Shown here: positions 1 through 64,000 of the stretch, one piece after another | Position numbering within the stretch: position 1 is the first letter of the stretch | Layout: each line of letters opens with the position of its first letter | From: Bacteriovoracaceae bacterium | GTDB lineage: Bacteria; Bdellovibrionota; Bacteriovoracia; Bacteriovoracales; Bacteriovoracaceae | Assembly: GCA_048270185.1 (NCBI GenBank) | Contig: JBLWTJ010000003.1 | Span: 288,001 to 352,000 of the forward strand | DNA: 64,000 nucleotides | Direction of reading: 5' to 3' | Notes under the pieces: generated by a model | What the model saw: only the letters and a program-made list of their open reading frames with translations | Database searches by the model: none | Told to the model about the DNA's origin: nothing | Program-made: the position numbers and the translations under genes

Positions 1-462
1 ACCTTCTTTCAAGCGAATAAGATTATCAACGTCTTCTACTGATTTTATGGGAATGGCATCTTCGCCGTAAACGTCAACAATTCTTTGCTCATATACTTTC
101 TTATTCTTTCCTGTAAGTAGTTTCTTAAGTCTTGGGAAAATGAACTCAGCATTAAGAGAGCCTGTTAGGTGGATATGCTCTTCATAATATGGTAGAGGGA
201 ATTTCTTAAAGAAATTAAAAACTGCATCTGAAACCGGGTGATTGAGAAGGGTTTCAATATCAACTTCATTTATTTGAAATGATGAAAGTAGTTTCATAAA
301 TTCGAGGACAGGTTTTTCTAAAAGAGGATTTTCTCGAATACTTTGTGAATGTGAGAGTAATTCAAGGGAGTCATTCAGAGAGATACCATTTGTCTCACTA
401 ATGATTTTGATAAACTCGGATTCAATCGTTTGAATAATTTGTTCTTTTTTCTTTTGCATCAT
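1..462 (-). CDS. Adenosine/AMP deaminase-family amidohydrolase, N-terminal part (runs off window)
   Basis: Not in ORF track. Manual translation MMQKKKEQIIQ...FFKKFPLPYYEEHIHLTGSL... is open to position 1. EHIHLTGSL matches the ELHxHLxGS metal-binding motif of adenosine deaminases. Confidence 0.65.
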   Translation of the reverse strand, partial: MMQKKKEQIIQTIESEFIKIISETNGISLNDSLELLSHSQSIRENPLLEKPVLEFMKLLSSFQINEVDIETLLNHPVSDAVFNFFKKFPLPYYEEHIHLTGSLNAEFIFPRLKKLLTGKNKKVYEQRIVDVYGEDAIPIKSVEDVDNLIRLKEG

Positions 463-481
463 CTGCTCTCTTTATCTTAAA

Positions 482-1423
482 TTATAGATTCTTATAAACA
501 TCTTGAACGATATTAAATTGCTCATTAAGCCGGCCATCGATAACACTCGATTTAAATTTATTATGCCATTTATCCGGGTGATATATTTGTACCATTTTTT
601 TGTACTTCTTTTTTTGTTCACTTTCTTCTTTGTGGTTTTTGAACTCTTGCCTAAGCTCATTCTTATCAATTGGAAAGAGAGGGTAGAGCTCATCATAGCA
701 TTGATTTAAATTTGAGATTAAACTCTTATACAAACATGCCTTTTTAGTATTAAAAACAACACGACCACTAGTTATATAGTCTTCAAGGAGCTTACTTTTC
801 TTGTCTCCATTTGAAGATAGACTGCTGTATTCCAAAAGGAGATCCAGCTGCTCACTACTATATAGCTTATGTTTTAAAAGGTCCTTGTGCTCATAGATAA
901 AACTAGTTGCTGCATATTCAATAAAGGCCTCTTTACTAAGCTTTCCTTTATTTATTTTACTAAGAGCAAGTAGAGATTCTTTATTAAAGAGATTCTTAAT
1001 TAATGGATTAATAAATTGTGCCGCCTCTTTTTCATTGTATGAAAAATTAGCTGATACCATTTTTAGTATCTTTTGAGCTTCAGGGAAGTCTCCCCATTGC
1101 ATTGATGAAATGAGGCCTTGATAGAATTTCTCATCTTCCTCAGATTCAAACATCTTCTTTTCAATAAAATATGAGAGGAATGTTCTTTGTTGTTTTTTTG
1201 ATTCTTTATTTCCAGTGGCGCCAATTACGCCACCGTTTTGTGAAAGTCTTTCAATTTTTCGCTGGACCATTTCGTCGAACTCTCTTTGGCCTATCGACTT
1301 CTTACTTGGACGATTTGGTTTAAAGATACTCTCTAGAATATCTTTAACAATCGGAGCAAACGTATAAATCACGACAATGGCAATAAATGCTAGTGTGATA
1401 TTTGAAATAATTTTTGGTAACAT
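482..1423 (-). CDS. Membrane-anchored protein with C-terminal J-domain-like region
   Basis: N-terminal TM helix; C-terminal KKYKKMVQIYHPDKW (HPD motif) followed by helix EQFNIVQDVY. Confidence 0.65.
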   Translation of the reverse strand: MLPKIISNITLAFIAIVVIYTFAPIVKDILESIFKPNRPSKKSIGQREFDEMVQRKIERLSQNGGVIGATGNKESKKQQRTFLSYFIEKKMFESEEDEKFYQGLISSMQWGDFPEAQKILKMVSANFSYNEKEAAQFINPLIKNLFNKESLLALSKINKGKLSKEAFIEYAATSFIYEHKDLLKHKLYSSEQLDLLLEYSSLSSNGDKKSKLLEDYITSGRVVFNTKKACLYKSLISNLNQCYDELYPLFPIDKNELRQEFKNHKEESEQKKKYKKMVQIYHPDKWHNKFKSSVIDGRLNEQFNIVQDVYKNL

Positions 1424-1479
1424 AACTCAATCTTTTTATGAAGTTAACTTACTAATATTTTAAAGCTTTAAGGCACAAT

Positions 1480-2478
1480 ATGGAATGGGCAATAGATACA
1501 CAACTAGTCAATCTAACAAAAACTTGGAAAATTTCTGGTGCGCAAGTTAATGCGAAACAGATTATTTATGTAGTTTTAAGAAATGGTGATTATAAAGGAA
1601 TTGGTGAAATTAGCTATGGCTCTAAAGAAGATATTGATGTGGATGGGCTTAGGCATGAGCTAGAAGTATTTGCCAATGATTATGAATCAAAGGGAATTGT
1701 TCAATATAATGAATTAACACAGTATCTTGATCAGTATTCCTTTGAATACCCGCGCCTAAGACTCGGAATAGAAACAGCATTCCTTGATTATCTTGTTAAT
1801 GCAACAGAGCTTTCCCCATGGAAAATTCTTGGAACAAATACTGTTAGTGGAGTGGATTCTCTTGAGTCTCTTCCTGTATTCGAAACCCTTGAAGAGGGAC
1901 AGAAGTTAGTTGAAGAAGCGCAAACGGAAGGGATTTTAAAGCTTAAAATTACGAAGGAAGCCTTTGAAAAGCAAGTCGAACTAATTACTTCATCTAACCG
2001 CGTCTTTGTTCTTGATGCTAATGAGTCCTATGAAGCTGATCTTGATTTATTACTTAAGCATTTAAGTTTGATAAATGACAAAAACGTTCTCTTTATTGAG
2101 CAACCATTATACAGAAATGAATTTGATCTTTATAAGAAATTAAAAGAAACCTCTCCAATTGATATTTTCCTCGATGAGGGGATTGAGGATCATCGTTTTC
2201 TTGATCCATTTAAAGACCTTTGTCACGGTGTCGTCCTTAAGACCTCAAAGGCCAATGGCCTAATGAAAACCTTTTCACAACTTCAGCAAGCAAAGAAGTT
2301 AGGCCTTAAAACAATGCTTGGATGTATGGTTGAATCTTCTGTTGGAATTGCATCTCTTTTTAATATTGCCTATGGTTTTGATTACTATGATTTTGATGGT
2401 TTTACTAAGCTTGAAGGTGAGGCTAAACCTCGGGTATTATGGGAGAAAGGCAAAGTAATTTTGTCTAATATGAATTAA
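1480..2478 (+). CDS. Enolase-superfamily dipeptide (L-Ala-D/L-Glu) epimerase-like protein
   Basis: KLK, DANE, EQP, DE metal ligands, GCMVES and DxD motifs typical of AE epimerases; next to a lytic transglycosylase. Confidence 0.75.
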   Translation: MEWAIDTQLVNLTKTWKISGAQVNAKQIIYVVLRNGDYKGIGEISYGSKEDIDVDGLRHELEVFANDYESKGIVQYNELTQYLDQYSFEYPRLRLGIETAFLDYLVNATELSPWKILGTNTVSGVDSLESLPVFETLEEGQKLVEEAQTEGILKLKITKEAFEKQVELITSSNRVFVLDANESYEADLDLLLKHLSLINDKNVLFIEQPLYRNEFDLYKKLKETSPIDIFLDEGIEDHRFLDPFKDLCHGVVLKTSKANGLMKTFSQLQQAKKLGLKTMLGCMVESSVGIASLFNIAYGFDYYDFDGFTKLEGEAKPRVLWEKGKVILSNMN

Positions 2479-2554
2479 ATTCCCCCTCGATATATTAGCG
2501 CGTTCATTTAAAATAGTAAGATATGTAAATTGATAAAAAACTCTTGGGAGTCCA

Positions 2555-4036
2555 ATGAAAAAAATTAATATCTTACTACCTCTAATCGTTCTTGTCTCAT
2601 GTGCAAATGTTCAGCCTACAAATAGTGGTTACACTACTGTTGTAGAACAACCTGGACAGCCAAAAGTTATTGTAAAAGAAGTTGTAAAATATAAAACTCA
2701 AAAAATTAAAAGTGTTAAGTCTTACACGATTAATAACATGGATAAATTAGAACTTCACTATCATCAAAAACATTTTGATTTTTGGGTGAAGTACTTCAGT
2801 GAAAAAGAAAGAGATTTATTTCTTCGTTATGTAAATAATGGTGCAAAATTTCGTAATGTGATTGAAGAAATTATGAGGTCACATGGAATCCCTGAGGATT
2901 TATTCTTCGTTGGTTTAATTGAGTCTGGTTATAATACATTTATTAAGTCCAAAGCTGCAGCTGTTGGACCTTGGCAATTTATTAAAGCAACAGGGAAGAG
3001 ATATAAACTAAGAGTTGATAGTTATGTTGATGAAAGAACTCATATCATTAAATCAACAGAAGCAGCTGCACAATATTTTAAAGATCTATATAATATCTTT
3101 GGTTCATGGGAATTAGCACTAGTTGCATACAATAAAGGTGAGTATGGAATTATTCGCGCTATTCGAAAAGGGAAAACTCGTGATTACATGGAACTTGTTA
3201 ATCGCAAACTTATTCCAACTGAAACTATTTACTATGTTCCAAAAGTTGCTGCTGTTAGAGAGATTTATAATAATCCAGACAAGTACGGTATGAAGATAAC
3301 TGAATCAAAGGATTCTCCATTTGAAAAAGTAAAGCAACTAAATGTTAAAGGATCATTTGATATTTACAAATTAGCTCGTAAGCATGGTGTTTCAGTTAAG
3401 ACTCTAAAAGTATTAAATCCAGATATCAAAAGAAGATGGGTTAAAGTAAAAAGACGCCAAACTCAAGACCTTTTCCTACCATCTTCTGGATTCACTGATT
3501 ATGGATCACTTGCTGAGTATGAGACAAGAAAGTATATCAATAAAAGTACAGCAAGTAGTGATAAGAAAGCTTCTGGTTACTATCGTGTAAGAAGAGGTGA
3601 TAATTTATCTGTTATCGCAGATAGACTTGGAGTTAATGTTTCAGATTTAAAACGTATTAATGGAATACGTGGTTCAAAAATTCTTGTTGGACAAAAACTT
3701 AAGTATCGCACAAGTGGAAGTGTTGTACACTACCGAGTTAAAAGAGGTGATAACCTAACTGAAATTGCTAGACGCTATAAAGTTTCTGTTTCCCAACTCA
3801 AGTCAATGAATAATTTAAGAAGTAATAGAATCTATATTGGTCAAAAGATTAAAGTTGTTACTGACCGTGCTCCTTCTAGCATTGCTTTTAAAAAGTACCG
3901 TGTTAGAAGAGGGGATAACCTAACTGCTATTGCTAGACGTTTTAATACATCGATTGGACAAATTAAAACTGTAAATAGTATCCGTGGAAGTGCTCTTTAT
4001 GCTGGTCAGGTTATTAAAATCCCTGGAGAGAGTTAG
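2555..4036 (+). CDS. MltD-like lytic murein transglycosylase lipoprotein with 3 LysM domains
   Basis: Lipobox LVSC; SLT motifs IESG, GPWQF, AYNKG; three YRV(R/K)RGDNL LysM repeats. Confidence 0.9.
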   Translation: MKKINILLPLIVLVSCANVQPTNSGYTTVVEQPGQPKVIVKEVVKYKTQKIKSVKSYTINNMDKLELHYHQKHFDFWVKYFSEKERDLFLRYVNNGAKFRNVIEEIMRSHGIPEDLFFVGLIESGYNTFIKSKAAAVGPWQFIKATGKRYKLRVDSYVDERTHIIKSTEAAAQYFKDLYNIFGSWELALVAYNKGEYGIIRAIRKGKTRDYMELVNRKLIPTETIYYVPKVAAVREIYNNPDKYGMKITESKDSPFEKVKQLNVKGSFDIYKLARKHGVSVKTLKVLNPDIKRRWVKVKRRQTQDLFLPSSGFTDYGSLAEYETRKYINKSTASSDKKASGYYRVRRGDNLSVIADRLGVNVSDLKRINGIRGSKILVGQKLKYRTSGSVVHYRVKRGDNLTEIARRYKVSVSQLKSMNNLRSNRIYIGQKIKVVTDRAPSSIAFKKYRVRRGDNLTAIARRFNTSIGQIKTVNSIRGSALYAGQVIKIPGES

Positions 4037-4045
4037 ACAATTTAA

Positions 4046-4074
4046 TTGTCAATACTCTCTAAGGCCTCTATACT
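4046..4074 (+). promoter_or_regulatory. sigma70-type promoter, probably giving a leaderless mRNA
   Basis: TTGTCA-N17-TATACT, then 6 nt, then ATG at 4081; no SD sequence. Confidence 0.65.
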
Positions 4075-4080
4075 ACAAAG

Positions 4081-5211
4081 ATGAAAATTGGTTTTGATGC
4101 TAAACGTGCATTTCATAATTTTAGAGGCCTTGGTAATTACTCAAGAGACTTAATCGCAAGCTTAAGTCGTTATCATACAGATAATTCATACTACCTTTTT
4201 ACACCTGATTATAATGACCCTAGGGCCCTTAATTGGCTAGATCAATACCAAAACCTAAATACAATAACTCCAAGTGATTTCTGGTCTAAGAAATTTCCTG
4301 CTGCATGGCGATCTTTTAAGGTTGCTGAAGAAGCAAAGGATTTAGGCATTGATATTTTTCATGGCCTTAGTCATGAGTTACCACATGGAATTGAAAAGAC
4401 TGGAATAAAAACAGTAGTTACAATTCATGATCTTCTCTTTTTAAGATTTCCCGAAAACTTTAAATGGTTAGATCGTAAGGTTTATTTACGTAAGATAAAA
4501 TACGCCGTAGAAGTTGCCGATGTTGTTGTCGCTATATGTGAACAGACAAAAAGGGATTTAATTGAATTTCTCGGTTGTGATCCAGCAAAAGTTCGAGTCG
4601 TTTATCAAACATGTAATCCTCGTTTTTACTCACCAATTCCAATTGAAAAACAAGTTTCAACTGTTGAAAGATATGGCATACATGGAAGCTTTATTCTAAG
4701 TGTAGGTGCCATTGAACCAAATAAGAACACTCTCACTCTAGTTAAGGCCTACGCTGATATTAAGAAGTCAATTAACCACAAGCTAGTTTTAATTGGTAAC
4801 GGTGGAAAGTACAAGAAAGAGGTTGAAAGCTATATTCATTCAAAAGGCCTTGAGGACCGAGTGATTATCCTTTCAAACGTAACAAATGACGACCTACCTG
4901 CATTCTATCAAAGAGCAGATTTATTTTGTTTCCCTTCTTTCTTTGAAGGATTTGGGATTCCTATAATTGAAGCACTATTTTCAAAGACACCAGTAATAAC
5001 TTCAAAGGGCTCAGTTTTCCCTGAATCGGGTGGACCAAATACAATTTATATTGATCCAAATAATAAGTCAGAACTTGCTGATCAAATCGTCAACGTTCTA
5101 ACAAATCATGATATTTCTTTTGAGATGATTGAAATGGGCCGTAACTTTGTTGAAAAATTTCATCGTCGTCAAACGGCCCAAGATTTAATGAATCTTTATA
5201 ATAGTCTTTAA
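4081..5211 (+). CDS. GT4 (glycosyltransferase group 1) family protein
   Basis: MKIGFDAKR...GLGNYS, VVTIHDL, PSFFEGFGIPIIEA motifs. Confidence 0.9.
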   Translation: MKIGFDAKRAFHNFRGLGNYSRDLIASLSRYHTDNSYYLFTPDYNDPRALNWLDQYQNLNTITPSDFWSKKFPAAWRSFKVAEEAKDLGIDIFHGLSHELPHGIEKTGIKTVVTIHDLLFLRFPENFKWLDRKVYLRKIKYAVEVADVVVAICEQTKRDLIEFLGCDPAKVRVVYQTCNPRFYSPIPIEKQVSTVERYGIHGSFILSVGAIEPNKNTLTLVKAYADIKKSINHKLVLIGNGGKYKKEVESYIHSKGLEDRVIILSNVTNDDLPAFYQRADLFCFPSFFEGFGIPIIEALFSKTPVITSKGSVFPESGGPNTIYIDPNNKSELADQIVNVLTNHDISFEMIEMGRNFVEKFHRRQTAQDLMNLYNSL

Positions 5212-5610
5212 TTACTTTTCAGTGATTAGAGATAAATTCGTTAAGCTATATTTCTTCAAAACATCAAGAATTCTAACTAAACGTGAATATTGTACTTCTT
5301 GATCAACTCTCAGATCAATTGGTTTATTCTTGTCTTTAATTGCTGCCAATTTTGCATCAAGCTGATCGAGAGTAAATTTCTCTCCAGCAATAGCAACTTC
5401 TTCTTTTGATAATTCAATAATGAGAACCTTCGAGTTCTCTGAAGCTTTCTCTCCTGATTCTGTTTTTGGTAGATTTAACAGGAGTGCAAGCTCAGACTTT
5501 TTAAAGACTGTTGAAGTCATAAAAAAGATCAATAAGAGAAAGACAACGTCAATTAAAGGAGTGATATCTGCGCTTAATTCTTGTCTTGTTCTTTTACCGC
5601 GTGAACTCAT
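5212..5610 (-). CDS. exbD: ExbD/TolR biopolymer transport protein
   Basis: DITPLIDVVFLLLIFFM TM motif. Confidence 0.9.
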   Translation of the reverse strand: MSSRGKRTRQELSADITPLIDVVFLLLIFFMTSTVFKKSELALLLNLPKTESGEKASENSKVLIIELSKEEVAIAGEKFTLDQLDAKLAAIKDKNKPIDLRVDQEVQYSRLVRILDVLKKYSLTNLSLITEK

Positions 5611-6125
5611 AGAAGTTTTTCCATAATTTCTTTTTCTAGTGTTGTCTCAAGTTTATCGACTGAACCGAGTAGGTAGTTGTGACCAACAAAGTGAGGAATG
5701 GCAACAATCATCCCACCAACAGTCGTTATTAGTGCCATTGAAATCCCTTGTGCAAATGAGGCCGGATTCGAAAGTCCTGTTTCTGACATAACATGAAATG
5801 CCGTTAGAACACCGACAACTGTTCCGAGTAGCCCTAAAAGAGGTGAGATTGTCGCAATGATCTTTACAGTATTAAGACCTCTTTCTACTGACATGATGTG
5901 TCCAGCTAGGTATTGCTTAGCAATTTCAATCTTAGAAGTTGTGTCCAATTTGTCCCCACTTCCAATAATTCTTTTTTCAATATCCGATGAAGTTTGTGTC
6001 GTCATTTTCATTTCTACAGAAAGAAAATAAGCTTTTGATAACATGATTGCCCATCCTACAATATTGATAAATAGTAGAATATACATAATTAACCCACCCT
6101 GCTGGATGTACTCATATAAGCGCAT
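5607..6125 (-). CDS. exbB: MotA/TolQ/ExbB proton channel protein
   Basis: SPLLGLLGTV and GISMALITTVGGMIVAIP motifs; 4-nt overlap with exbD. Confidence 0.88.
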   Translation of the reverse strand: MRLYEYIQQGGLIMYILLFINIVGWAIMLSKAYFLSVEMKMTTQTSSDIEKRIIGSGDKLDTTSKIEIAKQYLAGHIMSVERGLNTVKIIATISPLLGLLGTVVGVLTAFHVMSETGLSNPASFAQGISMALITTVGGMIVAIPHFVGHNYLLGSVDKLETTLEKEIMEKLL

Positions 6126-6334
6126 TGCTTCTCCTTTTAATTAATAAATCTCTACAATTTTATTACATTTTAGTGTCCATGAGAACCGTAATTTCTGACT
6201 GATTTTTTAGGGGATTCAAACAATTTATTACTTTTAATCGATTTTACAAAAACCTAACATAAATTAGATAAATATTTTTGCAGGCTTGGTATTATATAGA
6301 CATAGAAGAACACATAGTAACAATTGGAGGTCCT

Positions 6335-6613
6335 ATGTTATACAATCTAAGCTACCATAACGTTGATCACTCAGAAGCTTTTGAAGATTACGTAGCTAAG
6401 AAACTCAAGGGAATTTCAAATGACTTCAGAAATGTTGGTCATATTCAATTTGTGGCCGACAAGAAAGGTCCAGATTATGTCTTTTCTGCAAATGTGAATG
6501 GACATAAGCACAGTTTTCATAAAAAAGCGAAAGGGGACAATGTCTATAAGGCAGCAGCAAATGTGCTAAACTCTTTTAAGAACTGGTATCGCGACCAGAA
6601 AATGGCCAGCTAG
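6335..6613 (+). CDS. HPF/RaiA-like ribosome-associated protein (divergent)
   Basis: GGAGG SD before ATG 6335 (better start than TTG 6278). HNVDHSEAFEDYVAKKL and GDNVYKAA resemble the HPF fold. Confidence 0.6.
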   Translation: MLYNLSYHNVDHSEAFEDYVAKKLKGISNDFRNVGHIQFVADKKGPDYVFSANVNGHKHSFHKKAKGDNVYKAAANVLNSFKNWYRDQKMAS

Positions 6614-6660
6614 CTCTAGCTAACTAGCTAAGAATTCAACTAAACAACTTTCCTTCCTTC

Positions 6661-6707
6661 GCCCAAAGTTTATTCGTCAATTTCGTTTAAACTTTGGGCA
6701 TTTTTTT
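6661..6707 (+). terminator. Intrinsic terminator-like hairpin after the hpf-like gene
   Basis: GCCCAAAGTTTA / TAAACTTTGGGC 12-bp inverted repeat followed by ATTTTTTT. Confidence 0.55.
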
Positions 6708-6714
6708 CCGATAA
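6688..6714 (+). promoter_or_regulatory. sigma28 (FliA) promoter of flagellin
   Basis: TAAA-N15-TCCGATAA, near-consensus, about 60 nt upstream of the flagellin ATG. Confidence 0.8.
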
Positions 6715-6775
6715 ATTTATTGAGAAAGGTCATTCACGGTGGAATGACTGGAATTTTAATAGGTAGTCTTCAGGG

Positions 6776-7597
6776 ATGAGAGTAGGCACTAATGTCACAT
6801 CACAGCTTGCTCAGAGGATGTTAGGTAATGTGAATGATCATCATACTGGTGAGCTTCGCAAACTAGCTGAGTCTAAGCGTATATATGAAGCGGCGGTTGA
6901 TCCGGCCGGTGCTGCTATTGCGCTTAAAATGACATCTCAAAATCGTTCTAATCTACAGGCCCAGCGCAATTCAAATGATAGTTATTCAATGCTTGAAATT
7001 GCAGATGCAACAATGGGAAGCATGCAAGATATCGCAGTTCGTTTAAAAGAGCTTTCAGTGCAAATGGCAACTGATACATATAACGATCACGATCGTATGA
7101 ATACGAACCGCGAGTTCAAACAGTTAACAACTGAGATAATAAGAATACAAGAAAATGCACAATACAATGGAACAAAGCTCTTAGATAGCTCTGGTCGAAA
7201 CTTAGAGATGCAAGTCGGTATTCGTAACGATGCTAAGAATGATCGCATTACTTATAATATTAGTGATGTAATGAAATCCCACCGTAATCTTTTGGCCCAA
7301 AATGTTCTCACAAAAGAGGGTGCAAGAAATGCAATGGGTGCCGCTGATGCACTAATTGATAAGATTTCTAGTTCACGTGCAAAAGTTGGTTCAACGATGA
7401 AAAGAGTTGAAAGTACAACAGCAAACCTACAACATAACTATGAAAATTCAGAGTCAGCAAGATCAAAAATTGAAGATACGGATTATGCAAAATCAACGGC
7501 AGCAAAGGCCTTAGATTCAATTAAGATGGAATCGGCGACAGCATTCCTCGCGCAAGCTAATGTTGCACCAGGAGCTATCGCCAAGCTACTTGGTTAA
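6776..7597 (+). CDS. fliC: Flagellin (short, D0-D1 only)
   Basis: MRVGTNV..., DPAGAAIA, QAQRNSND, LEMQVG, SRAKVGS, RSKIEDTDYA, FLAQAN flagellin N- and C-terminal motifs. Confidence 0.92.
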   Translation: MRVGTNVTSQLAQRMLGNVNDHHTGELRKLAESKRIYEAAVDPAGAAIALKMTSQNRSNLQAQRNSNDSYSMLEIADATMGSMQDIAVRLKELSVQMATDTYNDHDRMNTNREFKQLTTEIIRIQENAQYNGTKLLDSSGRNLEMQVGIRNDAKNDRITYNISDVMKSHRNLLAQNVLTKEGARNAMGAADALIDKISSSRAKVGSTMKRVESTTANLQHNYENSESARSKIEDTDYAKSTAAKALDSIKMESATAFLAQANVAPGAIAKLLG

Positions 7598-9771
7598 TTG
7601 ACTCCCAAAGCCTTTTTTACTTTTCCAAGTGTAATCGTTTCACCAAGTTTTATTAATTCACCATTTTGATTGATAACAAAATAGGCCGGTACGCCAACCA
7701 TTCCTTGTGACTCTAACCAACGGCCAATATCTTCATCTTTCTTTGTCCAGTCACCAAGTAAGAGATCAACTTGATTCGTATCAACCATTTCTTTAAAACT
7801 ACTTGTATTAATCACAAGTTTTTCATTTACTTTACACGTAATACACCAGCGTGCAGTGAAATCGATAAAAGTTAATTTCTTATTAGTGATTCGCTTTTGC
7901 ATCTCATCTTCTGTCCACTTATCCCACTTTAGTCCTTCTCGATTCTTATCTTCTAAAAGTGAGTTACCATTGCCATTTGTATTTAGTGGCGTTCTAGCAG
8001 CTGTAAATCCTAAGTAAAGGACTGGTATAAGAACTAGAATCGTTGCGAATGTTTTCTTTGTCATATTCTTTCTCAAGTAGAAGAGGAAGAAGATAAACAC
8101 TAGCGTTGAATTTATATACATTACTGCTACAGGAGATCCAACTAGGGCCGAATAAACATCAAGTAGCCAAACGACAGTTAGAACAAGCGTTAGCCCTAAA
8201 ACTTTTTTTACATGATCCATCCACATACCTGGCTTTGGTAAGAAGCGAATAAGGGCAGGAAAGAATCCTGTTAAAAGGAAAGGAGCACTAAGACCTAGGC
8301 CTATAAAGATAAAAATTAAAAAGATATTGGCCGTTGATTCAGAGAAAGCAAATGTAAGTGCCGTTCCCAGAAATGGAGCAGAACATGGTGTTGAAAGAAC
8401 TGTTGCCAATACACCACTGATAAAGTCTCCATAGAATGTATTTCTTACCTCAACATTACCAAGCTTTGATCCCCCTGGAGTTCTAAACTCAAAGAGTCCA
8501 AAGAGATTTAGTGCCATAATAAATATGATGAAGACCATAATGGCAACAAAGAGGGGAGATTGAAGTTGGAAGCCCCAACCGATCTGTTCTCCTGTTGATT
8601 TGATGGCGATCACACTTGCAGCAAGTGCGGCAAAAGTGGCAATGACCCCTAAAGAGTAGAAGAGGTTGTGCTTAAGTACTTTTGAGCGACTTTCATTTGA
8701 GTGTTTAATGAGTCCAAATAACTTAAGGGAGATAACTGGAAGTACACATGGCATGATATTTAGGATTAAACCACCTAGAAAGGCCATCATTAAGAAATAA
8801 GGAAGAGATGATCCTGCTTCATTATCCACGATCTTACTATCTGTTGCTTTAGTATTGTCTACCGGAGTTAAGCTACTATAGAAAGTCTTGAATGATTCTT
8901 CAGAATTTAATCCGAAGTTTGTGACTTCAAAGTCCACTCGATATGATTCCCCATTGATAGGGTCATTAAAGATGAACTTGAAATTTAAAGGCTCTTTGAA
9001 CTGTCCATCAGCAGGAAGAGGATACTCAGGTTCAAGGTATTCTCCATCCCATTCCATTTGATAAAGAGCATAGTGATTACCTTTTCTATCTTTAAATATT
9101 TTCTCTCTCTTAAAAGTGAGTGGACTTGTTGTATATGGTGTTAAAATATTTTGACCTGGCAATAGTTTTTGATTCTCTCCAGTAATATTGTAAACAAGGG
9201 CCAATTGTCCTTCGTGCTTTATCACCGAGAGCTGAAGGTAGTCAGGAGCTTCTTTTTTCATCGGAAGATTATTAAATCTTTTAAGAAGTTCTGGGGCGGA
9301 AACTTTGATTTGATTATCTGACGAAGTAAAGACACCATCTGTAAATGCTCCGCTTATTTTCCTTTCTTGTGGAATACAAATGTCATGGCAAACAAGGTAC
9401 TTAATATCAACGACAAAATCTTTGGCATTAGCAAAGCTTGTACCTAGATGATAGAAGTACGTGTACTCATCTTTGTGACCAAATGTTTGAATATCTCCCT
9501 GTTCAATAAATTTATGTGGCCTTGGCCATTCAACTTTTTCAAGAACGATCTTATCTCCTGCTTGGAAGAACTCAACCTCAGTAGCAAGACCCGAATCTCC
9601 TGGGTTTTCCCAGTAAGTATGCCAGCCATCTTTATTCTTCATATTAATGGCAAGATATGTTGAGCTATCTTTTACAAAAGAAGTAACCTCAAGCTTTACA
9701 AGATTTGAGTAGTCCTTCTTTTCTGCAAAGGTTAGGAGAGTGATGGCCATCACTAGGAGTGTCTTTAACAT
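7594..9771 (-). CDS. dsbD: DsbD-family protein-disulfide reductase (N-terminal domain, TM domain, thioredoxin)
   Basis: GWHTYWENPGDSG, CHDIC, LNIMPCVLP, TPCSAPFLG, DFTARWCITC. Confidence 0.88.
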   Translation of the reverse strand: MLKTLLVMAITLLTFAEKKDYSNLVKLEVTSFVKDSSTYLAINMKNKDGWHTYWENPGDSGLATEVEFFQAGDKIVLEKVEWPRPHKFIEQGDIQTFGHKDEYTYFYHLGTSFANAKDFVVDIKYLVCHDICIPQERKISGAFTDGVFTSSDNQIKVSAPELLKRFNNLPMKKEAPDYLQLSVIKHEGQLALVYNITGENQKLLPGQNILTPYTTSPLTFKREKIFKDRKGNHYALYQMEWDGEYLEPEYPLPADGQFKEPLNFKFIFNDPINGESYRVDFEVTNFGLNSEESFKTFYSSLTPVDNTKATDSKIVDNEAGSSLPYFLMMAFLGGLILNIMPCVLPVISLKLFGLIKHSNESRSKVLKHNLFYSLGVIATFAALAASVIAIKSTGEQIGWGFQLQSPLFVAIMVFIIFIMALNLFGLFEFRTPGGSKLGNVEVRNTFYGDFISGVLATVLSTPCSAPFLGTALTFAFSESTANIFLIFIFIGLGLSAPFLLTGFFPALIRFLPKPGMWMDHVKKVLGLTLVLTVVWLLDVYSALVGSPVAVMYINSTLVFIFFLFYLRKNMTKKTFATILVLIPVLYLGFTAARTPLNTNGNGNSLLEDKNREGLKWDKWTEDEMQKRITNKKLTFIDFTARWCITCKVNEKLVINTSSFKEMVDTNQVDLLLGDWTKKDEDIGRWLESQGMVGVPAYFVINQNGELIKLGETITLGKVKKALGVN

Positions 9772-9960
9772 TTAGTATTCCTTAATTTTTATTAATTATT
9801 TTAATTCCTTAGCGGTATTATACGATAAATAATGATGCTAAATCCATCAATTGACAAAGATTTGACGAAACAGACCATAAGGACACACTTGAATCAAAAT
9901 TTGAATAAATTCACTTGAGCTGGATTTAACCTCTTGAAATTACATAGATTTATTTTTTGC

Positions 9961-9987
9961 TAAATATTTTAGTCTGTTATCCGAAAA
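9961..9987 (+). promoter_or_regulatory. sigma28-like promoter
   Basis: TAAA-N15-TCCGAAAA upstream of the TPR lipoprotein. Confidence 0.55.
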
Positions 9988-10023
9988 GAAAGGAGAAGAG
10001 GTACTAATAACGAGGAAAAAAAA

Positions 10024-10743
10024 GTGAAAACCTTAAAAACTTTATTCTTTGGATTTGCATTGTTGAATCTAGCTTCATGCAGCTTTGTCGAGCATTTTGA
10101 GAAACGTGCTCAGGCAGTAAATGAACTAGAGGACAAGATTTTGATTCTTTCAAAAAAGAATCAGGATCTAGGAAATAAGCTCATGCAAGCAAATTATAAA
10201 ATCAAGACTCTTGAGAGTAAGAACTTCTATCTTGAAACTCAGCTTAAAGATAAGGCCCCTAAGCCTGAAACTTATACCAAGCGTGAGATTGCAAGTGTTG
10301 CAAGAGTAAATAGCAATGACCTTGTTAAGTATGATGTTTATAAGTGGGATGCAAAGGAGATGGTATCCATTGCACAAAAAGAATTTGATGCTAAGAACTT
10401 TGAAAAGAGTGCACAGTTTTTTAATTCTTACACTAAGAACTTTCCAAACTCAAAAGGGATCGATGCAGATTTTCTGTTTCAAGCAGGTGTCGCAAGCTAT
10501 GAATCTGGTAAGCATTACGACTGGAGTGAGAAGTACTTCACATATCTTACTAAGAAGTATCCAACTTCAAAGTATTACCTTGGGGCAAAGCTTTGGCTTG
10601 GCCTTAGTTATTTAAAGCAAAATAGAAATGATGAATTCTTTGCAGTTGTTGAAGAGTTCAGAAAGAAATATAGAAACACTCCTGAATGGAATATCCTAAG
10701 TGGGCACTATGAGAAGATCGTACAAAAGTATAAAAAGAACTAG
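10024..10743 (+). CDS. Lipoprotein with coiled coil and TPR domain (CpoB/YbgF-like architecture)
   Basis: Lipobox LASC, heptad-rich segment, TPR-like helices (KNFPNS, KKYPTSKY). Confidence 0.65.
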   Translation: MKTLKTLFFGFALLNLASCSFVEHFEKRAQAVNELEDKILILSKKNQDLGNKLMQANYKIKTLESKNFYLETQLKDKAPKPETYTKREIASVARVNSNDLVKYDVYKWDAKEMVSIAQKEFDAKNFEKSAQFFNSYTKNFPNSKGIDADFLFQAGVASYESGKHYDWSEKYFTYLTKKYPTSKYYLGAKLWLGLSYLKQNRNDEFFAVVEEFRKKYRNTPEWNILSGHYEKIVQKYKKN

Positions 10744-11956
10744 TATTTTAGTACTAGCACTTATCACTTCATTTGCTATGGCCAAAACGCCAAGAGCTGT
10801 TGTTGCTTCTGTGCAAGGAAATGTCTTTGTTACAAGTAACCAACAAACCAGAAAGCTCGATGCTGGAAGCTATATCTATGATTTCGATGATATCTTTACT
10901 GAAGTTGGAGCTGAACTTGTTTTTAAAGATTACTTTGATCATGAATATCATGTGTCTGGATCTAGTTACGTTTCAATGCTTAATAAAATTGTTGAATTAA
11001 AGTCTGGATACATTTGGGTTAAATCAATGGAAGAAACAGATGATAAATTTCAGCTTCAAACTGTGAACGCTACAATTGCTTATAATAGTGGTGAATTCAT
11101 CGCTTCTTATGATCCACAATCTGGAAAATCACAAATTCTAAGTATTAAGGGTAGCCATACAATTAATAATAACGTTTATGAGTTTATGAAAGAAAAAGTA
11201 GGCCCTGGACGCTTCTCATTTGTAAAAGAAGATTATGAAAATGGTGCTCCTAGAGTTCCAACTCCAATTTCTTCTAGTGCATACGATGCTGTGACTTCAT
11301 TATTTCCAAATGTGAAACCAATGGATAGTCGTACACTAGTAGCAAAAGCTCCAAGTCATAAGGATAATAAGATTTCACAAGAACTCTATGAAAAATCTCC
11401 AAAGAGATCAACAGCTTCTGTGACTCTTAGAGAAGATATGCGTGTTTCACAAAAGCCGGGAAGTATTGTTGTTAGACAATCAACAAAAGTAGCGACTCGT
11501 CGTCAAATTGCTTCTGTTCCTGTTGAATCTGAAACGACACGTTCAAAGAAGCTTGAATCTTTCTATGGTGATAAACTTCGTGAACTTGCTTCTGAAGCTC
11601 CAAAGAAAGTAGTTAAAAAGAAATTTAAACCAGACTACTCAACTAAGTCTGATGTTCAACTCAATATTCATATGCCGACTTACCGAGTTCCGGCGTCAGT
11701 TACTCCTGATGAAGGTGTGAGAAAATTTCGTCCAGCTCCAGCTACTCCTGTGGAAGAAGTGAAGCCAGCTAAAGAACCAGTAAGCTCTCGTAATCCTGCT
11801 TCAGTTCAAAGCCCAATAAATGATGATCTACAAACAGATGTTTTTGAGTCATCACTACGTCAAGAATACTTAAGACAACCTAAGCACGATAGTGCGGTCA
11901 ACAAGCTAATTAATGATCTTGAGAGTTATAGTCAAGATTACAAAGAAGCGTACTAA
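10709..11956 (+). CDS. Exported FecR-like beta-domain protein with low-complexity C-terminus
   Basis: Signal peptide, then AVVASVQGNVFV...DDIFTEVGA...LKSGYIWV...QTVNATIA (FecR-like pattern). Tail has four R-x-[PIT]-A-S motifs. Confidence 0.55.
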   Translation: MRRSYKSIKRTSILVLALITSFAMAKTPRAVVASVQGNVFVTSNQQTRKLDAGSYIYDFDDIFTEVGAELVFKDYFDHEYHVSGSSYVSMLNKIVELKSGYIWVKSMEETDDKFQLQTVNATIAYNSGEFIASYDPQSGKSQILSIKGSHTINNNVYEFMKEKVGPGRFSFVKEDYENGAPRVPTPISSSAYDAVTSLFPNVKPMDSRTLVAKAPSHKDNKISQELYEKSPKRSTASVTLREDMRVSQKPGSIVVRQSTKVATRRQIASVPVESETTRSKKLESFYGDKLRELASEAPKKVVKKKFKPDYSTKSDVQLNIHMPTYRVPASVTPDEGVRKFRPAPATPVEEVKPAKEPVSSRNPASVQSPINDDLQTDVFESSLRQEYLRQPKHDSAVNKLINDLESYSQDYKEAY

Positions 11957-11989
11957 AAAAATATCCAGCTATTATAAAAAAATGATCTC

Positions 11990-12028
11990 AGTTAAAATAT
12001 AAGCAATTAATTTGCTTATATTTTAACT
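11990..12028. repeat. Perfect 17-bp AT-rich inverted repeat upstream of guaB
   Basis: AGTTAAAATATAAGCAA-TTAAT-TTGCTTATATTTTAACT. Confidence 0.85.
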
Positions 12029-12047
12029 ATTTAGATGGGATCAGCGC

Positions 12048-13526
12048 ATGTCAGACTCAAAAATTACACAGGCCCTTACTTACGATGATGTATTAATTAA
12101 ACCGGGATACTCTGAGGTTCTACCTTCGGATGTAAGCCTAAAATCAAAATTCTCTCGCAATATTGAATTAAATATTCCAATCGTTTCAGCTGCCATGGAT
12201 ACAGTGACGGAATCAAAGACGGCAATCGTTATGGCCCAACAGGGTGGAATTGGTGTTATCCACAAGAATATGTCAGTTGAAGAACAAGCCTGGGAAGTCG
12301 AGAAGGTAAAGAAGTTTGAGTCAGGTGTTGTTTTAAATCCTATCTCAGTTGGTCCTGAAACTTATCTTGAAGAAGTCCTGAGGCTAACGAATAAGAATAA
12401 GATCACAGGTGTTCTTGTTGTTGATAGTGAAAACTACTTAGTTGGGATTCTGACAAGTCGTGATATTCGCTTTGAGCAAAATCTTAATCAGAAAGTAAAA
12501 GATGTCATGACACCGAAAGAGAAACTTGTGACTGGTCATGAAGGAATTGATCTTGATGAAGCTCAAAAGATTCTTCACCAGAATCGAATTGAAAAACTTC
12601 CAATTATTTGTAAAGACGGAAAGCTTAAAGGTCTTATTACAATCAAAGATATTTTAAAACGTATTAATTTTCCAAACTCAAATAAAGATGCACTTGGCAG
12701 ACTTAGAGTCGCGGCCGCGATTGGTGTTGGAGAAAAAGAACTCAATCGTGCCCAGTACCTAATCAATGCTGAAGTTGACTGTATTATTATTGATACGGCC
12801 CATGGACACTCTAAAGGTGTTATTGAGATGGTTAAGAAAGTTAGAGGCCTAGTAAAAGAAGGTCAAAGCTTAGATATTATTGCAGGAAATATTGCAACAC
12901 CTGAAGCTTGTAAAGCTCTTATTAAAGCAGGTGTTGATGGAGTTAAGGTAGGAATTGGTCCTGGATCAATTTGTACAACTCGTGTTGTGGCCGGAATAGG
13001 GGTTCCGCAACTTTCAGCAGTCATGGATTGTGCAAGTGTTTGCCTAAAAGAAGGGATTCCCTTCATTGCAGATGGTGGGATTAAGTACTCTGGTGATATT
13101 GTTAAGGCCCTAGCGGCGGGAGCAAGTTGTGTCATGCTAGGCTCAATGTTTGCAGGCTGTGATGAAACTCCAGGTGAGATGGTACTTTATCAAGGGCGTA
13201 CTTATAAGGTTTACCGTGGAATGGGATCTCTGGGGGCCATGAAGCTTGGTTCAAAAGATCGTTACGGTCAAGCAGATGTGGACGATCAAAAACTCGTTCC
13301 AGAAGGAATCGAAGGGCAGGTTCCTTATCGTGGAAGTCTTGCTTCAAATATCTTCCAATTAAACGGAGGAATTAGAAGTGGGATGGGCTATATCGGAGCG
13401 GAGACAATTACACAGATGCAAGAGAAAGCACAATTTGTAAAAATCACAGCTGCATCTTTAAAAGAAAGTCATCCACACGATGTCATGATTACAAAAGAAG
13501 CACCTAATTATCAAATTGAAAAATAA
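12048..13526 (+). CDS. guaB: IMP dehydrogenase
   Basis: [20 protein letters not shown] pair, [13 protein letters not shown] catalytic motif, [10 protein letters not shown]. Confidence 0.98.
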
Positions 13527-13538
13527 AGGCAAGTTGAA

Positions 13539-15092
13539 ATGAGCACAAGACAAATTTGGATCGTGGACTTCGGTTCACAATACACGCAATTAATTACGAG
13601 AAAATCACGTGAGCTTGGTTATTCAAGTGAAATTATCACAGTTAAAAAGGCCCGTGAGCTATTTGCTAGTGGAAAGAAACCACAGGCATTAGTTCTATCT
13701 GGTGGCCCTCAATCTGTTTTTGAAGATGAAACAAATTATGACTTTGTCTTTGATAATGAAAACCTACCAATCCTTGGTGTATGCTACGGTATGCAGCTTA
13801 TGGGGAAGTACTTTGGTGGTGTCGTTGAAAAGGGAACGATTGGAGAGTATGGCCATGCAAAGATTCATTTAGCTGATGGCTTTAAAATGGCCGGTGTACC
13901 TGAAGTTGTCAATGTATGGATGTCTCACTCAGATCATATATCAACACTACCAAAAGATTTCACTCTAACAATGGAATCGGGCAACGGACTTGTTTCAGCA
14001 ATTGAACATAACACACGACCAATGATGGGACTACAATTTCATCCAGAGGTTGAACATAGCGAACATGGTAAAGATATTTTAAATCACTTCTTCAAAGATG
14101 TTGCAAAACTTGAAATGGATTGGGATACAACGGAGATGCTTGAAGAGGCAAAGAACCTTGTTCGTGGTATTGAAAAATCAAAAGTACTTTGTGCTTTTTC
14201 TGGTGGTGTCGACTCACTTGTTGCGGCCCAATTATCACATGAAGTGATTGGAGATAATCTCTACTGCTTCTTCGTTGATCATGGACTTCTTCGTCCACAA
14301 GACTACCACCATATCGAATTACTTAAAAAGAAAACCCAATTAAATATTGAAATCATTGATGTCAAAGAAGAATTTCTTGGAAAGCTGAAAGGTAAGTCTG
14401 ATCCTGAAGACAAGAGAAAGACGATTGGTCGAACTTTTATTGATGTCTTTGAGAAAAAAGTAAAAGAATACCAAGACAATCACGGTATTAATTTTGAATA
14501 CCTACTACAAGGTACACTATATCCTGATGTTATTGAATCAATCTCTCCTCATGAGGAAGATGGAAAGTCTGTAACAATTAAGTCTCACCACAATGTTGGG
14601 GGACTACCAGAGCGTATGAATCTAAAACTTCTTGAGCCTCTTCGTTATCTCTTTAAAGATGAAGTGAGAAAGATGGGGGAGGAGTTAGGACTTGAACACG
14701 CATGGGTTCATCGTCACCCTTTTCCAGGGCCAGGAATTGGGATTCGCGTTCTTGGAGAGCTAACTGCGGACCGTATTCGCCAAGTTCAAGAAAGTGACCA
14801 AATTCTTTTTGAAGAACTTCATGCTCACAGTTTATATGAATCAACATGGCAGGCCTTAACGGTTTTACTTCCTGTTAAAACAGTAGGAGTAAAGGGTGAT
14901 GGCCGTGCTTATGAAGAAGTCATCTGCCTTCGAATGGTTAACTCAAGTGATGGGATGACGGCCACTTGGACTGATATGCCCCATGCTTTCTTATCTCGTG
15001 TTTCTTCAAGAATCACTAACGAGGTAAAAGGCATCACTCGTGTTGTTTATGACATTACGTCTAAACCTCCTGGTACTATTGAATGGGAGTAG
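13539..15092 (+). CDS. guaA: GMP synthase (glutamine-hydrolysing)
   Basis: DFGSQYTQLI, GVCYGMQ, QFHPEV, SGGVDS, IKSHHNVGG, DITSKPPGTIEWE. Confidence 0.98.
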   Translation: MSTRQIWIVDFGSQYTQLITRKSRELGYSSEIITVKKARELFASGKKPQALVLSGGPQSVFEDETNYDFVFDNENLPILGVCYGMQLMGKYFGGVVEKGTIGEYGHAKIHLADGFKMAGVPEVVNVWMSHSDHISTLPKDFTLTMESGNGLVSAIEHNTRPMMGLQFHPEVEHSEHGKDILNHFFKDVAKLEMDWDTTEMLEEAKNLVRGIEKSKVLCAFSGGVDSLVAAQLSHEVIGDNLYCFFVDHGLLRPQDYHHIELLKKKTQLNIEIIDVKEEFLGKLKGKSDPEDKRKTIGRTFIDVFEKKVKEYQDNHGINFEYLLQGTLYPDVIESISPHEEDGKSVTIKSHHNVGGLPERMNLKLLEPLRYLFKDEVRKMGEELGLEHAWVHRHPFPGPGIGIRVLGELTADRIRQVQESDQILFEELHAHSLYESTWQALTVLLPVKTVGVKGDGRAYEEVICLRMVNSSDGMTATWTDMPHAFLSRVSSRITNEVKGITRVVYDITSKPPGTIEWE

Positions 15093-15308
15093 ATGCGTCA
15101 TTGTTTGCCTAATGGCAAACTATGGGACGCATCTACAGCTCCCCATCTCTTTAGCTAGTAAATAGCGACGAGAGGTGTGCGTTTATGCACACCGGTTCGG
15201 CAAAGGAGCAATGGGAAAGAAGCCGAAAAGAGGTACCACCCAACCAGCGACAATTAATCACAACGTGATTAATTAAGCGTCGCAAAGAAATACCACCCAA
15301 CCAACGAC
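15083..15308. repeat. Multi-hairpin intergenic element with 18-bp direct repeats
   Basis: TAGATGCGTC...GTTTGCC-TAAT-GGCAAAC...GACGCATCTA; GGTGTGC/GCACACC; TTCGGC/GCCGAA; AATTAATCAC/GTGATTAATT flanked by TACCACCCAACCA(G/A)CGAC at 15234 and 15291. Confidence 0.75.
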
Positions 15309-15656
15309 TTAAAGCCTACAACTTAACTTATAAACCGTTCCGCCATCAACACTGGCAAGCTCGAATTTCTTATTCTCATCAAAAGTCGCAGTAGAAGTGA
15401 TTCCTCTTGTATAATCTGGCCCAAAAGTAATTTTTGCAACATACTTTTCTTTCTCATAGCGAGTAAAGACATAGTAGGCTTCATTAATATCAGCGTGAAC
15501 TTTTGAATCTGTGTAGTCAAAGGCATTGATTAGTTTTACTTCTTGAAATTGAGATTGACCTCGTTCATCGATAAATCTCTTGCTTCCAATGCAGTCCATT
15601 GAAAAAGCTGAAGTTGTGATAAGCATAGCTAGTGTTAGTGATGCAATATTTTTCAT
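15309..15656 (-). CDS. Small secreted hypothetical protein
   Basis: Signal peptide ending AFS; two Cys near the termini; AGGAA SD. Confidence 0.7.
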   Translation of the reverse strand: MKNIASLTLAMLITTSAFSMDCIGSKRFIDERGQSQFQEVKLINAFDYTDSKVHADINEAYYVFTRYEKEKYVAKITFGPDYTRGITSTATFDENKKFELASVDGGTVYKLSCRL

Positions 15657-15747
15657 TAAAATTCCTTTTCCCTAAGTCCTTTAATTAGGTTGAAATATTA
15701 ATCCTTGTTGATCAACTTAGCAAAGCGAGTTAGAAAGTGTAAGAATT

Positions 15748-18492
15748 CTACCAACCAAAGAGGATTGTCTCATCTTGATCAGCACCGGCCGTATTATTAT
15801 TTGGCTGGTACCATGCTTGGAATTTGTCTGTGGACTCAAAGACGCTACCTTCTGGAATTACTCCACTGATATAGGCACGGTAGGGAACATTGTCTTCATC
15901 TGTTGTACGTGTGAGATTAATAGTTGAGATTGATCCGTCAAGGCCACTTGTCATCGTAATTGTTGCAGGCTCAAGAGATGTAAAGGCTACATAGTCCGAG
16001 TCAGTGTTTATCCCGAATGTATTCTTCATAAGGGCCGTTGGGATAAATGGTGCGGCACAGTAGCCATCTGAATCTGCCGTTGAATTTCCAATCATAGGTA
16101 TGGCACTATCTGATATGAGACGAACGGCATAGGTATTGTAGAGGTTTTGAGATCCTCCAACCTTGTGGCCATAAGTCGTACCTGCTGTGAGGGTGTTCGT
16201 TGTTGTGGCCTCTCCTGAGTTATAGATTGTAATATTATTACTACTTGCACTTGTTGTGATATTTCCTGTCGTTGAAGGGAAACCTGTAATATCAGTTGAA
16301 ATAGGCAAGAGTGGTTTAGGGTCTGCGACGTCACTACTTGAACTTGCATACATGTAACTTAAGATGAAGCCAGTTGAGCTTAATTCATAAGATGCATAAG
16401 TTGAAACAGATAGAACTGTTGAAGTACCGGCCGTTAAAGATGCTGATGTTACAAGCACACCATTTCTTTTGATCTCGACATCAGAATCAGTATAGGCATA
16501 GATTGAAATATAGCTTGAGGTCATTCGAGTGTGATTGAATAAGAACTCTTTTCCAACCCAACTAATTGGATTCCAAACAATATTTCCTATTTTACTGTTT
16601 GTCGTACTTCCACTATCACTTCTTCTTCCGGCCACAAAGAATTTTCCTGTAGCTTCAAAAGTATCAAATTGGGCACATGTGAATGTATAGGTGTCAGTCT
16701 TATTATAAGTGCCTCCAACATCAACACCATTGTGTAAAAAGGTATTTCCATCTTCTAAGGAAACAGCACGACACGAGGTTGCCCCGCCAACATTGACGGC
16801 CATATAGCTTACTTGAAACTCTGGAATATCTGGGAGAGTTTCTGTTGTGAGAATATTTGATGCACTTGAAGTGTATGTCCCATTAGTCGCATAGACGCGG
16901 TAACTATATTCAGTTTCAGGATCAAGGCCTGTGTGAGTATAGTCAGTAGCGGTTTGCGAAGCGACTAGAGTTGTCCAGCTTCCTGCACCGATTTTGTAGT
17001 CAATTTGATAGCCTGTAATTGTTGGCCCCTTAGGGTCAGGTTTGGTCCAAGCAATCTTAATCGTATCAACAGTTCGCTCAACAAGAGAGAGATTGTTAAT
17101 AGCATCAGGAACTCCTAGAACATACCATCCACTCGAGCTTGATATAACTTCGTTACCGGCTTCATCGATTGTTTTAAGAATGAAGTAATACTGATTTCCT
17201 TCAGTGAGTGTAACTCCTGTGTATTGGTAACTAGTGCCCGTAAAGGATGTGTAGGGAGCACCTGCTAAGATATCTGCTTCACTTGTTGAAGTTGATATGG
17301 CCACTTCATAGCTTGCGATTTGTGTACCAGTTCCATCGCCACCGCTAAGAGTTAGTGTGTCAGAGGCCGTCGTAGTAGCATCAGCTCCAAGAGAAATGGA
17401 AGGAGCTATTGGAGCAATATTGTCGTGGATGATTTCGTCGCTATAGCAACTCGATTCAATAGCTGAAGATGATTGAAACTTTATATAGACATTATTTGTG
17501 GCATTTGTTGTCACAAGTGTATATGCCTTTGAAGTAGCATAAGCTTCCCAAATTCCACCAGAGCTACAGCTTGAGTCTGTTGTAATATACATTTGAGTGG
17601 CATTTGTCGCTGTAATATCTAATGTTGTTGCAGTTGAGTTTGTTGCGGCATCATCACTATTGATTGTAAATGAAATCGTATGGGGAACGTCATTTGAAAC
17701 TTTGATTCCATTCGTTCCTCCTGGAGTAATACTTAAAACTGCATCATTACCTGCAATATCTTTGATTGTTCCTGTGTTTAAATCAATCACACTCGCAAGC
17801 CCAATACCACTACCAGGGTCATTGTCTGCTATTGTGAGTAGATATTCAAAAACTAAGGTGTCAGTGCCACTTCCTGATACGTACTCAAGATAAGTGTTCC
17901 CACTATCAAGCTGTAACTCAATACGAGGAACTCCTGTAACATAAACGGTATCATCAAATGTAACAGAGAAACTCAATGTATCACCTGAGTAGTAGGTTCC
18001 GTTTGATGGTTTTGTGAAGTTTGCTTCTGTTGGGATGACTGTATCAACTAAGACAGTAGAAAAACTTTTATCTGTAAAAGTATTAATAAGTGAGTTCCCA
18101 TAGGAATCTTGTATCGTTGAAGTTGAAGTATCTACTGGAGAGATAATATCAATTCCATCACTATCGTTTTGAGATGCAAGAATAGTATATTCAAATATAA
18201 GTGTCTCAGTACCACTTCCTGATACATAATCTGCATAGACTGTTGCTGCGCCAATCATTAGCTCAAGCCTTGGTGTCCCACTAATCACTGAAGCTTTTTT
18301 GTTAAAGTCTACAGCAATAGAAATGGTTTCACCTTCAATATAGTAACCTATAGTATCAATACGAATATTATCTACAACTAGATCTGATTCAATGAGAACC
18401 TTGCGAAGTGTTTCCTCATCTGCACCTCCTGCACATGAGAAGAGAACAGCAAGAGGAATTAGAAATATGAACAATTTTCGAATCAAGTTCAT
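15748..18492 (-). CDS. Large Ser/Thr-rich surface lipoprotein (Ig-like repeats, FN3 domain, C-terminal IgGFc-binding-like beta domain); putative adhesin
   Basis: Lipobox LFSC if started at ATG 18492; two YVSGSGTxTLxFEY repeats; FN3 motif IAWTKP...ITGYQIDY...GLDPETEYSYRVYATN. Confidence 0.75.
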   Translation of the reverse strand: MNLIRKLFIFLIPLAVLFSCAGGADEETLRKVLIESDLVVDNIRIDTIGYYIEGETISIAVDFNKKASVISGTPRLELMIGAATVYADYVSGSGTETLIFEYTILASQNDSDGIDIISPVDTSTSTIQDSYGNSLINTFTDKSFSTVLVDTVIPTEANFTKPSNGTYYSGDTLSFSVTFDDTVYVTGVPRIELQLDSGNTYLEYVSGSGTDTLVFEYLLTIADNDPGSGIGLASVIDLNTGTIKDIAGNDAVLSITPGGTNGIKVSNDVPHTISFTINSDDAATNSTATTLDITATNATQMYITTDSSCSSGGIWEAYATSKAYTLVTTNATNNVYIKFQSSSAIESSCYSDEIIHDNIAPIAPSISLGADATTTASDTLTLSGGDGTGTQIASYEVAISTSTSEADILAGAPYTSFTGTSYQYTGVTLTEGNQYYFILKTIDEAGNEVISSSSGWYVLGVPDAINNLSLVERTVDTIKIAWTKPDPKGPTITGYQIDYKIGAGSWTTLVASQTATDYTHTGLDPETEYSYRVYATNGTYTSSASNILTTETLPDIPEFQVSYMAVNVGGATSCRAVSLEDGNTFLHNGVDVGGTYNKTDTYTFTCAQFDTFEATGKFFVAGRRSDSGSTTNSKIGNIVWNPISWVGKEFLFNHTRMTSSYISIYAYTDSDVEIKRNGVLVTSASLTAGTSTVLSVSTYASYELSSTGFILSYMYASSSSDVADPKPLLPISTDITGFPSTTGNITTSASSNNITIYNSGEATTTNTLTAGTTYGHKVGGSQNLYNTYAVRLISDSAIPMIGNSTADSDGYCAAPFIPTALMKNTFGINTDSDYVAFTSLEPATITMTSGLDGSISTINLTRTTDEDNVPYRAYISGVIPEGSVFESTDKFQAWYQPNNNTAGADQDETILFGW

Positions 18493-18499
18493 ATTCCAA

Positions 18500-18527
18500 A
18501 TATCGGTCATTTAAGTTAAGTCGCTTA
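18500..18527 (-). promoter_or_regulatory. sigma28-like promoter directly upstream of the adhesin ATG
   Basis: TAAG-N16-ACCGATAT, 7 nt before ATG 18492. Confidence 0.4.
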
Positions 18528-18659
18528 TCTTTTTCTTAACTAATGCTTATTGGGGAATATTTTATAATAAGGCAAGATTATGACCTTAAGGGAGCCGCCA
18601 GATTTCATATGGTTAAAGCTCTTACTTGAGTATCTTACTTGATTTTTTGCTTGAGCGTC

Positions 18660-18767
18660 TTACTTGAGTAATTTAGCAAGGTCGCCACTAAATGCATTCG
18701 ACATCAAGGCCGAAAAAAAGAAGATGAAGAATGTTGCAAATACTTGTTTGATAAATTTCTTTTCCAT
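18660..18767 (-). CDS. Candidate 35-aa hydrophobic small protein
   Basis: MEKKFIKQVFATFFIFFFSALMSNAFSGDLAKLLK; TM or signal-like; no clear SD. Confidence 0.4.
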   Translation of the reverse strand: MEKKFIKQVFATFFIFFFSALMSNAFSGDLAKLLK

Positions 18768-18851
18768 GGATAAATACTACTAAATCTTAAAACTTCATTA
18801 AAGTTTTTTCATCTTTGCCGCTATGGTGTTCAGAAATTGACTTATATGGGA

Positions 18852-19760
18852 TCAGGCAAATAGGTTGAGCTGATCGAGTCGTGACTCGTGCTTAGTAAAA
18901 ATTGTTTCAACAGAGTGTTCTAGAACTTCGCGTTTTTCAAAACCATTGTCATAAGTTTGAATGACGTGAAAAGACATTCGTGGAAATTTTGCTTTAAGCT
19001 CTTTCATAGCATCAGTAATAAGATCAATATTACCAGCATCATCATCGCTCATGCCAAAGCGATGGTAATCAGAGTAGCCATATCTCTTTATCGCTAATTC
19101 CACCGATTCAATAATGGCCTTATACTTAAGTTCTGGTACATTGTAATTATCAATATCTCCGCCCAGTCTAAGTCTTGTTTCTGGATTTGATACTGCGTAG
19201 ACCGTGTGAAAGTTTGGAAGATTAGGCAAGTGACCTTCGTTATAGATAACCTCAATTCCTTGCTTAATTGTTTCCTCGTGGTGACCACGGGCCGTGATAA
19301 TTGAAACTGGTCTATGGTTGTAAGTGGCATGATAGAAGTGATTCCAACTTGGTGCTTTCCAAGTCGAATCACTTCTTTCAAGTGCCTCTTGAATATCGTT
19401 GATGAGTGATTGCTTTCTTCCGGTTAGTCGTTGAGTAAGCGAAAGATCTGAATCTCTAAAGTTACGGAAAGTTCCCGTCTCATCATCGAAGTCCATGTGG
19501 TAATCTTTGTATATACCTTCTTTTCCAATTAATTTATTTTGAATAGCGAACTCATGAGAAGATAAGTATTTCTCTTCGCCTGTTTCGTTGTGAAAGATAA
19601 TAATTGGTGTTGAAAGAAAGAGAACATTGTCATCAAGATCAAAGAAATAGAACGACTTTCCACCTAGGTGAAAGTTTCGATCATTCTCGCGCGGAAGCTC
19701 AAAGCTTAACTCAAGCTGTTCCTTATTCTTTGGAATTTTCTTCTTTCTTTTGAAAACCAT
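18852..19760 (-). CDS. HAD-superfamily phosphatase-like protein
   Basis: Motif I FFDLDDN, motif II IITARGH, motif III K, motif IV GMSDDD. Start at 19760 after GAGAG. Confidence 0.7.
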   Translation of the reverse strand: MVFKRKKKIPKNKEQLELSFELPRENDRNFHLGGKSFYFFDLDDNVLFLSTPIIIFHNETGEEKYLSSHEFAIQNKLIGKEGIYKDYHMDFDDETGTFRNFRDSDLSLTQRLTGRKQSLINDIQEALERSDSTWKAPSWNHFYHATYNHRPVSIITARGHHEETIKQGIEVIYNEGHLPNLPNFHTVYAVSNPETRLRLGGDIDNYNVPELKYKAIIESVELAIKRYGYSDYHRFGMSDDDAGNIDLITDAMKELKAKFPRMSFHVIQTYDNGFEKREVLEHSVETIFTKHESRLDQLNLFA

Positions 19761-19877
19761 ACTTTCTCTCAATATTTGGCGTATTATCGCCAAATACCAA
19801 ACGAGGTTCAAGTATGGTGCTAGGAATGCGTAATATTTTCATAGAAGAGGGCCGGTATTCTAGTTAATTTCCAGTAC

Positions 19878-20351
19878 TTACCAATTCGAGCCCTTCATAT
19901 TATGGACGACCTCAAAGACTGTTGTCCTCTCAATGATCCCTATAACCTCTCTTCCTTCGACTACAGGAAAGGCATGGTAAGGGTAGTGAAGGAATAACTC
20001 GACAATAAAAGTCAAAGACGAATCATTGGGAATGGTTACCACATTCTCACTCATATAGTGTTCGACAATTGTTGAGGCATGATTGTAGTACTTAGCATCA
20101 AGGCTATATTTAAGGCAGTCTTTCTGTGAAAGAAAGCCGACTAACTGATCTCGATCATTAACAACAGGCAGGCCTGTTATATTGTGCTTGATAAAGAATT
20201 CGCCTGCTTCGTGAATATCCATATCTTGTCTTAACGGTAGGGATTTTTTTATGAGCCGATTAATAATCGTTAAACTAGTAGTGAAGTGCTCTTCCTTTTC
20301 TCTTTGTCTAGGGGCTTTGTCTCGTTCAATTGATGGGGTATAGTTAACCAT
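19878..20351 (-). CDS. CBS domain pair protein
   Basis: ITGLPVVN...VGFLSQKDC...VEHYMSENVVTI...FPVVEG; AGGAG SD. Confidence 0.9.
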   Translation of the reverse strand: MVNYTPSIERDKAPRQREKEEHFTTSLTIINRLIKKSLPLRQDMDIHEAGEFFIKHNITGLPVVNDRDQLVGFLSQKDCLKYSLDAKYYNHASTIVEHYMSENVVTIPNDSSLTFIVELFLHYPYHAFPVVEGREVIGIIERTTVFEVVHNMKGSNW

Positions 20352-20428
20352 GATTTCTCCTTTTACTTCCTTATTCTAGGCTTAAAAGGTTGAGGAAATT
20401 TCGTTAATTAAAAGGATTTATTGATATT

Positions 20429-20869
20429 TTGAACGCTGTCGACTTTATAAATTCCACTGGCCTCTTTGGTGTTTTTTTTGTTTGCTTCTTGGCCGCAACG
20501 ATACTGCCTTTTTCATCTGAAATCTTTGTTGTGACGGCCTTAAAACTAGGGCTTGGAAAGATCGATGTCTTTTGGGCCGCAAGTATTGGCAATACTCTAG
20601 GTGGAGTGACTTGCTTCTATCTAGGCCACCTTGGAAAACTTATATGGATCGAAAAATATCTAAAGATTAGTAAAGAAAAAATCTATTCTTTTAAGCATCG
20701 AGTGAATCAATTTGGAGCATTACTAGCAGTACTTTGTTGGCTGCCAATCATCGGTGATCCACTGGCCGTTGCACTGGGTTATTTTCGCTGCCATCCTCTT
20801 TTAACAATTCCTTCAATGTTTATCGGTAAAGCTGCGCGTTATGTCTTTGTAATCTGGTTATTTCACTAG
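20429..20869 (+). CDS. YqaA/DedA-family membrane protein
   Basis: FLAATILPFSSE, GNTLGG, WLPIIGDPL, GKAARY. Confidence 0.88.
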   Translation: MNAVDFINSTGLFGVFFVCFLAATILPFSSEIFVVTALKLGLGKIDVFWAASIGNTLGGVTCFYLGHLGKLIWIEKYLKISKEKIYSFKHRVNQFGALLAVLCWLPIIGDPLAVALGYFRCHPLLTIPSMFIGKAARYVFVIWLFH

Positions 20870-20889
20870 TTAATTTTCTGCGCAAACCT

Positions 20890-20918
20890 ATGACAAAACA
20901 CCTTCAAAATGTGATAAT
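20890..20918 (+). promoter_or_regulatory. sigma70-like promoter of the dnaE operon
   Basis: ATGACA-N17-GATAAT with upstream TG. Confidence 0.45.
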
Positions 20919-20966
20919 TAAATTTAAGTACAACGACACAAACACACACTATTTAGAGGGCATTCA

Positions 20967-23900
20967 ATGGAGCAAACCAGCGCCGAAAATGAAAATAACA
21001 ACGAAGTGAAATCTTATAAAGAAACTCACCCTGATAGCTTCGTTCATCTACACTTACATACGCAGTATTCTCTCTTAGATGGGGCCATTAGGTTGAAGGA
21101 TTTAATTCCTGAAGCAAAGAAGCTGGGTGTACCGGCCATTGCTCAAACAGATCACGGGAATATGTTTGGTGCTATCGACTTCTATACTCGTTGTAAAAAA
21201 GAAGGTATTAAGCCTATCCTTGGGTCTGAAATTTACTTCACTCCTGGTTCTCGTTTTGATCGTCGTGCTGCAACTAAGAGTGCTAGTGTCAGTTCTCAAG
21301 ATGCTGAAGAGTCTTCAAGACAAATTCACCACTTAATTCTTCTTTGTAAGAATAATACGGGTTACAAAAACCTATGTAAGCTTCTTTCTAAAGCTTATCT
21401 TGAAGGTTTCTATTATAAGCCACGTGCCGACGTGGAGTTACTTCGTGAATACAGCGAAGGATTGATTTGTACAACAGCTTGTCTAAAAGGAGAGGTTGGT
21501 TACAATTTCTTTACTGGCCAAGATGAGAAGGCCATACGTGCAATTGAGAAATTACAAGATATCTTCGGGCCAGATGATTTCTATCTTGAGATTCAAGAAA
21601 ACGGAATTCCGGAACAAAGAATTGTTAATGAGAAAGTGATCGACTTTGCAACAAAGAATAATATCAAACTTGTTGCGACAAATGATTCACACTATATGAC
21701 TCCTGAAGATGCAACAGCTCAAGAAGTACTGCTTTGTATTCAAACAGGAAAGACCTACGCAGATGAGAATAGAATGCGTATGACTTCAAATGCCTTCTAT
21801 TACAAAACGCCTGAAGAGATGAGAGCTGCTTTTCACTACGCTCCTGAAGCATGTGATAATACGCTTGAAATTGCTGATAAATGTAATGTTGAACTTTCGT
21901 GGACTGATGAAAAGGGTAATCAAATTTATCACTTACCTGACTATGAAATCGATACTGACGAGTCACTTGAAGAGTACTTTGTTCGAGTCACGAGAGAGGG
22001 GCTACAGGCCCGCTTCGATGGACCGCAATTTAGAAATATCGTCAATCAACCTGACTGGGAAGAGCAGAAACCTAAGTATTATGAGCGACTTCAATATGAA
22101 ATGGATCTCATTATTCAAATGGGCTTCGTTGGGTACTTCCTTATCGTTGCTGACTTCATTCAGTGGTCAAAAGATAATGGTATCCCGGTTGGTCCTGGTC
22201 GTGGATCTGGTGCAGGATCACTTGTTGCATATTCCCTGACAATTACAAATATTAATCCGCTTCCATATAATCTGCTCTTTGAGCGTTTCATTAATCCTGA
22301 ACGTATTTCGATGCCTGACTTTGACGTCGACTTTTGTCAGGCCGGACGTCAGCGAGTAATTGAATATGTAACGCAAAAATATGGTGAAGATAAAGTTGGC
22401 CAGATCATTACTTTCGGTAAGCTAAGTGCTAAGGCCGTGGTAAAAGACGTTGCCCGTGTTTATGATCTTTCATTTGCTGAAGCCAATATGATCTCAAAGT
22501 TAATTCCAGATGAATTAGGGATTAACCTCGATAAGGCCATCGAAATGGAGCCTAAGCTTCAAGAGCTGATTGAGACAGATCAGAAAATCAGACAAATCTT
22601 TACGATCTCAAAACGTCTTGAAGGACTATATCGAAATGCCGGTATCCACGCTGCCGGAGTTATCATTACATCTGAGCCTCTTGTTGAGTATTGTCCACTT
22701 TTTAAGGGGAACAAGGGTGAGAAAGTTGTTCAATTTGATAAAGACTTCTCGGAACTTATTGGACTTGTAAAATTTGACTTTCTTGGACTTAAAACTCTAA
22801 CGGTAATTGATTATGCATCAAACTTCATTAAGCGTGACCACATGCCTGATTTTGATATTGAGGCCATCGATTACGAAGACAAGAAAGTTTACGATCTTAT
22901 TTCTGAAGGGGATACGATTGGAGTCTTCCAGCTGGAATCAACCGGAATGCAAGATTTATGTCGTCGCATCTCTCCTGATACACTTGACGATATTACGGCC
23001 ATCAACGCCCTCTATCGACCAGGTCCGATGGGATCGGGAATGCATGATGAATTTGTTGAAATCAAACACGGACGTAAAGAAGAAAGCTATCCATTCGAAT
23101 CACTAAAACCAATTCTTAACGATACATATGGGATTATTATTTACCAAGAGCAGGTTATGAACATCGCCCGTATTGTTGCGGGATACTCTCTTGGTCAAGC
23201 CGATATGCTTCGTAAGGCGATGGGGAAGAAGAAGATTTCAGAAATGGAAAGACATAAGCAAATCTTTCTTGATGGGGCAAAAGAGAGAGATTACGATCTA
23301 AAAATTGCTGAAACTCTCTACGATCAGATGGCAAAATTTGCGGAGTACGGATTCAACAAATCACATGCTGTTGCCTATTCATATATTGCTTATCAAACGG
23401 CGTTCTTAAAAGCTTATTACCCTGCAGAGTTCTATGCAGGTCTTTTAAGTACAGAATTATCAAATACAGAAAAGATTACGACAATTATTAACGACTGTCG
23501 TAACCATAGCATTGAAGTTCTTGCTCCAGATGTTAACGAGTCTCTTTACCTATTTAACGTTGTTGAAAATAATCTACGTTTTGGAATGGGGGCCATTAAA
23601 GGAGTTGGAGAAGGAGCCGTTGAAGAGATCGTAAGAGAGAGGACTGAGAATGGTCCATTTACGGGCTTCGTGGACTTCTGTGAAAGAGTTAACTTAAAGA
23701 TTGTTGGTAAGAGAGTTATTGAACCACTTATTCGTGTTGGTGCATTCACTGATTGTGAAAAAGAATTCAATCGCCGTACGATGCTTGAGAATATGGAAGT
23801 TGTTGTTGCCTATGCGTCGAAGCGCCAAAAAGAAAAAGAGATGGGACAAACGAATCTCTTTGATCTAGGTGACGGAGCAGAGGACACGGGTGCAAATAAT

Positions 23901-24593
23901 TTAGATCTTGAGCACGTTGCTGACTGGGATGATCGCGATAAGCTTCTCCAAGAAGCAGAGCTTATTGGTGTCTATGTTTCTGGTCACCCTCTTGATCGCT
24001 ATCAAGGTGTGATTGAACAAATGGCCTCAATGCCAATTCATCAAGTCCAAGATATCGATGGAACATCAAAAAGAGATATGGTTCTTGCGGGAATGATTGT
24101 TGAGCGTAAAAATATCATGACAAAGAAAGGGGATCGCATGTGTTTTGCTACCCTAGAAGATTTGTCAGGTAAGATTGAGTGTATTGTTTTCCCAAAGACC
24201 TTCTTAGAATATGAAGAGATTCTGGCAAGTGACGATCCAATCATCATGACGGGGCAGGTAAACCTGGCCGAAGAGCCACGAAAATTCTTCCCATCTAAGA
24301 TTCAAAAATTAAAAGAACAAGCAGAAGAGCGTGTAACTTCAGTTCGTCTAAATGTTCCTATGAACCTGCTCAATGAAGGGCGCCTAACGCGTCTTAAACA
24401 GACGATACTAGGTCATAGAGGGACAGTTCCACTGCATATTATCTTTGAGCATGATAAGGGAAGAGCAAGAATGCCACTTGGCGAAGACTTTCTTGTTAAT
24501 CCAAGTCCACAGATGGCGGCAAAAATTAATGAAATTTTTGATGTCGATGCAGTGAAGTTTATTATTGATGGAAAAATCAGTGATGTAAGGTAA
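20967..24593 (+). CDS. dnaE: DNA polymerase III alpha subunit
   Basis: PHP domain FVHLHLHTQYSLLDG, GPGRGSGAGS, SMPDFDVDF, KFDFLGL, GFNKSHA; internal clamp motif QTNLF. Confidence 0.98.
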   Translation: MEQTSAENENNNEVKSYKETHPDSFVHLHLHTQYSLLDGAIRLKDLIPEAKKLGVPAIAQTDHGNMFGAIDFYTRCKKEGIKPILGSEIYFTPGSRFDRRAATKSASVSSQDAEESSRQIHHLILLCKNNTGYKNLCKLLSKAYLEGFYYKPRADVELLREYSEGLICTTACLKGEVGYNFFTGQDEKAIRAIEKLQDIFGPDDFYLEIQENGIPEQRIVNEKVIDFATKNNIKLVATNDSHYMTPEDATAQEVLLCIQTGKTYADENRMRMTSNAFYYKTPEEMRAAFHYAPEACDNTLEIADKCNVELSWTDEKGNQIYHLPDYEIDTDESLEEYFVRVTREGLQARFDGPQFRNIVNQPDWEEQKPKYYERLQYEMDLIIQMGFVGYFLIVADFIQWSKDNGIPVGPGRGSGAGSLVAYSLTITNINPLPYNLLFERFINPERISMPDFDVDFCQAGRQRVIEYVTQKYGEDKVGQIITFGKLSAKAVVKDVARVYDLSFAEANMISKLIPDELGINLDKAIEMEPKLQELIETDQKIRQIFTISKRLEGLYRNAGIHAAGVIITSEPLVEYCPLFKGNKGEKVVQFDKDFSELIGLVKFDFLGLKTLTVIDYASNFIKRDHMPDFDIEAIDYEDKKVYDLISEGDTIGVFQLESTGMQDLCRRISPDTLDDITAINALYRPGPMGSGMHDEFVEIKHGRKEESYPFESLKPILNDTYGIIIYQEQVMNIARIVAGYSLGQADMLRKAMGKKKISEMERHKQIFLDGAKERDYDLKIAETLYDQMAKFAEYGFNKSHAVAYSYIAYQTAFLKAYYPAEFYAGLLSTELSNTEKITTIINDCRNHSIEVLAPDVNESLYLFNVVENNLRFGMGAIKGVGEGAVEEIVRERTENGPFTGFVDFCERVNLKIVGKRVIEPLIRVGAFTDCEKEFNRRTMLENMEVVVAYASKRQKEKEMGQTNLFDLGDGAEDTGANNLDLEHVADWDDRDKLLQEAELIGVYVSGHPLDRYQGVIEQMASMPIHQVQDIDGTSKRDMVLAGMIVERKNIMTKKGDRMCFATLEDLSGKIECIVFPKTFLEYEEILASDDPIIMTGQVNLAEEPRKFFPSKIQKLKEQAEERVTSVRLNVPMNLLNEGRLTRLKQTILGHRGTVPLHIIFEHDKGRARMPLGEDFLVNPSPQMAAKINEIFDVDAVKFIIDGKISDVR

Positions 24594-24623
24594 AATAAGT
24601 AAGACTATTTTAATAATCTAGGG

Positions 24624-26015
24624 ATGGATATGAGAAAATTAATTTTATTGCTACTTCTAGCGACAAATACTCTGGCGGCCAGTGTGAATGCAAGAGGGCA
24701 GTTCACGTCAAAGCCAGGAGATACTCTCTCATTTATCAAGAAGCAATTATATGCAAATGCAGTTAGTAATGTACTGGACTCAGAGCTAAAAAAACTAGGT
24801 CTTGATACTAAAACTTTTTGGCAAAATTATCAGACGCAATTTGATGAACATTTTGCGGCCATCAAAGAAAATTATGATCGTGAATTTGGGGCCGTTGATG
24901 AAGAGGGCAATCCTGTTACATTATCAGGATCAACTTTAGATCGCTACCAGAGAGGTCTACGTTTTAAGAAATTAAATGCTCAATCTAACTTTGGACAATT
25001 CAATTCTATTATCTTGTCTTATGCCGTTAAAAAGATGTCTAAGTCTCTTTCTCGTGCAGACACCCACTATATTAATATTGATGCGAAGGTTAATCGTAAA
25101 GTTGTTTCAGAAATCTACTATCGTTATATCGGAACAGGTAAGAGTCGAAGCTATACAAAACTCTTTTTAAATATCGATTACAAGCTTAAGGGTTTAACTT
25201 GGGAGGAAGTCGGAGTCACTTCGCAATCTAAGTTTACGGATGTTGTTGAAGAGCATTGGCTGAAAGAGTTAACTGAAAGCGTTGGAAGTGTTTTCTTAGA
25301 TGGTATCGAGATCGTCAATCCTGCAACGAAGAATGAAATCTATGAGTATCTTAAGAAGCCTCTTGGGGTTCTGCGTTCGAGCGATGTTTCGATCTTTGAT
25401 TCTCGCCAAGAGATGCTTAGGAACTCACTTCTACTAAACCTAGAAATTGTACTTTCTAAAGAATTTAAAGACGATAAGCAGAAGGTTATTAATATTAAAA
25501 CTCAAGGTGGTCTTGTTCTGACTGACCTTCGTGATGGTACGATTGTTAGCTTCACTGACTTTGAGGCCAAAGCACAAGAATACTCGACTGTTGATCCACA
25601 TAAACAAAGCTCAGATATTGCAAGCTATGTTTATCAATTACCTATTAATGAAATGAAGAATCTTAAAAGAACTGTGAAAGAGAAAGTTTCTGTTAAAAAT
25701 TCTTTTGAAATCGTATTAAAGAATACTTCAAGTATCAACGATGCTTTCGACTTTGCTAATATGTTAAAAGAAGAGGGGGTTGTTTATTTCTTTGATCCTC
25801 AAATCACATCAACTCTACAGAATGTTGTTAATATTAGTGTGACTTTCTCGGGTGATAAAGATAAGGCGATGGAAGTTTTAAAGAAGTTTAATAATGTAAA
25901 ACTATCTGAGACAGCTTCGGTTGTTAGAGATGAGAATTTACCTTTTGTTTTTAATATCAATCACGCCAACCAGAAGAAAATTGAAAAAGATGCCAGTAAG
26001 GTTAAGAATTTATGA
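24624..26015 (+). CDS. Exported hypothetical protein
   Basis: 463-aa ORF with signal peptide; operonic with dnaE and the next gene. Confidence 0.75.
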   Translation: MDMRKLILLLLLATNTLAASVNARGQFTSKPGDTLSFIKKQLYANAVSNVLDSELKKLGLDTKTFWQNYQTQFDEHFAAIKENYDREFGAVDEEGNPVTLSGSTLDRYQRGLRFKKLNAQSNFGQFNSIILSYAVKKMSKSLSRADTHYINIDAKVNRKVVSEIYYRYIGTGKSRSYTKLFLNIDYKLKGLTWEEVGVTSQSKFTDVVEEHWLKELTESVGSVFLDGIEIVNPATKNEIYEYLKKPLGVLRSSDVSIFDSRQEMLRNSLLLNLEIVLSKEFKDDKQKVINIKTQGGLVLTDLRDGTIVSFTDFEAKAQEYSTVDPHKQSSDIASYVYQLPINEMKNLKRTVKEKVSVKNSFEIVLKNTSSINDAFDFANMLKEEGVVYFFDPQITSTLQNVVNISVTFSGDKDKAMEVLKKFNNVKLSETASVVRDENLPFVFNINHANQKKIEKDASKVKNL

Positions 26016-26935
26016 TGAGATTATTAGTACCAATTTTATTAATTATTGCAACTTCATGTTCATTATTAAATCCTCCTCAGCGACGTGACTATCGCGGGCG
26101 TAAAGAGAGAACTACTGAAAGAAAGCACTTCACTGGGGTGAAGAAGAAGGTCGCACTCTTAACATTCTTTAATGAATCACCATTTGGTGGTCAGGATTTA
26201 GGTGTTGTTGCCACAGAAGAGCTTCGTCGTGAGCTACAACGTACAGGACACTTTATTGTTGATCCTATGTCAGCGAATCTCTTTGGCTCTTCAAAGCAAG
26301 TGTATTCACAAGGTGGATCAAAACTAGTTCAAATGACGAGAAAGGCAAAAGGCGAGGGTGTTAATTTTGTGATCTTTGGGCGCATTATCGAAGCTCGAAT
26401 TCGCGAGAAGTCTGATGAAGTTGGATTTGTTCGAAGTACAAAAAGCTATAGTGAAGCCAAGGTTGAAGTTCGCATTTTTGATGTGAATTCAAATAAAGAA
26501 ATTTATACAGATACACTTGATGGTTACGCCGATGATAGTAGTTACCGCTTTTTTAAATCTGATCGAGATTCACAAACAAAGTATCGTCAAGATCTTCTTC
26601 GCTATGTAACTAAGGTTTCAGTTAGAAAATCAATCCCTCGTATTATTGATGTTGCCCAAAAGCTTGAGTGGGTAGGGCGTGTTGCAAAGATCATTGGAAG
26701 TAGTATTTATATCAATGCAGGACGCGACTCAGGATTAAATATTGGTGATGTTCTAAAGGTCGTAACTGAAGGTGTTGATATTTACGATCCTGAAACAGGG
26801 GCCTTAATAGGTGTCTCTAAAGGTGAAGTGAAGGGTACAATTGAAGTGATTGATTATGTTGGACCAGATGCTTCAATTGGAATTCTACACTCTGGAGGCT
26901 CTGTTCACGAAGGTGACTTTGTTAAGTTGTATTAA
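26012..26935 (+). CDS. Lipoprotein with CsgG/HfaB-like domain and FlgT-C-like beta domain
   Basis: Lipobox ATSC; KKKVALLTF...LQRTGHFIV...VIFGRI; C-terminal IYINAGRDSGLNIGDVLKV...DPETGALIG. Confidence 0.6.
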   Translation: MMRLLVPILLIIATSCSLLNPPQRRDYRGRKERTTERKHFTGVKKKVALLTFFNESPFGGQDLGVVATEELRRELQRTGHFIVDPMSANLFGSSKQVYSQGGSKLVQMTRKAKGEGVNFVIFGRIIEARIREKSDEVGFVRSTKSYSEAKVEVRIFDVNSNKEIYTDTLDGYADDSSYRFFKSDRDSQTKYRQDLLRYVTKVSVRKSIPRIIDVAQKLEWVGRVAKIIGSSIYINAGRDSGLNIGDVLKVVTEGVDIYDPETGALIGVSKGEVKGTIEVIDYVGPDASIGILHSGGSVHEGDFVKLY

Positions 26936-27975
26936 TGTTGTATCCATTAGTTAAGAAACTTCTCTTTAAATTAGATGCTGAAAATGCACACGATCTAATC
27001 ATTGATCTCATGGAGAGTTTTCCTCTCTTTGCCAATATTGTCTCAAATGGCCTTGATGAGAAATTAAAAATTAAAGTTGGTGCTAAAACGTGGGGCTCAC
27101 CTATCGGCCTTGCTGCTGGACTTGATAAAAATTGTCGAAGCTATAACTTCTTATCAAATATTGGCTTTGGTGCAATTGAAGTAGGAACGGTCACACCTAG
27201 GCCCCAAGTTGGAAATGATAAACCTCGTCTTTTTCGCTATGTTGAAGAAGAGTCTATTCGCAATTGTATGGGCTTTAATAATGAGGGTAGTGATTACCTC
27301 GATAAGCAAGTAAAGAGAATCACTCATCGTGAAGTTCCCCTAGGTATCAATATTGGTAAGAATAAGACAACACCCGATGAGCTGGCCTTTGAGGACTATG
27401 CTTTTCTCTATCGAAAGTTTAAAGATATTGCAGACTATATTGTCATCAATGTCTCTTCTCCAAATACGCCCGGTCTTAGGGCCCACCAAACGAAAGAGTC
27501 TCTTTCTAAAATTTTTATGGCCCTTGGACGAATCGAAGGTGAAGTTGACCTCTATCTAAAAATTGCCCCAGATATGGAAGTAGAGGAGCTTGATTCAATC
27601 ATTGCGGTGGCAAAGGAATTCAAACTCACTGGCATCATTGCAACGAACACAACGGTCATGCCAGAGCGTGGTGTAGGGGGGATTTCTGGTAAACTACTTT
27701 ATGATAAAGCTCGAAGATTTAGAAAGGCCTGCTTAGATAAGATCAATCGAGATGATAATTTAGAATTTATTGGAGTAGGTGGTTTCTCATCATACGATCA
27801 GATTGTTGATTACTGGCGAGATGGTGGAAAGTGCTTACAAGTCTATACGGCGTTCATTTTTCAAGGTCCAAAATTATTAGATCAGATCAATAAATCTATT
27901 TTACAAGATATCGAAATTAAAGGACTTTCTAGTGTATCAGAACTTATTGAACACTATCATGCACTAAGTGACTAA
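26935..27975 (+). CDS. pyrD: Dihydroorotate dehydrogenase (quinone), class 2
   Basis: DAENAH, GLAAGLDKN, GTVTPRPQ, NVSSPNTPGLR, KIAPD, TNTT, GGISG. Confidence 0.96.
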   Translation: MLYPLVKKLLFKLDAENAHDLIIDLMESFPLFANIVSNGLDEKLKIKVGAKTWGSPIGLAAGLDKNCRSYNFLSNIGFGAIEVGTVTPRPQVGNDKPRLFRYVEEESIRNCMGFNNEGSDYLDKQVKRITHREVPLGINIGKNKTTPDELAFEDYAFLYRKFKDIADYIVINVSSPNTPGLRAHQTKESLSKIFMALGRIEGEVDLYLKIAPDMEVEELDSIIAVAKEFKLTGIIATNTTVMPERGVGGISGKLLYDKARRFRKACLDKINRDDNLEFIGVGGFSSYDQIVDYWRDGGKCLQVYTAFIFQGPKLLDQINKSILQDIEIKGLSSVSELIEHYHALSD

Positions 27976-28002
27976 AATCATTTAATCCTACCAAGTTAGA
28001 CT

Positions 28003-28029
28003 TAATATTTTCCTAGTATTAACCGAGAA
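28003..28029 (+). promoter_or_regulatory. sigma28-like promoter
   Basis: TAAT-N15-ACCGAGAA upstream of 28063. Confidence 0.45.
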
Positions 28030-28062
28030 GAGTAAAAAGGTTGGTTAAGACTAAGGAAGAAA

Positions 28063-28884
28063 ATGATTAAAGGTATTTTAAACACACTTGTCATTGCATC
28101 TCTAGGTGGATTTGTATATTTCACAAGTAGTGATATCGAAGGGACTATAAAGCAAGAGCTTGGAAGTGGTGCCAATCCTTATAAATTAGTTAATAACTCA
28201 CCTGACTTCGTAAAACGCTCCATTGCTTCTTTGTCTGATGACGTCACTGATCGTGAACTAAAGAAGAGACGAGTGGAAGATATGCATATATACAAGTCTT
28301 ACGAAGAATCTTTATCTAAACTCAAATCATGTTTAAAAACAATTTGTAAGAATTACTTCGAAGATGAGAGTGTTGCTAAGAATTATGATAAGTATGAGAA
28401 TTTGATTATTGATGAAATAAATTTAAAGATTGCTCAACTTTATAATTTTACACTTAAAAGAGGATTTCGCTCTCACTCAATTATTTCAACAGGGCTCGAC
28501 TTTGTTGATATCTCAAATGAAGAATTAACAAAGAATATCGTCCTTCTCTTAAGTACTCAAAAAAGTGATATACGCTCGCTGAATGCACTCGTAAGAATGA
28601 CGAAGAATCAGCACAATAAGGAGCTAAGAGCTTTAATTATTCTCGAACTTGAAAGATATGCAAAATCGAAAGATTTTCAAGATAAAGTTAGTGATCAGAT
28701 TGTCATGGCACTTGCTTCTAATCGCGGATATGATAATTCACTAATTTCAAAAGAGCTTCACCGCTTTATTAATAAAAAGAATTACCAAAAATTTAATTCA
28801 CTTCTCACAAAGATTCCAAATGAGAGTCAGGCATACACTCAGCTTGTAAATCAATTACAAAAATACGAAGAAAAAAGTCTATAG
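28063..28884 (+). CDS. Membrane-anchored helical hypothetical protein
   Basis: N-terminal hydrophobic segment, RSIAS motif, helical body; AAGGAAG SD. Confidence 0.7.
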   Translation: MIKGILNTLVIASLGGFVYFTSSDIEGTIKQELGSGANPYKLVNNSPDFVKRSIASLSDDVTDRELKKRRVEDMHIYKSYEESLSKLKSCLKTICKNYFEDESVAKNYDKYENLIIDEINLKIAQLYNFTLKRGFRSHSIISTGLDFVDISNEELTKNIVLLLSTQKSDIRSLNALVRMTKNQHNKELRALIILELERYAKSKDFQDKVSDQIVMALASNRGYDNSLISKELHRFINKKNYQKFNSLLTKIPNESQAYTQLVNQLQKYEEKSL

Positions 28885-29631
28885 CTTAACTTTTAACTTC
28901 TTTGCAATTTTTATTTCACGCTCATTCATTTCTAATTGATAGGCGAGAATCTTAACACCAGCTTTCTTTGCCTTAATGAGAAGCTCCTTATATTTTTGGT
29001 CAACTTCACTAACATTAAATTCGCTAACATCTTCACGTGAAACAATATAGAGCATCGTTGCTTCATGGCCTTGCTCAACTAATTGAGTTAATTCCACTAA
29101 GTGCTTTTGTCCTCTTTCTGAGACAGCATCAGGAAATTGGGCCTGGCCTTCTTCCTTTAATGTGACATTCTTGACTTCAACAAAATTATAATGAAATGAT
29201 TCATCTTCTAAAGATAGATTCTTCTTATCAATTTCTTTATTACTTAAAATAAAGTCGATTCGACTTTTTCCTATTTTAACTTCGCTCTTAAAGAATTTAT
29301 ACTTTTTAAGCTCTTTGAAAACACCATCTTCTAGTCCTTCCATTACAAGCTTATTTGTAAGTGCAGTATTGACCATGATCCAGCTTTGGCCATTTGAGAT
29401 CATCTGGGCCGAAAATTTAAGCTTTCTTTTAGGATCATCGCTATAGCTAAGAAGTACCTCCCAGCCAGGTGCCCAGCATGTTTTCATACTTCCTGTGTTG
29501 GCAAGGTGGGCCGTTTGAATTTCATCTTTAGGAAAGTCTAAGAATTTCTTCTTGAATTTAAAGTCCAGTAAAAAGCGCTTATATCGCTCAATTATCTCAG
29601 CTTTTATCAATTCATTTTCTTTAAATTGCAT
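28879..29631 (-). CDS. sfsA: SfsA DNA/RNA nuclease (sugar fermentation stimulation protein)
   Basis: RYKRFL, AHLANTGSM, SRIDF, VEVKNVTL, FPDAVSERGQKHL. Confidence 0.95.
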   Translation of the reverse strand: MQFKENELIKAEIIERYKRFLLDFKFKKKFLDFPKDEIQTAHLANTGSMKTCWAPGWEVLLSYSDDPKRKLKFSAQMISNGQSWIMVNTALTNKLVMEGLEDGVFKELKKYKFFKSEVKIGKSRIDFILSNKEIDKKNLSLEDESFHYNFVEVKNVTLKEEGQAQFPDAVSERGQKHLVELTQLVEQGHEATMLYIVSREDVSEFNVSEVDQKYKELLIKAKKAGVKILAYQLEMNEREIKIAKKLKVKL

Positions 29632-29679
29632 AATTTTCCTAAGTTATGAGAGGCTAAGCATAAGTAATTATATGCTACA

Positions 29680-31065
29680 ATGGCTTTTAGAGTACCACTC
29701 AATGAGGAAAATGTGAAAACTGCACTTATTATTTGTGACAACGAAGTATTGAATTCTATCTACAGTGTAAATTTAAAAACATACACTGAGTTGAATCTTA
29801 TTTTCGAACCTTCGCTTGATAAGGGACTTCTTCATATTGAGGATACGGATATACCAATCGATCTCTTAGTTACGATGGATCATATTGGAGGTGAAGATAC
29901 CGCGGTTTTGGCCTTTCACCATCTCATTGAAAATGATCGTGATATTCCTTCAATCGTTATTGGAAGCAGTGATATGATTCCTGATGAAAACTATATCGTT
30001 AAGAATCAATTTGATATACCTGGTATCTTAAATAATATTTTCACTTGTCTTAATATGACGCCAAAAGAAGTTTTGGCAGTAGTTACAGAAGATCTCTATG
30101 AGATGCCAATACGTCTCTTCTTTCCCTTTAAGCAATCTTTTTGTGAGACATACTATGCACTAGAAAAAGATGGTAAGAAAACACCGACTAAAATATTTGA
30201 TAAAGATGATAATATTTGGCCTCGTATTCGAGAGTTTCTCGACCAGAATGTTTCGATGCTTTTAATTCCGGCCAGAGAACGTTTTGCTTTTACAAAGAAA
30301 GTAACAGAACTACTTATTGAAAGTATGGAGCAAGTAACTCCTGAAACACCTCAACAAGAACAACTCGACTTTGTTGAGCAAAGTATTGATGCTATTGCCG
30401 AGCAGTTATTTACCGATGAAAAGGTAACGGCCGAAGTTGTCCAACTATCTCAGATGTGTATGGATGCAATGGAAGAAGTCATTGAGAATGTTCCAGATCT
30501 TAAATCAATCCTTAAAGATCTTGCAGCATTAAAATCAGGTTTTCTTTATAGTCACTCTATCATTGCGGGTTATGTTTCAACTCATATTCTTGATAATGTT
30601 GAATGGGGGGGGCAGGCCCATAAAGACAAGCTTAAATTTGTTCTCTACTTCCATGATATGTATCTTGTCCAAGTCTATAAGAAATACCCTGACTTAATGT
30701 ATGAAGATAAAGTAATTTTTGATGCACAGGTTTCAGAAGAAGATAAGGAAATTATCATTAACCATGCAAGTGAAGCGGCCGATGCTATTAGACGTTATCC
30801 TGCTTGTCCTCTTGGGGCCGATGTCATTATTATGCAACACCATGGAACTTCAAATGGGCTAGGATTTGCAACTAGTTATAAAGATGATATTTCACCTCTA
30901 GCGAAAGTTCTTATTATCGCTGAAGCATTTACTGAAGAGATTTATCAAGTTCTTGAGTCAAGAGAGAAGATTGATCTTGAGGCAACAATACAAAAACTCA
31001 AAGAGCGATTCACAAAGCATACTTATAAGAAAATCATTGATACTCTAACGACAATTAAGCTCTAG
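29680..31065 (+). CDS. Receiver-like N-terminus plus degenerate HD-GYP-like domain protein
   Basis: YSHS...FHDM...NHASEA...IMQHHGTSNGLGF...ISPLAKVLIIAE. Confidence 0.65.
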   Translation: MAFRVPLNEENVKTALIICDNEVLNSIYSVNLKTYTELNLIFEPSLDKGLLHIEDTDIPIDLLVTMDHIGGEDTAVLAFHHLIENDRDIPSIVIGSSDMIPDENYIVKNQFDIPGILNNIFTCLNMTPKEVLAVVTEDLYEMPIRLFFPFKQSFCETYYALEKDGKKTPTKIFDKDDNIWPRIREFLDQNVSMLLIPARERFAFTKKVTELLIESMEQVTPETPQQEQLDFVEQSIDAIAEQLFTDEKVTAEVVQLSQMCMDAMEEVIENVPDLKSILKDLAALKSGFLYSHSIIAGYVSTHILDNVEWGGQAHKDKLKFVLYFHDMYLVQVYKKYPDLMYEDKVIFDAQVSEEDKEIIINHASEAADAIRRYPACPLGADVIIMQHHGTSNGLGFATSYKDDISPLAKVLIIAEAFTEEIYQVLESREKIDLEATIQKLKERFTKHTYKKIIDTLTTIKL

Positions 31066-31334
31066 TATTCGTGCTTATTTATTTCTTCAATTTTAATAGA
31101 ATCTTCAATATGAGTATAAAAAGCTCTGTATGAGCTATTTAATCTCACACTTCGAAAATCTCTAAGATTTCCATGAAGAGGCTCATCATGAAGTCCTGAA
31201 ATCTTTCTCGTTTCTTCAATCCCTAAAGACATCACGCAATTAATCCAATAACTCAGCTCATCTTGTATATGATGAGGGATCTTTTGTAATGTCTTCATTG
31301 CATGTTTACTAAATTCAATCGTATGTTTTCGCAT
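31062..31334 (-). CDS. RelE/HigB-family toxin-like protein
   Basis: IEFSKHAMKTL...GLHDEPLHGNLRDFRSVRLNSSYRAFY...EEINKHEY. Confidence 0.8.
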   Translation of the reverse strand: MRKHTIEFSKHAMKTLQKIPHHIQDELSYWINCVMSLGIEETRKISGLHDEPLHGNLRDFRSVRLNSSYRAFYTHIEDSIKIEEINKHEY

Positions 31335-31390
31335 GAGCGCTATTGTATCGACTAAAATTTATCTTGAAAAGTACCAATAACTACTGCTTG

Positions 31391-33256
31391 TTAATAGTAG
31401 AAGAAGTTTATCCCGGCGTAACCTTTTTTATAGAAACTATCTTGATAATCATATCCTGCAACAAAACTTATGCTTTTATTTAAGTGGTAGCGTGCTTCTG
31501 CACCAAATTCATGTGTCTCACTGACTCGACTTCTAGAGCGAAACATATATTGATAACTTAATGCAGTTGAAAATCTTGATGAAGAAAAGACGATTTTTGC
31601 CTTTGGGCCTATGCCGGCAGTATAATCATAGTCTGATTCAAAAGTATAATTACCTTCCATGGCAGCAAGCATGGCAAATGTAATACTTTCATTTCCAAAA
31701 GTGTAACCTAGATCGAGATGGAAATAAGGATTGAAGGTCTTACTCTCATAGATTTGGTTTTCAGCGGCACCAAAGCTTAATTGCCAACTGATTTTCTTTG
31801 CAAAAATATTAACTGGTCTTAGCGCTTCAATCTTTGCAAAGACAATTTCTTCAAGTCTAAGCTTATCTTCCTGATACTTATTATAAGCAAGCTTAAGAAC
31901 TCCAAGCTCTGTTGTGGACATTGGAAGGAAACCATTTGGTTTATCGAGAAGATCGTGAAGGGCACCACGAATTTCAAAATTAAAATACTCACCAGCTGAA
32001 TCCTTACTTCCAAGTAGGCGTACACGATTGGTACGATGTCCTTTATCTGGAGAGTTCTTATTCATAAATGTATAATCGAGATCTTTGGACTTAGAATTAA
32101 GCCTTGCACGGCGGCTGTTAATTTTAAATTTTTGCTGCTGATATTCTTTTCTTTCACGACTTTTTAGTGATTTTGTTGCATCGACGTCTGCATTTTTGAA
32201 ATCAACATAGAGATTGTAAGTATCAAGAACAAAGAGTTCATCTTCGTTGTCTTTGATTTCTTTTATCATTGATGAATCATTTATTAATGTTTTAAAAAGC
32301 TCAAGTTGATTATCATCCATCGCTTCATAACGTGATTTAAGCTTTGTATAAGAAGCAGGTCTAAGTCGTACGTCTTTAACGATATCTTCTTGGTCAAAAA
32401 GGGCATAGAGAGTATCAACAGGGGGAACTGTCACTCCAATTGCATCCATGAGTTTCCATTCCGGTTTTATCGCATCGAGAAAGGAGAGAATATGATAAGA
32501 ACAATTCTCTGAAAAATAGAGATAGTCAAAGTAGGCGCGATTCATCTCAAAGAGATGGGCCTGAAAGTAGGCTATATCTTTTGCATTTAAATTTAATTTA
32601 TAATCCCAAAGATCACGGGACTCCATATTATTATACTCTTTAACTTTTACGTAGTACGGCATCATCGAGTATTCACCACGGAAGCCTCCAAAGATTCCTT
32701 TTATTCCGTAGATAAGAGGATTGACCGTATCAACTTTTGCTGCAAAGTCGACGCCGTAATCGAGTAGATCATTATTTTCTTTAGTTGATGATTTAGAGCG
32801 AAGTCTAAAAAATGTATGACCAAATGTTGAGGCCGGCTTCTCAATGAAGTACGAAGAGAAGATAATTGAAACCGAATCTAAGTCGATTTTCTTAATATAG
32901 GCTTGATAGGCCGGACAATTTTTTAAATTAATTGATTTTGAAATCAGTCCTGCCTTTTTTAAAAGCATGACTCTTGCTGGATAGAGGCATTTTGGGTGTC
33001 CATCCATATTTTGCAAATTCTTTGAATTGATCCCATTAATTGTAGCTTCTAGCTCCTTTAGTGGAGACTCCATACCTTCACTTGAGAGGAAGTATTCTTT
33101 TGCTTTTACTTGTGATTTTTCTCCAAAGACACTGCTTTGATAGCGCATTAATTTTATCCATTCTTCTGATTTAGCAAAACTTTGAATTTTGTTAGTTTGA
33201 GCACTTAGGTTAGAAGAAAGCAGAATAAGTGAAAGAAATAGTAGGGGTTTTATCAT
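31391..33256 (-). CDS. DUF4105 / Lnb-like protein (NlpC/P60-like periplasmic domain plus C-terminal beta-barrel)
   Basis: Signal peptide from ATG 33256; CLYPAR, PASTFGHTFF, YNNMESRDLW, YLYFSENCSY; aromatic-ending beta strands at the C-terminus. Confidence 0.8.
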   Translation of the reverse strand: MIKPLLFLSLILLSSNLSAQTNKIQSFAKSEEWIKLMRYQSSVFGEKSQVKAKEYFLSSEGMESPLKELEATINGINSKNLQNMDGHPKCLYPARVMLLKKAGLISKSINLKNCPAYQAYIKKIDLDSVSIIFSSYFIEKPASTFGHTFFRLRSKSSTKENNDLLDYGVDFAAKVDTVNPLIYGIKGIFGGFRGEYSMMPYYVKVKEYNNMESRDLWDYKLNLNAKDIAYFQAHLFEMNRAYFDYLYFSENCSYHILSFLDAIKPEWKLMDAIGVTVPPVDTLYALFDQEDIVKDVRLRPASYTKLKSRYEAMDDNQLELFKTLINDSSMIKEIKDNEDELFVLDTYNLYVDFKNADVDATKSLKSRERKEYQQQKFKINSRRARLNSKSKDLDYTFMNKNSPDKGHRTNRVRLLGSKDSAGEYFNFEIRGALHDLLDKPNGFLPMSTTELGVLKLAYNKYQEDKLRLEEIVFAKIEALRPVNIFAKKISWQLSFGAAENQIYESKTFNPYFHLDLGYTFGNESITFAMLAAMEGNYTFESDYDYTAGIGPKAKIVFSSSRFSTALSYQYMFRSRSRVSETHEFGAEARYHLNKSISFVAGYDYQDSFYKKGYAGINFFYY

Positions 33257-33270
33257 TAGAAACTTTTGGC

Positions 33271-33299
33271 AAAAAAAGGTATCCACCGTAGTGGATACC
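33271..33299 (-). terminator. Intrinsic terminator between DUF3015 and DUF4105 genes
   Basis: GGTATCCAC-TACG-GTGGATACC followed by T7 on the minus strand. Confidence 0.8.
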
Positions 33300-33311
33300 A
33301 TGAAAATAAAA

Positions 33312-33743
33312 TTAGATAGCAAGAACAGCTTTAATGTTATTGTGGATCATTTCCGCATCAGCATTTTCAGCAAAGATCTTGTCAAAGTTTTTCTTAAGAA
33401 CTGCTTTATTAGCATTCTTAGCATCAACTAGAGCAAGGTAAGCGTTTAAGCTTTCACCTTCACCACGTGCAATATCTGAAGATAGTGCAACCATGTTGTT
33501 TTCTACAAAAGATACAGCAGAAACTCTTGCTGATTTTGCATCTTCACAACCAAGAGTACCAGTTGACATTGCAAATGTCTGGTTACCAAATGTACCGTTA
33601 GTAGTAGCTGCAAGTACGTTCATAACTAGTCCTGACTTACCTTGGAAGATAACCGAACCAAGACCACAACCAGCTGGCCCGTGAGCAGCTAGAGCAGAAA
33701 ATGAAAGTGCTGAAAAAGCAACTGCGCATAATAGTTTTTTCAT
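33312..33743 (-). CDS. DUF3015-family exported protein
   Basis: AGGAG SD before ATG 33743; GPAGCGLGS, AATTNGTFGNQTFAMSTGTLGC, DIARGEGESL. Confidence 0.85.
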   Translation of the reverse strand: MKKLLCAVAFSALSFSALAAHGPAGCGLGSVIFQGKSGLVMNVLAATTNGTFGNQTFAMSTGTLGCEDAKSARVSAVSFVENNMVALSSDIARGEGESLNAYLALVDAKNANKAVLKKNFDKIFAENADAEMIHNNIKAVLAI

Positions 33744-33871
33744 CAATAAACTCCTTAATATTGAGGTTTGTAATTTCAATACATAAAGTTTATATGAATC
33801 AAGAAAAATGTAAATTAAAATTCAAAATTTATAACCTTTAGAAATAGTCGGATAAATTTAGAAAAATTTAA

Positions 33872-35251
33872 TTATAGAATCGTCCGTTGTAGAGCCTTAA
33901 GTGGATCTTTAAAGTTACCTTGGTTATAAACTTCCTTAATTTCTCTAAAGATATTGAGTAGGTTTTTCTTTCCGCCGGCCGTAGTTGTCAGCTTTAAGAT
34001 ATAGTTATTTGCCAAGATGAAGGCACATGAGTGGGCCGTTAATTTATTTGTACTTAGTTTATTAGGGAAACCATCACCTTTAGGTTTTTCATGGTGTTGA
34101 GCGACAACAAAGTCGGCTTCAGGGTATCCAGTAAAGTATTGTGCAATCTCAGCGGCCTTAAGTGGATGGACACGATAATTTTCCTGCTCACTTTCCTTAA
34201 ACATTTTAAGCTGCGGGTCTTCAAGTGATTGAATCGAAGCCAGATCTTCATTTTCTAACATCGAATCATAGAGTAGGGCCGCAAGACCAAGTTTCTTCTT
34301 TGATGTTTCCGAGGCCCAACCTAGAGCTTGTAGGATGAAGTGTGAAAGATACAGCGTCATAATAGATTGCGTTGCAATATCGATTGATCCCTTTGGAAAG
34401 AGATCTAATACATTTCTGTACTTCTTGTTTTCAAGAATAATATCACGACTACACATGATGACTTCATCACATAACTTAATGACATTATCTGAGACACCAA
34501 CTGTTTTTACATATTGGTGAATGAGTAGAACTGACTTAATTTGATTCTCAATGACCTCTTGTTGCTTAATCTTCTTCTTACTTTCAAAAGTTTCAAGAAG
34601 TTTTTCAATACCTTCTTCTAGGAATTTTAAATAGTCATTTTTCTTTAAGTAGAGAACTTTAATATTCTTTCTGGCATAAGAGTGAATTGTTGCATGAGAA
34701 TACTTCTTATTGGCCGAGATAATCTTCGTATACTTTGTTTGAGTAAGTTCGAGGTAAACATCGTAGGCGAGGGTATCGAATAGATAGAACCCACGAATTT
34801 TCATTGGTAGTAAATCTTCTTCTTCGAACTCTTCAATACTTGAGCCAAAGTCTTCACTTTTTACCCAAGCAAGGGCCTTGTTGACGGCGGCCATAAAGTC
34901 TTCTTCTTCAATAGGTCTAAAGAGGGCCGAACTTGATTCACTTCGTGCATAGAGTGCGTCAGGAATCTTTTGTTTGATCATTGCTTCCATTCCGATGAAG
35001 ATGAAAGGTCGCTGGCCAGTGATCGAGAGAATTTTTCCTGCCAGTTGTGAAGGGTCTTCATTCTTTAGTGCCACTTCAATAATGATCATGGCAAATGGTC
35101 CTTCAAAACTTAAAAGATCGATGGCATCGTCTCCACTGATTGCACAGTGAAGTTGGATATCTGGAAAACAATTCGAGAAGGAATCTCTAATATATCCCCA
35201 CTCATCTTTCTCGTCACAAATATACAATGCTTTCAAATCAAACCTCTTCAT
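33872..35251 (-). CDS. Receiver-like domain plus degenerate HD-GYP-like domain protein
   Basis: N-terminal REC-like fold lacking the canonical Asp; LAALLYD, HPLKAA, QHHEKPKGDGFP. Confidence 0.7.
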   Translation of the reverse strand: MKRFDLKALYICDEKDEWGYIRDSFSNCFPDIQLHCAISGDDAIDLLSFEGPFAMIIIEVALKNEDPSQLAGKILSITGQRPFIFIGMEAMIKQKIPDALYARSESSSALFRPIEEEDFMAAVNKALAWVKSEDFGSSIEEFEEEDLLPMKIRGFYLFDTLAYDVYLELTQTKYTKIISANKKYSHATIHSYARKNIKVLYLKKNDYLKFLEEGIEKLLETFESKKKIKQQEVIENQIKSVLLIHQYVKTVGVSDNVIKLCDEVIMCSRDIILENKKYRNVLDLFPKGSIDIATQSIMTLYLSHFILQALGWASETSKKKLGLAALLYDSMLENEDLASIQSLEDPQLKMFKESEQENYRVHPLKAAEIAQYFTGYPEADFVVAQHHEKPKGDGFPNKLSTNKLTAHSCAFILANNYILKLTTTAGGKKNLLNIFREIKEVYNQGNFKDPLKALQRTIL

Positions 35252-35404
35252 TCATTATTTCAACTTTTATACGGTACTCATCGGTAAGTTATTGAAATAA
35301 TAAAATTTAGTTAGTATAAAAAATCAATAATCAAACGTTTATTATACAATGTTTCGACTTTTTAAGATGAATAATTTTGATTAAACTATTTTAAAGGGGT
35401 TAGC

Positions 35405-36037
35405 ATGGATCAAAGAATCACGAATCTTGTAAAAGAGATGATAAAAATTGGCTTAATTAAAGTTTCACCACAAAATCCATTTAAGTATGCCTCTGGTAAA
35501 ACTGGACCAATCTACTGTGATAATCGAGTTATGTCTTCAAACCCTCAGATGTGGAAGCAGGCCATTGAACTTTTGTCTGAAAAAATTAATGTTAACCATC
35601 TTAAGTATGACTTTATTACTGGTGTTGCCACGGCCGGTATTTCCCATGCCGCAGCTTTGGCCTTTCTAAGAGGCGAGCCAATGAACTACGTACGCTCAAA
35701 GCCAAAAGATCATGGCACTGGCAAGATTATTGAGGGGAAGGTTGGCCAAACTAGTAGGCTTTTATTGGTCGAAGATTTAGTTAATCAGGGCTCTAGTATT
35801 GCAAAGGTGATTAATCTCATACGAAACTCGGGACATATCGTGGAAGATGTACTTTGCTTAGTCAATTATCAGACTCCGCAGGCTAAAATTCATGCAAAAG
35901 AGCTTGGAATAAACATCTTTTCATTAATAAATTTAGAAGAATTAGCCGATATCTGTCTGACGCAGACATTAATTAATGAGCAGGAACATAAACTTCTGTT
36001 AAAATGGCAGCAAGATCCAGATAACTGGCAAATTTAA
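35405..36037 (+). CDS. pyrE: Orotate phosphoribosyltransferase
   Basis: ASGKTGPIYCDNR, GVATAGI, YVRSKPKDHG, LLVEDLVNQGSS. Confidence 0.93.
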   Translation: MDQRITNLVKEMIKIGLIKVSPQNPFKYASGKTGPIYCDNRVMSSNPQMWKQAIELLSEKINVNHLKYDFITGVATAGISHAAALAFLRGEPMNYVRSKPKDHGTGKIIEGKVGQTSRLLLVEDLVNQGSSIAKVINLIRNSGHIVEDVLCLVNYQTPQAKIHAKELGINIFSLINLEELADICLTQTLINEQEHKLLLKWQQDPDNWQI

Positions 36038-36167
36038 TGCAACGCTGTGCGCTTTAGACGCAAGACGTGTCGACAGATTTGATAAAAAATTATATGTATC
36101 TACTTAATTTAATTCGTATTTAATAACGTGTTTAAGTTATATCCAACTTAAATTTTGGAGGAATAAA

Positions 36168-37439
36168 ATGGCCGAAAGTGCAAAAATTGAAATCAATGGT
36201 CAAACTATTGAAGTTCCTGTTCTAAAAGGAACTGAAAATGAGGTCGCATTAGACATCTCGAAGTTAAGAGCACAGACTGGTGCAATTACTTTAGATATTG
36301 GTTTTGTTAACACAGGATCATGTACATCAAAAATTACTTTTCTTGATGGTGAAAAAGGTATCCTAAGATACCGTGGTTATCCGATTGAGCAACTTGCTGA
36401 ATCATCTAACTTTTCTGAAGTTTCTTACCTTCTTTATAATGGTGAGCTACCAACATCTGCTCAACTTCAAGCTTTTAATAAAGAAATCTCTGCTGCTAGT
36501 AAGCTACCAGGCGGTGTTGAAAAGATCATCGATCAATTCCCTGGATCGGCTCACCCAATGGGTGTCCTAGCTGCTGCTATTTCTTCTCTAAGTGGATTCT
36601 ACCCAGAATTCCTTAATCCAGAAGCGACTGAAGAAATCAAGAACAAAGCAATTGTTCAAATGATGGGACAAGTAAAAGTTATGATGGCACAATTCTATCG
36701 CAAGTCGATGGGAAAAAGCCCACTGGCATCAAATGCTAAACTTTCTTACTCAGCAGATTTCCTAAATCTTATGTTTGACGGTGAAGTAGACCAAGACGTT
36801 GCAGACGCTCTTGATACTCTTCTAATCCTTCACGCAGACCATGAGCAAAACTGTTCAGCTTCAACTGTAAGAGTTGTCGGTTCTTCACACGCTAACGTAT
36901 TTGCTTCTATTGCAGCTGGTGTAACAGCTCTTTGGGGACAATTACACGGTGGTGCAAACCAAGCTGTACTTGAGATGCTTGAAGAGATTAAGAAAGATGG
37001 TGGTGACTATCAAAAATTCATTGAAAAAGCCAAGGATAAAGATGATCCATTCCGTCTAATGGGATTTGGACACAGAGTTTATAAGAACTTTGATCCACGT
37101 GCAAAGATCATCAAGAAAGCTTGTGACACAATTCTTACTAAGCTTGATATCCAAGACCCACTTCTTGATATTGCAAAAGGTCTTGAAGAAGTTGCTCTTA
37201 AAGATGAGTACTTCGTTAAGCGTAACCTATATCCAAACGTAGACTTCTACTCTGGTATCATCTACAAAGCTCTTGGAATCCCAACTAATATGTTTACTGC
37301 AATGTTCGTATTAGGACGTCTTCCAGGTTGGCTATCTCAGTGGAAAGAACTAAGAGAAGACGGAGCTCGTATTTCTCGTCCACGCCAAGTTTATATTGGT
37401 GAGAATGAAAGAGATTACACTCCAGTTACTAAACGATAA
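36168..37439 (+). CDS. gltA: Citrate synthase
   Basis: LRYRGYPIEQLA, LHADHEQNCS, LHGGANQAV, MGFGHRVYKNFDPRA, YPNVDFYSG. Confidence 0.98.
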   Translation: MAESAKIEINGQTIEVPVLKGTENEVALDISKLRAQTGAITLDIGFVNTGSCTSKITFLDGEKGILRYRGYPIEQLAESSNFSEVSYLLYNGELPTSAQLQAFNKEISAASKLPGGVEKIIDQFPGSAHPMGVLAAAISSLSGFYPEFLNPEATEEIKNKAIVQMMGQVKVMMAQFYRKSMGKSPLASNAKLSYSADFLNLMFDGEVDQDVADALDTLLILHADHEQNCSASTVRVVGSSHANVFASIAAGVTALWGQLHGGANQAVLEMLEEIKKDGGDYQKFIEKAKDKDDPFRLMGFGHRVYKNFDPRAKIIKKACDTILTKLDIQDPLLDIAKGLEEVALKDEYFVKRNLYPNVDFYSGIIYKALGIPTNMFTAMFVLGRLPGWLSQWKELREDGARISRPRQVYIGENERDYTPVTKR

Positions 37440-37463
37440 TAACGTTTAAAAAAGTAATATAAG

Positions 37464-37489
37464 AAGGCCTCTTAATAGAGGCCTTTTTT
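37464..37489 (+). terminator. Intrinsic terminator of gltA
   Basis: AAGGCCTCT-TAAT-AGAGGCCTT followed by a T-tract. Confidence 0.85.
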
Positions 37490-37512
37490 ATATCAAAAAA
37501 TGAGAGAGAAGA

Positions 37513-38553
37513 ATGTTTAATTACGATGAGATTTTAAAGAGTTTACTGAATCCAAATTTAAATAAGCAGCAACTTGCTAAGCTTATCAATACGCAGTCGA
37601 TTCAATTTACGGCCGAAAGAACTAAGCTTAAAAATAATTATAGTGATGCTGATCTCATTAGTGCTTATACTTCTTTCTACTTTCCAACAAATGCTCTTAA
37701 ACTTGAATTTCTAGTTGAGCAACTTGATGAGGCGACAATTAACGCCATTTCAAAAACTGAAATTATCGATATGGGAACAGGCCCTGGAACTTATGCCTTT
37801 GCTGCCGCTGAACTTTTTAAAGATTCTCCTCTTATTATCGGTGTCGATGAGAATGAGTTGATGCTTGAGCAGGCGAATAAATTAAATGATGAAATTTTTA
37901 AAGATGAGCGTATAAGCTTCACGAATAAACTACCGGCCCAAGAATCGAGTACTGAAGCTCCTCGTACACTTATTTTTGGAAATGCTATTAATGAGATGGG
38001 AATGCCTTACGCTTTCAAGATGATTAAGCGCTACAATCCTAAATTCATTATTTGTATTGAGCCTGGAACGAGTGAAGTCTTTAAAGAGATGCTTGCTCTT
38101 AGAAAGAAGATTCTACTTATTGATTATAAGATTCAATTTCCATGTATGGGGCAGGGGAAATGTCCTCTAGAAGGCACGCCTGATTGGTGTCACCAGTCGA
38201 TTAAGACTTCTCTCGATTTTGAGTTAGAGTCTCTTTCACAAGTTGCTAAGCTAGATCGTAAGGTCATGCCTGCAACAATTCATTTCTATGCTGCCACAGA
38301 TGAAGCTAAGGAAGCAAAAGGCCAAGCTCGTATTACGCGCCTTAAACGCATCGTTAAACATGCCTTTCTTTGGGAAGTGTGTACAAATGAAAACCAAGTT
38401 GTGACTCTTGAAGTTCCAAAGAAGCTCTTTAAGAAGAAAGAGATAAAAGAGTTAGAAGCAATTTCTTCTGGTCTTGGTGTGAATTACACTGTTGAAAAAG
38501 AACTTTCAGATGGTAGCCTACGAGTGAAAAGTATTGAGATAGTGGAGTCATAA
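37513..38553 (+). CDS. Rsm22/METTL17-family SAM-dependent methyltransferase
   Basis: AYTSFYFPTN, DMGTGPGT, IEPGT, FPC-x5-CP-x6-WCH Cys cluster. Confidence 0.8.
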   Translation: MFNYDEILKSLLNPNLNKQQLAKLINTQSIQFTAERTKLKNNYSDADLISAYTSFYFPTNALKLEFLVEQLDEATINAISKTEIIDMGTGPGTYAFAAAELFKDSPLIIGVDENELMLEQANKLNDEIFKDERISFTNKLPAQESSTEAPRTLIFGNAINEMGMPYAFKMIKRYNPKFIICIEPGTSEVFKEMLALRKKILLIDYKIQFPCMGQGKCPLEGTPDWCHQSIKTSLDFELESLSQVAKLDRKVMPATIHFYAATDEAKEAKGQARITRLKRIVKHAFLWEVCTNENQVVTLEVPKKLFKKKEIKELEAISSGLGVNYTVEKELSDGSLRVKSIEIVES

Positions 38554-38563
38554 GACTCCACTA
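38540..38563. terminator. Hairpin between convergent genes
   Basis: TAGTGGAGTC-ATAA-GACTCCACTA spanning the stop codon. Confidence 0.55.
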
Positions 38564-38580
38564 AGTATTTTTTGATGGTT

Positions 38581-39093
38581 TTATTTACTTGCTGGAAATC
38601 TCTTATCCGAAGTCATTGGGATAATACTTTCTAGTTTTACCGATTCTTTAAATTCAGAAATATCCATATTGTTAATTTTGTTCTTTCCTAAGATATAGGT
38701 TTTTTTAGAAATTGAATTAACCATATAGGCCGAATCAAGTTGTGCTAATAATTTATTTCTCTTAGCTTCAAGCTTTGTAATATATGCTTTTGTTGCAATG
38801 TAATTTCTCTCTTTAGCTCCTGTTACGCCTCCTACTGGGGCCCATAAGACAGATGCCGGCCAGAATAATAGGTTGGCAATACCAAGTCCTACGTTACCAT
38901 TATAAAAGTCACCAATACCTGGAAGTACATTTAGGACCGCCGCAGTTGCTTCATTCTTTTCTTCAACCATTATTCCTTTCGACTCCCATTCTGCTAGATC
39001 TTGTCTTTGCTGTGAAGTAACAGTCGCACAACTTGTCATCAAAAGAGCTAGTGAAATAGTGATTAATTTTGTACTTGAAAGTTTCTTTAACAT
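38581..39093 (-). CDS. Lipoprotein with TM2-like hydrophobic segment
   Basis: Lipobox MTSC; KNEATAAVLNVLPGIGDFYNGNVGLG; ends KRFPASK. Confidence 0.7.
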   Translation of the reverse strand: MLKKLSSTKLITISLALLMTSCATVTSQQRQDLAEWESKGIMVEEKNEATAAVLNVLPGIGDFYNGNVGLGIANLLFWPASVLWAPVGGVTGAKERNYIATKAYITKLEAKRNKLLAQLDSAYMVNSISKKTYILGKNKINNMDISEFKESVKLESIIPMTSDKRFPASK

Positions 39094-39121
39094 TTATCCC
39101 CCATATATTGTTTGTTACTTA

Positions 39122-39149
39122 ATTTCGGTCGTGGGATATTTTAACTTTA
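39122..39149 (-). promoter_or_regulatory. sigma28-like promoter
   Basis: TAAA(GTT)-N16-ACCGAAAT upstream of 39093. Confidence 0.45.
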
Positions 39150-39261
39150 GTAAGAACTTCAATGATTTTAGTGACTTATACGTAAAATGAAGATGTAAAC
39201 TACAGCTTTGTATTTTAAGTGACTGAATTATCAAAGACGATAAAAATGGGGTTGTGAAAAA

Positions 39262-39687
39262 TTATTTTTTACTTTTTAGGGCCTTTACTTCAAAGATAAT
39301 CTTTTCCTTATCCATTGTGAAGTGAGGCATCTCTAAGATTGGCGCGAGAACATCCCTGGCAAGTTTTTGCATTTCAGGTGTCTCTAAGATGGCCATGAGT
39401 TTATTGATTTCTTCTTCGGAATATTTTTGCTTAATACGGTTCTTGATTTCTTCTTTAATATTTACATAAGTTGTATTCGATTCAATGATCTCTTCAAGTT
39501 TTTTATTATCTAAACTCTTGGCCGATTTTTCGATGAGCTGGCGTTTTACATAGTCAGCACGCTCTTTAGAGTCACTAATGAGATATTTCTCTTTTAAAAG
39601 AATATCGGCGATGTAATTAATCTTATTTTCAAGTTTTGCAAAAGCAGTTTGAGAAAATAGTAGAAGAGTTGTGATAAGAATTTTCAT
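39262..39687 (-). CDS. Exported helical hypothetical protein (DUF2059-like C-terminus)
   Basis: Start at ATG 39687 gives MKILITTLLLFSQTAFA signal; YSEEEINKLMAILETPEMQK. TATAAT lies 6 nt upstream of the ATG. Confidence 0.65.
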   Translation of the reverse strand: MKILITTLLLFSQTAFAKLENKINYIADILLKEKYLISDSKERADYVKRQLIEKSAKSLDNKKLEEIIESNTTYVNIKEEIKNRIKQKYSEEEINKLMAILETPEMQKLARDVLAPILEMPHFTMDKEKIIFEVKALKSKK

Positions 39688-39702
39688 TCTTAAATTATAA
39701 AC

Positions 39703-39728
39703 AAAAAAGCCTCCCAATGGGAGGCTTT
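39703..39728 (-). terminator. Intrinsic terminator of rpmE2
   Basis: AAAGCCTCCC-ATT-GGGAGGCTTTTTT on the minus strand. Confidence 0.85.
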
Positions 39729-39759
39729 CTTTATATAGGAAAAATAAAATCTTATAAGA

Positions 39760-40026
39760 TTATTTTTTCTTTCCAAGTGAAGCGTATGAAGAACCAAATT
39801 TCTTTCTGAATTTATCGATACGACCTTCAGTATCAAGTACTTTTTGCTTACCTGTATAGAATGGGTGAGATGCACTTGAGATATCAAGTTTCACGTATGG
39901 GTAAACTGTCCCTTCGTGCTCAAGTTCAGCGTCAGCCTTAATTGTTGATCTTGTGATGAATTTTAAATCTGCAGAAATGTCATGGAAAAGAACATCTCTA
40001 TACTCTGGGTGGATACCTTTTTTCAT
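39760..40026 (-). CDS. rpmE2: 50S ribosomal protein L31 type B (no zinc motif)
   Basis: [10 protein letters not shown]...[15 protein letters not shown]...[10 protein letters not shown]; no Cys. Confidence 0.96.
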
Positions 40027-40136
40027 TTTAAACCTCTTTTCTTCGCATTGCTTGTTACAACGCTATTTTTTTATCCGTTTAATCTACATTTGAGATTTGA
40101 GCAATTTCGCCTATATAGGACCATTTGTCAAGCTTG

Positions 40137-40433
40137 TTAGTGGGCACTGCAAGAACTACAGCCTCCTCCCGACTTATCTGTAGGATCACTGAATTGCCAA
40201 TGCCCATAATTTTCATTGATACAGGCAATAGCCTCTTTTAAAGAGCTGAAATCACGTTGAAAAACTTCAATATCCTCACCATCAATTACTGTCACTGAGT
40301 AGAGAATGATTTGTTCAAGCTTCCCATTGGACTCCAGAAGGTCTCCGGTCATCCCGATGAAGGCCTTGAAATGCTCACTATTGTAGTGGGCAAAGTTCCA
40401 ATTTTTAAGATTTACGAAGTTTTGTGTATCCAT
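40137..40433 (-). CDS. Hypothetical protein with C-terminal CxxCxxH
   Basis: 98-aa ORF ending GGGCSSCSAH. Confidence 0.7.
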   Translation of the reverse strand: MDTQNFVNLKNWNFAHYNSEHFKAFIGMTGDLLESNGKLEQIILYSVTVIDGEDIEVFQRDFSSLKEAIACINENYGHWQFSDPTDKSGGGCSSCSAH

Positions 40434-40553
40434 GCAGTATTTTTAGCAGTTGGCCCTTGCCATGACAATGTATTTCTAGTAAGTTTCTTACCTACGATTA
40501 GTAGTTACAATTGATATAAGAATTTAAGTTTATATATTTTTTAGGAGGCAATT

Positions 40554-40730
40554 ATGGCAAAGGGGCCAAGAGTAATTATCACACTTGAGTGTACTGAAGC
40601 GAGAAAGAATGGACAAACTCCATCTCGTTATACAACAACTAAGAACAAGAAAACTCACCCAGAGAGACTTGAAGTTAAGAAGTACAATCCTTTCTTAAGA
40701 AAGCACACTCTTCACAAAGAAATCAAATAA
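40554..40730 (+). CDS. rpmG: 50S ribosomal protein L33 (no zinc motif)
   Basis: Below ORF-track cutoff. [66 protein letters not shown]. Confidence 0.96.
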
Positions 40731-40760
40731 TCTAATCTTTAAGATTTAGAATTATATTGA

Positions 40761-40790
40761 AAGGCCCAACTCATTGAGTGGGCCTTTTTT
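40761..40790 (+). terminator. Intrinsic terminator of rpmG
   Basis: AAGGCCCA-ACTC-ATT-GAG-TGGGCCTT followed by a T-tract. Confidence 0.8.
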
Positions 40791-40879
40791 GTTTGTTCGA
40801 TAAACAATAATCTTTACAAAGAAACAACGCCAGGCGTCGCTTTGTGGTAGATTCCCTTAAATTTTAAAAAGAGGGAATT

Positions 40880-41407
40880 ATGAAGAAAATGACACTAAAG
40901 GCAGTTCTATGCCTAACACTCACTATTTCAGCACTTGGATCAACTTGTGCCGATCAGTATGGTCAGGCCATCACTAAGTTTGAAAATTCTAAATTCAGAA
41001 ATGCTTCATCAAATACACATACCTTAATTCATGCTGTATCTGCTTATGGCCTAGTTAGCCTTGGAGCGGCGGTACTTCCTGCGTATTTTGCATACCCTGT
41101 GGTTATTAAGCTTATCGTGGCAAATCAGAAAAAGCTGCAATTCTACACGGATTTATTTTCTGAAGGGAAGGCATCAGAGCAGGCCCTTGAAGAAATTATG
41201 GCCATGCTTGAAAAGAAAGGTGTATCTGTTGAAGCTGATCTTGTTAAGAATGAATTAGACTACTTAAATGAATCAGGTGCACTATGTGATGGTTCAATCT
41301 TTAAGCGTAAGCAAAATTATGGGCCACGTGGTAATCGTAAAGAGACGGCCATTAAGGTTCCATCAAAATCAATGCTGGTTCGTCACTTAAAGAAAACACT
41401 AAAATAA
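40880..41407 (+). CDS. Exported/membrane hypothetical protein
   Basis: Signal peptide, internal hydrophobic segment, ESGALCDGS motif; GAGGG SD. Confidence 0.7.
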   Translation: MKKMTLKAVLCLTLTISALGSTCADQYGQAITKFENSKFRNASSNTHTLIHAVSAYGLVSLGAAVLPAYFAYPVVIKLIVANQKKLQFYTDLFSEGKASEQALEEIMAMLEKKGVSVEADLVKNELDYLNESGALCDGSIFKRKQNYGPRGNRKETAIKVPSKSMLVRHLKKTLK

Positions 41408-41420
41408 TCAAAAATAAAAG

Positions 41421-41445
41421 AGCCTCCCATTAGGAGGCTTTTTTT
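41421..41445. terminator. Terminator between convergent genes (probably bidirectional)
   Basis: AGCCTCC-CATTA-GGAGGCT followed by a T-tract, A-rich on the other side. Confidence 0.8.
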
Positions 41446-41450
41446 ATGTC

Positions 41451-42395
41451 TTAATTTCTAGCAATAACTTCGTGACAGAAAACATCTCGATGATCAATTG
41501 AGCGAGACTCTGGAATAACTTGCTTGCAAGCTTCCACTGCAAGTGGGCAGCGGGTGTGAAAATTACATCCAGGAGGTGGATTAAGAGGTGAAGGCAGCTC
41601 TACATTCTTTAGAGGAGGAAATGCCTTAATTACTTCATTATCAACTGCGTGGGCACTCTTTAAGAGAGTCTTTGTATATGGATGGTGAGGATTATTAAAA
41701 ATCACATCACTTTTTCCATACTCACAAACTTTTCCAAGGTACATAACCAGAACTTTGTCTGCGATATAACGAACGACTGATAGGTCGTGAGAGATAAAAA
41801 TATAAGTTAGGTTAAATTCTTCTTGTAAGTCTTTTAATAGATTTAAAACTTGGGCCTGAACAGAAACGTCTAGTGCTGAAACTGGCTCGTCGAGAATGAG
41901 AACCTTAGGCTTGAGAATAAGGGCGCGGGCAATACCTATTCTTTGGCGCTGACCTCCACTAAACATATGTGGGTACTTGTGGGCATGTTCTCTCCTTAGA
42001 CCTACTGTCTCCATAAGTTCACAGGCGCGATCAAATGCTTCAGATTTTGTTACATTCTCATTAATAAGCAGTGGGTCTGCAATAATTTCCCAAGCCTTCT
42101 TACGAGGATTTAAAGATTCAAGAGGATTTTGGAAAACCATTTGAATCGACTTATAAAGTTCTTTAGAAGAGAGAGTGGAAAAGTCTCGGCCACCAATTGT
42201 AATAGTTCCATCTGTTACTTGCTCAAGTGCCATCAGACATTTTGCAAGAGTCGACTTTCCGCAACCAGATTCACCCACAATCCCAAGAGTTGTTTTTTCT
42301 TGGAGAGTAAAGCTTAGTCCGTCGATGGCCTTCACGGCCTTGTCTCCAACTGGATAGTATTTTTTTAAATTACTTACTTTTATTGTATCAATCAT
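41451..42395 (-). CDS. dppF: Dipeptide ABC transporter ATP-binding protein
   Basis: GESGCGKST, YPHMFSGGQRQRI, DEPVSALDVS, ELPSPLNPPPGCNFHTRC. Confidence 0.92.
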   Translation of the reverse strand: MIDTIKVSNLKKYYPVGDKAVKAIDGLSFTLQEKTTLGIVGESGCGKSTLAKCLMALEQVTDGTITIGGRDFSTLSSKELYKSIQMVFQNPLESLNPRKKAWEIIADPLLINENVTKSEAFDRACELMETVGLRREHAHKYPHMFSGGQRQRIGIARALILKPKVLILDEPVSALDVSVQAQVLNLLKDLQEEFNLTYIFISHDLSVVRYIADKVLVMYLGKVCEYGKSDVIFNNPHHPYTKTLLKSAHAVDNEVIKAFPPLKNVELPSPLNPPPGCNFHTRCPLAVEACKQVIPESRSIDHRDVFCHEVIARN

Positions 42396-42404
42396 TTTAT
42401 TACC

Positions 42405-43367
42405 TTAATTAAGAGGGTGAATGCAGCGAAGTGAACGATCATTATGAATCACAATCTTTGGTAGCATGTCACATTGTGCTGATGCATATTCACACCTCTT
42501 GCTAAACTGGCAACCTGTAGGACGATTGGCCAGATCAGGAACCATTCCCTTAATAGAGTAAAGTGGTGCATTTATATCATTTGTAAAAGATGGGATCGAT
42601 TTTAGAAGGCCAAATGTATAAGGATGTCTTGGCCCTTCAATGACAGCTTTTGTCGGTCCTTTCTCAATCACTTCACCGGCATACATTACTTGTAGATTAC
42701 GAGTGAAATCTTTTACAACGGCAAGATCGTGAGAAATAAAAATGACGGCCATTCCCGTTTCTTTTTGAATATCAATGATAAGTTCTAAAATTTGTTGTTG
42801 AACAGTTACATCTAGGGCCGTCGTCGGCTCATCGGCAATAAGTAGCTTAGGACTTGAAGCGATGGCCATGGCAATCATCACTCTTTGTGCCATCCCTCCT
42901 GAGAGCTCATGAGGGTAAGACTTCATACGCTCTTTGGGAGCAGGAATTCCGACTTGAATGAGAAGTTTTTCAACTCGTTCTTTACGCTCTTGCTTTGTTA
43001 GCGTTGGCTCGTGAATAATCAGAACTTCTTCAATTTGATTCTCAACAGTGTAGCAAGGGTTTAGTGAACTCATCGCATCTTGAAAGATCATTGAAATATC
43101 GCCGCCGCGAATTTGTTGCCAAGATTTATCATCAAGTTTTTGCAGATCAACATCATTGAAGCTTAGTTCGTCGGCTTCAACAATGGCGTTATCATCTAGG
43201 AGCCCCATGATGGCCATACTTGTAATTGATTTACCACAACCTGACTCACCAACGATACCAAGAGTCTCACCAGCTGCAACATCAAACGAAACATTGCGAA
43301 CAGCGTGGATAGGGCCTTTCTTTGTTTTAAAATGTATATTTAAGTTTTTTACTTTTAATAGACTCAT
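42405..43367 (-). CDS. dppD: Dipeptide ABC transporter ATP-binding protein
   Basis: GESGCGKS, YPHELSGGMAQRV, DEPTTALDVT. Confidence 0.92.
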   Translation of the reverse strand: MSLLKVKNLNIHFKTKKGPIHAVRNVSFDVAAGETLGIVGESGCGKSITSMAIMGLLDDNAIVEADELSFNDVDLQKLDDKSWQQIRGGDISMIFQDAMSSLNPCYTVENQIEEVLIIHEPTLTKQERKERVEKLLIQVGIPAPKERMKSYPHELSGGMAQRVMIAMAIASSPKLLIADEPTTALDVTVQQQILELIIDIQKETGMAVIFISHDLAVVKDFTRNLQVMYAGEVIEKGPTKAVIEGPRHPYTFGLLKSIPSFTNDINAPLYSIKGMVPDLANRPTGCQFSKRCEYASAQCDMLPKIVIHNDRSLRCIHPLN

Positions 43368-43381
43368 TTCTACCTATCTTT

Positions 43382-44272
43382 TTATCTTTTTAATTTGGGA
43401 TCAAGGGCATCTCTAAGTCCATCACCAAATAGGTTTAGGCCTAGAACAACCGCAAGAATACAAAGGCCTGGAAGCGTAACTAACCAGGGAGCACTTTGAA
43501 TATAAGGCCTAGCATCACTAAGCATGATTCCCCATTCTGGAGTAGGAGCCTGTACACCAAGGCCTAGGAAACCAAGGGCCGCAGTTGAGAGGATTCCTTC
43601 TGATAGTCCTAACGTTATTTGAACAATCAATGTCGCCATACAATTTGGAAGTATTTCTCTAAGCATAATGCGAATAGGAGAGGCACCAAATGTTTTTGCC
43701 GCTTGAACATATTGAAGACCTTTAATTTCCATGACGTTTGCACGAATGAGTCTTGTAAATGAAGGAACACTAACTAGTGCTACTGCAAAGACTGCATTCA
43801 TAAGCCCTGGCCCAATAACTGAGACAACAATGATAGCTAGTAAGATGCTTGGATAGGCCATGAGTATATCAATAAACCTCATGATAACTGTATCAGTCTT
43901 TCCCCCAAAGTAACCAGCAAGTAAACCAAGTACTGTCCCGATTAGTGTTGAAATAAAGACAATTGAGATACCTACAAAGAGAGAAACTTGAGCACCGTAG
44001 ATTAGTCGAGATAGAACATCTCGTCCTAGATCATCTGTACCGAGAAGAAATTTTACACTTCCTCCTTCTGACCAGATTGGTGGAATTCTAAGTTCTCCTG
44101 GAAAGATTTCACTTGCTCCATGAGGAGCAATAATTGGAGCAGCAATGGCAATTAAAATAAAGCCTAGAACGAGTGCCAGGCCAAAGACCGCACCTTTATT
44201 ATCACTGAAATGATCCCAGAAATCTTTTAGTAATTCTTTATTCGTAATATTTGATTTTGTTAATTCACTCAT
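43382..44272 (-). CDS. dppC: Dipeptide ABC transporter permease
   Basis: LGTDDLGRDVLSRLIYGA, PTPEWG, GDGLRDALDP. Confidence 0.93.
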   Translation of the reverse strand: MSELTKSNITNKELLKDFWDHFSDNKGAVFGLALVLGFILIAIAAPIIAPHGASEIFPGELRIPPIWSEGGSVKFLLGTDDLGRDVLSRLIYGAQVSLFVGISIVFISTLIGTVLGLLAGYFGGKTDTVIMRFIDILMAYPSILLAIIVVSVIGPGLMNAVFAVALVSVPSFTRLIRANVMEIKGLQYVQAAKTFGASPIRIMLREILPNCMATLIVQITLGLSEGILSTAALGFLGLGVQAPTPEWGIMLSDARPYIQSAPWLVTLPGLCILAVVLGLNLFGDGLRDALDPKLKR

Positions 44273-44284
44273 ATTATTTTCCGC

Positions 44285-45310
44285 TTAATTTCCACTGGCA
44301 ATTTTTGGATTGACGATTGAGTAGATGATATCAACACACATATTGATGAAGATAACCATCAGGGCAATAAAGAGGATTCCTCCTTGAATCACTGGATAGT
44401 CGCGAGCATGAATACTTGCAACTAGCCAGCGGCCAATACCTGGCCATGAAAAAATAGTTTCAGTAAGAATCGCTCCAGTAATGATACTTCCAAAGAGAAG
44501 GCCAATAACAGTCACGATTGGAATGAGGGCATTTCGAACAGCGTGCTTCCAAATAATTTTTTGATAACTTTGGCCTTTGGCCTTTGCTGTTTGAATATAA
44601 GGGGCCTTTAATACTTCCAGAACACTTGAGCGAGTCATACGCGAAATAACCGCAAGAGGAATTGTTCCCATGGCAATTGTCGGTAGGATTAAATGCTTGA
44701 GTGCCGAATTAAAAGGCGCAAATCCATCAAATGAAATGACATCTGGATTTAGAGTATCGATTAACATAAAACCAGTTAGGCGAGGGACATCAAAGAGAAC
44801 ATCCATGCGACCTGAAACAGGAGTTATTCCCATATTAACAGAGAAGATAATAATGAGGATGAGTCCCCACCAAAAAATAGGCATCGAGTAACCGACGAGA
44901 GAAGTTCCCATAAGAACATAGTCAACGAGTGAGTTTCTCTTAATTGCCGCGTACACTCCTGCCGGTATTCCTATAAGGATAGCAAAAATCATGGCACAAA
45001 TTCCAAGCTCTAGAGTTGCTGGAAAGCGCGAAAAGAACTCGTTAACAACAGTTTGTTTTGTGACAATTGAGACTCCAAAGTCGCCACTAAAAACATTTCC
45101 CATGTAGACAAGGTATTGCTCTAAGATAGGCTTATCAAGTCCTAGGGTTTGTTGCATGGCCTTGTAAACAGCAGGATCAGCTCCACGCTCTCCTAAGAGA
45201 AGAAGGACAGGATCTCCTGGTACAAGTCTTACAACGATGAATGAAAATAAACTAATCCCGATGACAGTCGGGATTAGTTGTAAAAAACGTTTCTTTAAAA
45301 AATTCTTCAT
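44285..45310 (-). CDS. dppB: Dipeptide ABC transporter permease
   Basis: PGDP, RFPATLEL, SMPIFWWG, ETIFSWPGIG, RDYPVIQG. Confidence 0.93.
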   Translation of the reverse strand: MKNFLKKRFLQLIPTVIGISLFSFIVVRLVPGDPVLLLLGERGADPAVYKAMQQTLGLDKPILEQYLVYMGNVFSGDFGVSIVTKQTVVNEFFSRFPATLELGICAMIFAILIGIPAGVYAAIKRNSLVDYVLMGTSLVGYSMPIFWWGLILIIIFSVNMGITPVSGRMDVLFDVPRLTGFMLIDTLNPDVISFDGFAPFNSALKHLILPTIAMGTIPLAVISRMTRSSVLEVLKAPYIQTAKAKGQSYQKIIWKHAVRNALIPIVTVIGLLFGSIITGAILTETIFSWPGIGRWLVASIHARDYPVIQGGILFIALMVIFINMCVDIIYSIVNPKIASGN

Positions 45311-45315
45311 AATAA

Positions 45316-46917
45316 TTATTCGAGACTTACCTTATCAAAGATATCATTTCCTAGTGGGTGAATTTTGTAGCCTTTAACATTGCTTCTCATTGCTCTGTGA
45401 ACTGTTGAATGGAAAAGAGTAATCCATGGAACATCTTTCTTAAAGATCTCTTGGGCCTTTAGGTAGTGTGGCGTTCTATCTTTACGTTCACTTAATCGCT
45501 TGGCCGCAGTGACTTCTGTATCGTATTCTTTATTACACCAGTTTGCATAATTTGAACCGGCCTTTGCTCCTTCACAGCTTAGTAGCATATAGAGGAAATT
45601 ATCTGGGTCGCCATTATCACCAGTCCAACCCATCTGTAGCATAGCGTGTTCACCTGCATGAGCTTTCTTAAGATATGTTGGCCAGTCGTAAGTAATGAGT
45701 TCTACTTCAATCCCTACTTTTGAAAGATCTTCTTGCATTAGTTCACCCATCTTCTTTCCATTTGGATTATATGGGCGTGACACAGGTAGAGTCCAAAGAG
45801 TTGTTTTAAAACCATTTGGAAGGCCTGCTTTCTTTAGTTCTTCTTTTGCTTTTTCAATATTGAAATTATGATCTTTAATATCGTTATTATATCCCCAAAT
45901 TGTTGGTGGCATTGGATTCTTCGCAACTGTTGCAAACCCTAAATAGATTGGTTCAATATATGTACTACGATTGAGGGCATAGTTAATAGCACGTCTTACG
46001 TGGATATTATCAAATGGCTTCTTTTGCGTGTTTAGGGCAAGGTATCCAATATTAAGACCAGGCCCTTCTAGAACTTCGATATTCTTGTCAGCTCTAAGTG
46101 CCGCAATATCTGTTGGAGCTGGTTGAGTGGCGAGGTGACATTCTCCGGCCGTAAGCTTTTGAGTTCTTACTGAAGCATCTGGTGTGATTGAGAAAACCAT
46201 TCTTTCAACTTTTGGAGCACCACCAAAGTATTCTTTGTTGGCCGTGTAGCGAATCATTGTGTCTTTTTGGTATGAACCATAGATAAATGGACCAGTTCCT
46301 ACTGGTAAACGATCATACTCTTCTGGAGTTCCCGCCGCTAACATACTTTCTCCGTATTCGCGAGATAGAATACTTGTGAATGCCATGGCGAAATTTGCTA
46401 GCAGTGGAGCTTCTGGATGGTGAAGTGTGATGACAACTTGGTGAGAATCAGTCTTTGCAATATCTTTAATGATATTAGACATTCCCATTCCATCCCAGTA
46501 TTCATAAATACCACCGCTAACTTTATTATACGGATGATCTTTTTTAAACATTCGATTAAATGACCATACAACGTCACTTGCATCTAGCTCTCTCGTTGGT
46601 TTGAAGTATTTAGTTGTATGAAATTTAACTCCCTTTCTAATATTGAAAGTGTAAGTTAGTTGATCTTGAGATACTGTCCAACTTTCAGCAAGAGAAGGGA
46701 TAATATTTGTCGTCCCAGTTTCAAATTTAACTAGTCGATTAAATAGTGGGTAGGCTGCAGCATTGTGTGAAGGCCCATCTGTTAAAAACTGAGGGTTAAA
46801 TCCCGAAGGTGAACCCTCTGAACAATAAACAAAGGTCTTAGTGTTTGTTCCTTTCTTCCCAGAACAAGACACAAGTAAAGAGGCCAGCATTACTGACGCC
46901 ATAAGGATTTTAAGCAT
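45316..46917 (-). CDS. dppA: Dipeptide ABC transporter substrate-binding lipoprotein
   Basis: Lipobox LVSC; VYCSEGSP, PVGTGPF, RPYNPNG, GWTGDNGDPDNF. Confidence 0.93.
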   Translation of the reverse strand: MLKILMASVMLASLLVSCSGKKGTNTKTFVYCSEGSPSGFNPQFLTDGPSHNAAAYPLFNRLVKFETGTTNIIPSLAESWTVSQDQLTYTFNIRKGVKFHTTKYFKPTRELDASDVVWSFNRMFKKDHPYNKVSGGIYEYWDGMGMSNIIKDIAKTDSHQVVITLHHPEAPLLANFAMAFTSILSREYGESMLAAGTPEEYDRLPVGTGPFIYGSYQKDTMIRYTANKEYFGGAPKVERMVFSITPDASVRTQKLTAGECHLATQPAPTDIAALRADKNIEVLEGPGLNIGYLALNTQKKPFDNIHVRRAINYALNRSTYIEPIYLGFATVAKNPMPPTIWGYNNDIKDHNFNIEKAKEELKKAGLPNGFKTTLWTLPVSRPYNPNGKKMGELMQEDLSKVGIEVELITYDWPTYLKKAHAGEHAMLQMGWTGDNGDPDNFLYMLLSCEGAKAGSNYANWCNKEYDTEVTAAKRLSERKDRTPHYLKAQEIFKKDVPWITLFHSTVHRAMRSNVKGYKIHPLGNDIFDKVSLE

Positions 46918-47219
46918 TTCTTCGCTCCCTTTAAGAAATTTTCAATTATAAATAAATTTAGTAAATGATACGTAGCAAATAATCTAACGTAAATAGCGCA
47001 TTGTGGCATCATTTGGTAAATTTAATTGAGGGATTACTTAGCGAAACATAGGCCTTAGGCACATGTTGCGATTGAAAAACTTTCTTAGCTCCCTAATTCT
47101 AAAAAAGTCAGTGTGTTTATTTATGTGTGTATTTGGTTCTCCTGACCTCCCATACTGGTCGGTCGGCGTTGCTCGGCTTCATTTTGCCTTCGTGGCAAAT
47201 GACGCCTCCAAAATGAGAA

Positions 47220-47252
47220 GCGGGCCTTAAATCAGATTGATCTAAGGCCCGC
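47220..47252 (-). terminator. Stem-loop downstream of the Cys-rich gene
   Basis: GCGGGCCTTA...TAAGGCCCGC 10-bp inverted repeat, 14 nt after the stop. Confidence 0.7.
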
Positions 47253-47266
47253 AGTAATTTATTTAA

Positions 47267-48508
47267 TTAGAATTTTGCTTTTGTATCTAATTCATAAGTC
47301 TTTGACTTAAGTGTCTGCCCTGGAACTTTTGATTCAAGAGGGAAGACAGTGATTGTAACTTTTAGTTTACGAGATTTTTCAAACGCTCTAAAAAGTCCTC
47401 TCTTAATCTTTTCAAATCCATGCTTAGAAAGCTCTTCTTTAAGTAGGATATTTCCATTTTCAAGAAGTGTTTTTTCGAAAGTTAGTAGATCAATTGTCTT
47501 TTTAAAATGGATCTCTTTCTTTTCTTTGTCATAGATTACGATTTCAGCTTTAAGCTCTTTCATTGCTTCAAATGAAGATACTTCAAGTTCAAACTTACCT
47601 TTAACACCAACTTTAACACTCTTTGGAGTTACTAGAAGTGGAGCTTTTGCTTCATCTAGGTCAAAGAATTCAACTTTAAGAGTCGATTCGTAGTTGTAGT
47701 CAGATGTCTTATTAAAGTCTGCAACTTGAAAATTAACTTGAGTCGAAGCCTGATTTAAGTTTTCAACTAGAGTTTCAAAGCTCTTCATTTCTTTTGAGAA
47801 GTTTAGAGTAAAGTTTGCATCTGCTTTATCAAGTGCACCGATGTATTGAACTTTTACTTTGTGAGTTACATTTTCTTTTTCAGTGTATGGAACAGTTTCG
47901 TACTTAGTACATGCATATGGCTCTGAACGATACTTTGTAACATTACGACATACATATCTTTGGTATGGAACGTTTGAACATACGTTGCGATCTGGTTCTC
48001 TATGACAACGTTGAACTGGACGGTTGCTACATACGTAGTCTCTGTATGGCTCTTGGCTACATGTTTGACGTCCTGGCTTTGTTTCACAAACACGACGCCC
48101 TGGTCTTGTTTTACATTCTTGTCTACCGTTTACTGTACGACAAACTCTTTGTGGACTAGTTGTGTGACACTCTTGGCGAGAAGGACCAGTTGTACAACGA
48201 CGACGGTACTTTGTTTCGTAACGACAGTCACGCTCATATTCTGTGCGACATACATTGCGTCCTGGTTCCCAACGACATTCGCGGCGGTAATCAGTTTCGT
48301 ATCCACACTCTTCTGTTTGGTATGGAACTTGGTTATAGCATGTACCTTGATATGGCTCTTGCTTATACTTAGTAACATCTATTTCTTTTGATAATACTTG
48401 AACATCATTGTCACCACCATTGAACGAAAAGTTTAATGAGTGATCTTGGGCCTGTGCCCCTGAAAGTGTAAGCACAAAGAATACAAGTGCTAAAACCGAT
48501 TTAAACAT
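47267..48508 (-). CDS. Secreted protein with a 16-Cys, Arg-rich repeat region
   Basis: Signal peptide ending AQA; 16 Cys between aa 57 and 200; beta-rich C-terminal domain; AGGGGG SD. Confidence 0.85.
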   Translation of the reverse strand: MFKSVLALVFFVLTLSGAQAQDHSLNFSFNGGDNDVQVLSKEIDVTKYKQEPYQGTCYNQVPYQTEECGYETDYRRECRWEPGRNVCRTEYERDCRYETKYRRRCTTGPSRQECHTTSPQRVCRTVNGRQECKTRPGRRVCETKPGRQTCSQEPYRDYVCSNRPVQRCHREPDRNVCSNVPYQRYVCRNVTKYRSEPYACTKYETVPYTEKENVTHKVKVQYIGALDKADANFTLNFSKEMKSFETLVENLNQASTQVNFQVADFNKTSDYNYESTLKVEFFDLDEAKAPLLVTPKSVKVGVKGKFELEVSSFEAMKELKAEIVIYDKEKKEIHFKKTIDLLTFEKTLLENGNILLKEELSKHGFEKIKRGLFRAFEKSRKLKVTITVFPLESKVPGQTLKSKTYELDTKAKF

Positions 48509-48707
48509 ACATCCCCCTTAAGAATATTGATTACTTCTTTTAGCGAGATTTGCCTTGGTAAGACAAAAAAAATCTAAGTTAATGAAAGTATGTGGTGTAA
48601 TTGTAAGATAATGTAAGAAAAATGACAGGGTATTTTTGAGTAATTTTGAATTGTTGGTTAGAAAATGGCCCCACTTTCAGTTCGTGAGGCCTTGTATTTT
48701 TTACAAA

Positions 48708-49817
48708 TTATCCAAGATTGAGTGGAGTATATTCAAGTTCTAGGTCTTCAGCTACTTGCTTATAAACTAGCTTACCTTTATAGATATTGATCCCTTTCTT
48801 AAATGCATCATCCATCATTGCTGATTCTTCTACACCGTGTTTTGCAATCATTCTTGCATACTTAAGAGTTACGTTTGTAAGTGCATAAGTTGAAGTCTGA
48901 GCAACAGCTCCTGGCATATTAGCAACACAGTAGTGTACAACACCATCTACTAGGAAAGTTGGATTTTGGTGAGTTGTTGGCTTACAAGTTTCAATACATC
49001 CACCTTGATCAACAGCAATATCAACAACTACAGATCCTTTTTCCATTTTAGAGATCATCTCTCTTGTTACTAGTTTTGGAGCTTTTGCACCTGGAACTAG
49101 AACTGCACCAATAACAAGATCTGAGTCTTGTACTGATTTCTCAATATTTTCGATATTTGAGAATAGAGTTGTGATTCTGTTATCAAATAGGTCATCAAGT
49201 TCAGCAAGACGCTTAGTTGATAGATCGATTGCAGTTACATCTGCACCCATACCCATGGCCATCTTAATTGCGTTAGTTCCAGCAACACCACATCCGATAA
49301 CAGTTACTTTTGCTCTTCTTGTTCCCGGTACACCACCAAGAAGAATACCTTTTCCTCCGTGATCTAGTTGAAGGTAAGCAGCACCAATTTGAGTTGCCAT
49401 TCTACCTGCAACTTCTGACATAGGAGTTAGAAGAGGAAGTGAACCATCAGCTGGTTGAATTGTTTCATAGGCAATACAAGTTGATCCTGACTCCATAAGG
49501 CCTCGAGTTTGTGGCTCGTCAGCTGCAAGGTGTAGGTATGTGTAAAGAATATGGTGTGGTTTTAAAAGAGCGATCTCTCTTGGTTGAGGCTCTTTAACTT
49601 TAATGATCATTGTTGATTTTTCAAATACTTCTTCAAGTGATGGAAGAATCTTAGCTCCCGCTTGAATATATTGTTCGTCGTCAATACCGATTCCAACACC
49701 AGCATTTGTTTCAACATATACTTCGTGACCGTCGTGGATAAGTTGTCTTACACCACCTGGAACAAGTCCTACACGGTTTTCGTTATTTTTAATTTCCTTT
49801 GGAACACCAATAATCAT
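48708..49817 (-). CDS. ald: Alanine dehydrogenase
   Basis: MIIGVPKEIKNNENRV, KVKEP, PMSEVAGR, DIAVDQGGC, HYCVANMPGAV. Confidence 0.97.
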   Translation of the reverse strand: MIIGVPKEIKNNENRVGLVPGGVRQLIHDGHEVYVETNAGVGIGIDDEQYIQAGAKILPSLEEVFEKSTMIIKVKEPQPREIALLKPHHILYTYLHLAADEPQTRGLMESGSTCIAYETIQPADGSLPLLTPMSEVAGRMATQIGAAYLQLDHGGKGILLGGVPGTRRAKVTVIGCGVAGTNAIKMAMGMGADVTAIDLSTKRLAELDDLFDNRITTLFSNIENIEKSVQDSDLVIGAVLVPGAKAPKLVTREMISKMEKGSVVVDIAVDQGGCIETCKPTTHQNPTFLVDGVVHYCVANMPGAVAQTSTYALTNVTLKYARMIAKHGVEESAMMDDAFKKGINIYKGKLVYKQVAEDLELEYTPLNLG

Positions 49818-49903
49818 ACAAACTCCAAATTGCTTTGAGGGCGTTAAAATACTAAAAAATTAATGAGCAGAATATAAATGTTTTCACTTGCTATTACAAT
49901 CAA

Positions 49904-50692
49904 TTATCCATTGATTTTCAGGCCATCATAGGCAACTTTGACGTTTCCTGATGGAAAATGATCATCACATAATTGTTGCAGATAGTCGTGTTCAAGCTCA
50001 TGGCCCATGTGTGTCAAATAATTATTCTTTGCTCCAATTGCTTTGATATACTTGAAGCATTTTTCAACATTTAGGTGAGTTCGATGCGGCTGCTCTCTTA
50101 CACAGTCAATTATTAAATTATTGAGATTCAAATCTCTTAGACTAGACACTACTTCTTCAGGGATTTCATGGCAGTCAGAGATGATTGCTACTCCATGAGT
50201 TGTCATTCCAAGAGAGAAGCCATTACCGTGGGGGAGTTTGAAAAAGCGACATTCTAAGCCTTTTATATTTACAGGCATAGATATATCTAATTCATTAAGA
50301 TTAACTTGAGGCCTCGTTCCAATATGATCAGCGTCCTGTTTAATGATGTAGCTAAAGCGATGCTTGATAACTGCCGCGCATTCTTGCGAAGTATAAAGGT
50401 CAATTGGTCGGGTAAATGTATAAGGCCTGATATCATCAATTCCATTAAGGTGATCTGCGTGAGCGTGTGATATAATGACAGCATCTAATTGCAGGATATT
50501 TTCTCTAAGCATTTGAGCACGAATATCAGGGCCAGTATCATAGACGATATTATTACCCTCAAATTGCAATAAGAATGAGGTACGTAAACGGGTGTTTAAT
50601 GGATTAGCACTGGTACATACATGACATTGACAGCCAAGCATTGGCAGTCCTGTACTAGTTCCTGTTCCTAAGAATGTCATTGATAATTTCAT
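49904..50692 (-). CDS. PhnP-like metallo-beta-lactamase-fold phosphodiesterase
   Basis: FLGTGTSTG, CQCHVC, DTGPD, SHAHADHLNGIDD, THMGH. Confidence 0.88.
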   Translation of the reverse strand: MKLSMTFLGTGTSTGLPMLGCQCHVCTSANPLNTRLRTSFLLQFEGNNIVYDTGPDIRAQMLRENILQLDAVIISHAHADHLNGIDDIRPYTFTRPIDLYTSQECAAVIKHRFSYIIKQDADHIGTRPQVNLNELDISMPVNIKGLECRFFKLPHGNGFSLGMTTHGVAIISDCHEIPEEVVSSLRDLNLNNLIIDCVREQPHRTHLNVEKCFKYIKAIGAKNNYLTHMGHELEHDYLQQLCDDHFPSGNVKVAYDGLKING

Positions 50693-50758
50693 AAGTTTAT
50701 ATTGCCAAGAAATTTATAACTTTTTAAGCTATTTATATTAACTTTTATTGGAGATTTG

Positions 50759-52135
50759 ATGTTTAAAACAATTAACTTCTTAATTATTTTAGCACTTGTT
50801 TCGTGTTCATCAATGAATAACGAAAATGTGGCAGAACAGGAGCTGGATCTTGCCTCACTTGAGCTTAATATTAATGTACAAAAACACACTTTAAAAAATG
50901 GACTACGTCTTCTCTTAGTTCGCGACTCAAAGCTTCCAATTGCTTCAATTTATACTTTCTACGACGTTGGTGGACGATATGAAAAAGAAGGTACGACGGG
51001 AGCGACTCACTTTCTTGAGCACATGATGTTTAAAAAGACGAAGAATTTCCCTGCAGAGCACTTTTCAGATTATATTGAAACATATGGTGGTAATTCTAAC
51101 GCCTATACAACTTTTGATAATACTGTTTACTACGAAAATATTGCAGCAGTAACTGTTGAGCAGATGATCGCGCTTGAAGCTGAGAGAATGCAAAACCTTG
51201 TTCTTGAAGAAGTTCCTTTTGAAAAAGAAAGAAAAGTCGTTCTTGAAGAAAGAAAAATGCGTTACGAAAATAAGCCAAGTGGAAAAATCCATCTTGCCAT
51301 GATGAAGTCGATTTTCAAGGGAACACCATATGGTGGATCTGTCATTGGAGATGCTAAAGATGTTGAGGCCCTAAAGCGTGACCAAATGATGGAGTTTTAC
51401 AAGGACTTCTATGCTCCAAATAACGCCATTATGGTCGTAGTTGGTGATATTGATCCATCAGCAATACTTTCTAAAGCAGAAGATACAATTGGAAAGATTT
51501 CAAAAAATACAAAATTAGAAGAGAAAAAGTCAAAGCTTGATAACTCAAAACACTATGTGAAATCAGTTAAGCTTCCTGTGGTTAAAAACCTAAAGGGTCA
51601 ATCGAAGAATCCGATGTTTCGTCTAGCTTTTCCGGCCGTTAGTGTAACACATGAAGATTCTTATGCTCTGGATTTCTTATCTGATATCTTAGGAACAGGG
51701 ACAAGCTCTTATCTTGTTAAAAACTACGTTGTATCAAAGTACCCAAGACTCTCAAGTGTTTTTTCTTATAATTATGGGTTAAAGAATGGAGGAGTTTTTG
51801 TTGTGGGTGGAGAGCTTCTACCAAGAGTTAGCATTAATTCAACTAAAGAGGCTCTATTAAAGTCTTTGAAGAAAGCCTGTGATAAGGCCATCACTCCACG
51901 TGCAGTTCAAAAAACAAAGAACTTACTTCTCAAGCAATACTATTCTTCAATTTCAACAAATGATGGACTGGCCAGCTTCTTAGGTTCAACTGAGTTCTTC
52001 TATGGTGATTACAAGGAGTACAAGAAGCAGCTTAAGAGCTATAGTGATATGAATGTTGAGAAAGTTAAGGCCGTATGTGAGCGTTATATTTCAAAAAATC
52101 AATATGCTTTCTTATCAATTTGGGATCGTAATTAA
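50759..52135 (+). CDS. M16 metallopeptidase, catalytic subunit (lipoprotein)
   Basis: Lipobox LVSC; HFLEH zinc motif, NAYTT, ERKVVLEERKMR. Confidence 0.92.
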   Translation: MFKTINFLIILALVSCSSMNNENVAEQELDLASLELNINVQKHTLKNGLRLLLVRDSKLPIASIYTFYDVGGRYEKEGTTGATHFLEHMMFKKTKNFPAEHFSDYIETYGGNSNAYTTFDNTVYYENIAAVTVEQMIALEAERMQNLVLEEVPFEKERKVVLEERKMRYENKPSGKIHLAMMKSIFKGTPYGGSVIGDAKDVEALKRDQMMEFYKDFYAPNNAIMVVVGDIDPSAILSKAEDTIGKISKNTKLEEKKSKLDNSKHYVKSVKLPVVKNLKGQSKNPMFRLAFPAVSVTHEDSYALDFLSDILGTGTSSYLVKNYVVSKYPRLSSVFSYNYGLKNGGVFVVGGELLPRVSINSTKEALLKSLKKACDKAITPRAVQKTKNLLLKQYYSSISTNDGLASFLGSTEFFYGDYKEYKKQLKSYSDMNVEKVKAVCERYISKNQYAFLSIWDRN

Positions 52136-52137
52136 GG

Positions 52138-53529
52138 ATGAATACAATGTTAAAATTATTTAAAAATATATTTCTGATAAGCTCTATTGTTTCGACAAGT
52201 GTAATGGCCAATGAATTGGTTGATAATATTGAAAAGAGGCAATGGGATAATATCGATGTAACTTACTTAGAAGATAATAAGTTTCCTACTTATAATGTTA
52301 CGATCTACTTTGCTGATGGCGCTATCAAAGATGGGCGAGTTAAGGGTGTGACAAGTATGATGTTTAATCTACTTGAAAGTGGAACGAATCGTTTTAGTCT
52401 TAATGAGATTGCTGATAATCTTGAGTACTATGGAGTTTCAACAAGCTCTGATGTGACACACGAGTACTCACGATATAGTTTCTCTGGTCTTGCAAAAGAT
52501 ATTATTCCAACAACAAAGAAAATTTGTCATATTTTTAGAGACGCAATTTATCCAAAGAAAGAGTTGGATAAGGCCAAGAAAGCAATGATGGCCCAAAGAC
52601 AAAATCTTGTTTCAAATCACGGTCAACTTTCTGCCACCGCTTTCAGAGATATTAGTCTTAGAGGAACTCCTTATGTTTCTGATGTTAAAGGAAGACTCAA
52701 TGACCTTAAGAGAATGAGAAATAAGTACCTTCAAGATCGTCTAAGCTACTTTAGAAATGATGTTAAAAAGAAGGTTTATATAACTGGTCCAAGATCAATT
52801 TTAAAAATTAAGAATATCATCACAAAAGAATGTGGATTTAACACAAGCGCTAGTTTTGTTCGCTCTGTTGATACTTCTTCTAAGAAACTCGTTCAATTTA
52901 CAAAGAAGCCAATTATTCACTTTGTGGAAGTTCCTAAGGCCAATCAAGCACAGCTTAAGGCCGGTGTTTTCATCGCTAAAAACCAAGATCCTGGTTTTGA
53001 GAACTTAGAGTTTATGTCTCAATATCTTGGTGGTGGATTCACTTCAATTCTTGTTAAAGAGCTTAGAACAAAGAGAGGGCTTACATATTCAGCATGGGCA
53101 ACTGCCGGTATGCAAAAGGATTATGGACGATCGATTCTTTCAACTTTTACAAAGCGTGAAACGGTTAATACTCTTGTCGAAGAAGTTCTAAAAATTCTCA
53201 AAGATAATTCTCAAGCTGAAACAGTCAGTATGGATGAAATTGTAAAGGTGAGAAAGGCCGTAAAAGGTGGTTTTGCTTTTCAATTCCAAAAGCCTTCAAG
53301 CTTTATGAGTCAATTAGTTAGTCTTGATCATACAGGGCTTGATTTAAAGAGATTTATTAATTACACAAGTTATGTTGATAAGATCTCACAAGAAGATATA
53401 GCTAAAACTGTTTATTCAGCTTTTCCTTACGATAAGGTGGTACTTGTTGTCCTAGGTGACAAGAAGATGAAGAAGTCACTTCAGAAGATTGGAACAGTTA
53501 AAACATATTCTTATAAAAGTTTTCTTTAA
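52138..53529 (+). CDS. M16 metallopeptidase, non-catalytic partner subunit
   Basis: No HxxEH; LGGGFTS...LRTKRGLTY motif; signal peptide; 2 nt after the catalytic subunit gene. Confidence 0.88.
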   Translation: MNTMLKLFKNIFLISSIVSTSVMANELVDNIEKRQWDNIDVTYLEDNKFPTYNVTIYFADGAIKDGRVKGVTSMMFNLLESGTNRFSLNEIADNLEYYGVSTSSDVTHEYSRYSFSGLAKDIIPTTKKICHIFRDAIYPKKELDKAKKAMMAQRQNLVSNHGQLSATAFRDISLRGTPYVSDVKGRLNDLKRMRNKYLQDRLSYFRNDVKKKVYITGPRSILKIKNIITKECGFNTSASFVRSVDTSSKKLVQFTKKPIIHFVEVPKANQAQLKAGVFIAKNQDPGFENLEFMSQYLGGGFTSILVKELRTKRGLTYSAWATAGMQKDYGRSILSTFTKRETVNTLVEEVLKILKDNSQAETVSMDEIVKVRKAVKGGFAFQFQKPSSFMSQLVSLDHTGLDLKRFINYTSYVDKISQEDIAKTVYSAFPYDKVVLVVLGDKKMKKSLQKIGTVKTYSYKSFL

Positions 53530-53533
53530 TGAC

Positions 53534-53566
53534 AAAAAAAGGGTAAGGCTTGGCCTTACCCTTATT
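53534..53566. terminator. Bidirectional intrinsic terminator
   Basis: A7-GGGTAAGGC-TTG-GCCTTACCC-TTATT between convergent operons. Confidence 0.85.
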
Positions 53567-53601
53567 CAAATTTTTATTTCTTAAATAATTTTAGACTTTA
53601 A

Positions 53602-53940
53602 CTAAGACTCGAGAGTATGCCCTTGCATATTAACCTTTGCGCCAGGTGCAATGTTAATGAGCTTGGCAACGATTTGGCCTTTGACACTTCCTGTAGGGTA
53701 GACTTTGACACGTCCTTGCGATGTAATATCACCTATAACTTCACCGTAAATATTAAGATCACCACAACGGATACGACCTTCAATACGCCCTTGTGGCTCG
53801 ATTGTTAATTGATGTGATTCTTCGATTTGAATATCACCCTCAATCGTTGCACAAATATGAGTTGGACCTTGGAGAGTAATATCTCCTTTAATAACTGACC
53901 CAATACCAACGAAGCTAAAGTTCTGATCTCTTAAATCCAT
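53602..53940 (-). CDS. Bactofilin (polymer-forming cytoskeletal protein, CcmA family)
   Basis: SFVGIGSVIKGDI...IEGDI...IYGEVIGDI...GSVKGQI...IAPGAKVN beta-helix repeats. Confidence 0.9.
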   Translation of the reverse strand: MDLRDQNFSFVGIGSVIKGDITLQGPTHICATIEGDIQIEESHQLTIEPQGRIEGRIRCGDLNIYGEVIGDITSQGRVKVYPTGSVKGQIVAKLINIAPGAKVNMQGHTLES

Positions 53941-54669
53941 CTATTTAATCTCTTCTCTGAATAATTGTTGGTGAACAATATCTCCAAGACGATTGAAGAT
54001 GAAAACCTTAAACATTACAGTGTTGTTCTTTGGCATATCAAATTTGGCCGTCACAGGACGGAACCTTGAAGTGGCAAAAGACTCACCCTTTGTGTAGTTA
54101 AGTGAGAAGTTTCTGATTGAGTCTCCACCTTCAGGGTAGTGGAAGTAGTTATTTCCATCAAAGAGGAAGATGTGAATATAACCAGAAACTTTATTATTAT
54201 TCTGTGTGATATTGATGATATTAAAACTTAGCTCTGCCTTAGAAGCATTCTTAACAACTTTAAGGTCTTCTAGTTTAATACTTGCAGGACTTGTTAAATC
54301 TTTTTGTCCTTTAACTGGAGCAATAATATTAAGTGAACTAGCACTCGCCGCACTAATTGTTTCATTTGAAAGTCGGTTTGTTAGGTCGAGGTTTAATGTT
54401 GTAAGCTCTGTATTCTTTTGGCCTAGAGTAGCATTAACATCTCTTAGCTCTTTGATTATTAATGGCTCCTTGGCCTTGATAAGCTTTTCAATATTCTTAG
54501 TATAAAAGTAAGAACCAGCGAGCGCAAAAATTGAAAAGATTGTCAGAATAACCGGAACATAAAGTATGGCCTTATACTCGCCAGGTGATAGCTGTAAGTA
54601 GCGTGGAACTTTATTATTTTCATATAAAATGAAAGATAGATTATTCTTTTGCTTAGATTGAGTCGACAT
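53941..54669 (-). CDS. Single-TM coiled-coil protein with periplasmic beta domain
   Basis: TM at about aa 35-55, coiled coil, beta-rich C-terminus with FATSRFRPV; abuts the bactofilin gene. Confidence 0.7.
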   Translation of the reverse strand: MSTQSKQKNNLSFILYENNKVPRYLQLSPGEYKAILYVPVILTIFSIFALAGSYFYTKNIEKLIKAKEPLIIKELRDVNATLGQKNTELTTLNLDLTNRLSNETISAASASSLNIIAPVKGQKDLTSPASIKLEDLKVVKNASKAELSFNIINITQNNNKVSGYIHIFLFDGNNYFHYPEGGDSIRNFSLNYTKGESFATSRFRPVTAKFDMPKNNTVMFKVFIFNRLGDIVHQQLFREEIK

Positions 54670-54679
54670 TAATTACCTT

Positions 54680-55741
54680 TTAATTTTCACTATATGGTCT
54701 CGTTAAAGTGAGATTTAGAGTAAAAATTTGTTTTGGGTCTTGAGAAGTGAAAAACCTCTGACTTGGCTCAAAGCTTAAGTGTTCTCTCTCATTTGTGATA
54801 TCCATTGGGATACGTTGCCATCTTTCAGCAACAATCTTCCACTTGTAGTATGGATCACGCTTTAAGTAGAGTGTTTTCTTACCAATGTCATTAATTGTAT
54901 TACTTGTATAATCTTGTTTAAAAGTTACCACTACATAATCATCGGCCTTAAGTACTGTTAAGTCAGTTATTTTGATTGTCGGTGTTCCTGGATTTGAAAA
55001 GACTGCCTTCTTGTATTGAGCAAATGTATTGTATCGGCCTCTAGCAGGGTCTTCAAATTCAGTTCTTGAGTAGTGGCTTAAGTAGTTTTCAATATTCTCT
55101 GTTGCCCAAGCTGTTGACCAGCCCTCAACTGTTTCTAGGATCTCTTCTTTTTCTTTCTTCCAAGTTTCTTTATTGAAGAATTTTAGATTGTGGACAACAA
55201 CGATGCTTGTCTTATTAAGCTCAATATATTTTGAGATATCAATTAGATTTACATTGTGAGCAACAAGACAACCTTTTGAGTCTAGCCCTTTATCAATTCT
55301 TGGCTCATTATCTGTTGAGTGAAGCCAAATGCCGCCGCCAGTTTTTCCTTGTGCTTTATCGATTGGGTTAGGGTAGTTGAGAACAAATGCACCAACACCG
55401 TATTGTGCCCCAAGTTCACCGTGTCTTTTAATCAGATCTTTATGGTCGAGAAATTGATTAAAACTATAAACGCCTTCTGGTGTGCGACGATCTCCTTGAA
55501 AAGATTTATTTCCTACTTTTTGACCTGTGGCCATTTGGTAAGTCTTGATTAGGCGAGGCATGCCTTCGTTATTTTCATAAAGGTAGAGAGTATGAGTTGA
55601 TTTTTCAGCGACGATTATGTGATGCGCGAAATAATCATTTAAGAGAAGTAAATTCGAAGGTAGAAACTCTTTACCATGGGCCTGCCAAGATAGAAGAGAA
55701 ACTAAGAAGGTAGTTGATAAAATTAATATTTTTTTAATCAT
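54680..55741 (-). CDS. YkuD L,D-transpeptidase-fold enzyme with C-terminal NTF2-like domain (Csd6/Pgp2/Bd1075-type LD-carboxypeptidase)
   Basis: GDRRTPEGVY, LNYPN, GGGIWLHS...SKGC catalytic motif; C-terminal WSTAW...YLSHY...FKQDYTS...GKKTLYL...WKIVAE. Confidence 0.85.
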   Translation of the reverse strand: MIKKILILSTTFLVSLLSWQAHGKEFLPSNLLLLNDYFAHHIIVAEKSTHTLYLYENNEGMPRLIKTYQMATGQKVGNKSFQGDRRTPEGVYSFNQFLDHKDLIKRHGELGAQYGVGAFVLNYPNPIDKAQGKTGGGIWLHSTDNEPRIDKGLDSKGCLVAHNVNLIDISKYIELNKTSIVVVHNLKFFNKETWKKEKEEILETVEGWSTAWATENIENYLSHYSRTEFEDPARGRYNTFAQYKKAVFSNPGTPTIKITDLTVLKADDYVVVTFKQDYTSNTINDIGKKTLYLKRDPYYKWKIVAERWQRIPMDITNEREHLSFEPSQRFFTSQDPKQIFTLNLTLTRPYSEN

Positions 55742-55965
55742 GAGAAGCCTTTTTAATTATAACTACCTAATATTGTAGAACATTTCTTTACTACTTCTCA
55801 AGTCTAAAGCGAGAAATTTCCAAATAATATCCGATAAAATAACTTTACGCGTTGTAAATACTTAACTTTTTTCAAAAAAAGGCGAAAAGGAGAGGGTAAG
55901 ACAGTGAATTATAGGCTCATTTAAATAAATTTAATGAGTATTTTGGGAGCCTATTGGGGAAAAAT

Positions 55966-57549
55966 ATGTCAGCAGAAAAGAAACATGACGAAGAATTGAT
56001 GGCACAAAGTGACAAAATTCAGAGTGCAGTTGATGATGCACTTGGAATTGAAGACAGTGATGCTCAAGAAGCAACATCACTTACACTCGTGGATACCAAT
56101 GTCGATTTCTCTGAACTCAATAGTGAAGCTAGCTCTCCTGAAGATGAAGGGATTGAGCTTAATTTCGATGACGATATGTCAATTGACCTTTGTGGTGAAG
56201 AAGACGAAGTAGTAAATGCACCAGTTGATGCCGAGTCACCTTCTGATCTCGACCTGGATATGTCTGCCAGTATAACAATTAATCTTGCTGAAGATGGAGA
56301 TGAGATTGAAAACTTGTCACAAGATGTTGGAAGTGATGATCTCGACCTCGATAATAATCCAATCATTGTTGAATCTAAAGAAGAATCAGCTGCAGAAGTA
56401 TTAGAAGCATCAGGTGATCTCGATGAGGACTTTGAAGATTTTGACGATCTGGATATGTCTGCTGAACTTGATGATGAACTCGATGATTTAGATGGTGCGC
56501 TCGATGACTTAGGCGATCTTGATGATCTTGATATGTCTGCTGAACTCGATGATGACTTAGGTGATGATCTTGATGTTAGTCTAGATGATGATCTAGGTGA
56601 CGACCTTGATATGAGTCTTGATGATGTTAGTGATGATCTTGACGATATGATAGAAGAAGAAACAGGTGAGGTTGAGGCCGAACTTTTTGCTGAGCCTGCT
56701 GAGCCTGCTGAAGATGATGGGCCAGAAGATACCCTTGCCGCTCTTGATGGTATGGTGGATGAAACACCTGCACCAGCTCCAGTGGAAGAGATGACAATGA
56801 CGGCGGTATCATCAACTGATGAAACAGTATCGATGGATCTTCCTGATGAATTTGTAACACCTGCAGCTTCGGCTACACCTGCTGCTAGCGCTCAAATGAG
56901 TGGGGCCAATATTAACTTTAACCCAGGTCATATTTTATCTTCTTTAAGTGAAGAACAACTTCTCGATTTAAGAGTGACGGTTAATGAGTTAAAAACTGAT
57001 CGTGTTAATTTATTAAATGAAATAAATGAATTAAGAGCAATGGTTGAGATTATCAAAAGAGAGAATCTTAATGTGAAGGCCGAAGCTGATGAAAAGCAAA
57101 TTGAGCTTTCAATTGCACGCAAGCGCCACGCTCTTGAACTAGAAGATACAAAAGCACTACTTGATAATTACAAGCATGGGCTAGAATTAAGTGAAGCAAA
57201 GAATAAGGCGTTAAGAGAAGAGATTGATCAAGTTGCCATTCGTCTAAATCATGGGCATTCAAATACTAGGGCCCGTGAACAAGAACTAGAAAGTCAGTTA
57301 GAATTGATGGCCATTGATTCAGATAATAAGATCAAGGCCCGTGATGAGAAAATCTTAGAACTTAAAAGAAAGATTGATACGCTAGAATTTAATATGGAAA
57401 ATATTTCAATTAATGAGCGTCAAGCACGTAAAGAGAAGAGGCTTGCAGATCAAAAACTTGAACGCTTAGTAAATAATCTACGCGGCTCTTTAAGTGTTGT
57501 GTCAGATACACTAGAATTAGATGACACAGAAATTGATGTGGAGAATTAG
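55966..57549 (+). CDS. Highly acidic disordered protein with C-terminal coiled coil
   Basis: D/E-rich first ~320 aa with DDLDMS repeats; ~180-aa heptad region; no signal peptide; GGGGA SD before ATG 55966. Confidence 0.8.
   Translation: MSAEKKHDEELMAQSDKIQSAVDDALGIEDSDAQEATSLTLVDTNVDFSELNSEASSPEDEGIELNFDDDMSIDLCGEEDEVVNAPVDAESPSDLDLDMSASITINLAEDGDEIENLSQDVGSDDLDLDNNPIIVESKEESAAEVLEASGDLDEDFEDFDDLDMSAELDDELDDLDGALDDLGDLDDLDMSAELDDDLGDDLDVSLDDDLGDDLDMSLDDVSDDLDDMIEEETGEVEAELFAEPAEPAEDDGPEDTLAALDGMVDETPAPAPVEEMTMTAVSSTDETVSMDLPDEFVTPAASATPAASAQMSGANINFNPGHILSSLSEEQLLDLRVTVNELKTDRVNLLNEINELRAMVEIIKRENLNVKAEADEKQIELSIARKRHALELEDTKALLDNYKHGLELSEAKNKALREEIDQVAIRLNHGHSNTRAREQELESQLELMAIDSDNKIKARDEKILELKRKIDTLEFNMENISINERQARKEKRLADQKLERLVNNLRGSLSVVSDTLELDDTEIDVEN
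56415..56650 (+). repeat. Degenerate tandem coding repeats (DDLDMSAELDD / DDDLGDDLD)
   Basis: GATCT(G/T)GATATGTCTGCTGAACT(T/C)GATGATGA occurs twice, plus GATGA(C/T)(T/C)TAGGTGA units. Confidence 0.75.
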
Positions 57550-57557
57550 AAATTAAT

Positions 57558-58520
57558 ATGTTGGAAAAACAATACGAATCCCTATTAAACTTTATTTGCG
57601 AGAACTTAGAAGAGCAAAACTTTAATATAATTTTAAAGTCTTTTCGCGATTTTATTCGACGTGAGTTTGACTCTAAAACTCCACTTGTTTTTGCAACTCT
57701 AATGGGAGACTCTGCAAGTCCAATTATTCGTGATTTCTATAATAATAAAATTGAAGATGAATATCCCAAAAAAGCCTATCAGGAAATTATGGGGGCCCTC
57801 AAGTGTCAAAAGACTTCTTTTGAAATAGAAGGTGAGAGTTATCGAATTCTTGATGTTGGATTTAATGGTAGTCAAAATCTCTATATTGTTTTAGCAGGAG
57901 AGTTCTCTGCTCCAATCATTAGGCAAATTGAAAACTACATCCAATCAAAATTTAAAAGCTTACTAGAGATTAAAGAATTAAAGCGTCTACAATCATTGGC
58001 CCATGTTGATGATGTCACAGGACTTTATAATCAACGTAAGTTTAAAAGTGATATTGAAGCTTCAATTAGAGAGTATGAGGCCCTTGAGCGATCATTTTCT
58101 TTAATCTTCATTGATATCGATTTTTTTAAAAGTATTAATGACGGCCATGGACACCTCATTGGAACAAGTTTATTAAACCAAGTTGCTCAATCAATTAAGG
58201 CCACTGTAAGAGAGGATGATCTCTGTTATCGCTATGGTGGAGATGAGTTTGTTGTCTTGGCACCATATTCAAGTCTTGAAGATGCAAAGCATATTGGTCA
58301 GCGTATTCTAAGCCGTGTTAAGTCGACTGTTTATAAGATTGAAGCTGATCTAGAAATTAATTCTCACGAAGATGAAGATGTCCAATTAAGTGTCTCCATC
58401 GGTGTGGCCAATTATCCTACTAATGCTTCAAGTCGAAATGAAATTATCGGAATGGCCGATAAAATGATGTATGAAGCAAAAAAGTCTGGACGTGGCAAAG
58501 TCTGTGTTGCAGACTCTTAA
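57558..58520 (+). CDS. Diguanylate cyclase (GGDEF)
   Basis: DDVTGLYN, DIDFFKSINDGHGH, I-site REDD, RYGGDEF, SIGVA, ADKMMYEAK. Confidence 0.95.
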   Translation: MLEKQYESLLNFICENLEEQNFNIILKSFRDFIRREFDSKTPLVFATLMGDSASPIIRDFYNNKIEDEYPKKAYQEIMGALKCQKTSFEIEGESYRILDVGFNGSQNLYIVLAGEFSAPIIRQIENYIQSKFKSLLEIKELKRLQSLAHVDDVTGLYNQRKFKSDIEASIREYEALERSFSLIFIDIDFFKSINDGHGHLIGTSLLNQVAQSIKATVREDDLCYRYGGDEFVVLAPYSSLEDAKHIGQRILSRVKSTVYKIEADLEINSHEDEDVQLSVSIGVANYPTNASSRNEIIGMADKMMYEAKKSGRGKVCVADS

Positions 58521-58523
58521 AAT

Positions 58524-59603
58524 ATGAAATACCTGATTCTCTCCGATCTCCATTTAGGCAAGGGTAGCTACCTGCAAAACGGTGAATTCAATATTCTTGA
58601 AGACTTCTTTGAGGATAATCGCTTCTATGAGTTTTGTGACTACTTTTCTTCCAAAGAATATTACTCTCAACCTGTAACAATTGTTATGAATGGTGATATT
58701 TTAAACCTCATTCAAATTGATACTGATGGAGTCTTTACTCACGTTGTGGATGAAGAGATGACTAAGAAGCAAATTGAAGATATTGCTAAAGGGCATCCTC
58801 GTTTCTTTGCAGGCCTTAAGAAGTTCTTAAGAGCACCTCATAAGAGAATTGTCTATGTTGTCGGTAATCACGATGTGGGTATGCTTTTTAAGGGCGCTCA
58901 GGATAAGTTCTCTGATATTTGTGGCAGCCAAATAGAGTTTACTGAAACTTTTTGTGAGAATGGCCTACACGTTGAACACGGTCATCGTTTTGAAGCAGTT
59001 AACACAGTTCCTAAGGCCAAGCAATTTATCAAAGGGCCAAATGGTAAAGAGATTTTAAATTTTCCTTGGGGATCATTATTTTGTATTAATGTTCTACCTA
59101 AGCTCAAAAAAGAGCGTCCATATATTGATAAGGTAAGACCTATGTCTTCCTACGTAAAATGGTGTCTCTTTAATGATACAAAGTTTTTCTTTCGTTTACT
59201 CTTTACTTGCCTTAATTACGTTACAAAGACTTATTCAAATTACTTTACGAAGCAAAATACGAACTTCAAGACGTCCATTAAAATTCTACAACAAATCACT
59301 ATTTATCCGCGCTATGAGCGTATGGCCCGTCGAATATTAGACAAAGATAGCTCTGTTCATACTGTTGTTATGGGACATACTCACGTTCAAGAGTGGAGGC
59401 GTTTTCCAGAAGGCCGCTATTACTTCAATACTGGAACTTGGAATAATATTCCGTCAATTGATGCAGCGATGCACCAAGATACTCTAAGCCTAACATATTG
59501 TACGGTAGAAGTTCACCCAGAAGGTAAGTCCTTAGTAAATGCATCAATGAATCAGTGGATGGGTCAGTGGAAGCCTTATATCGAAGAAGTTCGAACAAGC
59601 TAG
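58524..59603 (+). CDS. Calcineurin-like metallophosphoesterase (LpxH-like)
   Basis: SDLHLG, NGD, GNHD, EHGH, MGHTH, NTGTW. Confidence 0.88.
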   Translation: MKYLILSDLHLGKGSYLQNGEFNILEDFFEDNRFYEFCDYFSSKEYYSQPVTIVMNGDILNLIQIDTDGVFTHVVDEEMTKKQIEDIAKGHPRFFAGLKKFLRAPHKRIVYVVGNHDVGMLFKGAQDKFSDICGSQIEFTETFCENGLHVEHGHRFEAVNTVPKAKQFIKGPNGKEILNFPWGSLFCINVLPKLKKERPYIDKVRPMSSYVKWCLFNDTKFFFRLLFTCLNYVTKTYSNYFTKQNTNFKTSIKILQQITIYPRYERMARRILDKDSSVHTVVMGHTHVQEWRRFPEGRYYFNTGTWNNIPSIDAAMHQDTLSLTYCTVEVHPEGKSLVNASMNQWMGQWKPYIEEVRTS

Positions 59604-59619
59604 ATCTTCTATTTTGAGC

Positions 59620-59662
59620 AAAAAAAAACGACGTTCCTAAAAAGTCCTTTCCCGAAACGCCG
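59620..59662 (-). terminator. Minus-strand intrinsic terminator with no adjacent minus-strand gene
   Basis: CGGCGUUUC...GGAACGUCG stem with two G:U pairs that form only on the minus strand, followed by U9. Confidence 0.7.
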
Positions 59663-59810
59663 AAGTGTCTTTAATTTTTTGTCTCTGCTTATTAATAAGT
59701 TTAGACGAATTTTCGAATTTCACAAGGACTATTTTCTTACAGTAACTCGCACCCAAGATCATCTTAGTCCATTATTCAAAACGCCCTAATAGAGCTTGTT
59801 TACATGCTCT
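59620..59810 (-). ncRNA. Candidate ~190-nt sRNA
   Basis: TTGATG-N16-CATAAT upstream (59842-59815); hairpins ATAGAGC/GCTCTAT and GGACTA/TAGTCC; own terminator. Confidence 0.35.
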
Positions 59811-59948
59811 ATAAATTATGTTTCTATAGTTTCTAACATCAATATTTTATTGATATATTTTGGTAGGTTTTTTTTGTTTGGCCACAGCTTTAGAGCTGAC
59901 TAATAGAAATATTTTTGATAATAAAAACTTGGCCAGTTTACGACGAAT

Positions 59949-60578
59949 ATGAGGCAAATTATCGTGAAAAAGTATGAATCAATTAGAATATTTAAGAACC
60001 CAATTTTAGAGGCAACGACTCACGTTCATCCTATCGTTCCACTAGTTCTTTGGGCGCCATTTGTTATTTATCTAATTTACATTTCATATACCGAATATTC
60101 TTACTCTCACTCAAAACTTATCGTTTGCGCTGTTAGTGGAATCATTATTTGGACACTAACTGAGTATGTTCTACACCGCTTTGTTTTTCACTTAAAACCA
60201 ATTGGACCTTTAACTGAAAGATTTGTTTTCTTGTTTCATGGCCTTCATCACGATGATCCTAATGATCCGACGAGACTTGTTATGCCACCTGTTCCAGCTA
60301 TTTTAATAATGGCCTTAATTTGGGGATTCTTTGCTCTCTTTATTCCTGAAAATTTTATGACAGGCTTCATGGCCTTCTTTATCGTCGGCTATCTTTGCTA
60401 TGATTATATTCATTATGGAACACACCATTTTAAAATGACAGGCAAAGTGGGGCGCTACCTTAAGAAGTTTCACCTTCAACATCACTTTCGCCATGAGAAG
60501 GCAAAGTACGGCGTAAGCTCTCCATTATGGGACTATGTCTTTCGAACTGTAACAGGAGAAAAAGAAGAAGGTTATTAG
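59949..60578 (+). CDS. Fatty acid hydroxylase / sterol desaturase family (FA2H/Scs7-like)
   Basis: WTLTEYVLHRFVFH, HGLHHDDPNDPTRLVMPP, GYLCYDYIHYGTHH, HLQHH, YGVSSPLWD His boxes. Confidence 0.9.
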   Translation: MRQIIVKKYESIRIFKNPILEATTHVHPIVPLVLWAPFVIYLIYISYTEYSYSHSKLIVCAVSGIIIWTLTEYVLHRFVFHLKPIGPLTERFVFLFHGLHHDDPNDPTRLVMPPVPAILIMALIWGFFALFIPENFMTGFMAFFIVGYLCYDYIHYGTHHFKMTGKVGRYLKKFHLQHHFRHEKAKYGVSSPLWDYVFRTVTGEKEEGY

Positions 60579-61552
60579 AGCCAGTTACGCTCTTGATAAT
60601 CTTTTGCTGTCATCTCAATTGTTGATTCTAGATTGTGGTTTGGAATAAATCCTAATGCTTGGATTTTTCCACTATGACAAAGCCAAGAGTCTTGCTCTAA
60701 CTCGTTAACCTTATCTCCTGTAAGAGGTAAGTGAATCGGCATTGTGTAGAGGATTCCAGCAATGATTCTTAGAATGAAAATAGGAATTCCTAAAAAGATA
60801 ACTTTCTTAACTCCTAAGCTCTTTGAAATCTGATTAATTAATTGCTCAAAGGTAACTTCCTCAATTGAGTTAACAAAGTAAATTTCATTTCTGACATTAC
60901 TTTGGTTAGCACAAAGAATAATAGCATCAACTAAATCATATACATTAACAACACTGTAGCGCTTGTTCTTGGCCTTAATTCCAGGAGCTGTAACAATACG
61001 GCCCTTTACCATTTTAAATACGTCTAAGACGGCCGTATCACGAGGACCGATAACCATTGGAGGTCTGATGATTGAGGTGTCCCAAGACTCTGGTGCAAGC
61101 TCTTGAAGGGCCTGCTCTGCTGCAAGTTTCGAGAAGCCGTAGGCCGAGACAGGATTACTTTCAATCGTCTCATCACATGCTGTGGCCGAAGGTCCGGCAG
61201 CGGCTTGAGAAGAGATAAGAACAAAGTGTAATTTTGATTCATACTTAGTTTTTAAGTGATTGATTAGATCTTGAGTGGCAATTTGATTTGTTTTAGCAAA
61301 AGTCACTGAGTGCTTAGCTGATACAATACCGGCAGTGTGGATAACACAATTAAGATCACTTGGTAGATCCTTAATCCACCTTTTAATTGATGCATCACTG
61401 AGGTCTCCCTGAATATACTCACCTGGAAGGTTTAGTTTTTGTGCTTTGGCCTCACTGCGTACAAGGGAGTAAACCTCGTGTCCTTGCGAATGTAATTTGT
61501 CACAAAGGTGTGAGCCGACAAAACCTGTTGCACCAGTTACTAATACTTTCAT
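60575..61552 (-). CDS. Extended SDR NAD(P)-dependent oxidoreductase; putative ceramide / 3-ketosphinganine reductase
   Basis: VTGATGFVG, ISSQAAAGP, YGFSK; third gene of the spt operon. Confidence 0.75.
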   Translation of the reverse strand: MKVLVTGATGFVGSHLCDKLHSQGHEVYSLVRSEAKAQKLNLPGEYIQGDLSDASIKRWIKDLPSDLNCVIHTAGIVSAKHSVTFAKTNQIATQDLINHLKTKYESKLHFVLISSQAAAGPSATACDETIESNPVSAYGFSKLAAEQALQELAPESWDTSIIRPPMVIGPRDTAVLDVFKMVKGRIVTAPGIKAKNKRYSVVNVYDLVDAIILCANQSNVRNEIYFVNSIEEVTFEQLINQISKSLGVKKVIFLGIPIFILRIIAGILYTMPIHLPLTGDKVNELEQDSWLCHSGKIQALGFIPNHNLESTIEMTAKDYQERNWL

Positions 61553-62679
61553 TAGATCTCTTTTTGAAAAATACGATACTTACGATAAGGAGTTGCATTC
61601 ATTCGAATAAGTGGTTTATTCATATTTAAATTATCTTCTAGAATCCAACTCATTTCTATATTCTTATATTTTGGATATTTTCTAATATTACTCTGGCAAC
61701 GGTAGTAGAGAATTGATTCAAGCCCAAAGAGGCGATACTTCTTCTTAACACCCATTGTGATGACACGAACTGTATTGATCTTTGACTGGTGAGCAAGGAC
61801 TTTAAAAATTCCCGTCGGGAATAGACGTCCATTTGGGATTTTATGAAGAACTTGATTGAAGTCTGGTAGAGCAACAATAAAGCCTGCTTCAACTCCATCC
61901 ACTAGAGCAAAGAGAATAAGCCTTTCATCAGCGACTGTTTTTAAATCTGCTGCCATGGCGTAGAATTCATCTTTAGTCATTGGGACAAAGCCCCAGTTTT
62001 CTTCCCATGCATCATTGTAGATATCATACATGAGCTTAATTTCTCTCTCCCAGTTCTTCTTTGAAACTGTACGATAAGAAATGGCCTGCTTTTTTTCTGC
62101 ACGGGCCGCAATCTTAGTGATAACTTCAGGAAGATCTTGCTTTGTTTCCATATGGTAAGCAAGAAGGTCCATGGCCTTTGCAAAGCCTAGTTCTTCAATA
62201 TATTGCTGATAGTATTCATAGTTATAGATCATCATAAGAACAGGTATTTCTCCATGTCCTTTGATAAGAGTTCCACATTCGTAATTTGTCGAAGGATTAA
62301 AAGGGCCCACAAATTTAGTCATTCCAAGTGACTTACACCACTCAGTTGCAGCATTAAAGAGAGTTTTAAAAACTTCTTTATCATCAATCGCTTCAAAGAA
62401 GCCCCAATGGCCTTCTTGAGTTTTATGGAATTTATTATAGTTTCGATTATTAATGGCCGTAATACGTCCAACATCTTTTCCATCTTTAATGGCAATGTAG
62501 AAAGCACAATCTGCTGTTTGATAGAAAGGGTGTTTATTATTAAAAAGTTTGTTTAATTCCATACGAAGCTGAGGAACCCAGCTTTGATCGTTTTTATAGA
62601 TATTAAATTGAATATCGATAAATCTCTTTCGGGCCTTCTTATCATTTAAAACATCAACTTTTTCGATATAAATGGCCAT
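61552..62679 (-). CDS. Double-GNAT acyltransferase; putative bacterial ceramide synthase
   Basis: YKNDQSWVPQL, HPFY, VGRITA, GFFE, GPFNPSTN, YNDAWEENWGFVP, LPDFNQ, SWILEDN motifs of the YghO/bCerS-like family; directly downstream of spt. Confidence 0.75.
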   Translation of the reverse strand: MAIYIEKVDVLNDKKARKRFIDIQFNIYKNDQSWVPQLRMELNKLFNNKHPFYQTADCAFYIAIKDGKDVGRITAINNRNYNKFHKTQEGHWGFFEAIDDKEVFKTLFNAATEWCKSLGMTKFVGPFNPSTNYECGTLIKGHGEIPVLMMIYNYEYYQQYIEELGFAKAMDLLAYHMETKQDLPEVITKIAARAEKKQAISYRTVSKKNWEREIKLMYDIYNDAWEENWGFVPMTKDEFYAMAADLKTVADERLILFALVDGVEAGFIVALPDFNQVLHKIPNGRLFPTGIFKVLAHQSKINTVRVITMGVKKKYRLFGLESILYYRCQSNIRKYPKYKNIEMSWILEDNLNMNKPLIRMNATPYRKYRIFQKEI

Positions 62680-62702
62680 AAACTTTCCTTTCTTCTAGGC
62701 TC

Positions 62703-63911
62703 CTAGTGAACAATTGTCGAAGGGATATCAAATTCCTTCTTCGCCTTTGCAAATACTTCAAGGACTTTGCTTAATTCGCTCTTATTATGAGTTGCCATAT
62801 AGCTTGTACGAATAAGGGCCTCACCTTTTGGAACTGCTGGAGGTAGTACTGGAGTAGCAAAAACTCCGTTTTCACTTAGAAATTTTGTAATAAGAACAGA
62901 CTTCACATCATCTCCAATAAAGATTGGAATGATCGGTGTCTGAGAATTATATGTATAGAAACCAATTTCTTGGAATCCCTTTCTCATAAATTCAACATTG
63001 TCCCATAATTTAGCGTGTAGCGTGTCGTCTTCTTGAATAACATCAAGACATGCAGATACTGTTGCCACAGCTGATGGTGCCATTGAAGCAGAGAACATAA
63101 AAGATCTTGCTAAGTGCTTTACATAATCAATAGTCTCTTCATCACCAGATAAAACTCCACCGATTGAAGCAAAAGACTTTGAGAAAGTTCCCATATTTAA
63201 ATGAACTTTGTCCGTTAGACCAAAGTGATTCATTGTTCCTGCGCCTTTTTCTCCCATCACACCGATACCATGAGCGTCGTCAACGTAGATATAGGCTCCA
63301 TATTTTTCTGCTAATCTTGTCATCTCTGGAAGATTGGCAATATCTCCAGTCATTGAGAAAACACCATCTGCGACGATGATAACCTTTTGAAAGCGGCTAA
63401 TATTAGCTTCAAGTTGCTCTTCAAGAGATTCCATATCGTTGTGGCGATACTTAAATGTTGTACCCATTGCTAGGCGAGAAGCATCGATAATTGAAGCGTG
63501 GTTTTCTGAGTCAAAGAGCATACAATCTCTTGGGCCACAAATGGCCGAAAGAGCACCTAGGTTTGTCTGCATACCAGTTGAAAAGATGAGGGCCTTTTCA
63601 TGTCCAAGGTAGCGCGCAAGCTTTTCTTCAAGCTCTTCGTGAATTGTCAGGTTACCGTTTAGAAAGCGTGAACCAGTACAACCTGTACCGTATTTTTCAA
63701 TGGCCTTAATAGCCGCTTCTTTGACATGTGGGTGGTGAGTAAGTCCTAAGTAGTTATTAGAACCAATCATGATCTGATCTCGGCCATCAATTTTTACTAC
63801 TGTTCCTTCTGAATCTCCAATCTGGCGAAAGAAAGGGTATAGGTCTTTAGATTTAAGCATTTTTGCTTTATCCATTAAACGCTCGGCGGCAGCAGAAAAT
63901 TTTAGCGACAT
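62703..63911 (-). CDS. spt: PLP-dependent alpha-oxoamine synthase, most likely serine palmitoyltransferase
   Basis: LYPFFR, GSNNYLGL, GTGCTGSRFLNG, NHASIID, DDAH, PLP-lysine motif GTFSKS, FSAS; gene context. Confidence 0.82.
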   Translation of the reverse strand: MSLKFSAAAERLMDKAKMLKSKDLYPFFRQIGDSEGTVVKIDGRDQIMIGSNNYLGLTHHPHVKEAAIKAIEKYGTGCTGSRFLNGNLTIHEELEEKLARYLGHEKALIFSTGMQTNLGALSAICGPRDCMLFDSENHASIIDASRLAMGTTFKYRHNDMESLEEQLEANISRFQKVIIVADGVFSMTGDIANLPEMTRLAEKYGAYIYVDDAHGIGVMGEKGAGTMNHFGLTDKVHLNMGTFSKSFASIGGVLSGDEETIDYVKHLARSFMFSASMAPSAVATVSACLDVIQEDDTLHAKLWDNVEFMRKGFQEIGFYTYNSQTPIIPIFIGDDVKSVLITKFLSENGVFATPVLPPAVPKGEALIRTSYMATHNKSELSKVLEVFAKAKKEFDIPSTIVH

Positions 63912-64000
63912 AATTCACATCTCATTTGAATTGTATTAATAATAAAAGGACTAACGAGGAATTTAGCCACTTAGCATTGACAAGTCAATGAAAGATATAC

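Follow-up and report, generated by a model that had tools for sequence, protein, structure and literature searches.

Tachyplesin, polyphemusin, gomesin, protegrin and arenicin are disulfide-braced hairpin peptides, and the cystine-ladder peptides known to us carry two or three rungs. Elongated single-layer beta-structures are also found in the central sheet of OspA and in the E-G5 rods of SasG/Aap, which lack a hydrophobic core, expose both faces and are built from many charged and beta-branched residues; SasG is a rigid spacer on the bacterial surface. Predators of the Bdellovibrionota make their living by attachment to prey bacteria and entry into them, and a large share of the proteins at their surface and at the contact with prey has yet to be identified. 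Theta-defensins are described as a ladder of three parallel disulfides, and the green-algal HAP2 as carrying a cystine ladder-like motif in which three parallel disulfides span a loop inserted in a larger extracellular protein (PMC6327110). The cystine-ladder principle is known, whereas the scale and the context presented here are not. The window analysed here, a stretch of 64,000 nucleotides from a marine predatory bacterium related to the named Halobacteriovorax predators, encodes a secreted protein half of which is most likely one very long two-stranded hairpin with eight predicted cross-strand disulfides, judging from its sequence and model. No description of such a laddered-hairpin family was found in the main article texts covered by full-text search; the one Halobacteriovorax match concerns the unrelated protein Bd0675 (PMC8616854).

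The 413-residue protein contains only 16 cysteines, at residues 57, 68, 78, 87, 95, 105, 114, 123, 132, 141, 150, 160, 168, 177, 187 and 200, the codons of C57 and C200 lying at 48338-48340 and 47909-47911. The residue counts between them are 10,9,8,7,9,8,8,[8],8,8,9,7,8,9,12, a palindrome centred on C123-RTVNGRQE-C132 whose sole mismatch is the outermost pair (10 vs 12); this gap series and its mirror symmetry, first read in the initial annotation, are borne out. The predicted mirror pairs are 57-200, 68-187, 78-177, 87-168, 95-160, 105-150, 114-141 and 123-132, with residue-number sums of 255 in seven of them and 257 in the outermost. The same annotation had reported VTKY(K/R)xEPY at both ends and strands rich in Arg, Thr, Tyr and Val. 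The motif is indeed present as VTKYKQEPY (residues 45-53) and VTKYRSEPY (residues 190-198), and residues 43-215 hold R 26, T 19, E 18, Y 17, C 16 and V 14 of 173. When the 15 gaps were shuffled, at least six of the seven mirror pairs were equal in 467 of 1,000,000 trials, and shuffling of the 13 inner gaps gave six equal pairs of six in 2,363 of 1,000,000. From the window protein alone the symmetry is unlikely by chance but not overwhelming, and it is the relatives that are decisive.

The gene is single-copy, one match being returned by a search of its own genome, and it looks monocistronic, since a terminator-like hairpin lies shortly past the stop codon (Table 1). Three such hairpins were found against 1.1 expected, whereas the promoter consensus scan gave 3 sites against 4.5 expected, which makes the promoter-like site weak evidence. 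Residues 2-18 of the signal-peptide region are modelled as a helix by AF2. The neighbours in the window are an Opp/Dpp-type ABC transporter, an alanine dehydrogenase and an MBL-fold protein. When the window was compared with 10 further loci, neighbour families recurred between loci only in a single syntenic pair and in a single ABC-type cluster. No DNA tandem repeats were found in the ladder. A search of sequencing runs returned DNA runs from metagenomes plus a single RNA run, the latter containing 0.07 of the words, which speaks neither for nor against expression.

Table 1. Features of the laddered-hairpin gene and its flanks, in window positions, with the basis of each assignment
Feature	Positions	Strand	Basis
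Whole gene, 413 codons and stop	47267..48508	minus	ORF list and translation
Putative signal peptide, residues 1-20, ending ...SGAQA, without lipobox	48449..48508	minus	Read from sequence; cleavage site inferred
Shine-Dalgarno-like AAGGGGGA, 3 nt ahead of ATG	48512..48519	minus	Read from sequence
Promoter-like site CTGTCA, 17 nt, TACAAT	48600..48628	minus	Consensus scan, 9/12 matches
Terminator-like hairpin, 15-bp stem, 8 GC pairs, T-rich tail, 15 nt past stop codon	47220..47252	minus	
16-Cys ladder, C57 to C200	47909..48340	minus	Positions from translation; family palindromes and symmetric Cys loss support the pairing
Hairpin N arm, residues 34-126, Cys 57, 68, 78, 87, 95, 105, 114, 123	48131..48409	minus	AF2 DSSP strands E34-81, E84-107, E111-116, E120-126
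Hairpin turn N127-G128 within C123-RTVNGRQE-C132	48125..48130	minus	Sole break between E120-126 and E129-135
Hairpin C arm, residues 129-224, Cys 132, 141, 150, 160, 168, 177, 187, 200	47837..48124	minus	AF2 DSSP strands E129-135, E139-144, E148-171, E174-224
Beta-meander subdomain, ~residues 225-285	47654..47836	minus	AF2 of residues 206-413: strands at model residues 10-78
Ig/FN3-like beta-sandwich, ~residues 286-413	47270..47653	minus	VIA-align best Z 7.1, rmsd 4.0, 95 aligned, model residues 82-208

The hairpin topology and the domain layout are defined by computational modelling, as the mirror pairing is by the spacing. The full model (AF2, 36 sequences) has a pLDDT of 88.7, with 82-95 per 10-residue block across the hairpin, and a pTM of 0.51. 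It contains a single hairpin of residues 34-224 with its turn at N127-G128, to be read knowing that AF2 may favour hairpins in repeat sequences. This agrees with the initial annotation, which had proposed a ribbon projecting from a globular domain, here the beta-rich C-terminal part. G128 is near-invariant in the family alignment A1. The sole interruptions of the DSSP strands within the arms, at 82-83/172-173, 108-110/145-147 and 117-119/136-138, coincide with the three gap-8 "PG" pairs. The pairing of Cys i with Cys 17-i, proposed in the initial annotation as predicted bonds, gains support from the family palindromes, the symmetric loss of cysteines and the AF2 hairpin. It is well supported by sequence and model, as is a laddered ribbon; this ribbon would be ~22 nm long and the whole hairpin ~30 nm, if a textbook rise of ~3.3 A per residue is assumed.

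A separate model of residues 206-413 (AF2) reached a pLDDT of 91.4 and a pTM of 0.80. Its beta-meander was barely probed by the fold searches. For the sandwich, Foldseek gave a TM to target of at most 0.45, and the VIA-align matches, with Z 5.8-7.1, were spread over a wide range of sandwiches unrelated to each other (GH2 domains, SbsC, FN3, cytokine receptors), none of which stands out, so that these matches appear to give the fold class only and not the family. Three tandem copies of the sandwich are present in homologues of ~650-730 aa (read in P0010, P0127, P0130, P0131 and P0137).

The relatives supply the evidence that carries the pairing. A first search round returned 108 homologues at E <= 0.01 (best non-self match, 77% identity), and 450 cluster representatives were collected at E <= 0.001. 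All inner mirror gaps are equal in 102 of the 108 first-round homologues. Among 227 proteins, the 200 that look complete yield 100 distinct spacing patterns with 5-38 cysteines and 3 to 19 rungs; 95 patterns have an even count and 5 an odd one, 75 are perfect inner palindromes and 14 have one mismatched pair. Most of the 25 imperfect patterns are one residue off in one pair, odd-count or fragmentary. Mirror gap pairs are equal in 640 of 689 cases against 307 expected on shuffling, where the counts refer to kin and not to independent events. The symmetry that was to be looked for in homologues has therefore been kept, including in independent patterns such as 9,8,7,5,[9],5,7,8,9, then 11,7,6,7,6,7,6,3,[8],3,6,7,6,7,6,7,12, and 11,7,5x10,[9],5x10,7,12, with a central gap that varies among 4, 8, 9 and other values. 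Cysteines are also lost in symmetric pairs, as the initial annotation had suggested checking: in P0077 three mirror pairs (pairs 2, 3 and 5) have gone, with R/D, Y/A and A/W in their place. In P0052 the N-arm gaps alternate between 10 and 14 against 12 and 12 in the C arm, so that the two-rung sums are preserved.

The content of the gaps follows their length. Family-wide, Gly occurs in 62%/80% (N/C arm) of the gap-8 pairs (n=571) and in 38%/75% of the gap-6 pairs (n=16), and in 0-4% of gaps 3, 5, 7 and C-arm gap 9, with N-arm gap 9 as the exception (19%). Pro is the consensus at a fixed position in 55-83% of segments. Across the arms, opposite charges outnumber like charges 2.3-fold at the mirror position and 8.8-fold at shift -2; the ratio is 0.6-0.8 at shifts -3, -1 and +1, 0.5 at +2 and 1.5 at +3.

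A structure with a mechanical role offers the best explanation of these data. In it, residues 34-224 of a Sec-exported protein would fold into one antiparallel two-stranded beta-hairpin and, in the oxidising extracytoplasmic space, would acquire eight nested disulfides, one per 8-11 residues. The odd gaps (7 or 9) would be bridged by regular beta-strand, and the even gaps (8) would carry a Pro-Gly kink in both arms by which the register is restored. The resulting ribbon would have no core and would expose both faces, with the beta-meander and the Ig-like sandwich as its base. Changes of length within the family could arise by gain or loss, in both arms, of matched 9-residue 'C-x3-P-G-R-x2' units, giving the 3 to 19 rungs. 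Outside the cytoplasm, such a ribbon might then act as a stalk or reach element that is rigid and resists proteases, its tip held at a set distance from the Ig-like module(s), which would attach the rod to a partner. Disulfide formation, the stiffness and monomeric state of the rod and its role are our inferences. The structural part, taken alone, is highly probable; structure and mechanical role together are probable by a modest measure, and the role as stalk or spacer, considered for itself, is put forward tentatively, at somewhat below even chances.

As a guess, we favour an extracytoplasmic rod, stiff and tunable in length, that is exposed at the surface or secreted; a ruler spanning the periplasm seems less likely. 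The prey-contact probe or envelope spacer suggested in the initial annotation is speculative. A fixed-ruler role is disfavoured by the range in rung number and by the tandem paralogues present in some genomes. No anchor in the window protein and no partner gene at the compared loci were found. DsbA alone copes poorly with non-consecutive bonds, and consecutive ones are formed first. Of the eight proposed bonds, seven would join non-consecutive cysteines in a nested arrangement, so that the first arm must await the second; if true, this poses a sharp oxidative-folding problem. The same genome has matches over the cut-off to DsbB at 3 places, to DsbA-type proteins at 7 places and to one DsbD, while the DsbC N-terminal domain had no match in this genome, which is 95.9% complete.

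The laddered-hairpin family occurs in 72 of the 301 genomes of the phylum searched and in 49 of the 67 genomes of the same taxonomic family. The window protein is homologous over its full length to the Halobacteriovorax 'putative exported protein' CBW26323.1 and its relatives, an unnamed Bdellovibrionota family characterised by a signal peptide, a mirror ladder with a conserved base (10,9,8,7,9 ... 9,7,8,9,12) and C-terminal beta domains. A scan of named genomes for the mirror-ladder pattern gave mostly Bdellovibrionota-type labels, and the ESM Atlas returned one unnamed Bdellovibrionota cluster at 0.85. For the window protein, no Pfam match exceeded the cut-off (best, 15.5 bits against 24.2), NCBIfam gave 0 matches and the PDB sequence search gave nothing under E 0.03. 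Of 12 long or divergent homologues compared with family libraries, 11 were without match and one had a single sub-threshold Cornifin match. The search for longer relatives gave no informative fusions, only 4 proteins of ~727 aa with extra copies of their own C-terminal module.

A homologous hairpin module is also found in a Bdellovibrio family (CAE79712.1 / WP_011164314.1), with an hhalign probability of 99.2% and E 2.2e-19 over query residues 11-194. Its members are labelled 'hypothetical protein' or 'Bdellovibrio beta-sandwich domain-containing protein', and their ladders are likewise mirror-spaced, for example 9,5,6,5,[9],5,6,5,9; the symmetry is perfect in 22 of 36 distinct patterns, and 149 of 166 mirror pairs have equal gaps. 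The family differs in having 10 cysteines, in a hairpin base lengthened by Cys-less repeats ('VPYQ..E' on the acidic arm, 'TVTKYR' on the basic arm) and in ~300 C-terminal residues that do not align to the window protein's family.

Among the alternatives, the one that survives best, although improbable, is that of a giant cationic beta-hairpin effector, an oversized tachyplesin or protegrin that would bind LPS or another polyanion of the prey envelope. The ladder of the window protein has a net charge of +12, 74% of 195 ladders are net positive, the Arg/Tyr/Val/Cys-rich composition recalls the disulfide-braced hairpin peptides, and kinship with named predators would suit such an activity. Hairpin identity with the cysteines left out is 43-53%, compared with 14-18% for the C-terminal domains, as would be expected with a conserved ligand; this conservation is unexpectedly high for a passive spacer and hints that the ribbon itself may bind something. 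However, net charge runs from -18 to +28, with 26% of the ladders neutral or acidic, and in P0190 a basic arm lies opposite an acidic one. The ribbon is also without a hydrophobic face, and the 190-residue hairpin is joined to folded domains, with no processing site seen, and is not a free peptide. The basic tip of the initial annotation holds for the window protein, where Arg and Lys flank CRTVNGRQEC, but does not extend to the family, and the charge spread rules out cationic LPS-binding as a family-wide property.

It is very improbable that the hairpins of several copies build one long barrel or tube, forming an oligomeric stem as in anthrax protective antigen, CDTb, iota Ib and lysenin. In the Foldseek search with the full model, pore chains of this kind (6psn_A, 6o2n_A, 9jsg and 5ec5_D) rank first, and the Ig-like domains could act as an oligomerisation collar. 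Yet the top match (E 9.3e-06) has a TM of 0.14/0.11 and an rmsd of 42 A, and across the pore chains the values are TM 0.10-0.14 and rmsd >37 A, which leaves 'a long hairpin' as the only common feature. Against PDB folds the full model gave only these chains (TM <= 0.14) and generic Ig domains, and against viral models a TM to query of at most 0.19. The pooled ladders contain R 16.1%, C 11.4%, V 9.5%, E 9.4% and T 8.6%, but L 0.2%, F 0.2%, M 0.3% and A 1.3%, a composition without a core, and no apolar stretch is seen at the tip of the window protein. Furthermore, the consensus Pro would be expected to block edge strand pairing, and a rung number of 3 to 19 speaks against a common barrel.

Pairing between molecules is likewise very improbable. 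Mirror spacing would equally suit an antiparallel dimer of two extended chains, whether domain-swapped or linked by disulfides into an extracellular mesh, and the odd count in 5 of the 100 patterns would leave a free thiol. Against it stand the tight N-G turn conserved at the exact centre, with its near-invariant Gly, a central gap that narrows to 4 residues in 13 of the 108 first-round homologues, the even cysteine count in 107 of these 108, and the high-confidence intramolecular hairpin of AF2. Sequential small loops (Cys1-2, 3-4 and so on) or metal-binding cysteines with incidental symmetry can be set aside as extremely improbable: the regular ~9-residue spacing by itself permits a chain of small loops and DsbA makes consecutive bonds first, but the mirror symmetry across 100 patterns would be left without reason, the losses in P0077 would strand unpaired cysteines, and the protein is exported, with no CxxC or His/Cys clusters in the window protein.

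If the nested, intramolecular ladder is true, it would be by far the longest cystine ladder found mentioned, as it has 8 rungs in the window protein and as many as 19 in the relatives, and would form a free-standing two-stranded ribbon tens of nanometres in length. It would also provide protein design with a simple rigid rod that can be programmed by sequence. The exported family to which the window protein belongs is uncharacterised and strongly conserved; it is present in most of the searched genomes of its taxonomic family and, as a homologous hairpin, in Bdellovibrio. A bolder proposal, speculative and unlikely as it stands, is that of a new class of protein nanorod, a core-less two-stranded ribbon with ~3 nm per nested staple, ~10-60 nm long and digital in length through matched 9-residue units, which would serve predatory Bdellovibrionota extracellularly, on meeting prey, as reach or contact devices of tuned length.

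The closest likeness of the window hairpin is to theta-defensins, tachyplesin, polyphemusin, gomesin, protegrin and arenicin, which are likewise antiparallel two-stranded hairpins with parallel cross-strand disulfides at mirror positions, and in both cases the hairpin is rich in Arg, Tyr, Val and Cys. These peptides, however, are free, cationic and amphipathic; they measure 17-25 residues, and their 2-3 rungs follow each other within a few residues. In contrast, the window protein would place 8 rungs 8-11 residues apart in a ~190-residue hairpin of a 413-aa multidomain protein, and in its family charge is not conserved and L, F and M are each at most 0.3%. No sequence relation to these peptides appeared in the Pfam, NCBIfam and PDB sequence searches. 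The HAP2 motif differs in being a loop of 37 residues that the authors compare to EGF modules; its connectivity is different, and it is no extended ribbon (PMC6327110). The stems of pore formers (anthrax PA 6psn, CDTb 6o2n, iota Ib 9jsg and lysenin 5ec5) are very long beta-hairpins too, but they occur solely within barrels built by several chains, have an amphipathic tip for the membrane and lack disulfides; the alternating apolar/polar pattern and the apolar membrane tip are absent from the window hairpin, as judged from the pooled ladder composition and its own tip sequence. Finally, the sheets of OspA and SasG/Aap are three-stranded and unstapled, whereas the window ribbon is two-stranded with a predicted disulfide ladder.

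By computation, the window protein is predicted to be exported and to fold, over residues 34-224, into a single mirror-paired hairpin carried on beta-sandwich modules. The translation has a hydrophobic N-terminus (last residues SGAQA) and 16 Cys in total, at residues 57, 68, 78, 87, 95, 105, 114, 123, 132, 141, 150, 160, 168, 177, 187 and 200. Re-derived from it, the gaps between successive Cys are those claimed by the initial annotation, 10,9,8,7,9,8,8,[8],8,8,9,7,8,9,12 (central gap bracketed), and the central unit C-RTVNGRQE-C and the motif VTKY(K/R)xEPY at both ends (VTKYKQEPY, residues 45-53; VTKYRSEPY, residues 190-198) are likewise present. When the 15 gaps were shuffled, at least six of the seven mirror pairs were equal in 467 of 1,000,000 trials, and shuffling the 13 inner gaps, with the outermost pair left out, gave a perfect palindrome in 2,363 of 1,000,000; at such frequencies, the symmetry of this protein alone is suggestive, not decisive. 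The gene looks monocistronic, with a strong Shine-Dalgarno-like AAGGGGGA and a terminator-like hairpin that separates it from an Opp/Dpp-type transporter. Several overlapping ORFs of 60-130 aa in its other frames are taken as by-products of its composition.

Features of the ladder gene and its surroundings, in window coordinates
Feature	Position	Strand	Remarks
DsbD-type ORF, 725 aa	7594-9771	-	DsbD transmembrane family, 86 bits; weak thioredoxin-type match
Five-gene Opp/Dpp-type ABC transporter	41451-46917	-	Family-5 binding protein, two permeases, two ATPases; directly downstream of ladder gene
Terminator-like hairpin	15 nt past stop of ladder gene		15-bp stem
Ladder ORF, 413 aa	47267-48508	-
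Codon of C200	47909-47911	-	Matches one limit of the initially annotated ladder
Codon of C57	48338-48340	-	Matches the other limit
Overlapping ORFs	47965-48391	+	Other frame of ladder gene
Overlapping ORFs	47866-48378	-	Other frame of ladder gene

The full-length AlphaFold2 model (36-sequence alignment) has a mean pLDDT of 88.7, per-block values of 82-95 over residues 31-230, and a pTM of 0.51, as would be expected of a very elongated shape. DSSP finds in this model one hairpin turning at N127-G128, in agreement with the single hairpin and NG turn first proposed, with strands 34-81, 84-107, 111-116 and 120-126 in the first (N) arm and 129-135, 139-144, 148-171 and 174-224 in the second (C) arm. 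The residue numbers of the proposed partners, Cys i and Cys 17-i, add to 255 in seven pairs and to 257 in the outermost pair. The sole strand breaks (82-83/172-173, 108-110/145-147 and 117-119/136-138) coincide exactly with the three mirror gap-8 pairs, each segment carrying P-G, P-S or P-D. By a proposed parity rule, a Cys period of 8 or 10 (gap 7 or 9) would keep the strand register from one Cys to the next, and a period of 9 (gap 8) would lose it unless each arm had a one-residue kink. The rule was tested on the inner rungs and equal-length mirror segments of 195 proteins, with the outermost rung pair and central loop excluded. Glycine was found in 62% of N-arm and 80% of C-arm gap-8 segments (571 pairs), in 38% and 75% of gap-6 segments (16 pairs), and in 0-4% of gaps 3, 5 and 7 and of C-arm gap 9; the exception to the rule is N-arm gap 9, with glycine in 19%. 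Across the strands, the ratio of opposite to like charges was highest at diagonal shift -2 (8.8 to 1), with 2.3 to 1 at the mirror position, 0.6-0.8 at shifts -3, -1 and +1, 0.5 at +2 and 1.5 at +3. Conserved motifs dominate this count, which is descriptive; the charges, too, fit the hairpin model. At the textbook rise of about 3.3 Å per residue, assumed in all length estimates, the laddered arm of 67 residues would measure about 22 nm and the whole arm of 94 residues about 30 nm.

Residues 206-413 modelled alone (102 sequences) gave a pLDDT of 91.4 and a pTM of 0.80, with a five-strand meander ahead of a sandwich. The latter (residues ~287-413) has many unrelated Ig/FN3-like matches with VIA-align Z of 5.8-7.1, none outstanding, the best being 6ddu_A (Z 7.1, rmsd 4.0, 95 aligned) and SbsC 4uj6_A (Z 7.0, rmsd 2.9, 83 aligned), and Foldseek was consistent with these. 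In homologues of ~650-730 aa the module occurs three times in tandem.

A word-indexed search with the window protein returned 108 proteins at E <= 0.01, called, where named, hypothetical or 'putative exported' proteins of Halobacteriovorax, Bacteriovorax and Bacteriovoracaceae; precomputed Pfam domains are absent from all 108. Among 1.84 billion cluster representatives, a profile search gave 450 at E <= 0.001, 145 of them at E <= 1e-30. The number of ladder Cys was even in 107 of the 108 first-round homologues and all inner mirror gap pairs were equal in 102, the six asymmetric ones comprising four with a one-residue offset, one with an extra Cys and one that is N-terminally short. From a pooled set of 227 proteins, 200 were kept (initial M, at least 35 residues ahead of the ladder and at least 100 behind), and 27 were left out as probable fragments. 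The 200 yielded 100 distinct gap patterns of 5 to 38 Cys, 95 with an even number, 75 with a perfect inner palindrome and 14 with one pair off; equal mirror pairs numbered 640 of 689 against 307 expected on shuffling inner gaps within each pattern, these counts coming from related proteins rather than independent events. The patterns are diverse, such as 9,8,7,5,[9],5,7,8,9; 10,9,9,9,9,5,[8],5,9,9,9,9,12; 11,7,6,7,6,7,6,3,[8],3,6,7,6,7,6,7,12; 11,7,5x10,[9],5x10,7,12; and long series of gap 8. The central gap varies freely (4, 8 and 9 are common), as a turn would be expected to. Symmetric loss of Cys, a check that the initial annotation itself suggested, is seen in one homologue and favours the pairing: P0077 (gaps 29,17,8,[8],8,17,31) has the common 14-Cys pattern minus the three mirror pairs 2/13, 3/12 and 5/10, where R now faces D, Y faces A, and A faces W. 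In the homologue P0052, gaps of 10 and 14 alternate on the N arm against 12 and 12 on the C arm, the two-rung sum being conserved. Ten 5-residue gaps lie on each arm of another homologue, P0213 (438 aa), which has 26 Cys. The odd-numbered patterns (P0125, P0078, P0115, P0127 and P0157), one with 25 Cys and twenty gaps of 8, could reflect slippage intermediates of the repeat array or misassembly of repeats, or be proteins in which one thiol is free.

The ladder gene is single-copy in its own genome, and a match at E <= 1e-5 was found in 72 of 301 genomes of the phylum, including 49 of 67 in the window's own family, f1, 10 of 12 in family f15, 6 of 34 in f14 and, weakly, 4 of 35 in f9. Some genomes have more than one copy, among them tandem pairs or triplets (loci L013, G210:C7; L014, G255:C8; L015, G282:C9). 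A pattern scan of named records gave 49 loci, mostly labelled Halobacteriovorax, Bacteriovorax, Bacteriovoracaceae, Bacteriovoracia, Bdellovibrionales or Oligoflexia, with five in MAGs labelled otherwise: one 'Sulfitobacter sp.', three 'Proteobacteria bacterium' and one 'Alphaproteobacteria bacterium' (weak). The Sulfitobacter sp. label, on the MAG whose 1.27-Mb contig JBLHVN010000002.1 carries locus L051, is probably wrong.

Tracing the weak f9 matches gave a protein of 537/538 aa with the exact sequence of CAE79712.1 / WP_011164314.1, a hypothetical protein of Bdellovibrio bacteriovorus, which hhalign aligns with the window's family (probability 99.2%, E 2.2e-19), the alignment being confined to the hairpin. 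A search with it gave 246 proteins at E <= 0.001, and a sample of 138 (listed matches and cluster members, a few from Halobacteriovorax clusters) contained 36 distinct patterns, 22 of them perfect palindromes, with 149 of 166 mirror pairs equal; in one example, 9,5,x,5,[9],5,x,5,9, x is 6, 7, 8, 9 or 11 and the same on both arms. Both sampled main branches of the phylum thus share the hairpin module. The Bdellovibrio homologue (L023 1050-2666 (-), L025 1498-3150 (-)) has a longer hairpin base, its Cys-free extension opposing Tyr-rich acidic 'VPYQ..E' repeats in the first arm to basic 'RTVTKYR' in the second, and a CC doublet closes its ladder region. Over the window and 10 loci, no neighbour gene family was shared, bar one syntenic pair and one ABC-type cluster. 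In the window the neighbours are the Opp/Dpp-type operon, alanine dehydrogenase and an MBL-fold protein, and terminator scan and neighbour annotation gave no sign of linkage to the transporter.

Pooled over 195 proteins, the ladders consist of R 16.1%, C 11.4%, V 9.5%, E 9.4%, T 8.6%, Q 7.4%, P 7.1% and Y 5.3%, with L (0.2%), F (0.2%), M (0.3%) and A (1.3%) scarce, a composition that leaves nothing to build a hydrophobic core from or to insert into a membrane. Gap-8 units share the consensus C-R-T-x-P-G-R-x-V-C, identical on both arms, and the turn unit RTVNGRQE resembles another copy with N replacing P. We infer that a self-complementary unit, repeated in tandem and folded back on itself, makes up the variable middle, whose length could then change by unit pairs; no DNA-level tandem repeat is left in the window. 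The conserved base (gaps 10,9,8,7,9 / 9,7,8,9,12) pairs the motif 'ETRYR' with a different one, 'VPYQ'. In some ladders two different repeat arrays are opposed, as in P0190 (786 aa), with a basic 'TTRR' arm and an acidic 'VPDQ' arm.

A giant cationic hairpin binding LPS would agree with the net charge of the window protein (+12), but it is at odds with the spread in the family, from -18 to +28 and positive in 74%, and seems unlikely. A multi-chain barrel stem built from several hairpins is quite improbable: the best Foldseek matches of the full-length model are pore toxins, yet ladder composition, Pro content and variable length fit it poorly. Disulfide ladders between molecules are hardly to be expected with the tight central turn conserved. 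Sequential disulfide loops or metal sites, which explain neither the mirror symmetry nor P0077, deserve almost no weight.

For the intramolecular hairpin, Sec export would be followed by oxidation of the Cys pairs into eight nested bonds. Seven of these would be non-consecutive, so folding probably calls for an isomerase or for zipping in a set order. The genome has DsbB at 3 places, DsbA-type genes at 7 and a sole DsbD match, the 725-aa ORF ~38 kb from the ladder gene; the DsbC N-terminal domain had no match in this genome. The product would be a stiff, protease-resistant, core-less ribbon, its edges guarded by Pro and charge. A mechanical role, as a rod keeping two ends at a set distance, is tentatively proposed. 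The range of 3-19 rungs (roughly 10-60 nm if extended), the tandem paralogues and the fast-evolving Ig-like modules favour a stalk that is secreted or at the surface over a fixed periplasmic ruler; the sequence of the window protein has no anchor signal, so it could still be periplasmic. Against 31 distant homologues, with Cys columns left out, its hairpin shows 43-53% identity, its C-terminal domains only 14-18% and its mature N-terminus 20%. Such conservation of an exposed ribbon suggests that the ribbon itself, beyond its length, may be recognised by something.

What makes this protein interesting is chiefly its structure, together with the problem of oxidative folding that it raises. The ladder principle is known; this scale and this family are apparently new in print, no published account of either having been found in full-text literature searches. 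Hairpin peptides with two or three cystine rungs are known, and the window protein, with a predicted eight, differs from them in scale. Theta-defensins are described as having a cystine ladder across a beta-hairpin (PMC6327110). The likeness to both is one of principle, that same ladder across a hairpin being predicted in the window protein.

Follow-up and report, generated by a model that had tools for sequence, protein, structure and literature searches.

A predicted ceramide synthesis operon with a convergent Scs7-type hydroxylase gene in a Halobacteriovorax-like bacterium

A three-gene operon in the window, the 64,000-nucleotide stretch of Bacteriovoracaceae DNA analyzed in this study, can be assigned with high confidence as spt-bcerS-cerR, and is predicted to make the ceramide core. 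A convergent gene encodes a membrane hydroxylase of the Scs7 type. Taken as a whole, the locus probably makes this core and hydroxylates it at C2, yielding a 2-hydroxy-acyl dihydroceramide with a non-phosphonate head group.

Results

Gene organization of the locus

The four ORFs between 59949 and 63911 are all present and intact. The three-gene minus-strand operon and convergent hydroxylase gene described in the earlier note were confirmed in the sequence, as were the junctions: 23 nt between the synthase and GNAT genes, a 1-nt TAATG overlap between the GNAT and SDR genes, and a 4-nt tail-to-tail overlap between the SDR and hydroxylase genes. The features are as follows.

62703..63911, minus strand: spt, predicted serine palmitoyltransferase belonging to the Bacteroidota/deltaproteobacterial subgroup, 402 aa
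61552..62679, minus strand: bcerS, predicted bacterial ceramide synthase orthologue from the GNAT family, 375 aa
60575..61552, minus strand: cerR, extended SDR and predicted oxo-ceramide reductase orthologue, 325 aa, with GATGFVG and YGFSK motifs
60575..60578, no strand: 4-nt overlap of the SDR and hydroxylase stop codons, the site of a PAP2-family gene in most relatives
59949..60578, plus strand: membrane His-box hydroxylase of the Scs7/FA2H type, lacking a cytochrome b5 domain and convergent on cerR, 209 aa
59604..59948, no strand: 345-nt intergenic region upstream of the hydroxylase gene, the site of a divergent secreted START-fold gene in most relatives

The source genome is Halobacteriovorax-like, and the bacterium is marine. 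It is called predatory solely on account of the genus to which its nearest named relatives belong. The cluster may be called complete for the ceramide core, but not for head-group, acyl-donor, electron-donor or transport genes, none of which lie in it. A promoter scan was uninformative (15 sites against 13.0 expected). The 4-nt overlap was rejected as a sign of tight coupling; it is attributed to loss of PAP2, and in close relatives gaps of 1-6 nt take its place. Because most relatives carry a PAP2 gene at that spot, the overlap is taken on comparative grounds as a derived state.

The synthase

The synthase has the alpha-oxoamine synthase fold (PF00155, 196 bits, Pfam) and does contain the GTFSKS motif pointed out before. 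Both this motif and NHAS, which we take to carry the PLP lysine and the histidine that stacks on PLP, respectively, are identical to those of A7BFV8, the catalogued SPT of Bacteriovorax stolpii, to which the synthase is 73% identical. A phylogeny against BioF and KBL, proposed in the earlier note, was constructed with IQ-TREE from 30 rows, and placed the synthase in a 9-row clade with A7BFV8 (support 100/99); E. coli BioF and Kbl, the only two outgroup rows, fell outside this clade on long branches. The best PDB match was the Sphingobacterium-type SPT 3a2b/8guh with 407 bits, compared with 300 for the best BioF/Kbl-type chain and 243 for the cysteate acyltransferase 28eh.

An enzyme that uses alanine, glycine or cysteate, or is itself BioF or Kbl, would give a product other than ordinary ceramide. 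We consider this very improbable, although the tree outgroup is restricted to two long-branch rows, the synthase is the sole alpha-oxoamine synthase found in the genome, and its score on the best NCBIfam model, NF047600, is 516 bits against a cut-off of 640. A7BFV8 itself scores lower on this model (491 bits) and also falls under the cut-off, which therefore does not cover this SPT lineage. Neither bioB nor tdh was found over cut-off in the genome, and thus a BioF or Kbl role would have no partner; these two roles were rejected on the PDB ranking, the tree and the absence of both genes. An AasR-like ligase with an ACP, encoded elsewhere in the genome, is a possible acyl donor for Spt, although its neighbours point to another pathway.

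The GNAT protein and the SDR

The GNAT protein was compared with YghO of E. coli BL21, listed as a homologue of Caulobacter CC_1154 (PMC9386255), rather than with Caulobacter's own sequence. YghO found the window GNAT as its only match in the genome (36% over 381 columns, E 1e-76). The yghO locus was taken by coordinates; a DNA search of E. coli that used the gene of an alphaproteobacterium as query gave no match. Orthologous over its full length to a named member, and encoded next to spt, the GNAT protein is classed by sequence as a bCerS orthologue, and N-acylation is its predicted activity. The "double GNAT" description was not borne out. Pfam gave a single weak GNAT stretch (residues 52-124, E 2.4e-4), a Mucilaginibacter orthologue likewise gave one (217-348), and no internal repeat was detected when the two halves were aligned with each other (E 0.38). 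No solved structure matching the GNAT protein was found.

The E. coli BL21 protein "epi" has the window SDR as its best match in the genome (27%, E 8e-20; next paralogue 3e-12), a modest margin obtained with an E. coli homologue rather than with Caulobacter CerR. The SDR gene directly follows the GNAT gene in most family loci, and cerR matches at 1e-45 occur in 60 of the 121 family genomes. Since it is an extended SDR, ranks first among the matches to a named member and is encoded inside an spt cluster, the protein is assigned as a putative CerR orthologue. A periplasmic location has been reported for Caulobacter CerR; the window SDR has no hydrophobic N-terminal signal, and a simple hydropathy rule detected a hydrophobic N-terminus in 0/37 orthologues.

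The hydroxylase

The hydroxylase matches PF04116 (75 bits) and no other Pfam family, including PF00487. Its membrane-bound helical domain carries four conserved His motifs (H76/H81, H97/H100/H101, H155/H159/H160 and H175/H178/H179), which align with yeast Scs7, and 10 of its His residues are invariant in 16 aligned rows. Scs7 was the only significant match in a PDB sequence search (E 4e-27), and Scs7 chains alone passed in Foldseek, with a TM of 0.79 to 4zr0/4zr1 at 35% identity. The label "FA2H/Scs7-like His-box hydroxylase" is thus upheld by both sequence and fold, within a PDB-based comparison without a Sur2 or ERG3 reference. Animal and fungal FA2H members possess a cytochrome b5 domain at their N terminus, which plant members lack (PMC10002949). 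Such a domain is absent from the 209-aa window protein, and PF00173 is unmatched in the whole genome. By its domain content the enzyme is accordingly not an FA2H of the fungal or animal type, and has a b5-less architecture.

Hydroxylation of either the acyl chain or the base had been left open; the former is now the more likely, and the latter is weakened. PF04116 spans both activities, its proteins are labelled "sterol desaturase/sphingolipid hydroxylase" in the source annotation, and the genome has no PF04116 gene besides that of the hydroxylase, all of which would allow a Sur2- or DES-like enzyme for C4 hydroxylation or desaturation of the sphingoid base. We regard such a role as improbable. 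Apart from the exclusive match to Scs7, orthologues in Mucilaginibacter bear the JGI label "4-hydroxysphinganine ceramide fatty acyl 2-hydroxylase", and a DES-type gene distinct from the hydroxylase gene is present in G079 (the B. stolpii-matching genome), G019 and G003, and adjoins it in L058 and L071. The DES-type gene of G079 fits base modification better and has no counterpart found in the source genome. The presence of both genes suggests a division of labour.

Linkage across Bacteriovoracaceae and Bacteroidota

The synthase and GNAT genes lie less than 500 nt apart in 58 of the 63 family genomes holding both, so their arrangement is not due to chance. In the synteny comparison across Bacteriovoracaceae that had been suggested, the hydroxylase gene was found to stay beside the operon, the B. 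stolpii-matching genome included: of 53 family genomes with spt, GNAT and hydroxylase genes, 42 have it no more than 8 kb from the GNAT gene, 41 of these in convergent orientation. A total of 55 of the 58 hydroxylase orthologues come from the 72 of 121 family genomes with an spt match. An orthologue is absent from 15/68 spt-bearing family genomes.

It is possible, though rather unlikely, that the operon makes ceramide and the hydroxylase is a mere neighbour acting on another lipid, such as a different amide-linked one, lipid A, or fatty acids that enter alpha-oxidation. The gene is on the opposite strand and so is not co-transcribed with the operon, and three family genomes (G004, G021 and G072) carry it without an spt match. 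Unrelated-looking genes without a lipid role are also conserved at the locus (PilZ-like at 34/63 and aminopeptidase-like at 33/63 loci), and synteny alone is therefore no proof of shared function. Homologues with 32-36% identity occur in Bacillus. Across 151 Bacteroidota genomes, no enrichment of the hydroxylase with GNAT was seen (29/38 against 108/151), a GNAT match at 1e-60 is missing in 9/38 genomes with the hydroxylase, and the two genes lie within 10 kb in 2/29 genomes, distances being read by eye. The genome also has four genes of the PF00487 desaturase family, to which the ceramide hydroxylase of Caulobacter belongs.

Besides the concentration of orthologues in spt-bearing genomes, several observations argue for ceramide as the substrate. 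PAP2 and START genes come and go at the locus whereas the hydroxylase gene stays; by our own count on a FastTree GNAT tree, six separate lineages without PAP2 and START there still keep it. Moreover, the hydroxylase recurs beside DES genes and in the sphingolipid cluster of Mucilaginibacter (L100-L103), where spt, GNAT, SDR, inositol-phosphate synthase, CDP-alcohol transferase, hydroxylase and PAP2_3 genes are found together and the hydroxylase is 41% identical to that of the window. The site of Scs7 also fits ceramide (PMC10002949).

Head group

The link to sphingophosphonolipids proposed earlier is not supported for the source organism. PEP mutase was found neither in its 95.9%-complete genome nor in 3/3 genus mates, by a search that finds the G079 enzyme at 404 bits, and is missing over cut-off in 54/68 spt-bearing family genomes. 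The phosphonate cluster of B. stolpii is a separate locus, as already pointed out (PMC8942020); of six proteins from it, only two have matches in the source genome, both weak (E 7e-6 and 4e-4). A ceramide core and hydroxylase shared with the B. stolpii-matching genome would be in keeping with a B. stolpii-type lipid, the incompleteness of the assembly could hide genes, and aminoethylphosphonate might come from prey. Even so, such a lipid is highly unlikely here: no phosphonate head-group genes were found by these searches, and therefore the source organism should not make the sphingophosphonolipid of B. stolpii.

PAP2 and START genes of relatives

A PAP2 gene of 261-270 aa occupies the position of the 4-nt overlap in the relatives L088, L046, L091 and L076. 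The START gene lies in most relatives beyond the hydroxylase gene, and is divergent and secreted; in L088 and L064, which have the same flanking metallophosphoesterase gene, it is located between that gene and the hydroxylase gene. No remnants of either gene were detected in the window, where no START match was better than E 0.035, and no START-fold match was found in the source genome. The START protein of relatives has a bacterial START protein as its best Foldseek match (E 2e-10), with CERT START in the top ten rows. Hydrophobic N-termini were found in 26/28 orthologues, and 46/47 strong orthologues occur in spt-bearing genomes. In G056 and G094, both without the hydroxylase, the START gene is coupled directly behind cerR.

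The passage of sphingolipids across the periplasm has been stated as unknown (bioRxiv 10.64898/2026.04.12.717747). Tentatively, the window may hold a reduced form of a Bacteriovoracaceae sphingolipid locus of six genes (spt, bcerS, cerR, PAP2, hydroxylase and START), in which START would be a periplasmic ceramide carrier, a bacterial counterpart of CERT, and a secreted PAP2 would add or remove the head group. Against this, START folds bind many lipids, the related genomes are not independent, and the lineage of the window manages without both genes.

Predicted pathway

The reactions are deduced from the observed gene anatomy, orthology, fold, conserved linkage and gene absences. Spt would condense L-serine with a long acyl-CoA or acyl-ACP into a 3-oxo-sphinganine, bCerS would add the N-acyl chain, and CerR would reduce the 3-oxo group to give dihydroceramide; this order follows that of Caulobacter, which continues to be debated. 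The hydroxylase, presumably a membrane di-metal His-box monooxygenase using O2 and an outside electron donor, would then act on C2 of the amide-linked fatty acid. With no cytochrome b5 found, ferredoxin or flavodoxin may serve as the donor. The product would be a 2'-hydroxy-acyl dihydroceramide that bears a head group other than a phosphonate and probably resides in the outer membrane.

Discussion

This study names candidate genes for ceramide and 2-hydroxy-ceramide synthesis throughout a family of predators and connects them with B. stolpii, the only member for which an SPT is catalogued and an unusual sphingolipid is known. It also sets the common ceramide core apart from the rarer phosphonate head group, and leads to the prediction that the sphingolipids of most marine Halobacteriovorax-like predators are unlike those of B. 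stolpii. Anything new is most likely to come from the START and PAP2 genes of relatives.

The B. stolpii-matching genome has the same operon and convergent hydroxylase, with identities of 73% for SPT, 53% for GNAT, 44% for SDR and 64% for the hydroxylase. It alone of the two has PAP2 and START at the locus, and a DES-type gene and the phosphonate cluster elsewhere; none of these was found here. Spt, bCerS and CerR of Caulobacter crescentus (CC_1162, CC_1154 and CC_1164; PMC11087976, PMC9386255, PMC11324152) belong to the same three enzyme families, and the window GNAT and SDR are the best matches of their E. coli BL21 homologues. The window genes, in contrast, form one compact operon without acpR, aasR or lptF2/G2, and their Spt is of the Bacteroidota/deltaproteobacterial subgroup. 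The Caulobacter acyl hydroxylase, CC_0202, is DesA-family and unlinked, whereas that of the window is Scs7-type and linked, and would represent a second solution to ceramide acyl hydroxylation; in Caulobacter this hydroxyl alters polymyxin sensitivity.

The hydroxylase resembles yeast Scs7 and mammalian FA2H in its four His boxes and membrane helical fold, but differs in its missing cytochrome b5 domain. FA2H-like 2-hydroxylases tied to sphingolipid formation have already been reported in myxobacteria, going by the title of Ring 2009 as cited in PMC10002949, which also describes 2-hydroxylation stereochemistry as differing among myxobacteria. In the inositol-sphingolipid clusters of Bacteroidota (PMC9246714, the main text of which does not contain the word "desaturase"), Mucilaginibacter shares spt, GNAT, SDR and hydroxylase with the window and has inositol-phosphate synthase in addition, while the window locus has no inositol or head-group genes. 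The pathway is of a known kind, here met with in one more lineage, rather than a new system; the finding is useful to specialists, but not very surprising because the ceramide pathway itself is already known.

Organization of the probable ceramide gene cluster

The minus strand of the window (G000:C3:288001-352000, from a source genome of 95.9% completeness) encodes three proteins: an alpha-oxoamine synthase of 402 aa, a GNAT of 375 aa and an extended SDR of 325 aa. A 209-aa PF04116 protein converges tail to tail on this trio. The four ORFs, strands and junctions described in the earlier note were all confirmed from the sequence. The closest named relatives of the hydroxylase come from Halobacteriovorax (85-86% identity), and the synthase belongs to a 90% cluster of proteins named Halobacteriovorax, several of which are already labelled serine palmitoyltransferase (SPT) by NCBI. 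Judged from the genus, the source organism is probably a predator. As far as sequence comparison can tell, the reading as a ceramide operon to which an Scs7-type hydroxylase gene is linked is well supported, and the cluster would work like Spt-bCerS-CerR plus FA2H, with membership assigned through orthology and motifs.

Elsewhere in the window, an ORF without a Pfam match lies upstream of the genes for a GGDEF protein and a metallophosphoesterase:
window:55954-57549 (+), product of 531 aa, acidic and of low complexity over a long region that repeats 'DDLDMS'-like words, with a coiled-coil-like end

Identity of the synthase

Sphingobacterium-type SPT (407 bits) ranks above BioF/Kbl-type enzymes (300) and cysteate acyltransferase (243) when the synthase is compared with the PDB. 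Its top NCBIfam model is NF047600 (Bacteroidota SPT), with 516 bits against a cut-off of 640; this shortfall is uninformative, because A7BFV8, the SPT of Bacteriovorax stolpii, scores 491 there and is likewise under the cut-off. A7BFV8 is counted among the characterised enzymes in a section of PMC6148460. It is identical letter for letter to the 420-aa synthase of locus L076 in G079, the genome matching B. stolpii, and this locus carries the same operon as the window. The window synthase shares 73% identity with A7BFV8, and the two fall in one clade with support of 100/99 in a 30-row tree; E. coli BioF and Kbl, its only outgroups, sit on long branches. The phylogeny sides with the SPT assignment of the earlier note over BioF or KBL. 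Neither bioB nor tdh was found over cut-off in G000, nor was a second alpha-oxoamine synthase.

A second, distinct SPT clade occurs within the family in loci L071-L074 (G086, G100, G014 and G091), where a zinc-dependent dehydrogenase gene sits between spt and the GNAT gene. No SDR gene was present in these fetched loci, and the dehydrogenase is possibly an alternative reductase. The next genes in L071 and L072 we take to be sulfate-activation enzymes.

GNAT and SDR proteins

The yghO and ECD_02852 genes of E. coli BL21 are given as homologues of Caulobacter CC_1154 (bCerS) and CC_1164 (CerR) in part of PMC9386255, and proteins of the annotated BL21 locus served as queries in place of the Caulobacter sequences. 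The sole match of YghO in G000 is the window GNAT (36%, E 1e-76). The SDR assignment is weaker than that of the GNAT and leans on position, since the BL21 epimerase-like protein matches the window SDR best at 27% and E 8e-20, with the next match at 3e-12. Reactions and their order were taken from Caulobacter as outlined in PMC11087976, where the order is still debated; the same account reports Caulobacter CerR as periplasmic. A hydrophobic N-terminus was found in none of 37 orthologues of the window SDR.

In five family genomes (G056, G094, G052, G081 and G042), spt adjoins cerR and a close GNAT orthologue is absent. In the alphaproteobacterial loci L165, L166 and L170, a distant PF04116-like gene, about 25% identical to the window hydroxylase, directly adjoins the bCerS homologue. 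A separate cluster of the source genome lies outside the window:
L181:6498-19071 (G000:C3:266497-279070), fatty acyl-AMP ligase, ACP and AurF-like diiron enzyme
It further holds an HMG-CoA-reductase/kinase fusion, UbiA-like, DUF3419 and PEP-utilising proteins and a second AMP-binding enzyme; its fatty acyl-AMP ligase is the top G000 match to E. coli AasR (32%).

Type of the hydroxylase

Yeast Scs7 is the sole significant match of the hydroxylase in the PDB, both by sequence (E 4e-27) and in a fold search with the AlphaFold model (pLDDT 83; TM 0.79, next match at E 0.4). All four His boxes align with Scs7, and ten His residues are invariant across 16 homologues. A cytochrome b5 domain is absent from the protein, and none was found in G000. 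The Scs7 site accommodates ceramide and myxobacterial 2-hydroxylases resemble FA2H, according to passages of PMC10002949, the latter citing Ring 2009.

Linkage across genomes

The same 121 family genomes were searched with each gene, counting GNAT matches of at least 300 bits (63 of 79 matching genomes), hydroxylase matches of at least 120 (58 of 74) and synthase matches of at least 500 (68 of 72). The synthase adjoins the GNAT gene in 58 of 63 genomes. Where synthase, GNAT and hydroxylase co-occur (53 genomes), the hydroxylase lies within 8 kb in 42 and is convergent in 41, a synteny that extends across Bacteriovoracaceae; it is on a different contig in eight and distant on the same contig in three. 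Of the 58 hydroxylase orthologues, 55 come from genomes that also have an spt match of any strength (72 in all), and an orthologue is missing from 15 of the 68 spt genomes. No p-value is attached to these counts because related genomes are not independent.

The linkage should not be over-read, as a PilZ-like gene (34/63 loci) and a gene we presume from its motifs to be aminopeptidase-like (33/63) are also conserved upstream, and Bacteroidota show no enrichment. Among 151 genomes of that phylum, a GNAT match is present in 29 of the 38 with the hydroxylase vs 108 of 151 overall, and the two genes are linked in 2 of those 29, with distances judged by eye. Four Mucilaginibacter loci (L100-L103) have the window-type hydroxylase within another kind of sphingolipid cluster, together with spt, GNAT, SDR, inositol-phosphate synthase, a DUF5686 protein, CDP-alcohol transferase and PAP2_3, apparently a complete pathway for 2-hydroxy inositol-phosphoceramide.

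PAP2 and START genes of relatives

Of 41 loci chosen for diversity, 31 have both GNAT and hydroxylase. In 22 of these the hydroxylase is flanked by a PAP2-family gene and by another gene whose product has a START-domain fold predicted by modelling; seven have neither.
L088:8230-8916 (-), START-fold gene
L076:6329-7165 (-), START-fold gene
L046:7420-8109 (-), START-fold gene
L088:9609-10394 (+), PAP2-family gene
L076:7714-8514 (+), PAP2-family gene

Both genes are present in genus-level relatives (L064 and L088) with outer neighbours matching those of the window, whose lineage is nested among PAP2/START-bearing relatives. No remnant of either gene was detected in the window and no START match in G000. 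We infer from this that both were lost in the window lineage, and therefore that the stop-codon overlap arose later and is derived.

The START-fold proteins are signal-bearing, without a Pfam match, and their genes adjoin the hydroxylase or come straight after cerR, the latter in G056 and G094. Strong orthologues (at least 160 bits) fall in spt genomes in 46 of 47 cases, with 56 genomes matched in all. They are candidate periplasmic sphingolipid carriers, a tentative and rather doubtful reading. It is the freshest lead here, yet one that bears on the relatives rather than on the window; components carrying sphingolipids across the periplasm are described as unknown, and possibly different between taxa, in part of a 2026 preprint (bioRxiv 10.64898/2026.04.12.717747). 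The PAP2-family proteins start with a hydrophobic stretch, end in an aromatic residue and are coupled to the hydroxylase; they are candidate head-group transferases or phosphatases.

Head group and hydroxylated base

In B. stolpii the lipids contain 2-hydroxy fatty acids, and part of them have a hydroxylated base. DES-type sphingolipid desaturase/hydroxylase genes were located as follows:
L058:9301-10266 (+), adjoining the window-type hydroxylase, Lipid_DES domain confirmed
L071:3852-4889 (-), adjoining the window-type hydroxylase
G079:C1:1089699-1090598, unlinked to the hydroxylase, as in G019 and G003
With the single query used, none was found in G000 or G077.

PEP mutase is over cut-off in 17 of the 121 family genomes, including G079, where it belongs to a separate cluster:
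L136:2414-14498 (G079:C1:3241000-3260000), phosphonate cluster with PEP mutase fusion, similar in L137-L145
The cluster encodes phosphonopyruvate decarboxylase, nucleotidyltransferases, CDP-alcohol transferase and a TauD-family dioxygenase, with a transaminase nearby, and fits a 1-hydroxy-aminoethylphosphonate head group. The dioxygenase, present in 9 of the 10 phosphonate loci (L136-L145), has TmpA (phosphonate dioxygenase) as its top NCBIfam match, at 45 bits and far below cut-off, and is a candidate for making the 1-hydroxyl. This cluster has already been tied to the B. stolpii lipid in a portion of PMC8942020. The link to sphingophosphonolipids drawn in the earlier note holds for the core and acyl hydroxyl of the B. 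stolpii lipid; the product of the window organism would be another lipid, because PEP mutase (sought also in three genus mates, 0/3) and the phosphonate-cluster genes were not found in G000.

Comparison with known systems

No description of the Bacteriovoracaceae cluster or its hydroxylase was found in the full-text literature searched, which covers few subscription papers. Acyl hydroxylation in Caulobacter is ascribed to a DesA-family enzyme in an extract of PMC11324152, whereas the window has a linked Scs7-type protein; G000 also encodes four DesA-family genes. A ceramide operon with a hydroxylase is already a recognised type, and the window adds another instance.
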